A stretch of 64,000 nucleotides of DNA, taken from positions 29,948,640 through 30,012,639 of the forward strand of contig OZ037766.1 in NCBI GenBank assembly GCA_964035545.1, read 5' to 3'. The stretch is from Bugula neritina (Eukaryota; Animalia; Bryozoa). The notes below the pieces were generated by a model, which did not search any database, had not been told where the DNA came from, and saw nothing but the letters and a program-made list of their open reading frames with translations. The stretch's first letter is position 1. Each line of letters begins with the position of its first letter. A program made the position numbers and the translations under genes. This document shows positions 1 through 64,000 of this stretch, piece after piece.

Positions 1-830
1 CAGTGGCTTTGGTGTTATATAGGTTTGTAAGTGTTTTTAAATATATAAAAAACATAATGTAAAAACACAATTGATAGTAGATGAAGTTGTTGTTGGGTGA
101 CTATGCTCTGTGGGTATTTGGATATTATTTAATTGCTACAGTACATATAATATAAATACAGAGTCTCTATAGGTTTTATGGTTGCACAGTAAGAGTTTTT
201 TTGAGTGTCGGCAGGTTGATAAGAGTTCGTTTCGCTTGTTTAGAGTACACATGGTAGGTTTGTATAAAATAAAAAAACATTCCCACAGGCATAAATTACA
301 CCTTTTGGTAATTGTGTTGTATGGTTTTGCTTTCCTCAACATTTTCCAACTTATATTGCGTTTAATGTTTTTGTTAGTTAGTTGCCAAGTGTATTTGCTA
401 AGTTCTGTTTGATTTGCTTTTTCTTTGTTTTTAAATGATGATTTGTGGTTTGCGTATCTTAGTTTGAACGGTCCTTCACTCAGGCCAATGTATGTTGCAG
501 GCTCGTTTTCGGTAGTTTCTACAGTTGCTTGGTATATTACTCTGCTCTCCTGACAGTTTTCTTCCAGTGTACAACTTTCTTTTTCTCTGCAGTTGCAGTT
601 TTTTCTGGGGGTTTTGTTTTGTTGCTTCTGTTTCTCTGTTTTTCTGATATTCTGTTTTTGTGGGCGTCTAAATTATGGTCTGTTTTATGTTTGGCATGCA
701 GCTGTAGCTAACTTTTATATTGTTTTTGTTGATTATTTTATAGAGTGGATGTTCAGATTTTAAAGAAGTTTTTTTGCAATTTTTGTGGTTACATATTGGC
801 TGTGTGTTGGATTGTACCAATCTACTTTTT
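1..830 (-). mobile_element. Penelope-like retroelement (PLE) fragment with GIY-YIG endonuclease; 3' part cut by the window edge
   Basis: Minus-strand translation: WYNPTHSQYVTTKIAKK / HPLYKIINKNNIKVSYSCMPN (degenerate, frameshifted region), then a stop-free frame 672-136: NCNCREKESCTLEENCQESRVIYQATVETTENEPATYIGLSEGPFKLRYANHKSSF...ELSKYTWQL...KRCNLCLWE...LNKRNELLSTCRH. This matches the C-terminal endonuclease region of PLEs. Confidence 0.88.
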
Positions 831-2920
831 TATATTATATATATGTTCAACCATTCAACCACTGAGCATTATAACCTATGAAATCTCAAAATGGTAATAA
901 AGTCTGCTTTGTCCTTTCTTCGACCATAAAAATTAATCTTTTTAACCTAAAAGGTGAACCCTAAGCTTTGCATATACATTTTATATTTATTCAAACATAT
1001 TATACAACGTGCCCATAAATTTTTTGTCAAAATTTCATCTGCTCCTACAAAATAAAAATCGGAGATGCATTTTATGTGGTGGTGACACATTTAGAACTTT
1101 GTTTACCAGATTAATTTGTCTGCAATTTTATTGGCTAATATGTTCTCACAAGGCTAATACTAATTGGCTTGCACAGCAGAGTTTTATTGATGATGAAGTT
1201 TTCCTTAAATTAAGGTGATGCAATCAAATACCAAATAGCTAAACGATCATGATAATGACATGGTATACATAATATTAATGGCCTGCGAGATATACTTAAT
1301 ATATGCAAATCGTTCATTACACTAAAAACCATTAGAACAGGATTCTACATGGTTTAATGTCAAAAAGTCATGCCATTAATTATCTTGTCACTGAGTAATT
1401 GTTGACAATAAAACACAAGCTATCTTTTAGCCAATAAAATAGCTGGTTTATATGATATATTGAGTAACAGGTTGCTCAACTATAGTGATGATGCATGACA
1501 AAAATGAATTTTTTCGTGATGACATCAGTAATATTATGTATATTATAAATTACTAGTGAAAAGCTATAATTTATACTTTCATCATTTAGTCTCAGTGCAG
1601 CTGCTCTAATTATTGGTATTAATAAAATTATATTGTAAGCACTAAGAGATGACGCATATATATATGCTTCAAATCAGAAAATAAAATTCTAATTTTCTTC
1701 TCCCATATATAGTACTTAAGGTATTTAGAAATTTTTTTTGAACGGCATCTTTAAAACAATTCATTTTTTCAGTCTAACTTTTAATAGCCATATCAGCTAC
1801 TGTGTAATCAATTAGGTGGTAGAATGCGTAGAATCAACTCTCTTGCATTGAAAATAAATATTATATTATAGACCTTCAATTAATGCTTTCTTTTAACTTT
1901 AACTACAATTAAATTTGTATACATATTCTCCTTATAATACTAAATAATTCAAGTGATCAATAATACCAATGAAGTATTTTGATCTTATATTTAATTTTAC
2001 CAACATTTCATAAAAGCAGCTATTCATTCAACCAGGTACCAACTCAGCTTTTTGCAAGCCACAGGCCACTACTGAGTAGTATTTGAGTTAAAAATCAAAC
2101 AAATTTATATTGCTAAGCGAATCTTACCACGAATCAACATAAATAACTGCATATCTATGTGCATGATGAAGATATAGCACCTTTGTGTATTATAATATTA
2201 TCTGTACTTCATACAGTTGAATGAAAAAAAGATTTTCCCAATAAAACACAGATTATTAGAACTTTAGTTTCAATGCTTAGGTTGAAATATAAAATAATTA
2301 CAAAATAGAAGATGTGACACAGATGACTACTTTATATTTTTACCACTTGAAGAGTAAGTTATTAACTAGGCAAATTACTCATAATCTGGATCATTAAATA
2401 TGGAACTGATCACTGGGTAAGGACCTATAAATCTGACAATTAATCTCTATAATACGATATGAACGCAGAAGTAGCATACACTATTTTTCAACAGCCTGCT
2501 ATAACTGTAACATATTATCATTACAGGATGTTCCAATTTTACAATTTTACTTTCTTTATTAGTGTGGTATTAAAACTTAAATAATGCTGATATAGTGTAA
2601 AAATGCAAATATTTCACCAAAAGCTTGACGGGGTGATTTTAATATGTTGACTACAAGTTGCTTACTAAAGTATACTTTCAACTTTTACCTTTCACCACTA
2701 TGTCCCCATAAGTCAAGTAGCTGATACAACTTGCTTGCTGTTTATCTATAATTGATTAGTTTGATGGGCTGAAGAAAAGACAATCTGCATATTGTCATTA
2801 ATTGTAGCTATCTTACAAATCTTATTTTTATTTTAAAGTCATCCTGCTATGACTCACTATAAACACTTATGTTGCAAATTATATTTAGCAATAATTTGGT
2901 AATGAAGCTCCTAGAACATC

Positions 2921-3005
2921 AACCAATCAGATAGCTGAGTTACATGGTAATCGCTTAAAGATTTGGTATATAAGGAGAAGGTTGAGATTTAATAAACAAA
3001 TCAGT
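2921..3005 (+). promoter_or_regulatory. Core promoter of paralog A (CCAAT box, TATA box, Inr-like TCAGT); repeated in every unit
   Basis: AACCAATCAG at 2921-2930, TATATAA at 2967-2973 and TCAGT at 3001-3005, ahead of the ATG at 3049. The same three motifs occur in paralog B. Confidence 0.75.
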
Positions 3006-3048
3006 ACTGAATATCAGTTACACTACAAGAGAAACTAGAACTATTACT

Positions 3049-4142
3049 ATGAGGAAGAGCATAGCCTGTGGTCTACTATTGGCAGCAGTTTTTGCTGTCT
3101 CTGTTGATCTGAGTGATGCAACTTGTGGACGTAAGTAAAATATGGACTTATCAAATCCTAATTTCAGAGTTGAAAATATTAATTAAATGCTTATCATCAA
3201 TTACTATATTATAGTATATACAAAGTATTAGCTAATATTTATGCATATAAGCTAACTTTAATGAGTTTCTAAGCGTTTGAGCAATAAATTGTCGTATTAA
3301 AACAAATGATAGTTTTTAAGTCCAATAAAAACATTTGTTTGAGTTTGAAAAGTTAATGAGACAGTAGAACTGTATTAAAAACTAAACATTTGTAATCTAC
3401 AAAAAATTTCTTTCATATTTAATAAAAAAATTATCCCTATCCTAAATGACATGATATTTAATGTTTAAAAAGTTTAGTTTAATCCCGAGTATTTTTTCAG
3501 ATGGAGTAAACTGCCCCAGTGGGTATCTCCACAATCCACATTCTAGCACCTGCTACAAAATTGTTACATTGTCAAAGAACTGGGATAATGCCAAAGCCTA
3601 CTGTGAAGGAAATGGAGACAGACTTGCTGTGTTTGACAGTACTGACTCTATTTCTTGGGCTAAACACATGAGAAAAACTCACTCAGGTAAATTACTATAA
3701 TATAACTTTCAAAATATATTATGATAAAACGTTTGCTTTTTTGAGTGCACATTTATATTGAAATATAGCTCCCCTATCATAGTTCGAGCAAAAATGGTTT
3801 ATATTATTGCAATGAAATAAAAGTAATACTCCGATATTTTTGTTTAAGAAAAAAAGATCATTGGCTAGAGCTAATATAGAAAATATTTTTACCCTATTTT
3901 ATGCAGCATGGAAAGGGCATATCAACAAATACATTTGGATTGGCGGAAGAAACTATCATGGTGTCTGGCAATGGGATGGGAAACTCAAGAAAGACATAGT
4001 TGTAGAGGACTGGTACCCCCAACGCCCCAACAATTTAGGAGGTCCTCAAGACTGTCTCGGTCTATTTGCTGATAGTAATGACCTCAAGTGGGATGATGGA
4101 ACCTGCACTTCTGCGGAATATTTTATGTGTGAAAAATATTAA
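3049..4142 (+). CDS. Secreted single-domain C-type lectin-like protein, paralog A, unit 1 (3 exons, 167 aa)
   Basis: Exons 3049-3130, 3501-3686, 3907-4142 with GT-AG phase-1 introns; 504 nt in total. Protein MRKSIACGLLLAAVFAVSVDLSDA-TCGHGVNCPSGY...CYK...WDNAKAYC...WIGG...WYPQRPNN...DCL...WDDGTC...FMCEKY: a signal-peptide-like N-terminus, the WIG motif and the long-form CTLD cysteine pattern. Confidence 0.95.
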
Positions 4143-4258
4143 CTAATAGAATAATTCAAACACTCTTTCTGTTTGTCACATCACAATAGCATGTATGTAC
4201 TTTCAATAATGATCGAAGTTTTCTTTTGACAAGTGATAAATTTTTGCATTGTTTTAAA

Positions 4259-4264
4259 AATAAA
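4259..4264 (+). terminator. Candidate polyadenylation signal of paralog A
   Basis: First AATAAA after the stop codon, ~117 nt downstream. The AT-rich context lowers specificity. Confidence 0.45.
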
Positions 4265-4493
4265 TATATTCATGCAGAGTATATTCAGCTAATTGTGTCT
4301 TTACAAAACTAAAGTTATATCAGATACATTTTGCATTAACGGAAAGCAAATAATTATAATTCATTATAGTTGATCTTACCTTTAAAAAGAATTTTCAAAA
4401 CTTAAAATTCAATTCTTTAAGCATTTTTGAATGTTAATACCTTTACATATCTTTATAAACATTAATAAAATAACCTTTGAATTATTGTAAAAA

Positions 4494-4620
4494 GGGAGCA
4501 GCCATGGTCTAGGGGTTAGAGCGTTTGCCTAGTAAACATGAAGTCATGGGTTCGAGCCCTGACAAAGGCCATTGGTAATGTTAGGAAAAGCACATAGTCA
4601 TAATTGTTCCCGTGCCTCAT
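4494..4620 (+). mobile_element. tRNA-derived SINE-like remnant with Pol III A and B boxes, unit 1
   Basis: A box TGGTCTAGGGG at 4505-4515 and B box GGTTCGAGCCC at 4549-4559 with tRNA-like spacing, but the acceptor and anticodon stems do not pair. The 3' boundary is uncertain. Confidence 0.7.
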
Positions 4621-4746
4621 TTAAATAAGTCCTTAGCTCCTTTTAACAAAAACCCTTTCTATCACAGATTTCTCACAGGGATAGCAACGATAAACTTGCG
4701 TGAGTTGTTTTTGTTGAATCATTTTAAGAATTTATATTATAAGAAT

Positions 4747-4916
<170 letters not shown>

Positions 4917-6923
4917 GCTATCACGGCTAGCACCATCGCAGCAAGCATATGCATCGTGCCATAATGTATGGAGAGGGAGACTGAGGAGTTGTCCTTTCGA
5001 TAATAATACTACAAAATCTCTACATCATAATTATTTTCTCTGATCTAGTTAAAACCTCTTAGATACAGGGTATTGAAAATTTAGTTTGCTCGTTTCAGCC
5101 ATGAAAATTTTTTTAAAACTCTCATAACTGCATTTTGTAAATTTGACAATTGCAAATTTGCAGTGTATATTTAAAAACTAAAAACCTTGTGAACCGATAA
5201 CTTAGTGTTTAGATGCATGTTCATAAGTGTTATAATGGCACATAGAGTTCACTTCTTATTAGCTATAATTAGTAGTTATATAATGATTTCTATGTGAATC
5301 ATGCATTTCCTTCTTATTGTCATAGTCAGCATCTATATATAATGCTTGTGTATATATAGTTATTGCTTATAAACGGTTAGTAATAGTTGCTATAATAGAT
5401 TCCAAAGTGCTATTGCCATCTTATATTCATAGTAGTTGTACCAAATAAATCAACATGTAATACATTACAAGTCAGCACCATCTTGTCACACACAATCACA
5501 CATACCATTATACCAATAAGCTAGCTTAGTTTGTATACTTGTAGAATTCCAGTGCCTTTAAATGCTATTGACTAAAACTTTTAAACTTCTATCATTACTA
5601 ATCCAGTTGCATACCATTGACAAAAAAAGACATGAACTAAATAAGTAGTTCATTGAACAATATTAAACTTTTAAATTCTATCTTCATTTGTGCTTTGATG
5701 CAAAGCACTGAACTTACGAAACTTATTCAACAGGTGGTTAATGGAATTTCATTTTTTTTTAACTTTTTGTGATGCTGTTAAACAAATTATAGTCGTTTTC
5801 TATTCAATTACAACCTTATCTAATAAAGCATCTACAGAATTGCACTACTATAGGAAACCATGCAGGCTGATATACGTTTTGGATAATTTGCATTCAATTT
5901 GTTCATTAAACTATCAATTTAGTAATCTGATATGCTCATTTGCTACTCACCCAACGCTGTCAGAGCTGACCAAATTATGTTAGAATTTGCTGTTATGCTA
6001 GTTGAGCAAGGCAGAGAGAAGCAATGGCAACAATATCAACAAAAAAATCAGGCTTGTCACTTTTGGGAATAAAAAGTTATAAAGCTGTTTATAATAAAAT
6101 CTTAAAGAATTTACAAGAGTCAAGTGAAAACAGTTTTTGACTTGCTGCTTCAACATGTAGGTTCTGCAAATGCTAAAAACACAATGGCTGAATACTTATT
6201 TTATTTCTCGTCTATTAAAGTAAAAATTACAAATCTAAGTCAATAAGTTTTCTCATAAATTTACTGGCTCATACCCCCATGACCGTTGTGACCCAGTTAC
6301 CCCTACACACCATGTGCAGCAAATTAAGACTGAAAATTGAAACTAGTTTTAAGTCATTATAAAATTTTACCAGGCCGTGGTATTTTCTAGTGATTGTTAT
6401 AAATATGTAAAGGAAAAAAGGCTGAGAGGGAAACATGCAATGATGAAGTGCATTCAACTGTCATATATATACTGCGTGGTAATTTGTATGTGTTTGAGGC
6501 TCATGATGAAAAACCATCATGGATTCATATATCCCAATTTGCAAAAAGCTTAAGAGAAAACATAAAAAGCCCAACAAAATTAGAAAAAGTTTAATTATTT
6601 ATTTATGTTGTATTTTTTAGCATTTTATTAGTTTAGGGCAAACACATTCTGTATATTAGCAGCTAAATTGCAAAAAATAGCCAAAAAACAGAGAGATCGA
6701 GTGTGCACTAAAGAAAGTAAAATGGCCCTGATTGAGTTCTACATATGGTTTATGATGTTCGATTCAAACGCATGCAAACATGCTTTATTGTGCATGACAG
6801 CATATTAACATATAATAAACGTATTTATCTCCTTTGCAATATCTAGCCAGTTGTGATTGTTTAGGCTACTCTATATATGATACTTATTTAAATATTGTTC
6901 TACAGCAGATTTTAGTTTTTTTA

Positions 6924-6948
6924 ATATATATATATATATATATATACA

Positions 6949-7016
<68 letters not shown>
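6924..7016. repeat. Interrupted (TA)n microsatellite downstream of paralog B; present in every unit
   Basis: (TA)n-CACTG-(TA)n, ~127 bp past the paralog B stop codon. Length is almost constant between units. Confidence 0.97.
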
Positions 7017-7019
<3 letters not shown>

Positions 7020-7142
7020 ATATACCAAGTAATTGGTTGTAGAAAAATGCTTGAAACAAACAAAAAGTTCCAAAAGCAAAGAAAAATAAATAAAAAACAA
7101 AAATTATAATTTTTGAAGCCTTTTAATATAGTATATTTATAC

Positions 7143-8228
7143 TTAATATTTTTCACACATAAAATAATGCGCAGCAGTGCAGGTTCCATCATCCCATTGA
7201 AGATTCTGATTGTTAGCAAATAGACCGAGACAGTCTTGAGGGCCTCCCGCATTGTTGGGACGTTGAGGGTACCAATCCTCTACAACTATGTCTTTCTCGA
7301 GTTTCCCATCCCATTGCCAGACCCCTTGATAGTTTCTTCCGCCAATCCAGATGTATTTGTTGATATGCCCTTTCCATGCTGCATATAAGATAAGATAAAA
7401 TATAGATGTATTTCACTAGCAGCTTTGTGCAATCCTAAATGCAAGACTATAATATTATTGTTATTTTGCTGATGTTATTTGCCATAATCTAGACTAAAGC
7501 TCGTTTCAAGAAGCATAATATATATAACTATTCCAATATGATTGTGCACTCAAATCCACAATATATCTTTAAAAATTATGAGAATTCACCTGAGTGAGTT
7601 TTCCTCATATGTTTAGCCCAGGATATAGAGTCAGTACTATCAAACACAGCCAGTCTGTCTCCATTTCCTTCACAGTAGGCTTTGGCATCATTCCATTTCT
7701 TTGACAACGTAACAATTTTGTAGCAGGTGCTAGAATGTGGATTGTAGATATAGCCACTGGGGCAGTTTACTCCATCTGAAAAAAATATATATTTAGAATG
7801 AGCCAAAAATTTTAAACTCAAAATATCAAGTCATGTAAGATACAAGTATTATCTTTTATGTGTGACAACATTTTGTGTCAATTATAACAAGCGTTTGATG
7901 ATTTTTGCAATAGTCAAAAACCATTAATAATTAATACAACTATTGCTTTTTTAATTTTCCACATTTCTGCTAATCCGTTCATTAAAATTGTAAAAAAATA
8001 ATTAGTTCTAATACGTTTATTTATTTCAAGAGCAATGCAAGAACTTATTAAATTTGGTAAATTCTCAACAGTTTAGTTTTACATCTATTAACATTTTATT
8101 TGCAATTCTAAACTTGAACCCTATATAAGAACTTTGCTTTACTTACGTCCACATGTTGCATCACTCAGATCAAAACAGACAGCAATAATTGCTGCCAATA
8201 GTAGACCACAGGCTATGCTCTTCTTCAT
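7143..8228 (-). CDS. Secreted single-domain C-type lectin-like protein, paralog B, unit 1 (3 exons, 167 aa)
   Basis: Exons 8228-8147, 7775-7590, 7378-7143 have the same sizes (82/186/236 nt) and phases as paralog A. Protein MKKSIACGLLLAAIIAVCFDLSDA-TCGHGVNCPSGYIYN...WIGGRNYQG...WYPQRPNNAGGPQDCLGLFANNQNLQWDDGTCTAAHYFMCEKY; 20 aa differences from A. Confidence 0.95.
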
Positions 8229-8273
8229 AGTAATAGTTTTAGTTTCTCTTGTAGTGTATAACTGATTTTCAGT

Positions 8274-8359
8274 ACTGATGTGCTTATCACATCTCAACAC
8301 TCTCCCTTATATACCAAATCTCAATGTGATTACCAAGTAACTTAGCTACCTGATTGGTT
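8274..8359 (-). promoter_or_regulatory. Core promoter of paralog B (CCAAT box, TATA box, Inr-like TCAGT); repeated in every unit
   Basis: Minus strand: AACCAATCAG at 8359-8350, TATATAA at 8313-8307 and TCAGT at 8278-8274, ahead of the ATG at 8228. Confidence 0.75.
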
Positions 8360-8835
8360 GTTTTTTGTCCAGTAAACCGTAAATATATTGCAAAACCATC
8401 ACTAAACATTATTTTTTATATATGACTAAATAAATTATGTCTCTTATACGTATGTAGTTATGACAATTTTCTAGGTCTTGTTTTTTTAAATTAGCATCAG
8501 AAATTATCTTTCAAAAATTGTACATTGCATGAAAGCCCAACAAAAAATTAATTATAATATTTCATTGCATTATATTCTAGTAAACAACATCTGTTAGATT
8601 TATAATTGAGTGTAAAAGACATTGTTAAAATTATTAGCTTAAAATTTCTGCTAATACAAAAGCTAGACTAGACACTGCTTCTTGCTACTTGAAGAATCTC
8701 TGACAGACTCCATTAATGCATTGCTAAGATGTTGATATAGATTTAAGCTGTCATGTCTATAAACTGTTTATTTGAAGGCTTTATGCTCAATAAAAAGTTT
8801 TAATGTAGACTTTGTGTAGAAATATATATATATAT

Positions 8836-9829
8836 TATCAAGAAAAAGAGCAATTTAATTAGATATTATTTTATTGTGCTACTAATTACTATTAGTTTCA
8901 TTCCTCTGCAGCACTCTTCAGGCACAATATTGAATTCAAATTTTACATTAAGAAAATCAACATGCTAAACGTACAATGTAAAACATAACACAAACATAGC
9001 AGTGGCTTTGGTGTTATATAGGTTTGTAAGTGTTTTTAAATATATAAAAAACATAATGTAAAAACACAATTGATAGTAGATGAAGTTGTTGTTGGGTGAC
9101 TATGCTCTGTGGGTATTTGGATATTATTTAATTGCTACAGTACATATAATATAAATACAGAGTCTCTATAGGTTTTATGGTTGCACAGTAAGAGTTTTTT
9201 TGAGTGTCGGCAGGTTGATAAGAGTTCGTTTCGCTTGTTTAGAGTACACATGGTAGGTTTGTATAAAATAAAAAAACATTCCCACAGGCATAAATTACAC
9301 CTTTTGGTAATTGTGTTGTATGGTTTTGCTTTCCTCAACATTTTCCAACTTATATTGCGTTTAATGTTTTTGTTAGTTAGTTGCCAAGTGTATTTGCTAA
9401 GTTCTGTTTGATTTGCTTTTTCTTTGTTTTTAAATGATGATTTGTGGTTTGCGTATCTTAGTTTGAACGGTCCTTCACTCAGGCCAATGTATGTTGCAGG
9501 CTCGTTTTCGGTAGTTTCTACAGTTGCTTGGTATATTACTCTGCTCTCCTGACAGTTTTCTTCCAGTGTACAACTTTCTTTTTCTCTGCAGTTGCAGTTT
9601 TTTCTGGGGGTTTTGTTTTGTTGCTTCTGTTTCTCTGTTTTTCTGATATTCTGTTTTTGTGGGCGTCTAAATTATGGTCTGTTTTATGTTTGGCATGCAG
9701 CTGTAGCTAACTTTTATATTGTTTTTGTTGATTATTTTATAGAGTGGATGTTCAGATTTTAAAGAAGTTTTTTTGCAATTTTTGTGGTTACATATTGGCT
9801 GTGTGTTGGATTGTACCAATCTACTTTTT
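8836..9829 (-). mobile_element. 5'-truncated PLE (~1 kb): GIY-YIG domain, 3' UTR and terminal hammerhead, with short (TA)n on both sides
   Basis: Same coding remnant (endonuclease frame 9671-9135). The 3' region runs to the hammerhead at 8872-8929 and ends at the TA tract at 8822-8835; the 5' break abuts the TA tract at ~9830-9843. Boundaries are approximate. Confidence 0.85.
8872..8929 (-). ncRNA. Type I hammerhead ribozyme
   Basis: Minus strand reads UAUUGUGC-CUGAAGA-GUGC-UGCAGAG-GAAU-GAAA-CUAAU-AGUA-AUUAG-UA-GCACAAUA: perfect 8-bp stem I, CUGANGA core, imperfect stem II, GAAA, perfect stem III with a tetraloop and a GUA cleavage triplet (predicted cut between 8880 and 8879). Confidence 0.85.
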
Positions 9830-12047
9830 TATATTATATATATGTTCAACCATTCAACCACTGAGCATTATAACCTATGAAATCTCAAAATGGTAATAAA
9901 GTCTGCTTTGTCCTTTCTTCGACCATAAAAATTAATCTTTTTAACCTAAAAGGTGAACCCTAAGCTTTGCATATACATTTTATATTTATTCAAACATATT
10001 ATACAACGTGCCCATAAATTTTTTGTCAAAATTTCATCTGCTCCTACAAAATAAAAATCGGAGATGCATTTTATGTGGTGGTGACACATTTAGAACTTTG
10101 TTTACCAGATTAATTTGTCTGCAATTTTATTGGCTAATATGTTCTCACAAGGCTAATACTAATTGGCTTGCACAGCAGAGTTTTATTGATGATGAAGTTT
10201 TCCTTAAATTAAGGTGATGCAATCAAATACCAAATAGCTAAACGATCATGATAATGACATGGTATACATAATATTAATGGCCTGCGAGATATACTTAATA
10301 TATGCAAATCGTTCATTACACTAAAAACCATTAGAACAGGATTCTACATGGTTTAATGTCAAAAAGTCATGCCATTAATTATCTTGTCACTGAGTAATTG
10401 TTGACAATAAAACACAAGCTATCTTTTAGCCAATAAAATAGCTGGTTTATATGATATATTGAGTAACAGGTTGCTCAACTATAGTGATGATGCATGACAA
10501 AAATGAATTTTTTCGTGATGACATCAGTAATATTATGTATATTATAAATTACTAGTGAAAAGCTATAATTTATACTTTCATCATTTAGTCTCAGTGCAGC
10601 TGCTCTAATTATTGGTATTAATAAAATTATATTGTAAGCACTAAGAGATGACGCATATATATATGCTTCAAATCAGAAAATAAAATTCTAATTTTCTTCT
10701 CCCATATATAGTACTTAAGGTATTTAGAAATTTTTTTTGAACGGCATCTTTAAAACAATTCATTTTTTCAGTCTAACTTTTAATAGCCATATCAGCTACT
10801 GTGTAATCAATTAGGTGGTAGAATGCGTAGAATCAACTCTCTTGCATTGAAAATAAATATTATATTATAGACCTTCAATTAATGCTTTCTTTTAACTTTA
10901 ACTACAATTAAATTTGTATACATATTCTCCTTATAATACTAAATAATTCAAGTGATCAATAATACCAATGAAGTATTTTGATCTTATATTTAATTTTACC
11001 AACATTTCATAAAAGCAGCTATTCATTCAACCAGGTACCAACTCAGCTTTTTGCAAGCCACAGGCCACTACTGAGTAGTATTTGAGTTAAAAATCAAACA
11101 AATTTATATTGCTAAGCGAATCTTACCACGAATCAACATAAATAACTGCATATCTATGTGCATGATGAAGATATAGCACCTTTGTGTATTATAATATTAT
11201 CTGTACTTCATACAGTTGAATGAAAAAAAGATTTTCCCAATAAAACACAGATTATTAGAACTTTAGTTTCAATGCTTAGGTTGAAATATAAAATAATTAC
11301 AAAATAGAAGATGTGACACAGATGACTACTTTATATTTTTACCACTTGAAGAGTAAGTTATTAACTAGGCAAATTACTCATAATCTGGATCATTAAATAT
11401 GGAACTGATCACTGGGTAAGGACCTATAAATCTGACAATTAATCTCTATAATACGATATGAACGCAGAAGTAGCATACACTATTTTTCAACAGCCTGCTA
11501 TAACTGTAACATATTATCATTACAGGATGTTCCAATTTTACAATTTTACTTTCTTTATTAGTGTGGTATTAAAACTTAAATAATGCTGATATAGTGTAAA
11601 AATGCAAATATTTCACCAAAAGCTTGACGGGGTGATTTTAATATGTTGACTACAAGTTGCTTACTAAAGTATACTTTCAACTTTTACCTTTCACCACTAT
11701 GTCCCCATAAGTCAAGTAGCTGATACAACTTGCTTGCTGTTTATCTATAATTGATTAGTTTGATGGGCTGAAGAAAAGACAATCTGCATATTGTCATTAA
11801 TTGTAGCTATCTTACAAATCTTATTTTTATTTTAAAGTCATCCTGCTATGACTCACTATAAACACTTATGTTGCAAATTATATTTAGCAATAATTTGGTA
11901 ATGAAGCTCCTAGAACATCAACCAATCAGATAGCTGAGTTACATGGTAATCGCTTAAAGATTTGGTATATAAGGAGAAGGTTGAGATTTAATAAACAAAT
12001 CAGTACTGAATATCAGTTACACTACAAGAGAAACTAGAACTATTACT

Positions 12048-13141
12048 ATGAGGAAGAGCATAGCCTGTGGTCTACTATTGGCAGCAGTTTTTGCTGTCTC
12101 TGTTGATCTGAGTGATGCAACTTGTGGACGTAAGTAAAATATGGACTTATCAAATCCTAATTTCAGAGTTGAAAATATTAATTAAATGCTTATCATCAAT
12201 TACTATATTATAGTATATACAAAGTATTAGCTAATATTTATGCATATAAGCTAACTTTAATGAGTTTCTAAGCGTTTGAGCAATAAATTGTCGTATTAAA
12301 ACAAATGATAGTTTTTAAGTCCAATAAAAACATTTGTTTGAGTTTGAAAAGTTAATGAGACAGTAGAACTGTATTAAAAACTAAACATTTGTAATCTACA
12401 AAAAATTTCTTTCATATTTAATAAAAAAATTATCCCTATCCTAAATGACATGATATTTAATGTTTAAAAAGTTTAGTTTAATCCCGAGTATTTTTTCAGA
12501 TGGAGTAAACTGCCCCAGTGGGTATCTCCACAATCCACATTCTAGCACCTGCTACAAAATTGTTACATTGTCAAAGAACTGGGATAATGCCAAAGCCTAC
12601 TGTGAAGGAAATGGAGACAGACTTGCTGTGTTTGACAGTACTGACTCTATTTCTTGGGCTAAACACATGAGAAAAACTCACTCAGGTAAATTACTATAAT
12701 ATAACTTTCAAAATATATTATGATAAAACGTTTGCTTTTTTGAGTGCACATTTATATTGAAATATAGCTCCCCTATCATAGTTCGAGCAAAAATGGTTTA
12801 TATTATTGCAATGAAATAAAAGTAATACTCCGATATTTTTGTTTAAGAAAAAAAGATCATTGGCTAGAGCTAATATAGAAAATATTTTTACCCTATTTTA
12901 TGCAGCATGGAAAGGGCATATCAACAAATACATTTGGATTGGCGGAAGAAACTATCATGGTGTCTGGCAATGGGATGGGAAACTCAAGAAAGACATAGTT
13001 GTAGAGGACTGGTACCCCCAACGCCCCAACAATTTAGGAGGTCCTCAAGACTGTCTCGGTCTATTTGCTGATAGTAATGACCTCAAGTGGGATGATGGAA
13101 CCTGCACTTCTGCGGAATATTTTATGTGTGAAAAATATTAA
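12048..13141 (+). CDS. C-type lectin paralog A, unit 2
   Basis: Copy of 3049-4142 at offset +8999; identical ORF-track peptides. Confidence 0.95.
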
Positions 13142-13492
13142 CTAATAGAATAATTCAAACACTCTTTCTGTTTGTCACATCACAATAGCATGTATGTACT
13201 TTCAATAATGATCGAAGTTTTCTTTTGACAAGTGATAAATTTTTGCATTGTTTTAAAAATAAATATATTCATGCAGAGTATATTCAGCTAATTGTGTCTT
13301 TACAAAACTAAAGTTATATCAGATACATTTTGCATTAACGGAAAGCAAATAATTATAATTCATTATAGTTGATCTTACCTTTAAAAAGAATTTTCAAAAC
13401 TTAAAATTCAATTCTTTAAGCATTTTTGAATGTTAATACCTTTACATATCTTTATAAACATTAATAAAATAACCTTTGAATTATTGTAAAAA

Positions 13493-13619
13493 GGGAGCAG
13501 CCATGGTCTAGGGGTTAGAGCGTTTGCCTAGTAAACATGAAGTCATGGGTTCGAGCCCTGACAAAGGCCATTGGTAATGTTAGGAAAAGCACATAGTCAT
13601 AATTGTTCCCGTGCCTCAT
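13493..13619 (+). mobile_element. tRNA-derived SINE-like remnant, unit 2
   Basis: Copy of 4494-4620. Confidence 0.7.
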
Positions 13620-13761
13620 TTAAATAAGTCCTTAGCTCCTTTTAACAAAAACCCTTTCTATCACAGATTTCTCACAGGGATAGCAACGATAAACTTGCGT
13701 GAGTTGTTTTTGTTGAATCATTTTAAGAATTTATATTATAAGAATTATATATACACATACA

Positions 13762-13903
<142 letters not shown>

Positions 13904-15942
13904 ATATATGGCTATCACGGCTAGCACCATCGCAGCAAGCATATGCATCGTGCCATAATGTATGGAGAGGGAGACTGAGGAGTTGTCCTTTCGATAATAA
14001 TACTACAAAATCTCTACATCATAATTATTTTCTCTGATCTAGTTAAAACCTCTTAGATACAGGGTATTGAAAATTTAGTTTGCTCGTTTCAGCCATGAAA
14101 ATTTTTTTAAAACTCTCATAACTGCATTTTGTAAATTTGACAATTGCAAATTTGCAGTGTATATTTAAAAACTAAAAACCTTGTGAACCGATAACTTAGT
14201 GTTTAGATGCATGTTCATAAGTGTTATAATGGCACATAGAGTTCACTTCTTATTAGCTATAATTAGTAGTTATATAATGATTTCTATGTGAATCATGCAT
14301 TTCCTTCTTATTGTCATAGTCAGCATCTATATATAATGCTTGTGTATATATAGTTATTGCTTATAAACGGTTAGTAATAGTTGCTATAATAGATTCCAAA
14401 GTGCTATTGCCATCTTATATTCATAGTAGTTGTACCAAATAAATCAACATGTAATACATTACAAGTCAGCACCATCTTGTCACACACAATCACACATACC
14501 ATTATACCAATAAGCTAGCTTAGTTTGTATACTTGTAGAATTCCAGTGCCTTTAAATGCTATTGACTAAAACTTTTAAACTTCTATCATTACTAATCCAG
14601 TTGCATACCATTGACAAAAAAAGACATGAACTAAATAAGTAGTTCATTGAACAATATTAAACTTTTAAATTCTATCTTCATTTGTGCTTTGATGCAAAGC
14701 ACTGAACTTACGAAACTTATTCAACAGGTGGTTAATGGAATTTCATTTTTTTTTAACTTTTTGTGATGCTGTTAAACAAATTATAGTCGTTTTCTATTCA
14801 ATTACAACCTTATCTAATAAAGCATCTACAGAATTGCACTACTATAGGAAACCATGCAGGCTGATATACGTTTTGGATAATTTGCATTCAATTTGTTCAT
14901 TAAACTATCAATTTAGTAATCTGATATGCTCATTTGCTACTCACCCAACGCTGTCAGAGCTGACCAAATTATGTTAGAATTTGCTGTTATGCTAGTTGAG
15001 CAAGGCAGAGAGAAGCAATGGCAACAATATCAACAAAAAAATCAGGCTTGTCACTTTTGGGAATAAAAAGTTATAAAGCTGTTTATAATAAAATCTTAAA
15101 GAATTTACAAGAGTCAAGTGAAAACAGTTTTTGACTTGCTGCTTCAACATGTAGGTTCTGCAAATGCTAAAAACACAATGGCTGAATACTTATTTTATTT
15201 CTCGTCTATTAAAGTAAAAATTACAAATCTAAGTCAATAAGTTTTCTCATAAATTTACTGGCTCATACCCCCATGACCGTTGTGACCCAGTTACCCCTAC
15301 ACACCATGTGCAGCAAATTAAGACTGAAAATTGAAACTAGTTTTAAGTCATTATAAAATTTTACCAGGCCGTGGTATTTTCTAGTGATTGTTATAAATAT
15401 GTAAAGGAAAAAAGGCTGAGAGGGAAACATGCAATGATGAAGTGCATTCAACTGTCATATATATACTGCGTGGTAATTTGTATGTGTTTGAGGCTCATGA
15501 TGAAAAACCATCATGGATTCATATATCCCAATTTGCAAAAAGCTTAAGAGAAAACATAAAAAGCCCAACAAAATTAGAAAAAGTTTAATTATTTATTTAT
15601 GTTGTATTTTTTAGCATTTTATTAGTTTAGGGCAAACACATTCTGTATATTAGCAGCTAAATTGCAAAAAATAGCCAAAAAACAGAGAGATCGAGTGTGC
15701 ACTAAAGAAAGTAAAATGGCCCTGATTGAGTTCTACATATGGTTTATGATGTTCGATTCAAACGCATGCAAACATGCTTTATTGTGCATGACAGCATATT
15801 AACATATAATAAACGTATTTATCTCCTTTGCAATATCTAGCCAGTTGTGATTGTTTAGGCTACTCTATATATGATACTTATTTAAATATTGTTCTACAGC
15901 AGATTTTAGTTTTTTTAATATATATATATATATATATATACA

Positions 15943-16013
<71 letters not shown>

Positions 16014-16136
16014 ATATACCAAGTAATTGGTTGTAGAAAAATGCTTGAAACAAACAAAAAGTTCCAAAAGCAAAGAAAAATAAATAAAAAACAAAAATTA
16101 TAATTTTTGAAGCCTTTTAATATAGTATATTTATAC

Positions 16137-17222
16137 TTAATATTTTTCACACATAAAATAATGCGCAGCAGTGCAGGTTCCATCATCCCATTGAAGATTC
16201 TGATTGTTAGCAAATAGACCGAGACAGTCTTGAGGGCCTCCCGCATTGTTGGGACGTTGAGGGTACCAATCCTCTACAACTATGTCTTTCTCGAGTTTCC
16301 CATCCCATTGCCAGACCCCTTGATAGTTTCTTCCGCCAATCCAGATGTATTTGTTGATATGCCCTTTCCATGCTGCATATAAGATAAGATAAAATATAGA
16401 TGTATTTCACTAGCAGCTTTGTGCAATCCTAAATGCAAGACTATAATATTATTGTTATTTTGCTGATGTTATTTGCCATAATCTAGACTAAAGCTCGTTT
16501 CAAGAAGCATAATATATATAACTATTCCAATATGATTGTGCACTCAAATCCACAATATATCTTTAAAAATTATGAGAATTCACCTGAGTGAGTTTTCCTC
16601 ATATGTTTAGCCCAGGATATAGAGTCAGTACTATCAAACACAGCCAGTCTGTCTCCATTTCCTTCACAGTAGGCTTTGGCATCATTCCATTTCTTTGACA
16701 ACGTAACAATTTTGTAGCAGGTGCTAGAATGTGGATTGTAGATATAGCCACTGGGGCAGTTTACTCCATCTGAAAAAAATATATATTTAGAATGAGCCAA
16801 AAATTTTAAACTCAAAATATCAAGTCATGTAAGATACAAGTATTATCTTTTATGTGTGACAACATTTTGTGTCAATTATAACAAGCGTTTGATGATTTTT
16901 GCAATAGTCAAAAACCATTAATAATTAATACAACTATTGCTTTTTTAATTTTCCACATTTCTGCTAATCCGTTCATTAAAATTGTAAAAAAATAATTAGT
17001 TCTAATACGTTTATTTATTTCAAGAGCAATGCAAGAACTTATTAAATTTGGTAAATTCTCAACAGTTTAGTTTTACATCTATTAACATTTTATTTGCAAT
17101 TCTAAACTTGAACCCTATATAAGAACTTTGCTTTACTTACGTCCACATGTTGCATCACTCAGATCAAAACAGACAGCAATAATTGCTGCCAATAGTAGAC
17201 CACAGGCTATGCTCTTCTTCAT
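16137..17222 (-). CDS. C-type lectin paralog B, unit 2
   Basis: Copy of 7143-8228 at offset +8994. Confidence 0.95.
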
Positions 17223-17829
17223 AGTAATAGTTTTAGTTTCTCTTGTAGTGTATAACTGATTTTCAGTACTGATGTGCTTATCACATCTCAACACTCTCCC
17301 TTATATACCAAATCTCAATGTGATTACCAAGTAACTTAGCTACCTGATTGGTTGTTTTTTGTCCAGTAAACCGTAAATATATTGCAAAACCATCACTAAA
17401 CATTATTTTTTATATATGACTAAATAAATTATGTCTCTTATACGTATGTAGTTATGACAATTTTCTAGGTCTTGTTTTTTTAAATTAGCATCAGAAATTA
17501 TCTTTCAAAAATTGTACATTGCATGAAAGCCCAACAAAAAATTAATTATAATATTTCATTGCATTATATTCTAGTAAACAACATCTGTTAGATTTATAAT
17601 TGAGTGTAAAAGACATTGTTAAAATTATTAGCTTAAAATTTCTGCTAATACAAAAGCTAGACTAGACACTGCTTCTTGCTACTTGAAGAATCTCTGACAG
17701 ACTCCATTAATGCATTGCTAAGATGTTGATATAGATTTAAGCTGTCATGTCTATAAACTGTTTATTTGAAGGCTTTATGCTCAATAAAAAGTTTTAATGT
17801 AGACTTTGTGTAGAAATATATATATATAT

Positions 17830-18823
17830 TATCAAGAAAAAGAGCAATTTAATTAGATATTATTTTATTGTGCTACTAATTACTATTAGTTTCATTCCTC
17901 TGCAGCACTCTTCAGGCACAATATTGAATTCAAATTTTACATTAAGAAAATCAACATGCTAAACGTACAATGTAAAACATAACACAAACATAGCAGTGGC
18001 TTTGGTGTTATATAGGTTTGTAAGTGTTTTTAAATATATAAAAAACATAATGTAAAAACACAATTGATAGTAGATGAAGTTGTTGTTGGGTGACTATGCT
18101 CTGTGGGTATTTGGATATTATTTAATTGCTACAGTACATATAATATAAATACAGAGTCTCTATAGGTTTTATGGTTGCACAGTAAGAGTTTTTTTGAGTG
18201 TCGGCAGGTTGATAAGAGTTCGTTTCGCTTGTTTAGAGTACACATGGTAGGTTTGTATAAAATAAAAAAACATTCCCACAGGCATAAATTACACCTTTTG
18301 GTAATTGTGTTGTATGGTTTTGCTTTCCTCAACATTTTCCAACTTATATTGCGTTTAATGTTTTTGTTAGTTAGTTGCCAAGTGTATTTGCTAAGTTCTG
18401 TTTGATTTGCTTTTTCTTTGTTTTTAAATGATGATTTGTGGTTTGCGTATCTTAGTTTGAACGGTCCTTCACTCAGGCCAATGTATGTTGCAGGCTCGTT
18501 TTCGGTAGTTTCTACAGTTGCTTGGTATATTACTCTGCTCTCCTGACAGTTTTCTTCCAGTGTACAACTTTCTTTTTCTCTGCAGTTGCAGTTTTTTCTG
18601 GGGGTTTTGTTTTGTTGCTTCTGTTTCTCTGTTTTTCTGATATTCTGTTTTTGTGGGCGTCTAAATTATGGTCTGTTTTATGTTTGGCATGCAGCTGTAG
18701 CTAACTTTTATATTGTTTTTGTTGATTATTTTATAGAGTGGATGTTCAGATTTTAAAGAAGTTTTTTTGCAATTTTTGTGGTTACATATTGGCTGTGTGT
18801 TGGATTGTACCAATCTACTTTTT
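17830..18823 (-). mobile_element. 5'-truncated PLE copy
   Basis: Copy of 8836-9829. Confidence 0.85.
17866..17923 (-). ncRNA. Type I hammerhead ribozyme, copy
   Basis: Identical to 8872-8929. Confidence 0.85.
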
Positions 18824-21041
18824 TATATTATATATATGTTCAACCATTCAACCACTGAGCATTATAACCTATGAAATCTCAAAATGGTAATAAAGTCTGC
18901 TTTGTCCTTTCTTCGACCATAAAAATTAATCTTTTTAACCTAAAAGGTGAACCCTAAGCTTTGCATATACATTTTATATTTATTCAAACATATTATACAA
19001 CGTGCCCATAAATTTTTTGTCAAAATTTCATCTGCTCCTACAAAATAAAAATCGGAGATGCATTTTATGTGGTGGTGACACATTTAGAACTTTGTTTACC
19101 AGATTAATTTGTCTGCAATTTTATTGGCTAATATGTTCTCACAAGGCTAATACTAATTGGCTTGCACAGCAGAGTTTTATTGATGATGAAGTTTTCCTTA
19201 AATTAAGGTGATGCAATCAAATACCAAATAGCTAAACGATCATGATAATGACATGGTATACATAATATTAATGGCCTGCGAGATATACTTAATATATGCA
19301 AATCGTTCATTACACTAAAAACCATTAGAACAGGATTCTACATGGTTTAATGTCAAAAAGTCATGCCATTAATTATCTTGTCACTGAGTAATTGTTGACA
19401 ATAAAACACAAGCTATCTTTTAGCCAATAAAATAGCTGGTTTATATGATATATTGAGTAACAGGTTGCTCAACTATAGTGATGATGCATGACAAAAATGA
19501 ATTTTTTCGTGATGACATCAGTAATATTATGTATATTATAAATTACTAGTGAAAAGCTATAATTTATACTTTCATCATTTAGTCTCAGTGCAGCTGCTCT
19601 AATTATTGGTATTAATAAAATTATATTGTAAGCACTAAGAGATGACGCATATATATATGCTTCAAATCAGAAAATAAAATTCTAATTTTCTTCTCCCATA
19701 TATAGTACTTAAGGTATTTAGAAATTTTTTTTGAACGGCATCTTTAAAACAATTCATTTTTTCAGTCTAACTTTTAATAGCCATATCAGCTACTGTGTAA
19801 TCAATTAGGTGGTAGAATGCGTAGAATCAACTCTCTTGCATTGAAAATAAATATTATATTATAGACCTTCAATTAATGCTTTCTTTTAACTTTAACTACA
19901 ATTAAATTTGTATACATATTCTCCTTATAATACTAAATAATTCAAGTGATCAATAATACCAATGAAGTATTTTGATCTTATATTTAATTTTACCAACATT
20001 TCATAAAAGCAGCTATTCATTCAACCAGGTACCAACTCAGCTTTTTGCAAGCCACAGGCCACTACTGAGTAGTATTTGAGTTAAAAATCAAACAAATTTA
20101 TATTGCTAAGCGAATCTTACCACGAATCAACATAAATAACTGCATATCTATGTGCATGATGAAGATATAGCACCTTTGTGTATTATAATATTATCTGTAC
20201 TTCATACAGTTGAATGAAAAAAAGATTTTCCCAATAAAACACAGATTATTAGAACTTTAGTTTCAATGCTTAGGTTGAAATATAAAATAATTACAAAATA
20301 GAAGATGTGACACAGATGACTACTTTATATTTTTACCACTTGAAGAGTAAGTTATTAACTAGGCAAATTACTCATAATCTGGATCATTAAATATGGAACT
20401 GATCACTGGGTAAGGACCTATAAATCTGACAATTAATCTCTATAATACGATATGAACGCAGAAGTAGCATACACTATTTTTCAACAGCCTGCTATAACTG
20501 TAACATATTATCATTACAGGATGTTCCAATTTTACAATTTTACTTTCTTTATTAGTGTGGTATTAAAACTTAAATAATGCTGATATAGTGTAAAAATGCA
20601 AATATTTCACCAAAAGCTTGACGGGGTGATTTTAATATGTTGACTACAAGTTGCTTACTAAAGTATACTTTCAACTTTTACCTTTCACCACTATGTCCCC
20701 ATAAGTCAAGTAGCTGATACAACTTGCTTGCTGTTTATCTATAATTGATTAGTTTGATGGGCTGAAGAAAAGACAATCTGCATATTGTCATTAATTGTAG
20801 CTATCTTACAAATCTTATTTTTATTTTAAAGTCATCCTGCTATGACTCACTATAAACACTTATGTTGCAAATTATATTTAGCAATAATTTGGTAATGAAG
20901 CTCCTAGAACATCAACCAATCAGATAGCTGAGTTACATGGTAATCGCTTAAAGATTTGGTATATAAGGAGAAGGTTGAGATTTAATAAACAAATCAGTAC
21001 TGAATATCAGTTACACTACAAGAGAAACTAGAACTATTACT

Positions 21042-22135
21042 ATGAGGAAGAGCATAGCCTGTGGTCTACTATTGGCAGCAGTTTTTGCTGTCTCTGTTGA
21101 TCTGAGTGATGCAACTTGTGGACGTAAGTAAAATATGGACTTATCAAATCCTAATTTCAGAGTTGAAAATATTAATTAAATGCTTATCATCAATTACTAT
21201 ATTATAGTATATACAAAGTATTAGCTAATATTTATGCATATAAGCTAACTTTAATGAGTTTCTAAGCGTTTGAGCAATAAATTGTCGTATTAAAACAAAT
21301 GATAGTTTTTAAGTCCAATAAAAACATTTGTTTGAGTTTGAAAAGTTAATGAGACAGTAGAACTGTATTAAAAACTAAACATTTGTAATCTACAAAAAAT
21401 TTCTTTCATATTTAATAAAAAAATTATCCCTATCCTAAATGACATGATATTTAATGTTTAAAAAGTTTAGTTTAATCCCGAGTATTTTTTCAGATGGAGT
21501 AAACTGCCCCAGTGGGTATCTCCACAATCCACATTCTAGCACCTGCTACAAAATTGTTACATTGTCAAAGAACTGGGATAATGCCAAAGCCTACTGTGAA
21601 GGAAATGGAGACAGACTTGCTGTGTTTGACAGTACTGACTCTATTTCTTGGGCTAAACACATGAGAAAAACTCACTCAGGTAAATTACTATAATATAACT
21701 TTCAAAATATATTATGATAAAACGTTTGCTTTTTTGAGTGCACATTTATATTGAAATATAGCTCCCCTATCATAGTTCGAGCAAAAATGGTTTATATTAT
21801 TGCAATGAAATAAAAGTAATACTCCGATATTTTTGTTTAAGAAAAAAAGATCATTGGCTAGAGCTAATATAGAAAATATTTTTACCCTATTTTATGCAGC
21901 ATGGAAAGGGCATATCAACAAATACATTTGGATTGGCGGAAGAAACTATCATGGTGTCTGGCAATGGGATGGGAAACTCAAGAAAGACATAGTTGTAGAG
22001 GACTGGTACCCCCAACGCCCCAACAATTTAGGAGGTCCTCAAGACTGTCTCGGTCTATTTGCTGATAGTAATGACCTCAAGTGGGATGATGGAACCTGCA
22101 CTTCTGCGGAATATTTTATGTGTGAAAAATATTAA
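21042..22135 (+). CDS. C-type lectin paralog A, unit 3
   Basis: Copy of 3049-4142 at offset +17993. Confidence 0.95.
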
Positions 22136-22486
22136 CTAATAGAATAATTCAAACACTCTTTCTGTTTGTCACATCACAATAGCATGTATGTACTTTCAAT
22201 AATGATCGAAGTTTTCTTTTGACAAGTGATAAATTTTTGCATTGTTTTAAAAATAAATATATTCATGCAGAGTATATTCAGCTAATTGTGTCTTTACAAA
22301 ACTAAAGTTATATCAGATACATTTTGCATTAACGGAAAGCAAATAATTATAATTCATTATAGTTGATCTTACCTTTAAAAAGAATTTTCAAAACTTAAAA
22401 TTCAATTCTTTAAGCATTTTTGAATGTTAATACCTTTACATATCTTTATAAACATTAATAAAATAACCTTTGAATTATTGTAAAAA

Positions 22487-22613
22487 GGGAGCAGCCATGG
22501 TCTAGGGGTTAGAGCGTTTGCCTAGTAAACATGAAGTCATGGGTTCGAGCCCTGACAAAGGCCATTGGTAATGTTAGGAAAAGCACATAGTCATAATTGT
22601 TCCCGTGCCTCAT
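22487..22613 (+). mobile_element. tRNA-derived SINE-like remnant, unit 3
   Basis: Copy of 4494-4620. Confidence 0.7.
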
Positions 22614-22748
22614 TTAAATAAGTCCTTAGCTCCTTTTAACAAAAACCCTTTCTATCACAGATTTCTCACAGGGATAGCAACGATAAACTTGCGTGAGTTG
22701 TTTTTGTTGAATCATTTTAAGAATTTATATTATAAGAATTATATATAC

Positions 22749-22830
<82 letters not shown>

Positions 22831-24869
22831 ATATATGGCTATCACGGCTAGCACCATCGCAGCAAGCATATGCATCGTGCCATAATGTATGGAGAGGGAG
22901 ACTGAGGAGTTGTCCTTTCGATAATAATACTACAAAATCTCTACATCATAATTATTTTCTCTGATCTAGTTAAAACCTCTTAGATACAGGGTATTGAAAA
23001 TTTAGTTTGCTCGTTTCAGCCATGAAAATTTTTTTAAAACTCTCATAACTGCATTTTGTAAATTTGACAATTGCAAATTTGCAGTGTATATTTAAAAACT
23101 AAAAACCTTGTGAACCGATAACTTAGTGTTTAGATGCATGTTCATAAGTGTTATAATGGCACATAGAGTTCACTTCTTATTAGCTATAATTAGTAGTTAT
23201 ATAATGATTTCTATGTGAATCATGCATTTCCTTCTTATTGTCATAGTCAGCATCTATATATAATGCTTGTGTATATATAGTTATTGCTTATAAACGGTTA
23301 GTAATAGTTGCTATAATAGATTCCAAAGTGCTATTGCCATCTTATATTCATAGTAGTTGTACCAAATAAATCAACATGTAATACATTACAAGTCAGCACC
23401 ATCTTGTCACACACAATCACACATACCATTATACCAATAAGCTAGCTTAGTTTGTATACTTGTAGAATTCCAGTGCCTTTAAATGCTATTGACTAAAACT
23501 TTTAAACTTCTATCATTACTAATCCAGTTGCATACCATTGACAAAAAAAGACATGAACTAAATAAGTAGTTCATTGAACAATATTAAACTTTTAAATTCT
23601 ATCTTCATTTGTGCTTTGATGCAAAGCACTGAACTTACGAAACTTATTCAACAGGTGGTTAATGGAATTTCATTTTTTTTTAACTTTTTGTGATGCTGTT
23701 AAACAAATTATAGTCGTTTTCTATTCAATTACAACCTTATCTAATAAAGCATCTACAGAATTGCACTACTATAGGAAACCATGCAGGCTGATATACGTTT
23801 TGGATAATTTGCATTCAATTTGTTCATTAAACTATCAATTTAGTAATCTGATATGCTCATTTGCTACTCACCCAACGCTGTCAGAGCTGACCAAATTATG
23901 TTAGAATTTGCTGTTATGCTAGTTGAGCAAGGCAGAGAGAAGCAATGGCAACAATATCAACAAAAAAATCAGGCTTGTCACTTTTGGGAATAAAAAGTTA
24001 TAAAGCTGTTTATAATAAAATCTTAAAGAATTTACAAGAGTCAAGTGAAAACAGTTTTTGACTTGCTGCTTCAACATGTAGGTTCTGCAAATGCTAAAAA
24101 CACAATGGCTGAATACTTATTTTATTTCTCGTCTATTAAAATAAAAATTACAAATCTAAGTCAATAAGTTTTCTCATAAATTTACTGGCTCATACCCCCA
24201 TGACCGTTGTGACCCAGTTACCCCTACACACCATGTGCAGCAAATTAAGACTGAAAATTGAAACTAGTTTTAAGTCATTATAAAATTTTACCAGGCCGTG
24301 GTATTTTCTAGTGATTGTTATAAATATGTAAAGGAAAAAAGGCTGAGAGGGAAACATGCAATGATGAAGTGCATTCAACTGTCATATATATACTGCGTGG
24401 TAATTTGTATGTGTTTGAGGCTCATGATGAAAAACCATCATGGATTCATATATCCCAATTTGCAAAAAGCTTAAGAGAAAACATAAAAAGCCCAACAAAA
24501 TTAGAAAAAGTTTAATTATTTATTTATGTTGTATTTTTTAGCATTTTATTAGTTTAGGGCAAACACATTCTGTATATTAGCAGCTAAATTGCAAAAAATA
24601 GCCAAAAAACAGAGAGATCGAGTGTGCACTAAAGAAAGTAAAATGGCCCTGATTGAGTTCTACATATGGTTTATGATGTTCGATTCAAACGCATGCAAAC
24701 ATGCTTTATTGTGCATGACAGCATATTAACATATAATAAACGTATTTATCTCCTTTGCAATATCTAGCCAGTTGTGATTGTTTAGGCTACTCTATATATG
24801 ATACTTATTTAAATATTGTTCTACAGCAGATTTTAGTTTTTTTAATATATATATATATATATATATACA

Positions 24870-24938
<69 letters not shown>

Positions 24939-25061
24939 ATATACCAAGTAATTGGTTGTAGAAAAATGCTTGAAACAAACAAAAAGTTCCAAAAGCAAAG
25001 AAAAATAAATAAAAAACAAAAATTATAATTTTTGAAGCCTTTTAATATAGTATATTTATAC

Positions 25062-26147
25062 TTAATATTTTTCACACATAAAATAATGCGCAGCAGTGCA
25101 GGTTCCATCATCCCATTGAAGATTCTGATTGTTAGCAAATAGACCGAGACAGTCTTGAGGGCCTCCCGCATTGTTGGGACGTTGAGGGTACCAATCCTCT
25201 ACAACTATGTCTTTCTCGAGTTTCCCATCCCATTGCCAGACCCCTTGATAGTTTCTTCCGCCAATCCAGATGTATTTGTTGATATGCCCTTTCCATGCTG
25301 CATATAAGATAAGATAAAATATAGATGTATTTCACTAGCAGCTTTGTGCAATCCTAAATGCAAGACTATAATATTATTGTTATTTTGCTGATGTTATTTG
25401 CCATAATCTAGACTAAAGCTCGTTTCAAGAAGCATAATATATATAACTATTCCAATATGATTGTGCACTCAAATCCACAATATATCTTTAAAAATTATGA
25501 GAATTCACCTGAGTGAGTTTTCCTCATATGTTTAGCCCAGGATATAGAGTCAGTACTATCAAACACAGCCAGTCTGTCTCCATTTCCTTCACAGTAGGCT
25601 TTGGCATCATTCCATTTCTTTGACAACGTAACAATTTTGTAGCAGGTGCTAGAATGTGGATTGTAGATATAGCCACTGGGGCAGTTTACTCCATCTGAAA
25701 AAAATATATATTTAGAATGAGCCAAAAATTTTAAACTCAAAATATCAAGTCATGTAAGATACAAGTATTATCTTTTATGTGTGACAACATTTTGTGTCAA
25801 TTATAACAAGCGTTTGATGATTTTTGCAATAGTCAAAAACCATTAATAATTAATACAACTATTGCTTTTTTAATTTTCCACATTTCTGCTAATCCGTTCA
25901 TTAAAATTGTAAAAAAATAATTAGTTCTAATACGTTTATTTATTTCAAGAGCAATGCAAGAACTTATTAAATTTGGTAAATTCTCAACAGTTTAGTTTTA
26001 CATCTATTAACATTTTATTTGCAATTCTAAACTTGAACCCTATATAAGAACTTTGCTTTACTTACGTCCACATGTTGCATCACTCAGATCAAAACAGACA
26101 GCAATAATTGCTGCCAATAGTAGACCACAGGCTATGCTCTTCTTCAT
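25062..26147 (-). CDS. C-type lectin paralog B, unit 3
   Basis: Copy of 7143-8228 at offset +17919. Confidence 0.95.
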
Positions 26148-26754
26148 AGTAATAGTTTTAGTTTCTCTTGTAGTGTATAACTGATTTTCAGTACTGATGT
26201 GCTTATCACATCTCAACACTCTCCCTTATATACCAAATCTCAATGTGATTACCAAGTAACTTAGCTACCTGATTGGTTGTTTTTTGTCCAGTAAACCGTA
26301 AATATATTGCAAAACCATCACTAAACATTATTTTTTATATATGACTAAATAAATTATGTCTCTTATACGTATGTAGTTATGACAATTTTCTAGGTCTTGT
26401 TTTTTTAAATTAGCATCAGAAATTATCTTTCAAAAATTGTACATTGCATGAAAGCCCAACAAAAAATTAATTATAATATTTCATTGCATTATATTCTAGT
26501 AAACAACATCTGTTAGATTTATAATTGAGTGTAAAAGACATTGTTAAAATTATTAGCTTAAAATTTCTGCTAATACAAAAGCTAGACTAGACACTGCTTC
26601 TTGCTACTTGAAGAATCTCTGACAGACTCCATTAATGCATTGCTAAGATGTTGATATAGATTTAAGCTGTCATGTCTATAAACTGTTTATTTGAAGGCTT
26701 TATGCTCAATAAAAAGTTTTAATGTAGACTTTGTGTAGAAATATATATATATAT

Positions 26755-27748
26755 TATCAAGAAAAAGAGCAATTTAATTAGATATTATTTTATTGTGCTA
26801 CTAATTACTATTAGTTTCATTCCTCTGCAGCACTCTTCAGGCACAATATTGAATTCAAATTTTACATTAAGAAAATCAACATGCTAAACGTACAATGTAA
26901 AACATAACACAAACATAGCAGTGGCTTTGGTGTTATATAGGTTTGTAAGTGTTTTTAAATATATAAAAAACATAATGTAAAAACACAATTGATAGTAGAT
27001 GAAGTTGTTGTTGGGTGACTATGCTCTGTGGGTATTTGGATATTATTTAATTGCTACAGTACATATAATATAAATACAGAGTCTCTATAGGTTTTATGGT
27101 TGCACAGTAAGAGTTTTTTTGAGTGTCGGCAGGTTGATAAGAGTTCGTTTCGCTTGTTTAGAGTACACATGGTAGGTTTGTATAAAATAAAAAAACATTC
27201 CCACAGGCATAAATTACACCTTTTGGTAATTGTGTTGTATGGTTTTGCTTTCCTCAACATTTTCCAACTTATATTGCGTTTAATGTTTTTGTTAGTTAGT
27301 TGCCAAGTGTATTTGCTAAGTTCTGTTTGATTTGCTTTTTCTTTGTTTTTAAATGATGATTTGTGGTTTGCGTATCTTAGTTTGAACGGTCCTTCACTCA
27401 GGCCAATGTATGTTGCAGGCTCGTTTTCGGTAGTTTCTACAGTTGCTTGGTATATTACTCTGCTCTCCTGACAGTTTTCTTCCAGTGTACAACTTTCTTT
27501 TTCTCTGCAGTTGCAGTTTTTTCTGGGGGTTTTGTTTTGTTGCTTCTGTTTCTCTGTTTTTCTGATATTCTGTTTTTGTGGGCGTCTAAATTATGGTCTG
27601 TTTTATGTTTGGCATGCAGCTGTAGCTAACTTTTATATTGTTTTTGTTGATTATTTTATAGAGTGGATGTTCAGATTTTAAAGAAGTTTTTTTGCAATTT
27701 TTGTGGTTACATATTGGCTGTGTGTTGGATTGTACCAATCTACTTTTT
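26755..27748 (-). mobile_element. 5'-truncated PLE copy
   Basis: Copy of 8836-9829. Confidence 0.85.
26791..26848 (-). ncRNA. Type I hammerhead ribozyme, copy
   Basis: Identical to 8872-8929. Confidence 0.85.
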
Positions 27749-29966
27749 TATATTATATATATGTTCAACCATTCAACCACTGAGCATTATAACCTATGAA
27801 ATCTCAAAATGGTAATAAAGTCTGCTTTGTCCTTTCTTCGACCATAAAAATTAATCTTTTTAACCTAAAAGGTGAACCCTAAGCTTTGCATATACATTTT
27901 ATATTTATTCAAACATATTATACAACGTGCCCATAAATTTTTTGTCAAAATTTCATCTGCTCCTACAAAATAAAAATCGGAGATGCATTTTATGTGGTGG
28001 TGACACATTTAGAACTTTGTTTACCAGATTAATTTGTCTGCAATTTTATTGGCTAATATGTTCTCACAAGGCTAATACTAATTGGCTTGCACAGCAGAGT
28101 TTTATTGATGATGAAGTTTTCCTTAAATTAAGGTGATGCAATCAAATACCAAATAGCTAAACGATCATGATAATGACATGGTATACATAATATTAATGGC
28201 CTGCGAGATATACTTAATATATGCAAATCGTTCATTACACTAAAAACCATTAGAACAGGATTCTACATGGTTTAATGTCAAAAAGTCATGCCATTAATTA
28301 TCTTGTCACTGAGTAATTGTTGACAATAAAACACAAGCTATCTTTTAGCCAATAAAATAGCTGGTTTATATGATATATTGAGTAACAGGTTGCTCAACTA
28401 TAGTGATGATGCATGACAAAAATGAATTTTTTCGTGATGACATCAGTAATATTATGTATATTATAAATTACTAGTGAAAAGCTATAATTTATACTTTCAT
28501 CATTTAGTCTCAGTGCAGCTGCTCTAATTATTGGTATTAATAAAATTATATTGTAAGCACTAAGAGATGACGCATATATATATGCTTCAAATCAGAAAAT
28601 AAAATTCTAATTTTCTTCTCCCATATATAGTACTTAAGGTATTTAGAAATTTTTTTTGAACGGCATCTTTAAAACAATTCATTTTTTCAGTCTAACTTTT
28701 AATAGCCATATCAGCTACTGTGTAATCAATTAGGTGGTAGAATGCGTAGAATCAACTCTCTTGCATTGAAAATAAATATTATATTATAGACCTTCAATTA
28801 ATGCTTTCTTTTAACTTTAACTACAATTAAATTTGTATACATATTCTCCTTATAATACTAAATAATTCAAGTGATCAATAATACCAATGAAGTATTTTGA
28901 TCTTATATTTAATTTTACCAACATTTCATAAAAGCAGCTATTCATTCAACCAGGTACCAACTCAGCTTTTTGCAAGCCACAGGCCACTACTGAGTAGTAT
29001 TTGAGTTAAAAATCAAACAAATTTATATTGCTAAGCGAATCTTACCACGAATCAACATAAATAACTGCATATCTATGTGCATGATGAAGATATAGCACCT
29101 TTGTGTATTATAATATTATCTGTACTTCATACAGTTGAATGAAAAAAAGATTTTCCCAATAAAACACAGATTATTAGAACTTTAGTTTCAATGCTTAGGT
29201 TGAAATATAAAATAATTACAAAATAGAAGATGTGACACAGATGACTACTTTATATTTTTACCACTTGAAGAGTAAGTTATTAACTAGGCAAATTACTCAT
29301 AATCTGGATCATTAAATATGGAACTGATCACTGGGTAAGGACCTATAAATCTGACAATTAATCTCTATAATACGATATGAACGCAGAAGTAGCATACACT
29401 ATTTTTCAACAGCCTGCTATAACTGTAACATATTATCATTACAGGATGTTCCAATTTTACAATTTTACTTTCTTTATTAGTGTGGTATTAAAACTTAAAT
29501 AATGCTGATATAGTGTAAAAATGCAAATATTTCACCAAAAGCTTGACGGGGTGATTTTAATATGTTGACTACAAGTTGCTTACTAAAGTATACTTTCAAC
29601 TTTTACCTTTCACCACTATGTCCCCATAAGTCAAGTAGCTGATACAACTTGCTTGCTGTTTATCTATAATTGATTAGTTTGATGGGCTGAAGAAAAGACA
29701 ATCTGCATATTGTCATTAATTGTAGCTATCTTACAAATCTTATTTTTATTTTAAAGTCATCCTGCTATGACTCACTATAAACACTTATGTTGCAAATTAT
29801 ATTTAGCAATAATTTGGTAATGAAGCTCCTAGAACATCAACCAATCAGATAGCTGAGTTACATGGTAATCGCTTAAAGATTTGGTATATAAGGAGAAGGT
29901 TGAGATTTAATAAACAAATCAGTACTGAATATCAGTTACACTACAAGAGAAACTAGAACTATTACT

Positions 29967-31060
29967 ATGAGGAAGAGCATAGCCTGTGGTCTACTATTGG
30001 CAGCAGTTTTTGCTGTCTCTGTTGATCTGAGTGATGCAACTTGTGGACGTAAGTAAAATATGGACTTATCAAATCCTAATTTCAGAGTTGAAAATATTAA
30101 TTAAATGCTTATCATCAATTACTATATTATAGTATATACAAAGTATTAGCTAATATTTATGCATATAAGCTAACTTTAATGAGTTTCTAAGCGTTTGAGC
30201 AATAAATTGTCGTATTAAAACAAATGATAGTTTTTAAGTCCAATAAAAACATTTGTTTGAGTTTGAAAAGTTAATGAGACAGTAGAACTGTATTAAAAAC
30301 TAAACATTTGTAATCTACAAAAAATTTCTTTCATATTTAATAAAAAAATTATCCCTATCCTAAATGACATGATATTTAATGTTTAAAAAGTTTAGTTTAA
30401 TCCCGAGTATTTTTTCAGATGGAGTAAACTGCCCCAGTGGGTATCTCCACAATCCACATTCTAGCACCTGCTACAAAATTGTTACATTGTCAAAGAACTG
30501 GGATAATGCCAAAGCCTACTGTGAAGGAAATGGAGACAGACTTGCTGTGTTTGACAGTACTGACTCTATTTCTTGGGCTAAACACATGAGAAAAACTCAC
30601 TCAGGTAAATTACTATAATATAACTTTCAAAATATATTATGATAAAACGTTTGCTTTTTTGAGTGCACATTTATATTGAAATATAGCTCCCCTATCATAG
30701 TTCGAGCAAAAATGGTTTATATTATTGCAATGAAATAAAAGTAATACTCCGATATTTTTGTTTAAGAAAAAAAGATCATTGGCTAGAGCTAATATAGAAA
30801 ATATTTTTACCCTATTTTATGCAGCATGGAAAGGGCATATCAACAAATACATTTGGATTGGCGGAAGAAACTATCATGGTGTCTGGCAATGGGATGGGAA
30901 ACTCAAGAAAGACATAGTTGTAGAGGACTGGTACCCCCAACGCCCCAACAATTTAGGAGGTCCTCAAGACTGTCTCGGTCTATTTGCTGATAGTAATGAC
31001 CTCAAGTGGGATGATGGAACCTGCACTTCTGCGGAATATTTTATGTGTGAAAAATATTAA
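29967..31060 (+). CDS. C-type lectin paralog A, unit 4
   Basis: Copy of 3049-4142 at offset +26918. Confidence 0.95.
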
Positions 31061-31411
31061 CTAATAGAATAATTCAAACACTCTTTCTGTTTGTCACATC
31101 ACAATAGCATGTATGTACTTTCAATAATGATCGAAGTTTTCTTTTGACAAGTGATAAATTTTTGCATTGTTTTAAAAATAAATATATTCATGCAGAGTAT
31201 ATTCAGCTAATTGTGTCTTTACAAAACTAAAGTTATATCAGATACATTTTGCATTAACGGAAAGCAAATAATTATAATTCATTATAGTTGATCTTACCTT
31301 TAAAAAGAATTTTCAAAACTTAAAATTCAATTCTTTAAGCATTTTTGAATGTTAATACCTTTACATATCTTTATAAACATTAATAAAATAACCTTTGAAT
31401 TATTGTAAAAA

Positions 31412-31538
31412 GGGAGCAGCCATGGTCTAGGGGTTAGAGCGTTTGCCTAGTAAACATGAAGTCATGGGTTCGAGCCCTGACAAAGGCCATTGGTAATGTT
31501 AGGAAAAGCACATAGTCATAATTGTTCCCGTGCCTCAT
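31412..31538 (+). mobile_element. tRNA-derived SINE-like remnant, unit 4
   Basis: Copy of 4494-4620. Confidence 0.7.
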
Positions 31539-31673
31539 TTAAATAAGTCCTTAGCTCCTTTTAACAAAAACCCTTTCTATCACAGATTTCTCACAGGGAT
31601 AGCAACGATAAACTTGCGTGAGTTGTTTTTGTTGAATCATTTTAAGAATTTATATTATAAGAATTATATATAC

Positions 31674-31811
<138 letters not shown>

Positions 31812-33859
31812 TGTATGTATATATATGGCTATCACGGCTAGCACCATCGCAGCAAGCATATGCATCGTGCCATAATGTATGGAGAGGGAGACTGAGGAGT
31901 TGTCCTTTCGATAATAATACTACAAAATCTCTACATCATAATTATTTTCTCTGATCTAGTTAAAACCTCTTAGATACAGGGTATTGAAAATTTAGTTTGC
32001 TCGTTTCAGCCATGAAAATTTTTTTAAAACTCTCATAACTGCATTTTGTAAATTTGACAATTGCAAATTTGCAGTGTATATTTAAAAACTAAAAACCTTG
32101 TGAACCGATAACTTAGTGTTTAGATGCATGTTCATAAGTGTTATAATGGCACATAGAGTTCACTTCTTATTAGCTATAATTAGTAGTTATATAATGATTT
32201 CTATGTGAATCATGCATTTCCTTCTTATTGTCATAGTCAGCATCTATATATAATGCTTGTGTATATATAGTTATTGCTTATAAACGGTTAGTAATAGTTG
32301 CTATAATAGATTCCAAAGTGCTATTGCCATCTTATATTCATAGTAGTTGTACCAAATAAATCAACATGTAATACATTACAAGTCAGCACCATCTTGTCAC
32401 ACACAATCACACATACCATTATACCAATAAGCTAGCTTAGTTTGTATACTTGTAGAATTCCAGTGCCTTTAAATGCTATTGACTAAAACTTTTAAACTTC
32501 TATCATTACTAATCCAGTTGCATACCATTGACAAAAAAAGACATGAACTAAATAAGTAGTTCATTGAACAATATTAAACTTTTAAATTCTATCTTCATTT
32601 GTGCTTTGATGCAAAGCACTGAACTTACGAAACTTATTCAACAGGTGGTTAATGGAATTTCATTTTTTTTTAACTTTTTGTGATGCTGTTAAACAAATTA
32701 TAGTCGTTTTCTATTCAATTACAACCTTATCTAATAAAGCATCTACAGAATTGCACTACTATAGGAAACCATGCAGGCTGATATACGTTTTGGATAATTT
32801 GCATTCAATTTGTTCATTAAACTATCAATTTAGTAATCTGATATGCTCATTTGCTACTCACCCAACGCTGTCAGAGCTGACCAAATTATGTTAGAATTTG
32901 CTGTTATGCTAGTTGAGCAAGGCAGAGAGAAGCAATGGCAACAATATCAACAAAAAAATCAGGCTTGTCACTTTTGGGAATAAAAAGTTATAAAGCTGTT
33001 TATAATAAAATCTTAAAGAATTTACAAGAGTCAAGTGAAAACAGTTTTTGACTTGCTGCTTCAACATGTAGGTTCTGCAAATGCTAAAAACACAATGGCT
33101 GAATACTTATTTTATTTCTCGTCTATTAAAGTAAAAATTACAAATCTAAGTCAATAAGTTTTCTCATAAATTTACTGGCTCATACCCCCATGACCGTTGT
33201 GACCCAGTTACCCCTACACACCATGTGCAGCAAATTAAGACTGAAAATTGAAACTAGTTTTAAGTCATTATAAAATTTTACCAGGCCGTGGTATTTTCTA
33301 GTGATTGTTATAAATATGTAAAGGAAAAAAGGCTGAGAGGGAAACATGCAATGATGAAGTGCATTCAACTGTCATATATATACTGCGTGGTAATTTGTAT
33401 GTGTTTGAGGCTCATGATGAAAAACCATCATGGATTCATATATCCCAATTTGCAAAAAGCTTAAGAGAAAACATAAAAAGCCCAACAAAATTAGAAAAAG
33501 TTTAATTATTTATTTATGTTGTATTTTTTAGCATTTTATTAGTTTAGGGCAAACACATTCTGTATATTAGCAGCTAAATTGCAAAAAATAGCCAAAAAAC
33601 AGAGAGATCGAGTGTGCACTAAAGAAAGTAAAATGGCCCTGATTGAGTTCTACATATGGTTTATGATGTTCGATTCAAACGCATGCAAACATGCTTTATT
33701 GTGCATGACAGCATATTAACATATAATAAACGTATTTATCTCCTTTGCAATATCTAGCCAGTTGTGATTGTTTAGGCTACTCTATATATGATACTTATTT
33801 AAATATTGTTCTACAGCAGATTTTAGTTTTTTTAATATATATATATATATATATATACA

Positions 33860-33930
<71 letters not shown>

Positions 33931-34053
33931 ATATACCAAGTAATTGGTTGTAGAAAAATGCTTGAAACAAACAAAAAGTTCCAAAAGCAAAGAAAAATAA
34001 ATAAAAAACAAAAATTATAATTTTTGAAGCCTTTTAATATAGTATATTTATAC

Positions 34054-35139
34054 TTAATATTTTTCACACATAAAATAATGCGCAGCAGTGCAGGTTCCAT
34101 CATCCCATTGAAGATTCTGATTGTTAGCAAATAGACCGAGACAGTCTTGAGGGCCTCCCGCATTGTTGGGACGTTGAGGGTACCAATCCTCTACAACTAT
34201 GTCTTTCTCGAGTTTCCCATCCCATTGCCAGACCCCTTGATAGTTTCTTCCGCCAATCCAGATGTATTTGTTGATATGCCCTTTCCATGCTGCATATAAG
34301 ATAAGATAAAATATAGATGTATTTCACTAGCAGCTTTGTGCAATCCTAAATGCAAGACTATAATATTATTGTTATTTTGCTGATGTTATTTGCCATAATC
34401 TAGACTAAAGCTCGTTTCAAGAAGCATAATATATATAACTATTCCAATATGATTGTGCACTCAAATCCACAATATATCTTTAAAAATTATGAGAATTCAC
34501 CTGAGTGAGTTTTCCTCATATGTTTAGCCCAGGATATAGAGTCAGTACTATCAAACACAGCCAGTCTGTCTCCATTTCCTTCACAGTAGGCTTTGGCATC
34601 ATTCCATTTCTTTGACAACGTAACAATTTTGTAGCAGGTGCTAGAATGTGGATTGTAGATATAGCCACTGGGGCAGTTTACTCCATCTGAAAAAAATATA
34701 TATTTAGAATGAGCCAAAAATTTTAAACTCAAAATATCAAGTCATGTAAGATACAAGTATTATCTTTTATGTGTGACAACATTTTGTGTCAATTATAACA
34801 AGCGTTTGATGATTTTTGCAATAGTCAAAAACCATTAATAATTAATACAACTATTGCTTTTTTAATTTTCCACATTTCTGCTAATCCGTTCATTAAAATT
34901 GTAAAAAAATAATTAGTTCTAATACGTTTATTTATTTCAAGAGCAATGCAAGAACTTATTAAATTTGGTAAATTCTCAACAGTTTAGTTTTACATCTATT
35001 AACATTTTATTTGCAATTCTAAACTTGAACCCTATATAAGAACTTTGCTTTACTTACGTCCACATGTTGCATCACTCAGATCAAAACAGACAGCAATAAT
35101 TGCTGCCAATAGTAGACCACAGGCTATGCTCTTCTTCAT
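34054..35139 (-). CDS. C-type lectin paralog B, unit 4
   Basis: Copy of 7143-8228 at offset +26911. Confidence 0.95.
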
Positions 35140-35746
35140 AGTAATAGTTTTAGTTTCTCTTGTAGTGTATAACTGATTTTCAGTACTGATGTGCTTATCA
35201 CATCTCAACACTCTCCCTTATATACCAAATCTCAATGTGATTACCAAGTAACTTAGCTACCTGATTGGTTGTTTTTTGTCCAGTAAACCGTAAATATATT
35301 GCAAAACCATCACTAAACATTATTTTTTATATATGACTAAATAAATTATGTCTCTTATACGTATGTAGTTATGACAATTTTCTAGGTCTTGTTTTTTTAA
35401 ATTAGCATCAGAAATTATCTTTCAAAAATTGTACATTGCATGAAAGCCCAACAAAAAATTAATTATAATATTTCATTGCATTATATTCTAGTAAACAACA
35501 TCTGTTAGATTTATAATTGAGTGTAAAAGACATTGTTAAAATTATTAGCTTAAAATTTCTGCTAATACAAAAGCTAGACTAGACACTGCTTCTTGCTACT
35601 TGAAGAATCTCTGACAGACTCCATTAATGCATTGCTAAGATGTTGATATAGATTTAAGCTGTCATGTCTATAAACTGTTTATTTGAAGGCTTTATGCTCA
35701 ATAAAAAGTTTTAATGTAGACTTTGTGTAGAAATATATATATATAT

Positions 35747-36740
35747 TATCAAGAAAAAGAGCAATTTAATTAGATATTATTTTATTGTGCTACTAATTAC
35801 TATTAGTTTCATTCCTCTGCAGCACTCTTCAGGCACAATATTGAATTCAAATTTTACATTAAGAAAATCAACATGCTAAACGTACAATGTAAAACATAAC
35901 ACAAACATAGCAGTGGCTTTGGTGTTATATAGGTTTGTAAGTGTTTTTAAATATATAAAAAACATAATGTAAAAACACAATTGATAGTAGATGAAGTTGT
36001 TGTTGGGTGACTATGCTCTGTGGGTATTTGGATATTATTTAATTGCTACAGTACATATAATATAAATACAGAGTCTCTATAGGTTTTATGGTTGCACAGT
36101 AAGAGTTTTTTTGAGTGTCGGCAGGTTGATAAGAGTTCGTTTCGCTTGTTTAGAGTACACATGGTAGGTTTGTATAAAATAAAAAAACATTCCCACAGGC
36201 ATAAATTACACCTTTTGGTAATTGTGTTGTATGGTTTTGCTTTCCTCAACATTTTCCAACTTATATTGCGTTTAATGTTTTTGTTAGTTAGTTGCCAAGT
36301 GTATTTGCTAAGTTCTGTTTGATTTGCTTTTTCTTTGTTTTTAAATGATGATTTGTGGTTTGCGTATCTTAGTTTGAACGGTCCTTCACTCAGGCCAATG
36401 TATGTTGCAGGCTCGTTTTCGGTAGTTTCTACAGTTGCTTGGTATATTACTCTGCTCTCCTGACAGTTTTCTTCCAGTGTACAACTTTCTTTTTCTCTGC
36501 AGTTGCAGTTTTTTCTGGGGGTTTTGTTTTGTTGCTTCTGTTTCTCTGTTTTTCTGATATTCTGTTTTTGTGGGCGTCTAAATTATGGTCTGTTTTATGT
36601 TTGGCATGCAGCTGTAGCTAACTTTTATATTGTTTTTGTTGATTATTTTATAGAGTGGATGTTCAGATTTTAAAGAAGTTTTTTTGCAATTTTTGTGGTT
36701 ACATATTGGCTGTGTGTTGGATTGTACCAATCTACTTTTT
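35747..36740 (-). mobile_element. 5'-truncated PLE copy
   Basis: Copy of 8836-9829. Confidence 0.85.
35783..35840 (-). ncRNA. Type I hammerhead ribozyme, copy
   Basis: Identical to 8872-8929. Confidence 0.85.
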
Positions 36741-37290
36741 TATATTATATATATGTTCAACCATTCAACCACTGAGCATTATAACCTATGAAATCTCAAA
36801 ATGGTAATAAAGTCTGCTTTGTCCTTTCTTCGACCATAAAAATTAATCTTTTTAACCTAAAAGGTGAACCCTAAGCTTTGCATATACATTTTATATTTAT
36901 TCAAACATATTATACAACGTGCCCATAAATTTTTTGTCAAAATTTCATCTGCTCCTACAAAATAAAAATCGGAGATGCATTTTATGTGGTGGTGACACAT
37001 TTAGAACTTTGTTTACCAGATTAATTTGTCTGCAATTTTATTGGCTAATATGTTCTCACAAGGCTAATACTAATTGGCTTGCACAGCAGAGTTTTATTGA
37101 TGATGAAGTTTTCCTTAAATTAAGGTGATGCAATCAAATACCAAATAGCTAAACGATCATGATAATGACATGGTATACATAATATTAATGGCCTGCGAGA
37201 TATACTTAATATATGCAAATCGTTCATTACACTAAAAACCATTAGAACAGGATTCTACATGGTTTAATGTCAAAAAGTCATGCCATTAAT

Positions 37291-37422
37291 TATCTTGTCA
37301 CTGAGTAATTGTTGACAATAAAACACAAGCTATCTTTTAGCCAATAAAATAGCTGGTATCTTGTCACTGAGTAATTGTTGACAATAAAACACAAGCTATC
37401 TTTTAGCCAATAAAATAGCTGG
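37291..37422. repeat. 66-bp perfect tandem duplication unique to unit 5
   Basis: TATCTTGTCACTGAG...AAAATAGCTGG occurs at 37291-37356 and again at 37357-37422. It is single-copy in the other units (e.g. 1381-1446). Confidence 0.95.
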
Positions 37423-39024
37423 TTTATATGATATATTGAGTAACAGGTTGCTCAACTATAGTGATGATGCATGACAAAAATGAATTTTTTCGTGATGACA
37501 TCAGTAATATTATGTATATTATAAATTACTAGTGAAAAGCTATAATTTATACTTTCATCATTTAGTCTCAGTGCAGCTGCTCTAATTATTGGTATTAATA
37601 AAATTATATTGTAAGCACTAAGAGATGACGCATATATATATGCTTCAAATCAGAAAATAAAATTCTAATTTTCTTCTCCCATATATAGTACTTAAGGTAT
37701 TTAGAAATTTTTTTTGAACGGCATCTTTAAAACAATTCATTTTTTCAGTCTAACTTTTAATAGCCATATCAGCTACTGTGTAATCAATTAGGTGGTAGAA
37801 TGCGTAGAATCAACTCTCTTGCATTGAAAATAAATATTATATTATAGACCTTCAATTAATGCTTTCTTTTAACTTTAACTACAATTAAATTTGTATACAT
37901 ATTCTCCTTATAATACTAAATAATTCAAGTGATCAATAATACCAATGAAGTATTTTGATCTTATATTTAATTTTACCAACATTTCATAAAAGCAGCTATT
38001 CATTCAACCAGGTACCAACTCAGCTTTTTGCAAGCCACAGGCCACTACTGAGTAGTATTTGAGTTAAAAATCAAACAAATTTATATTGCTAAGCGAATCT
38101 TACCACGAATCAACATAAATAACTGCATATCTATGTGCATGATGAAGATATAGCACCTTTGTGTATTATAATATTATCTGTACTTCATACAGTTGAATGA
38201 AAAAAAGATTTTCCCAATAAAACACAGATTATTAGAACTTTAGTTTCAATGCTTAGGTTGAAATATAAAATAATTACAAAATAGAAGATGTGACACAGAT
38301 GACTACTTTATATTTTTACCACTTGAAGAGTAAGTTATTAACTAGGCAAATTACTCATAATCTGGATCATTAAATATGGAACTGATCACTGGGTAAGGAC
38401 CTATAAATCTGACAATTAATCTCTATAATACGATATGAACGCAGAAGTAGCATACACTATTTTTCAACAGCCTGCTATAACTGTAACATATTATCATTAC
38501 AGGATGTTCCAATTTTACAATTTTACTTTCTTTATTAGTGTGGTATTAAAACTTAAATAATGCTGATATAGTGTAAAAATGCAAATATTTCACCAAAAGC
38601 TTGACGGGGTGATTTTAATATGTTGACTACAAGTTGCTTACTAAAGTATACTTTCAACTTTTACCTTTCACCACTATGTCCCCATAAGTCAAGTAGCTGA
38701 TACAACTTGCTTGCTGTTTATCTATAATTGATTAGTTTGATGGGCTGAAGAAAAGACAATCTGCATATTGTCATTAATTGTAGCTATCTTACAAATCTTA
38801 TTTTTATTTTAAAGTCATCCTGCTATGACTCACTATAAACACTTATGTTGCAAATTATATTTAGCAATAATTTGGTAATGAAGCTCCTAGAACATCAACC
38901 AATCAGATAGCTGAGTTACATGGTAATCGCTTAAAGATTTGGTATATAAGGAGAAGGTTGAGATTTAATAAACAAATCAGTACTGAATATCAGTTACACT
39001 ACAAGAGAAACTAGAACTATTACT

Positions 39025-40118
39025 ATGAGGAAGAGCATAGCCTGTGGTCTACTATTGGCAGCAGTTTTTGCTGTCTCTGTTGATCTGAGTGATGCAACTT
39101 GTGGACGTAAGTAAAATATGGACTTATCAAATCCTAATTTCAGAGTTGAAAATATTAATTAAATGCTTATCATCAATTACTATATTATAGTATATACAAA
39201 GTATTAGCTAATATTTATGCATATAAGCTAACTTTAATGAGTTTCTAAGCGTTTGAGCAATAAATTGTCGTATTAAAACAAATGATAGTTTTTAAGTCCA
39301 ATAAAAACATTTGTTTGAGTTTGAAAAGTTAATGAGACAGTAGAACTGTATTAAAAACTAAACATTTGTAATCTACAAAAAATTTCTTTCATATTTAATA
39401 AAAAAATTATCCCTATCCTAAATGACATGATATTTAATGTTTAAAAAGTTTAGTTTAATCCCGAGTATTTTTTCAGATGGAGTAAACTGCCCCAGTGGGT
39501 ATCTCCACAATCCACATTCTAGCACCTGCTACAAAATTGTTACATTGTCAAAGAACTGGGATAATGCCAAAGCCTACTGTGAAGGAAATGGAGACAGACT
39601 TGCTGTGTTTGACAGTACTGACTCTATTTCTTGGGCTAAACACATGAGAAAAACTCACTCAGGTAAATTACTATAATATAACTTTCAAAATATATTATGA
39701 TAAAACGTTTGCTTTTTTGAGTGCACATTTATATTGAAATATAGCTCCCCTATCATAGTTCGAGCAAAAATGGTTTATATTATTGCAATGAAATAAAAGT
39801 AATACTCCGATATTTTTGTTTAAGAAAAAAAGATCATTGGCTAGAGCTAATATAGAAAATATTTTTACCCTATTTTATGCAGCATGGAAAGGGCATATCA
39901 ACAAATACATTTGGATTGGCGGAAGAAACTATCATGGTGTCTGGCAATGGGATGGGAAACTCAAGAAAGACATAGTTGTAGAGGACTGGTACCCCCAACG
40001 CCCCAACAATTTAGGAGGTCCTCAAGACTGTCTCGGTCTATTTGCTGATAGTAATGACCTCAAGTGGGATGATGGAACCTGCACTTCTGCGGAATATTTT
40101 ATGTGTGAAAAATATTAA
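39025..40118 (+). CDS. C-type lectin paralog A, unit 5
   Basis: Copy of 3049-4142 at offset +35976, which includes the upstream 66-bp duplication. Confidence 0.95.
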
Positions 40119-40469
40119 CTAATAGAATAATTCAAACACTCTTTCTGTTTGTCACATCACAATAGCATGTATGTACTTTCAATAATGATCGAAGTTTTCT
40201 TTTGACAAGTGATAAATTTTTGCATTGTTTTAAAAATAAATATATTCATGCAGAGTATATTCAGCTAATTGTGTCTTTACAAAACTAAAGTTATATCAGA
40301 TACATTTTGCATTAACGGAAAGCAAATAATTATAATTCATTATAGTTGATCTTACCTTTAAAAAGAATTTTCAAAACTTAAAATTCAATTCTTTAAGCAT
40401 TTTTGAATGTTAATACCTTTACATATCTTTATAAACATTAATAAAATAACCTTTGAATTATTGTAAAAA

Positions 40470-40596
40470 GGGAGCAGCCATGGTCTAGGGGTTAGAGCGT
40501 TTGCCTAGTAAACATGAAGTCATGGGTTCGAGCCCTGACAAAGGCCATTGGTAATGTTAGGAAAAGCACATAGTCATAATTGTTCCCGTGCCTCAT
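40470..40596 (+). mobile_element. tRNA-derived SINE-like remnant, unit 5
   Basis: Copy of 4494-4620. Confidence 0.7.
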
Positions 40597-40731
40597 TTAA
40601 ATAAGTCCTTAGCTCCTTTTAACAAAAACCCTTTCTATCACAGATTTCTCACAGGGATAGCAACGATAAACTTGCGTGAGTTGTTTTTGTTGAATCATTT
40701 TAAGAATTTATATTATAAGAATTATATATAC

Positions 40732-40815
<84 letters not shown>

Positions 40816-42854
40816 ATATATGGCTATCACGGCTAGCACCATCGCAGCAAGCATATGCATCGTGCCATAATGTATGGAGAGGGAGACTGAGGAGTTGTCC
40901 TTTCGATAATAATACTACAAAATCTCTACATCATAATTATTTTCTCTGATCTAGTTAAAACCTCTTAGATACAGGGTATTGAAAATTTAGTTTGCTCGTT
41001 TCAGCCATGAAAATTTTTTTAAAACTCTCATAACTGCATTTTGTAAATTTGACAATTGCAAATTTGCAGTGTATATTTAAAAACTAAAAACCTTGTGAAC
41101 CGATAACTTAGTGTTTAGATGCATGTTCATAAGTGTTATAATGGCACATAGAGTTCACTTCTTATTAGCTATAATTAGTAGTTATATAATGATTTCTATG
41201 TGAATCATGCATTTCCTTCTTATTGTCATAGTCAGCATCTATATATAATGCTTGTGTATATATAGTTATTGCTTATAAACGGTTAGTAATAGTTGCTATA
41301 ATAGATTCCAAAGTGCTATTGCCATCTTATATTCATAGTAGTTGTACCAAATAAATCAACATGTAATACATTACAAGTCAGCACCATCTTGTCACACACA
41401 ATCACACATACCATTATACCAATAAGCTAGCTTAGTTTGTATACTTGTAGAATTCCAGTGCCTTTAAATGCTATTGACTAAAACTTTTAAACTTCTATCA
41501 TTACTAATCCAGTTGCATACCATTGACAAAAAAAGACATGAACTAAATAAGTAGTTCATTGAACAATATTAAACTTTTAAATTCTATCTTCATTTGTGCT
41601 TTGATGCAAAGCACTGAACTTACGAAACTTATTCAACAGGTGGTTAATGGAATTTCATTTTTTTTTAACTTTTTGTGATGCTGTTAAACAAATTATAGTC
41701 GTTTTCTATTCAATTACAACCTTATCTAATAAAGCATCTACAGAATTGCACTACTATAGGAAACCATGCAGGCTGATATACGTTTTGGATAATTTGCATT
41801 CAATTTGTTCATTAAACTATCAATTTAGTAATCTGATATGCTCATTTGCTACTCACCCAACGCTGTCAGAGCTGACCAAATTATGTTAGAATTTGCTGTT
41901 ATGCTAGTTGAGCAAGGCAGAGAGAAGCAATGGCAACAATATCAACAAAAAAATCAGGCTTGTCACTTTTGGGAATAAAAAGTTATAAAGCTGTTTATAA
42001 TAAAATCTTAAAGAATTTACAAGAGTCAAGTGAAAACAGTTTTTGACTTGCTGCTTCAACATGTAGGTTCTGCAAATGCTAAAAACACAATGGCTGAATA
42101 CTTATTTTATTTCTCGTCTATTAAAATAAAAATTACAAATCTAAGTCAATAAGTTTTCTCATAAATTTACTGGCTCATACCCCCATGACCGTTGTGACCC
42201 AGTTACCCCTACACACCATGTGCAGCAAATTAAGACTGAAAATTGAAACTAGTTTTAAGTCATTATAAAATTTTACCAGGCCGTGGTATTTTCTAGTGAT
42301 TGTTATAAATATGTAAAGGAAAAAAGGCTGAGAGGGAAACATGCAATGATGAAGTGCATTCAACTGTCATATATATACTGCGTGGTAATTTGTATGTGTT
42401 TGAGGCTCATGATGAAAAACCATCATGGATTCATATATCCCAATTTGCAAAAAGCTTAAGAGAAAACATAAAAAGCCCAACAAAATTAGAAAAAGTTTAA
42501 TTATTTATTTATGTTGTATTTTTTAGCATTTTATTAGTTTAGGGCAAACACATTCTGTATATTAGCAGCTAAATTGCAAAAAATAGCCAAAAAACAGAGA
42601 GATCGAGTGTGCACTAAAGAAAGTAAAATGGCCCTGATTGAGTTCTACATATGGTTTATGATGTTCGATTCAAACGCATGCAAACATGCTTTATTGTGCA
42701 TGACAGCATATTAACATATAATAAACGTATTTATCTCCTTTGCAATATCTAGCCAGTTGTGATTGTTTAGGCTACTCTATATATGATACTTATTTAAATA
42801 TTGTTCTACAGCAGATTTTAGTTTTTTTAATATATATATATATATATATATACA

Positions 42855-42925
<71 letters not shown>

Positions 42926-43048
42926 ATATACCAAGTAATTGGTTGTAGAAAAATGCTTGAAACAAACAAAAAGTTCCAAAAGCAAAGAAAAATAAATAAA
43001 AAACAAAAATTATAATTTTTGAAGCCTTTTAATATAGTATATTTATAC

Positions 43049-44134
43049 TTAATATTTTTCACACATAAAATAATGCGCAGCAGTGCAGGTTCCATCATCC
43101 CATTGAAGATTCTGATTGTTAGCAAATAGACCGAGACAGTCTTGAGGGCCTCCCGCATTGTTGGGACGTTGAGGGTACCAATCCTCTACAACTATGTCTT
43201 TCTCGAGTTTCCCATCCCATTGCCAGACCCCTTGATAGTTTCTTCCGCCAATCCAGATGTATTTGTTGATATGCCCTTTCCATGCTGCATATAAGATAAG
43301 ATAAAATATAGATGTATTTCACTAGCAGCTTTGTGCAATCCTAAATGCAAGACTATAATATTATTGTTATTTTGCTGATGTTATTTGCCATAATCTAGAC
43401 TAAAGCTCGTTTCAAGAAGCATAATATATATAACTATTCCAATATGATTGTGCACTCAAATCCACAATATATCTTTAAAAATTATGAGAATTCACCTGAG
43501 TGAGTTTTCCTCATATGTTTAGCCCAGGATATAGAGTCAGTACTATCAAACACAGCCAGTCTGTCTCCATTTCCTTCACAGTAGGCTTTGGCATCATTCC
43601 ATTTCTTTGACAACGTAACAATTTTGTAGCAGGTGCTAGAATGTGGATTGTAGATATAGCCACTGGGGCAGTTTACTCCATCTGAAAAAAATATATATTT
43701 AGAATGAGCCAAAAATTTTAAACTCAAAATATCAAGTCATGTAAGATACAAGTATTATCTTTTATGTGTGACAACATTTTGTGTCAATTATAACAAGCGT
43801 TTGATGATTTTTGCAATAGTCAAAAACCATTAATAATTAATACAACTATTGCTTTTTTAATTTTCCACATTTCTGCTAATCCGTTCATTAAAATTGTAAA
43901 AAAATAATTAGTTCTAATACGTTTATTTATTTCAAGAGCAATGCAAGAACTTATTAAATTTGGTAAATTCTCAACAGTTTAGTTTTACATCTATTAACAT
44001 TTTATTTGCAATTCTAAACTTGAACCCTATATAAGAACTTTGCTTTACTTACGTCCACATGTTGCATCACTCAGATCAAAACAGACAGCAATAATTGCTG
44101 CCAATAGTAGACCACAGGCTATGCTCTTCTTCAT
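43049..44134 (-). CDS. C-type lectin paralog B, unit 5
   Basis: Copy of 7143-8228 at offset +35906. Confidence 0.95.
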
Positions 44135-44741
44135 AGTAATAGTTTTAGTTTCTCTTGTAGTGTATAACTGATTTTCAGTACTGATGTGCTTATCACATCT
44201 CAACACTCTCCCTTATATACCAAATCTCAATGTGATTACCAAGTAACTTAGCTACCTGATTGGTTGTTTTTTGTCCAGTAAACCGTAAATATATTGCAAA
44301 ACCATCACTAAACATTATTTTTTATATATGACTAAATAAATTATGTCTCTTATACGTATGTAGTTATGACAATTTTCTAGGTCTTGTTTTTTTAAATTAG
44401 CATCAGAAATTATCTTTCAAAAATTGTACATTGCATGAAAGCCCAACAAAAAATTAATTATAATATTTCATTGCATTATATTCTAGTAAACAACATCTGT
44501 TAGATTTATAATTGAGTGTAAAAGACATTGTTAAAATTATTAGCTTAAAATTTCTGCTAATACAAAAGCTAGACTAGACACTGCTTCTTGCTACTTGAAG
44601 AATCTCTGACAGACTCCATTAATGCATTGCTAAGATGTTGATATAGATTTAAGCTGTCATGTCTATAAACTGTTTATTTGAAGGCTTTATGCTCAATAAA
44701 AAGTTTTAATGTAGACTTTGTGTAGAAATATATATATATAT

Positions 44742-45735
44742 TATCAAGAAAAAGAGCAATTTAATTAGATATTATTTTATTGTGCTACTAATTACTATTA
44801 GTTTCATTCCTCTGCAGCACTCTTCAGGCACAATATTGAATTCAAATTTTACATTAAGAAAATCAACATGCTAAACGTACAATGTAAAACATAACACAAA
44901 CATAGCAGTGGCTTTGGTGTTATATAGGTTTGTAAGTGTTTTTAAATATATAAAAAACATAATGTAAAAACACAATTGATAGTAGATGAAGTTGTTGTTG
45001 GGTGACTATGCTCTGTGGGTATTTGGATATTATTTAATTGCTACAGTACATATAATATAAATACAGAGTCTCTATAGGTTTTATGGTTGCACAGTAAGAG
45101 TTTTTTTGAGTGTCGGCAGGTTGATAAGAGTTCGTTTCGCTTGTTTAGAGTACACATGGTAGGTTTGTATAAAATAAAAAAACATTCCCACAGGCATAAA
45201 TTACACCTTTTGGTAATTGTGTTGTATGGTTTTGCTTTCCTCAACATTTTCCAACTTATATTGCGTTTAATGTTTTTGTTAGTTAGTTGCCAAGTGTATT
45301 TGCTAAGTTCTGTTTGATTTGCTTTTTCTTTGTTTTTAAATGATGATTTGTGGTTTGCGTATCTTAGTTTGAACGGTCCTTCACTCAGGCCAATGTATGT
45401 TGCAGGCTCGTTTTCGGTAGTTTCTACAGTTGCTTGGTATATTACTCTGCTCTCCTGACAGTTTTCTTCCAGTGTACAACTTTCTTTTTCTCTGCAGTTG
45501 CAGTTTTTTCTGGGGGTTTTGTTTTGTTGCTTCTGTTTCTCTGTTTTTCTGATATTCTGTTTTTGTGGGCGTCTAAATTATGGTCTGTTTTATGTTTGGC
45601 ATGCAGCTGTAGCTAACTTTTATATTGTTTTTGTTGATTATTTTATAGAGTGGATGTTCAGATTTTAAAGAAGTTTTTTTGCAATTTTTGTGGTTACATA
45701 TTGGCTGTGTGTTGGATTGTACCAATCTACTTTTT
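44742..45735 (-). mobile_element. 5'-truncated PLE copy
   Basis: Copy of 8836-9829. Confidence 0.85.
44778..44835 (-). ncRNA. Type I hammerhead ribozyme, copy
   Basis: Identical to 8872-8929. Confidence 0.85.
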
Positions 45736-47953
45736 TATATTATATATATGTTCAACCATTCAACCACTGAGCATTATAACCTATGAAATCTCAAAATGGT
45801 AATAAAGTCTGCTTTGTCCTTTCTTCGACCATAAAAATTAATCTTTTTAACCTAAAAGGTGAACCCTAAGCTTTGCATATACATTTTATATTTATTCAAA
45901 CATATTATACAACGTGCCCATAAATTTTTTGTCAAAATTTCATCTGCTCCTACAAAATAAAAATCGGAGATGCATTTTATGTGGTGGTGACACATTTAGA
46001 ACTTTGTTTACCAGATTAATTTGTCTGCAATTTTATTGGCTAATATGTTCTCACAAGGCTAATACTAATTGGCTTGCACAGCAGAGTTTTATTGATGATG
46101 AAGTTTTCCTTAAATTAAGGTGATGCAATCAAATACCAAATAGCTAAACGATCATGATAATGACATGGTATACATAATATTAATGGCCTGCGAGATATAC
46201 TTAATATATGCAAATCGTTCATTACACTAAAAACCATTAGAACAGGATTCTACATGGTTTAATGTCAAAAAGTCATGCCATTAATTATCTTGTCACTGAG
46301 TAATTGTTGACAATAAAACACAAGCTATCTTTTAGCCAATAAAATAGCTGGTTTATATGATATATTGAGTAACAGGTTGCTCAACTATAGTGATGATGCA
46401 TGACAAAAATGAATTTTTTCGTGATGACATCAGTAATATTATGTATATTATAAATTACTAGTGAAAAGCTATAATTTATACTTTCATCATTTAGTCTCAG
46501 TGCAGCTGCTCTAATTATTGGTATTAATAAAATTATATTGTAAGCACTAAGAGATGACGCATATATATATGCTTCAAATCAGAAAATAAAATTCTAATTT
46601 TCTTCTCCCATATATAGTACTTAAGGTATTTAGAAATTTTTTTTGAACGGCATCTTTAAAACAATTCATTTTTTCAGTCTAACTTTTAATAGCCATATCA
46701 GCTACTGTGTAATCAATTAGGTGGTAGAATGCGTAGAATCAACTCTCTTGCATTGAAAATAAATATTATATTATAGACCTTCAATTAATGCTTTCTTTTA
46801 ACTTTAACTACAATTAAATTTGTATACATATTCTCCTTATAATACTAAATAATTCAAGTGATCAATAATACCAATGAAGTATTTTGATCTTATATTTAAT
46901 TTTACCAACATTTCATAAAAGCAGCTATTCATTCAACCAGGTACCAACTCAGCTTTTTGCAAGCCACAGGCCACTACTGAGTAGTATTTGAGTTAAAAAT
47001 CAAACAAATTTATATTGCTAAGCGAATCTTACCACGAATCAACATAAATAACTGCATATCTATGTGCATGATGAAGATATAGCACCTTTGTGTATTATAA
47101 TATTATCTGTACTTCATACAGTTGAATGAAAAAAAGATTTTCCCAATAAAACACAGATTATTAGAACTTTAGTTTCAATGCTTAGGTTGAAATATAAAAT
47201 AATTACAAAATAGAAGATGTGACACAGATGACTACTTTATATTTTTACCACTTGAAGAGTAAGTTATTAACTAGGCAAATTACTCATAATCTGGATCATT
47301 AAATATGGAACTGATCACTGGGTAAGGACCTATAAATCTGACAATTAATCTCTATAATACGATATGAACGCAGAAGTAGCATACACTATTTTTCAACAGC
47401 CTGCTATAACTGTAACATATTATCATTACAGGATGTTCCAATTTTACAATTTTACTTTCTTTATTAGTGTGGTATTAAAACTTAAATAATGCTGATATAG
47501 TGTAAAAATGCAAATATTTCACCAAAAGCTTGACGGGGTGATTTTAATATGTTGACTACAAGTTGCTTACTAAAGTATACTTTCAACTTTTACCTTTCAC
47601 CACTATGTCCCCATAAGTCAAGTAGCTGATACAACTTGCTTGCTGTTTATCTATAATTGATTAGTTTGATGGGCTGAAGAAAAGACAATCTGCATATTGT
47701 CATTAATTGTAGCTATCTTACAAATCTTATTTTTATTTTAAAGTCATCCTGCTATGACTCACTATAAACACTTATGTTGCAAATTATATTTAGCAATAAT
47801 TTGGTAATGAAGCTCCTAGAACATCAACCAATCAGATAGCTGAGTTACATGGTAATCGCTTAAAGATTTGGTATATAAGGAGAAGGTTGAGATTTAATAA
47901 ACAAATCAGTACTGAATATCAGTTACACTACAAGAGAAACTAGAACTATTACT

Positions 47954-49047
47954 ATGAGGAAGAGCATAGCCTGTGGTCTACTATTGGCAGCAGTTTTTGC
48001 TGTCTCTGTTGATCTGAGTGATGCAACTTGTGGACGTAAGTAAAATATGGACTTATCAAATCCTAATTTCAGAGTTGAAAATATTAATTAAATGCTTATC
48101 ATCAATTACTATATTATAGTATATACAAAGTATTAGCTAATATTTATGCATATAAGCTAACTTTAATGAGTTTCTAAGCGTTTGAGCAATAAATTGTCGT
48201 ATTAAAACAAATGATAGTTTTTAAGTCCAATAAAAACATTTGTTTGAGTTTGAAAAGTTAATGAGACAGTAGAACTGTATTAAAAACTAAACATTTGTAA
48301 TCTACAAAAAATTTCTTTCATATTTAATAAAAAAATTATCCCTATCCTAAATGACATGATATTTAATGTTTAAAAAGTTTAGTTTAATCCCGAGTATTTT
48401 TTCAGATGGAGTAAACTGCCCCAGTGGGTATCTCCACAATCCACATTCTAGCACCTGCTACAAAATTGTTACATTGTCAAAGAACTGGGATAATGCCAAA
48501 GCCTACTGTGAAGGAAATGGAGACAGACTTGCTGTGTTTGACAGTACTGACTCTATTTCTTGGGCTAAACACATGAGAAAAACTCACTCAGGTAAATTAC
48601 TATAATATAACTTTCAAAATATATTATGATAAAACGTTTGCTTTTTTGAGTGCACATTTATATTGAAATATAGCTCCCCTATCATAGTTCGAGCAAAAAT
48701 GGTTTATATTATTGCAATGAAATAAAAGTAATACTCCGATATTTTTGTTTAAGAAAAAAAGATCATTGGCTAGAGCTAATATAGAAAATATTTTTACCCT
48801 ATTTTATGCAGCATGGAAAGGGCATATCAACAAATACATTTGGATTGGCGGAAGAAACTATCATGGTGTCTGGCAATGGGATGGGAAACTCAAGAAAGAC
48901 ATAGTTGTAGAGGACTGGTACCCCCAACGCCCCAACAATTTAGGAGGTCCTCAAGACTGTCTCGGTCTATTTGCTGATAGTAATGACCTCAAGTGGGATG
49001 ATGGAACCTGCACTTCTGCGGAATATTTTATGTGTGAAAAATATTAA
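47954..49047 (+). CDS. C-type lectin paralog A, unit 6
   Basis: Copy of 3049-4142 at offset +44905. Confidence 0.95.
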
Positions 49048-49398
49048 CTAATAGAATAATTCAAACACTCTTTCTGTTTGTCACATCACAATAGCATGTA
49101 TGTACTTTCAATAATGATCGAAGTTTTCTTTTGACAAGTGATAAATTTTTGCATTGTTTTAAAAATAAATATATTCATGCAGAGTATATTCAGCTAATTG
49201 TGTCTTTACAAAACTAAAGTTATATCAGATACATTTTGCATTAACGGAAAGCAAATAATTATAATTCATTATAGTTGATCTTACCTTTAAAAAGAATTTT
49301 CAAAACTTAAAATTCAATTCTTTAAGCATTTTTGAATGTTAATACCTTTACATATCTTTATAAACATTAATAAAATAACCTTTGAATTATTGTAAAAA

Positions 49399-49525
49399 GG
49401 GAGCAGCCATGGTCTAGGGGTTAGAGCGTTTGCCTAGTAAACATGAAGTCATGGGTTCGAGCCCTGACAAAGGCCATTGGTAATGTTAGGAAAAGCACAT
49501 AGTCATAATTGTTCCCGTGCCTCAT
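49399..49525 (+). mobile_element. tRNA-derived SINE-like remnant, unit 6
   Basis: Copy of 4494-4620. Confidence 0.7.
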
Positions 49526-49660
49526 TTAAATAAGTCCTTAGCTCCTTTTAACAAAAACCCTTTCTATCACAGATTTCTCACAGGGATAGCAACGATAAAC
49601 TTGCGTGAGTTGTTTTTGTTGAATCATTTTAAGAATTTATATTATAAGAATTATATATAC

Positions 49661-49810
<150 letters not shown>

Positions 49811-51849
49811 ATATATGGCTATCACGGCTAGCACCATCGCAGCAAGCATATGCATCGTGCCATAATGTATGGAGAGGGAGACTGAGGAGTTGTCCTTTCG
49901 ATAATAATACTACAAAATCTCTACATCATAATTATTTTCTCTGATCTAGTTAAAACCTCTTAGATACAGGGTATTGAAAATTTAGTTTGCTCGTTTCAGC
50001 CATGAAAATTTTTTTAAAACTCTCATAACTGCATTTTGTAAATTTGACAATTGCAAATTTGCAGTGTATATTTAAAAACTAAAAACCTTGTGAACCGATA
50101 ACTTAGTGTTTAGATGCATGTTCATAAGTGTTATAATGGCACATAGAGTTCACTTCTTATTAGCTATAATTAGTAGTTATATAATGATTTCTATGTGAAT
50201 CATGCATTTCCTTCTTATTGTCATAGTCAGCATCTATATATAATGCTTGTGTATATATAGTTATTGCTTATAAACGGTTAGTAATAGTTGCTATAATAGA
50301 TTCCAAAGTGCTATTGCCATCTTATATTCATAGTAGTTGTACCAAATAAATCAACATGTAATACATTACAAGTCAGCACCATCTTGTCACACACAATCAC
50401 ACATACCATTATACCAATAAGCTAGCTTAGTTTGTATACTTGTAGAATTCCAGTGCCTTTAAATGCTATTGACTAAAACTTTTAAACTTCTATCATTACT
50501 AATCCAGTTGCATACCATTGACAAAAAAAGACATGAACTAAATAAGTAGTTCATTGAACAATATTAAACTTTTAAATTCTATCTTCATTTGTGCTTTGAT
50601 GCAAAGCACTGAACTTACGAAACTTATTCAACAGGTGGTTAATGGAATTTCATTTTTTTTTAACTTTTTGTGATGCTGTTAAACAAATTATAGTCGTTTT
50701 CTATTCAATTACAACCTTATCTAATAAAGCATCTACAGAATTGCACTACTATAGGAAACCATGCAGGCTGATATACGTTTTGGATAATTTGCATTCAATT
50801 TGTTCATTAAACTATCAATTTAGTAATCTGATATGCTCATTTGCTACTCACCCAACGCTGTCAGAGCTGACCAAATTATGTTAGAATTTGCTGTTATGCT
50901 AGTTGAGCAAGGCAGAGAGAAGCAATGGCAACAATATCAACAAAAAAATCAGGCTTGTCACTTTTGGGAATAAAAAGTTATAAAGCTGTTTATAATAAAA
51001 TCTTAAAGAATTTACAAGAGTCAAGTGAAAACAGTTTTTGACTTGCTGCTTCAACATGTAGGTTCTGCAAATGCTAAAAACACAATGGCTGAATACTTAT
51101 TTTATTTCTCGTCTATTAAAATAAAAATTACAAATCTAAGTCAATAAGTTTTCTCATAAATTTACTGGCTCATACCCCCATGACCGTTGTGACCCAGTTA
51201 CCCCTACACACCATGTGCAGCAAATTAAGACTGAAAATTGAAACTAGTTTTAAGTCATTATAAAATTTTACCAGGCCGTGGTATTTTCTAGTGATTGTTA
51301 TAAATATGTAAAGGAAAAAAGGCTGAGAGGGAAACATGCAATGATGAAGTGCATTCAACTGTCATATATATACTGCGTGGTAATTTGTATGTGTTTGAGG
51401 CTCATGATGAAAAACCATCATGGATTCATATATCCCAATTTGCAAAAAGCTTAAGAGAAAACATAAAAAGCCCAACAAAATTAGAAAAAGTTTAATTATT
51501 TATTTATGTTGTATTTTTTAGCATTTTATTAGTTTAGGGCAAACACATTCTGTATATTAGCAGCTAAATTGCAAAAAATAGCCAAAAAACAGAGAGATCG
51601 AGTGTGCACTAAAGAAAGTAAAATGGCCCTGATTGAGTTCTACATATGGTTTATGATGTTCGATTCAAACGCATGCAAACATGCTTTATTGTGCATGACA
51701 GCATATTAACATATAATAAACGTATTTATCTCCTTTGCAATATCTAGCCAGTTGTGATTGTTTAGGCTACTCTATATATGATACTTATTTAAATATTGTT
51801 CTACAGCAGATTTTAGTTTTTTTAATATATATATATATATATATATACA

Positions 51850-51920
<71 letters not shown>

Positions 51921-52043
51921 ATATACCAAGTAATTGGTTGTAGAAAAATGCTTGAAACAAACAAAAAGTTCCAAAAGCAAAGAAAAATAAATAAAAAACA
52001 AAAATTATAATTTTTGAAGCCTTTTAATATAGTATATTTATAC

Positions 52044-53129
52044 TTAATATTTTTCACACATAAAATAATGCGCAGCAGTGCAGGTTCCATCATCCCATTG
52101 AAGATTCTGATTGTTAGCAAATAGACCGAGACAGTCTTGAGGGCCTCCCGCATTGTTGGGACGTTGAGGGTACCAATCCTCTACAACTATGTCTTTCTCG
52201 AGTTTCCCATCCCATTGCCAGACCCCTTGATAGTTTCTTCCGCCAATCCAGATGTATTTGTTGATATGCCCTTTCCATGCTGCATATAAGATAAGATAAA
52301 ATATAGATGTATTTCACTAGCAGCTTTGTGCAATCCTAAATGCAAGACTATAATATTATTGTTATTTTGCTGATGTTATTTGCCATAATCTAGACTAAAG
52401 CTCGTTTCAAGAAGCATAATATATATAACTATTCCAATATGATTGTGCACTCAAATCCACAATATATCTTTAAAAATTATGAGAATTCACCTGAGTGAGT
52501 TTTCCTCATATGTTTAGCCCAGGATATAGAGTCAGTACTATCAAACACAGCCAGTCTGTCTCCATTTCCTTCACAGTAGGCTTTGGCATCATTCCATTTC
52601 TTTGACAACGTAACAATTTTGTAGCAGGTGCTAGAATGTGGATTGTAGATATAGCCACTGGGGCAGTTTACTCCATCTGAAAAAAATATATATTTAGAAT
52701 GAGCCAAAAATTTTAAACTCAAAATATCAAGTCATGTAAGATACAAGTATTATCTTTTATGTGTGACAACATTTTGTGTCAATTATAACAAGCGTTTGAT
52801 GATTTTTGCAATAGTCAAAAACCATTAATAATTAATACAACTATTGCTTTTTTAATTTTCCACATTTCTGCTAATCCGTTCATTAAAATTGTAAAAAAAT
52901 AATTAGTTCTAATACGTTTATTTATTTCAAGAGCAATGCAAGAACTTATTAAATTTGGTAAATTCTCAACAGTTTAGTTTTACATCTATTAACATTTTAT
53001 TTGCAATTCTAAACTTGAACCCTATATAAGAACTTTGCTTTACTTACGTCCACATGTTGCATCACTCAGATCAAAACAGACAGCAATAATTGCTGCCAAT
53101 AGTAGACCACAGGCTATGCTCTTCTTCAT
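52044..53129 (-). CDS. C-type lectin paralog B, unit 6
   Basis: Copy of 7143-8228 at offset +44901. Confidence 0.95.
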
Positions 53130-53736
53130 AGTAATAGTTTTAGTTTCTCTTGTAGTGTATAACTGATTTTCAGTACTGATGTGCTTATCACATCTCAACA
53201 CTCTCCCTTATATACCAAATCTCAATGTGATTACCAAGTAACTTAGCTACCTGATTGGTTGTTTTTTGTCCAGTAAACCGTAAATATATTGCAAAACCAT
53301 CACTAAACATTATTTTTTATATATGACTAAATAAATTATGTCTCTTATACGTATGTAGTTATGACAATTTTCTAGGTCTTGTTTTTTTAAATTAGCATCA
53401 GAAATTATCTTTCAAAAATTGTACATTGCATGAAAGCCCAACAAAAAATTAATTATAATATTTCATTGCATTATATTCTAGTAAACAACATCTGTTAGAT
53501 TTATAATTGAGTGTAAAAGACATTGTTAAAATTATTAGCTTAAAATTTCTGCTAATACAAAAGCTAGACTAGACACTGCTTCTTGCTACTTGAAGAATCT
53601 CTGACAGACTCCATTAATGCATTGCTAAGATGTTGATATAGATTTAAGCTGTCATGTCTATAAACTGTTTATTTGAAGGCTTTATGCTCAATAAAAAGTT
53701 TTAATGTAGACTTTGTGTAGAAATATATATATATAT

Positions 53737-54730
53737 TATCAAGAAAAAGAGCAATTTAATTAGATATTATTTTATTGTGCTACTAATTACTATTAGTTTC
53801 ATTCCTCTGCAGCACTCTTCAGGCACAATATTGAATTCAAATTTTACATTAAGAAAATCAACATGCTAAACGTACAATGTAAAACATAACACAAACATAG
53901 CAGTGGCTTTGGTGTTATATAGGTTTGTAAGTGTTTTTAAATATATAAAAAACATAATGTAAAAACACAATTGATAGTAGATGAAGTTGTTGTTGGGTGA
54001 CTATGCTCTGTGGGTATTTGGATATTATTTAATTGCTACAGTACATATAATATAAATACAGAGTCTCTATAGGTTTTATGGTTGCACAGTAAGAGTTTTT
54101 TTGAGTGTCGGCAGGTTGATAAGAGTTCGTTTCGCTTGTTTAGAGTACACATGGTAGGTTTGTATAAAATAAAAAAACATTCCCACAGGCATAAATTACA
54201 CCTTTTGGTAATTGTGTTGTATGGTTTTGCTTTCCTCAACATTTTCCAACTTATATTGCGTTTAATGTTTTTGTTAGTTAGTTGCCAAGTGTATTTGCTA
54301 AGTTCTGTTTGATTTGCTTTTTCTTTGTTTTTAAATGATGATTTGTGGTTTGCGTATCTTAGTTTGAACGGTCCTTCACTCAGGCCAATGTATGTTGCAG
54401 GCTCGTTTTCGGTAGTTTCTACAGTTGCTTGGTATATTACTCTGCTCTCCTGACAGTTTTCTTCCAGTGTACAACTTTCTTTTTCTCTGCAGTTGCAGTT
54501 TTTTCTGGGGGTTTTGTTTTGTTGCTTCTGTTTCTCTGTTTTTCTGATATTCTGTTTTTGTGGGCGTCTAAATTATGGTCTGTTTTATGTTTGGCATGCA
54601 GCTGTAGCTAACTTTTATATTGTTTTTGTTGATTATTTTATAGAGTGGATGTTCAGATTTTAAAGAAGTTTTTTTGCAATTTTTGTGGTTACATATTGGC
54701 TGTGTGTTGGATTGTACCAATCTACTTTTT
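53737..54730 (-). mobile_element. 5'-truncated PLE copy
   Basis: Copy of 8836-9829. Confidence 0.85.
53773..53830 (-). ncRNA. Type I hammerhead ribozyme, copy
   Basis: Identical to 8872-8929. Confidence 0.85.
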
Positions 54731-56948
54731 TATATTATATATATGTTCAACCATTCAACCACTGAGCATTATAACCTATGAAATCTCAAAATGGTAATAA
54801 AGTCTGCTTTGTCCTTTCTTCGACCATAAAAATTAATCTTTTTAACCTAAAAGGTGAACCCTAAGCTTTGCATATACATTTTATATTTATTCAAACATAT
54901 TATACAACGTGCCCATAAATTTTTTGTCAAAATTTCATCTGCTCCTACAAAATAAAAATCGGAGATGCATTTTATGTGGTGGTGACACATTTAGAACTTT
55001 GTTTACCAGATTAATTTGTCTGCAATTTTATTGGCTAATATGTTCTCACAAGGCTAATACTAATTGGCTTGCACAGCAGAGTTTTATTGATGATGAAGTT
55101 TTCCTTAAATTAAGGTGATGCAATCAAATACCAAATAGCTAAACGATCATGATAATGACATGGTATACATAATATTAATGGCCTGCGAGATATACTTAAT
55201 ATATGCAAATCGTTCATTACACTAAAAACCATTAGAACAGGATTCTACATGGTTTAATGTCAAAAAGTCATGCCATTAATTATCTTGTCACTGAGTAATT
55301 GTTGACAATAAAACACAAGCTATCTTTTAGCCAATAAAATAGCTGGTTTATATGATATATTGAGTAACAGGTTGCTCAACTATAGTGATGATGCATGACA
55401 AAAATGAATTTTTTCGTGATGACATCAGTAATATTATGTATATTATAAATTACTAGTGAAAAGCTATAATTTATACTTTCATCATTTAGTCTCAGTGCAG
55501 CTGCTCTAATTATTGGTATTAATAAAATTATATTGTAAGCACTAAGAGATGACGCATATATATATGCTTCAAATCAGAAAATAAAATTCTAATTTTCTTC
55601 TCCCATATATAGTACTTAAGGTATTTAGAAATTTTTTTTGAACGGCATCTTTAAAACAATTCATTTTTTCAGTCTAACTTTTAATAGCCATATCAGCTAC
55701 TGTGTAATCAATTAGGTGGTAGAATGCGTAGAATCAACTCTCTTGCATTGAAAATAAATATTATATTATAGACCTTCAATTAATGCTTTCTTTTAACTTT
55801 AACTACAATTAAATTTGTATACATATTCTCCTTATAATACTAAATAATTCAAGTGATCAATAATACCAATGAAGTATTTTGATCTTATATTTAATTTTAC
55901 CAACATTTCATAAAAGCAGCTATTCATTCAACCAGGTACCAACTCAGCTTTTTGCAAGCCACAGGCCACTACTGAGTAGTATTTGAGTTAAAAATCAAAC
56001 AAATTTATATTGCTAAGCGAATCTTACCACGAATCAACATAAATAACTGCATATCTATGTGCATGATGAAGATATAGCACCTTTGTGTATTATAATATTA
56101 TCTGTACTTCATACAGTTGAATGAAAAAAAGATTTTCCCAATAAAACACAGATTATTAGAACTTTAGTTTCAATGCTTAGGTTGAAATATAAAATAATTA
56201 CAAAATAGAAGATGTGACACAGATGACTACTTTATATTTTTACCACTTGAAGAGTAAGTTATTAACTAGGCAAATTACTCATAATCTGGATCATTAAATA
56301 TGGAACTGATCACTGGGTAAGGACCTATAAATCTGACAATTAATCTCTATAATACGATATGAACGCAGAAGTAGCATACACTATTTTTCAACAGCCTGCT
56401 ATAACTGTAACATATTATCATTACAGGATGTTCCAATTTTACAATTTTACTTTCTTTATTAGTGTGGTATTAAAACTTAAATAATGCTGATATAGTGTAA
56501 AAATGCAAATATTTCACCAAAAGCTTGACGGGGTGATTTTAATATGTTGACTACAAGTTGCTTACTAAAGTATACTTTCAACTTTTACCTTTCACCACTA
56601 TGTCCCCATAAGTCAAGTAGCTGATACAACTTGCTTGCTGTTTATCTATAATTGATTAGTTTGATGGGCTGAAGAAAAGACAATCTGCATATTGTCATTA
56701 ATTGTAGCTATCTTACAAATCTTATTTTTATTTTAAAGTCATCCTGCTATGACTCACTATAAACACTTATGTTGCAAATTATATTTAGCAATAATTTGGT
56801 AATGAAGCTCCTAGAACATCAACCAATCAGATAGCTGAGTTACATGGTAATCGCTTAAAGATTTGGTATATAAGGAGAAGGTTGAGATTTAATAAACAAA
56901 TCAGTACTGAATATCAGTTACACTACAAGAGAAACTAGAACTATTACT

Positions 56949-58042
56949 ATGAGGAAGAGCATAGCCTGTGGTCTACTATTGGCAGCAGTTTTTGCTGTCT
57001 CTGTTGATCTGAGTGATGCAACTTGTGGACGTAAGTAAAATATGGACTTATCAAATCCTAATTTCAGAGTTGAAAATATTAATTAAATGCTTATCATCAA
57101 TTACTATATTATAGTATATACAAAGTATTAGCTAATATTTATGCATATAAGCTAACTTTAATGAGTTTCTAAGCGTTTGAGCAATAAATTGTCGTATTAA
57201 AACAAATGATAGTTTTTAAGTCCAATAAAAACATTTGTTTGAGTTTGAAAAGTTAATGAGACAGTAGAACTGTATTAAAAACTAAACATTTGTAATCTAC
57301 AAAAAATTTCTTTCATATTTAATAAAAAAATTATCCCTATCCTAAATGACATGATATTTAATGTTTAAAAAGTTTAGTTTAATCCCGAGTATTTTTTCAG
57401 ATGGAGTAAACTGCCCCAGTGGGTATCTCCACAATCCACATTCTAGCACCTGCTACAAAATTGTTACATTGTCAAAGAACTGGGATAATGCCAAAGCCTA
57501 CTGTGAAGGAAATGGAGACAGACTTGCTGTGTTTGACAGTACTGACTCTATTTCTTGGGCTAAACACATGAGAAAAACTCACTCAGGTAAATTACTATAA
57601 TATAACTTTCAAAATATATTATGATAAAACGTTTGCTTTTTTGAGTGCACATTTATATTGAAATATAGCTCCCCTATCATAGTTCGAGCAAAAATGGTTT
57701 ATATTATTGCAATGAAATAAAAGTAATACTCCGATATTTTTGTTTAAGAAAAAAAGATCATTGGCTAGAGCTAATATAGAAAATATTTTTACCCTATTTT
57801 ATGCAGCATGGAAAGGGCATATCAACAAATACATTTGGATTGGCGGAAGAAACTATCATGGTGTCTGGCAATGGGATGGGAAACTCAAGAAAGACATAGT
57901 TGTAGAGGACTGGTACCCCCAACGCCCCAACAATTTAGGAGGTCCTCAAGACTGTCTCGGTCTATTTGCTGATAGTAATGACCTCAAGTGGGATGATGGA
58001 ACCTGCACTTCTGCGGAATATTTTATGTGTGAAAAATATTAA
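56949..58042 (+). CDS. C-type lectin paralog A, unit 7
   Basis: Copy of 3049-4142 at offset +53900. Confidence 0.95.
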
Positions 58043-58393
58043 CTAATAGAATAATTCAAACACTCTTTCTGTTTGTCACATCACAATAGCATGTATGTAC
58101 TTTCAATAATGATCGAAGTTTTCTTTTGACAAGTGATAAATTTATGCATTGTTTTAAAAATAAATATATTCATGCAGAGTATATTCAGCTAATTGTGTCT
58201 TTACAAAACTAAAGTTATATCAGATACATTTTGCATTAACGGAAAGCAAATAATTATAATTCATTATAGTTGATCTTACCTTTAAAAAGAATTTTCAAAA
58301 CTTAAAATTCAATTCTTTAAGCATTTTTGAATGTTAATACCTTTACATATCTTTATAAACATTAATAAAATAACCTTTGAATTATTGTAAAAA

Positions 58394-58520
58394 GGGAGCA
58401 GCCATGGTCTAGGGGTTAGAGCGTTTGCCTAGTAAACATGAAGTCATGGGTTCGAGCCCTGACAAAGGCCATTGGTAATGTTAGGAAAAGCACATAGTCA
58501 TAATTGTTCCCGTGCCTCAT
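58394..58520 (+). mobile_element. tRNA-derived SINE-like remnant, unit 7
   Basis: Copy of 4494-4620. Confidence 0.7.
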
Positions 58521-58655
58521 TTAAATAAGTCCTTAGCTCCTTTTAACAAAAACCCTTTCTATCACAGATTTCTCACAGGGATAGCAACGATAAACTTGCG
58601 TGAGTTGTTTTTGTTGAATCATTTTAAGAATTTATATTATAAGAATTATATATAC

Positions 58656-58795
<140 letters not shown>

Positions 58796-60832
58796 ATATA
58801 TGGCTATCACGGCTAGCACCATCGCAGCAAGCATATGCATCGTGCCATAATGTATGGAGAGGGAGACTGAGGAGTTGTCCTTTCGATAATAATACTACAA
58901 AATCTCTACATCATAATTATTTTCTCTGATCTAGTTAAAACCTCTTAGATACAGGGTATTGAAAATTTAGTTTGCTCGTTTCAGCCATGAAAATTTTTTT
59001 AAAACTCTCATAACTGCATTTTGTAAATTTGACAATTGCAAATTTGCAGTGTATATTTAAAAACTAAAAACCTTGTGAACCGATAACTTAGTGTTTAGAT
59101 GCATGTTCATAAGTGTTATAATGGCACATAGAGTTCACTTCTTATTAGCTATAATTAGTAGTTATATAATGATTTCTATGTGAATCATGCATTTCCTTCT
59201 TATTGTCATAGTCAGCATCTATATATAATGCTTGTGTATATATAGTTATTGCTTATAAACGGTTAGTAATAGTTGCTATAATAGATTCCAAAGTGCTATT
59301 GCCATCTTATATTCATAGTAGTTGTACCAAATAAATCAACATGTAATACATTACAAGTCAGCACCATCTTGTCACACACAATCACACATACCATTATACC
59401 AATAAGCTAGCTTAGTTTGTATACTTGTAGAATTCCAGTGCCTTTAAATGCTATTGACTAAAACTTTTAAACTTCTATCATTACTAATCCAGTTGCATAC
59501 CATTGACAAAAAAAGACATGAACTAAATAAGTAGTTCATTGAACAATATTAAACTTTTAAATTCTATCTTCATTTGTGCTTTGATGCAAAGCACTGAACT
59601 TACGAAACTTATTCAACAGGTGGTTAATGGAATTTCATTTTTTTTTAACTTTTTGTGATGCTGTTAAACAAATTATAGTCGTTTTCTATTCAATTACAAC
59701 CTTATCTAATAAAGCATCTACAGAATTGCACTACTATAGGAAACCATGCAGGCTGATATACGTTTTGGATAATTTGCATTCAATTTGTTCATTAAACTAT
59801 CAATTTAGTAATCTGATATGCTCATTTGCTACTCACCCAACGCTGTCAGAGCTGACCAAATTATGTTAGAATTTGCTGTTATGCTAGTTGAGCAAGGCAG
59901 AGAGAAGCAATGGCAACAATATCAACAAAAAAATCAGGCTTGTCACTTTTGGGAATAAAAAGTTATAAAGCTGTTTATAATAAAATCTTAAAGAATTTAC
60001 AAGAGTCAAGTGAAAACAGTTTTTGACTTGCTGCTTCAACATGTAGGTTCTGCAAATGCTAAAAACACAATGGCTGAATACTTATTTTATTTCTCGTCTA
60101 TTAAAGTAAAAATTACAAATCTAAGTCAATAAGTTTTCTCATAAATTTACTGGCTCATACCCCCATGACCGTTGTGACCCAGTTACCCCTACACACCATG
60201 TGCAGCAAATTAAGACTGAAAATTGAAACTAGTTTTAAGTCATTATAAAATTTTACCAGGCCGTGGTATTTTCTAGTGATTGTTATAAATATGTAAAGGA
60301 AAAAAGGCTGAGAGGGAAACATGCAATGATGAAGTGCATTCAACTGTCATATATATACTGCGTGGTAATTTGTATGTGTTTGAGGCTCATGATGAAAAAC
60401 CATCATGGATTCATATATCCCAATTTGCAAAAAGCTTAAGAGAAAACATAAAAAGCCCAACAAAATTAGAAAAAGTTTAATTATTTATTTATGTTGTATT
60501 TTTTAGCATTTTATTAGTTTAGGGCAAACACATTCTGTATATTAGCAGCTAAATTGCAAAAAATAGCCAAAAAACAGAGAGATCGAGTGTGCACTAAAGA
60601 AAGTAAAATGGCCCTGATTGAGTTCTACATATGGTTTATGATGTTCGATTCAAACGCATGCAAACATGCTTTATTGTGCATGACAGCATATTAACATATA
60701 ATAAACGTATTTATCTCCTTTGCAATATCTAGCCAGTTGTGATTGTTTAGGCTACTCTATATATGATACTTATTTAAATATTGTTCTACAGCAGATTTTA
60801 GTTTTTTTAATATATATATATATATATATACA

Positions 60833-60905
<73 letters not shown>

Positions 60906-61028
60906 ATATACCAAGTAATTGGTTGTAGAAAAATGCTTGAAACAAACAAAAAGTTCCAAAAGCAAAGAAAAATAAATAAAAAACAAAAATTATAATTTTT
61001 GAAGCCTTTTAATATAGTATATTTATAC

Positions 61029-62114
61029 TTAATATTTTTCACACATAAAATAATGCGCAGCAGTGCAGGTTCCATCATCCCATTGAAGATTCTGATTGTT
61101 AGCAAATAGACCGAGACAGTCTTGAGGGCCTCCCGCATTGTTGGGACGTTGAGGGTACCAATCCTCTACAACTATGTCTTTCTCGAGTTTCCCATCCCAT
61201 TGCCAGACCCCTTGATAGTTTCTTCCGCCAATCCAGATGTATTTGTTGATATGCCCTTTCCATGCTGCATATAAGATAAGATAAAATATAGATGTATTTC
61301 ACTAGCAGCTTTGTGCAATCCTAAATGCAAGACTATAATATTATTGTTATTTTGCTGATGTTATTTGCCATAATCTAGACTAAAGCTCGTTTCAAGAAGC
61401 ATAATATATATAACTATTCCAATATGATTGTGCACTCAAATCCACAATATATCTTTAAAAATTATGAGAATTCACCTGAGTGAGTTTTCCTCATATGTTT
61501 AGCCCAGGATATAGAGTCAGTACTATCAAACACAGCCAGTCTGTCTCCATTTCCTTCACAGTAGGCTTTGGCATCATTCCATTTCTTTGACAACGTAACA
61601 ATTTTGTAGCAGGTGCTAGAATGTGGATTGTAGATATAGCCACTGGGGCAGTTTACTCCATCTGAAAAAAATATATATTTAGAATGAGCCAAAAATTTTA
61701 AACTCAAAATATCAAGTCATGTAAGATACAAGTATTATCTTTTATGTGTGACAACATTTTGTGTCAATTATAACAAACGTTTGATGATTTTTGCAATAGT
61801 CAAAAACCATTAATAATTAATACAACTATTGCTTTTTTAATTTTCCACATTTCTGCTAATCCGTTCATTAAAATTGTAAAAAAATAATTAGTTCTAATAC
61901 GTTTATTTATTTCAAGAGCAATGCAAGAACTTATTAAATTTGGTAAATTCTCAACAGTTTAGTTTTACATCTATTAACATTTTATTTGCAATTCTAAACT
62001 TGAACCCTATATAAGAACTTTGCTTTACTTACGTCCACATGTTGCATCACTCAGATCAAAACAGACAGCAATAATTGCTGCCAATAGTAGACCACAGGCT
62101 ATGCTCTTCTTCAT
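61029..62114 (-). CDS. C-type lectin paralog B, unit 7
   Basis: Copy of 7143-8228 at offset +53886; one intronic G>A at 61777. Confidence 0.95.
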
Positions 62115-62721
62115 AGTAATAGTTTTAGTTTCTCTTGTAGTGTATAACTGATTTTCAGTACTGATGTGCTTATCACATCTCAACACTCTCCCTTATATAC
62201 CAAATCTCAATGTGATTACCAAGTAACTTAGCTACCTGATTGGTTGTTTTTTGTCCAGTAAACCGTAAATATATTGCAAAACCATCACTAAACATTATTT
62301 TTTATATATGACTAAATAAATTATGTCTCTTATACGTATGTAGTTATGACAATTTTCTAGGTCTTGTTTTTTTAAATTAGCATCAGAAATTATCTTTCAA
62401 AAATTGTACATTGCATGAAAGCCCAACAAAAAATTAATTATAATATTTCATTGCATTATATTCTAGTAAACAACATCTGTTAGATTTATAATTGAGTGTA
62501 AAAGACATTGTTAAAATTATTAGCTTAAAATTTCTGCTAATACAAAAGCTAGACTAGACACTGCTTCTTGCTACTTGAAGAATCTCTGACAGACTCCATT
62601 AATGCATTGCTAAGATGTTGATATAGATTTAAGCTGTCATGTCTATAAACTGTTTATTTGAAGGCTTTATGCTCAATAAAAAGTTTTAATGTAGACTTTG
62701 TGTAGAAATATATATATATAT

Positions 62722-63715
62722 TATCAAGAAAAAGAGCAATTTAATTAGATATTATTTTATTGTGCTACTAATTACTATTAGTTTCATTCCTCTGCAGCAC
62801 TCTTCAGGCACAATATTGAATTCAAATTTTACATTAAGAAAATCAACATGCTAAACGTACAATGTAAAACATAACACAAACATAGCAGTGGCTTTGGTGT
62901 TATATAGGTTTGTAAGTGTTTTTAAATATATAAAAAACATAATGTAAAAACACAATTGATAGTAGATGAAGTTGTTGTTGGGTGACTATGCTCTGTGGGT
63001 ATTTGGATATTATTTAATTGCTACAGTACATATAATATAAATACAGAGTCTCTATAGGTTTTATGGTTGCACAGTAAGAGTTTTTTTGAGTGTCGGCAGG
63101 TTGATAAGAGTTCGTTTCGCTTGTTTAGAGTACACATGGTAGGTTTGTATAAAATAAAAAAACATTCCCACAGGCATAAATTACACCTTTTGGTAATTGT
63201 GTTGTATGGTTTTGCTTTCCTCAACATTTTCCAACTTATATTGCGTTTAATGTTTTTGTTAGTTAGTTGCCAAGTGTATTTGCTAAGTTCTGTTTGATTT
63301 GCTTTTTCTTTGTTTTTAAATGATGATTTGTGGTTTGCGTATCTTAGTTTGAACGGTCCTTCACTCAGGCCAATGTATGTTGCAGGCTCGTTTTCGGTAG
63401 TTTCTACAGTTGCTTGGTATATTACTCTGCTCTCCTGACAGTTTTCTTCCAGTGTACAACTTTCTTTTTCTCTGCAGTTGCAGTTTTTTCTGGGGGTTTT
63501 GTTTTGTTGCTTCTGTTTCTCTGTTTTTCTGATATTCTGTTTTTGTGGGCGTCTAAATTATGGTCTGTTTTATGTTTGGCATGCAGCTGTAGCTAACTTT
63601 TATATTGTTTTTGTTGATTATTTTATAGAGTGGATGTTCAGATTTTAAAGAAGTTTTTTTGCAATTTTTGTGGTTACATATTGGCTGTGTGTTGGATTGT
63701 ACCAATCTACTTTTT
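62722..63715 (-). mobile_element. 5'-truncated PLE copy
   Basis: Copy of 8836-9829. Confidence 0.85.
62758..62815 (-). ncRNA. Type I hammerhead ribozyme, copy
   Basis: Identical to 8872-8929. Confidence 0.85.
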
Positions 63716-64000
63716 TATATTATATATATGTTCAACCATTCAACCACTGAGCATTATAACCTATGAAATCTCAAAATGGTAATAAAGTCTGCTTTGTCCT
63801 TTCTTCGACCATAAAAATTAATCTTTTTAACCTAAAAGGTGAACCCTAAGCTTTGCATATACATTTTATATTTATTCAAACATATTATACAACGTGCCCA
63901 TAAATTTTTTGTCAAAATTTCATCTGCTCCTACAAAATAAAAATCGGAGATGCATTTTATGTGGTGGTGACACATTTAGAACTTTGTTTACCAGATTAAT

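Follow-up and report, generated by a model that had tools for sequence, protein, structure and literature searches.

The hammerhead motif in the lectin array

Why should a segment of DNA that carries two lectin genes also carry, once in each of its tandem copies, the letters of a self-cleaving ribozyme, and does this ribozyme act on the transcripts of the gene that follows it? The question is raised by a window of 64,000 nucleotides (the whole stretch of Bugula neritina DNA that was analysed), taken from an AT-rich genome of 216 Mb with ~30% GC. In this window, a type I hammerhead-type motif of 58 nt, with a complete core, a defective stem II, and an AGUA loop, occupies positions 8872..8929 of the minus strand. 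An earlier, sequence-only reading reported that it recurs identically, and all seven of the copies that it placed in the window (7/7) are exact, against a chance expectation of 0. The other six, each on the minus strand, lie at 17866..17923 in the next unit and then at 26791..26848, 35783..35840, 44778..44835, 53773..53830, and 62758..62815.

The complete core, 8-bp stem I, and perfect stem III claimed for the minus strand can be read directly from the letters. The 5' strand of stem I is UAUUGUGC and its 3' strand is GCACAAUA (minus-strand reading); they form 8 of 8 base pairs with no mismatch, and the stem is open, which gives the type I topology. The core stretches are CUGAAGA after stem I and GAA after stem II, and every core letter is kept: C3 U4 G5 A6 N7 G8 A9, G12 A13 A14, A15.1-U16.1, and an A as H17. 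Stem III (ACUAAU, loop AGUA, AUUAGU) consists of 6 perfect bp, and both stem I and stem III are present in the minimum-free-energy fold. The base at the cleavage site is A, and the cut predicted from this parse falls at 8880/8879, the same position that the earlier reading had named. Stem II, which reads GUGCU, loop GCAGA, GGAAU, is made up of a G.U pair, a U-A pair, a G.A mismatch, a C-G pair, and a U.G pair; the window motif fails to show a stable stem II closed by G10.1-C11.1.

Throughout the genome the 58-mer is found ten times, every time within a single lectin array on contig C2 (~29.948-30.031 Mb), which is composed of ten tandem units of ~9 kb each. A unit contains two paralogous C-type lectin genes, both spliced, that lie convergently on opposite strands: one lectin A gene (about 3139-4142, plus strand) and one lectin B gene (about 8228-7140, minus strand). 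The lectin B promoter has a CCAAT box at 8357-8353 and a TATA box, TATATAAG, at 8313-8306; the ATG is at 8228, and the signal-peptide exon ends at a GTAAGT donor at 8146. The CCAAT box is located 515 nt downstream of the hammerhead motif on the same strand, in good agreement with the ~510 bp given before.

The units themselves are nearly the same. Among the six that are complete within the window, substitutions affect 0-7 sites per ~9 kb (99.92-100% identity), and the remaining differences between units consist of (TA)n or microsatellite length and a few indels of 66-70 bp, such as the 66-bp duplication at 37291-37423. With identity this high over entire 9-kb units, the constancy of the motif across them is uninformative on selection; an arbitrary 58-nt piece of the unit would recur just as perfectly.

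The motif lies in the tail of a truncated Penelope-like element

The DNA around the motif reveals where it comes from. Positions 8831..9828 (minus strand) are a 5'-truncated fragment, ~1 kb in length, of a Penelope-like element (PLE) of the Hydra clade, as judged by clade markers. Tandem full-length copies of this element, with a unit of 2602 bp and a single ORF of 707 aa, are present at another locus, L031. The fragment (9828-8831, minus strand) aligns with L031 6620-7630 over 1040 positions with 85% identity. The same fragment is present in the further units at 17825-18822, 26750-27747, 35742-36739, 44737-45734, 53732-54729, and 62717-63714, and in part at 1-829. It contains the last 222 of the 707 codons (the final 667 nt of the ORF) together with the entire 3' tail.

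The coding part is in decay. Homology by tblastn extends over 9135..9828 (minus strand), where a remnant of the CxCX5C linker and the GIY-YIG endonuclease matches residues 486-707 of the 707-aa ORF with 73% identity. CNCREKESC, CNLC, and CRH are retained; the stop codon of the family is lost, and the homology is spread over two reading frames, indicating that the remnant has suffered at least two frameshifts. The hammerhead motif sits in the 3' non-coding tail of the fragment, the pseudo-LTR region of the element, ~200 nt past the remnant of the endonuclease frame. The sequence-only reading had suggested that a type I hammerhead of this kind stems from a PLE, and this proves correct: the motif is in the tail of a PLE fragment, and full-length relatives carry the same ribozyme.

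A short (TA)n tract at 8822..8836 adjoins the 3' end of the fragment, and a TA/A-rich remnant at about 9829-9850 adjoins its 5' end; (TA)n is the usual insertion target of Hydra-clade PLEs (PMC8557442). The promoter and first exon of lectin B (8147..8357, minus strand) are neighbours of the fragment and lie outside it. In a genome search, the flanks of the fragment, on both sides, were present only inside the 10 array units, and no empty insertion site was found.

With one co-oriented hammerhead motif in every tandem unit, the array has features of the animal non-LTR retrozymes and of the satellite hammerheads of newt and Schistosoma (PMC7229834), which are also type I, tandem, and in one orientation. 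The sequence-only reading pointed to this likeness. An array working in such a way would use its tandem hammerheads to reduce a multimeric transcript to RNAs of one unit each, possibly circular, and short hammerhead repeats do exist in this genome, as in locus L027, where two canonical motifs are found 271 nt apart. However, the known systems consist of short, non-coding ribozyme units whose RNA is cut and circularised, whereas the repeat here is a ~9-kb, gene-bearing duplication. It includes two spliced C-type lectin genes, one on each strand, and carries the motif as a bystander, embedded in a decayed PLE coding fragment. Furthermore, the array is the only one of its kind in the genome, and its unit has no dispersed copies. 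The likeness thus breaks down at the nature of the repeat, and a retrozyme or satellite type of array is extremely unlikely.

The full-length element and its intact ribozymes

The 707-aa ORF of the full-length copies contains the motifs YRDDG and VIY...YIG...R..H. Craig et al. 2021 (PMC8557442) give as markers of Hydra-clade PLEs the RWK and DKT motifs, the CxCX5C linker, and CxxC and CxH around endonuclease E/N; all of these, including DKT instead of DKG and the CxxC and CxH that flank the endonuclease, are found in this ORF. The family also resembles the Hydra clade of PLEs with a C-terminal endonuclease (PMC8557442) in being <3 kb with one ORF, in its (TA)n sites, and in having a hammerhead of the canonical type. 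We assign it to the Hydra clade by these markers. The window differs from a Hydra-clade element in that it holds a dead 1-kb 3' fragment by itself.

Sequence searches of Pfam and PDB with the 707-aa ORF gave no meaningful match, and the identity of the family rests on the motifs, a protein atlas, and a large protein search. Neighbours in the protein atlas belong to clusters with RVT_1, GIY-YIG, HTH_animal, and DUF8422. The large protein search returned 2403 relatives of ~700 aa, mostly on contigs of ~2.5 kb, some of them with Pfam matches to GIY-YIG or RVT_1; the best named PLE relatives come from a bivalve and a bryozoan and are 52-53% identical. A second Hydra-type PLE family is also present in this genome, with an ORF of 600 aa at L031 63-1865 (minus strand).

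A hammerhead in a PLE is an already known kind of element. Those described by Cervera and de la Pena 2014 (PMC4209133) are type I and occupy the non-coding repeat that separates PLE ORFs in tandem. The present family is alike in this respect: in the tandem copies, the hammerhead is placed between successive ORFs, with 257 nt separating it from the preceding stop codon and 222 nt from the ATG that follows. As in that work, copies are abundant and dispersed, and many are head-to-head stubs. A genome search with the 151-nt motif region yielded at least 200 candidate dispersed relatives, on all large contigs, with 80-89% identity, and both tandem and head-to-head arrangements of family copies occur. 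Intact family hammerheads often stand head-to-head, 40-120 nt apart (e.g. C1:3098870/3098917 and C3:14404540/14404587); such pairs are tiny inverted 3'-end stubs, which are typical for PLE insertion.

Intact ribozymes were defined by a pattern of CUGANGA, GUGC, six free positions, GGCAU, GAAA, and CUANUAG, which is found at a minimum of 128 sites in the genome, compared with 0 for the reversed control. Their stem II is GUGCC/GGCAU, a G.U pair followed by four Watson-Crick pairs. Their helix III, ACUA-N-UAGU, has palindromic 4-nt arms with one base between them; a hairpin is not possible in this helix, but pairing between two RNA copies is. A short, palindromic helix III has also been described for animal PLE hammerheads, implying action as a dimer: cutting is thought to require two paired copies of the ribozyme (PMC4209133). 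The role proposed in the literature for a hammerhead between tandem ORFs of live elements is to cut multimeric transcripts; this is a hypothesis, and the in vitro activity is low (PMC4209133). The family departs from the published PLE hammerheads (PMC4209133) in two features, since its stem II is closed by G10.1.U11.1 rather than by the highly conserved G10.1-C11.1 and A9 is not followed by an extra unpaired base. When two intact 51-nt copies were cofolded, the prediction was an uninformative one, an alternative duplex and not a hammerhead dimer.

A canonical AAUAAA hexamer at 8875-8870 (minus strand) shares letters with the 3' strand of stem I in the window motif and is kept in family copies (CAAUAAAA). 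It may be the polyadenylation signal of the PLE itself.

The homology to this family also bears on whether hammerhead letters arose at the array by chance in AT-rich DNA. A chance origin might seem to agree with the fold z-score of the window motif, only -1.34, and with the Rfam searches, in which no family was matched at the gathering score over the whole window and nothing was matched even at E <= 10 in the 400 nt around the motif. The Rfam/Infernal check, which the sequence-only reading had proposed, thus gave no match, but an intact copy of the family is missed equally; the silence of Rfam is therefore not decisive for this hammerhead variant. The published work on PLE hammerheads likewise needed special descriptors (PMC4209133). 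Since the window motif is homologous, position for position, to a PLE-family ribozyme with at least 128 genome copies, chance origin is refuted, and the probability left to it is negligible.

Changes private to the array copies

Compared with the intact ribozymes, the window copy has acquired changes in three places. At N7, G is replaced by A, which is harmless. In stem-loop II there are three changes, among them C11.3 to A, which causes the G.A mismatch. Finally, helix III contains a 7-nt insertion (approximate position 8889..8895, minus strand) relative to all other genomic copies. The insertion resembles an imperfect tandem duplication and turns helix III, which is short and palindromic in the family, into a stable stem III hairpin. 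In the genome as a whole, the GGAAU variant of stem II and the extended helix III are each confined to the 10 array units. The broken stem II and the private insertion with its 6-bp helix III hairpin also set the window copy apart from the published PLE hammerheads (PMC4209133).

The sequence-only reading had described stem II as possibly a weakened relic of GUGC/GCAC. The idea of weakening is upheld, as the relatives pair better; the guessed ancestor is not, as they read GUGCC/GGCAU. Predicted pair probabilities in stem II are 0.94-1.0 in an intact copy versus <=0.002 in the window copy, and the hammerhead conformation accounts for ~0.1% of the predicted ensemble of the latter. Nearest-neighbour folding takes no account of tertiary contacts in the hammerhead core, and hammerheads with a very short stem II can keep some activity. 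A descriptor requiring 3 consecutive stem II pairs missed the window copy and matched it once it was relaxed to 2 pairs; the same descriptor detects all intact copies at the loci that were retrieved, together with two other hammerhead families. Catalysis by the array copy has most likely been lost or is very weak.

Could a ribozyme altered in this way nevertheless have been put to use? The insertion in helix III might have turned it into a monomeric self-cleaver that, in each unit, acts on minus-strand transcripts ahead of lectin B by trimming or insulating them. Such a ribozyme would have an intact core with perfect stems I and III, its helix III hairpin is found at the lectin array and nowhere else, and it is co-oriented with lectin B, ~515 nt upstream of the CCAAT box. 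The hairpin also resembles an artificially lengthened helix III, with which cleavage by single PLE hammerheads became detectable in vitro (PMC4209133). By analogy with that experiment, residual monomeric cleavage by the window copy is possible. On the other side, the private change in stem II is disruptive, and the stem is predicted to be unpaired. The published PLE hammerheads are poor cleavers even with a lengthened helix III (PMC4209133), and the conservation between units, as noted above, carries no information when whole units are 99.9-100% identical. The homology between the upstream regions of lectin A and lectin B is limited to 2920-3139 versus 8360-8138; it stops at 8360, short of the PLE fragment, which leaves the motif beyond the recognisable promoter. 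Lastly, the closest upstream minus-strand gene is the lectin B gene of the next unit, several kb away. Taken together, an exapted, active ribozyme at this site is improbable. The more specific proposal, that the 7-nt insertion made a monomeric ribozyme with a stable helix III that cleaves despite its weak stem II and was co-opted against minus-strand transcripts upstream of lectin B, is very improbable; if true, it would be a natural counterpart of the helix III lengthening engineered in vitro.

The sequence-only reading had further proposed that cutting at the motif separates upstream transcription from lectin B or releases unit-length RNAs. This role finds no support here, as duplication explains the spacing and stem II is predicted to be unformed. 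The cutting of read-through RNA at the array motif is unlikely, and read-through RNA, if any, could equally end by ordinary polyadenylation at the AAUAAA.

A probable passive passenger of segmental duplication

With high probability, the motif is the damaged hammerhead of a dead PLE that was copied passively along with the lectin segment; its catalysis is probably lost or very weak, and it most likely plays no part in lectin B expression. We infer the following order of events. A single 5'-truncated PLE copy of ~1 kb would have inserted into a TA-rich tract that lies ~470 bp ahead of the lectin B promoter; it was possibly defective already at that time. Frameshifts and ribozyme changes would then have built up in the inserted copy. 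The 9-kb segment with the two lectin genes, PLE fragment included, would later have been amplified into the tandem array of 10 units. With this history, there is one ribozyme per 9-kb unit because the unit that was duplicated already held one dead PLE fragment.

The significance of the locus is mainly one of annotation. When DNA that already holds a dead retrotransposon fragment undergoes segmental duplication, each gene unit can passively come to carry what looks like a tidy ribozyme. Since young, near-identical repeats can be passive duplicates, their identity is no evidence of function. Specialists in ribozymes may find two features of interest: the fixed G.U at 10.1/11.1 in the family and the natural insertion that forms a hairpin in helix III.

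Other hammerheads in the genome

Two more hammerhead families were encountered. The hammerhead of the second PLE family, that with the 600-aa ORF, is located at about 1990 of locus L034 (minus strand; contig C3 near 12.2930 Mb), ~80 nt past the stop codon. Its stem II is CGUAG/CUACG, its stem I is also different, and the palindrome CAAUAUUG makes up helix III. In both PLE families, a U immediately precedes G12 and the closing pair is not Watson-Crick, being U.U in the second family and G.U in the first.

The third family is fully canonical: A9 is followed by an extra G, stem II is GGGA/UCCC, helix III contains CAGCUG, and the cleavage site is GUC. It is represented on the minus strand by L027 205 and 476 and by L015 1248; the two copies in L027 adjoin (TA)n.
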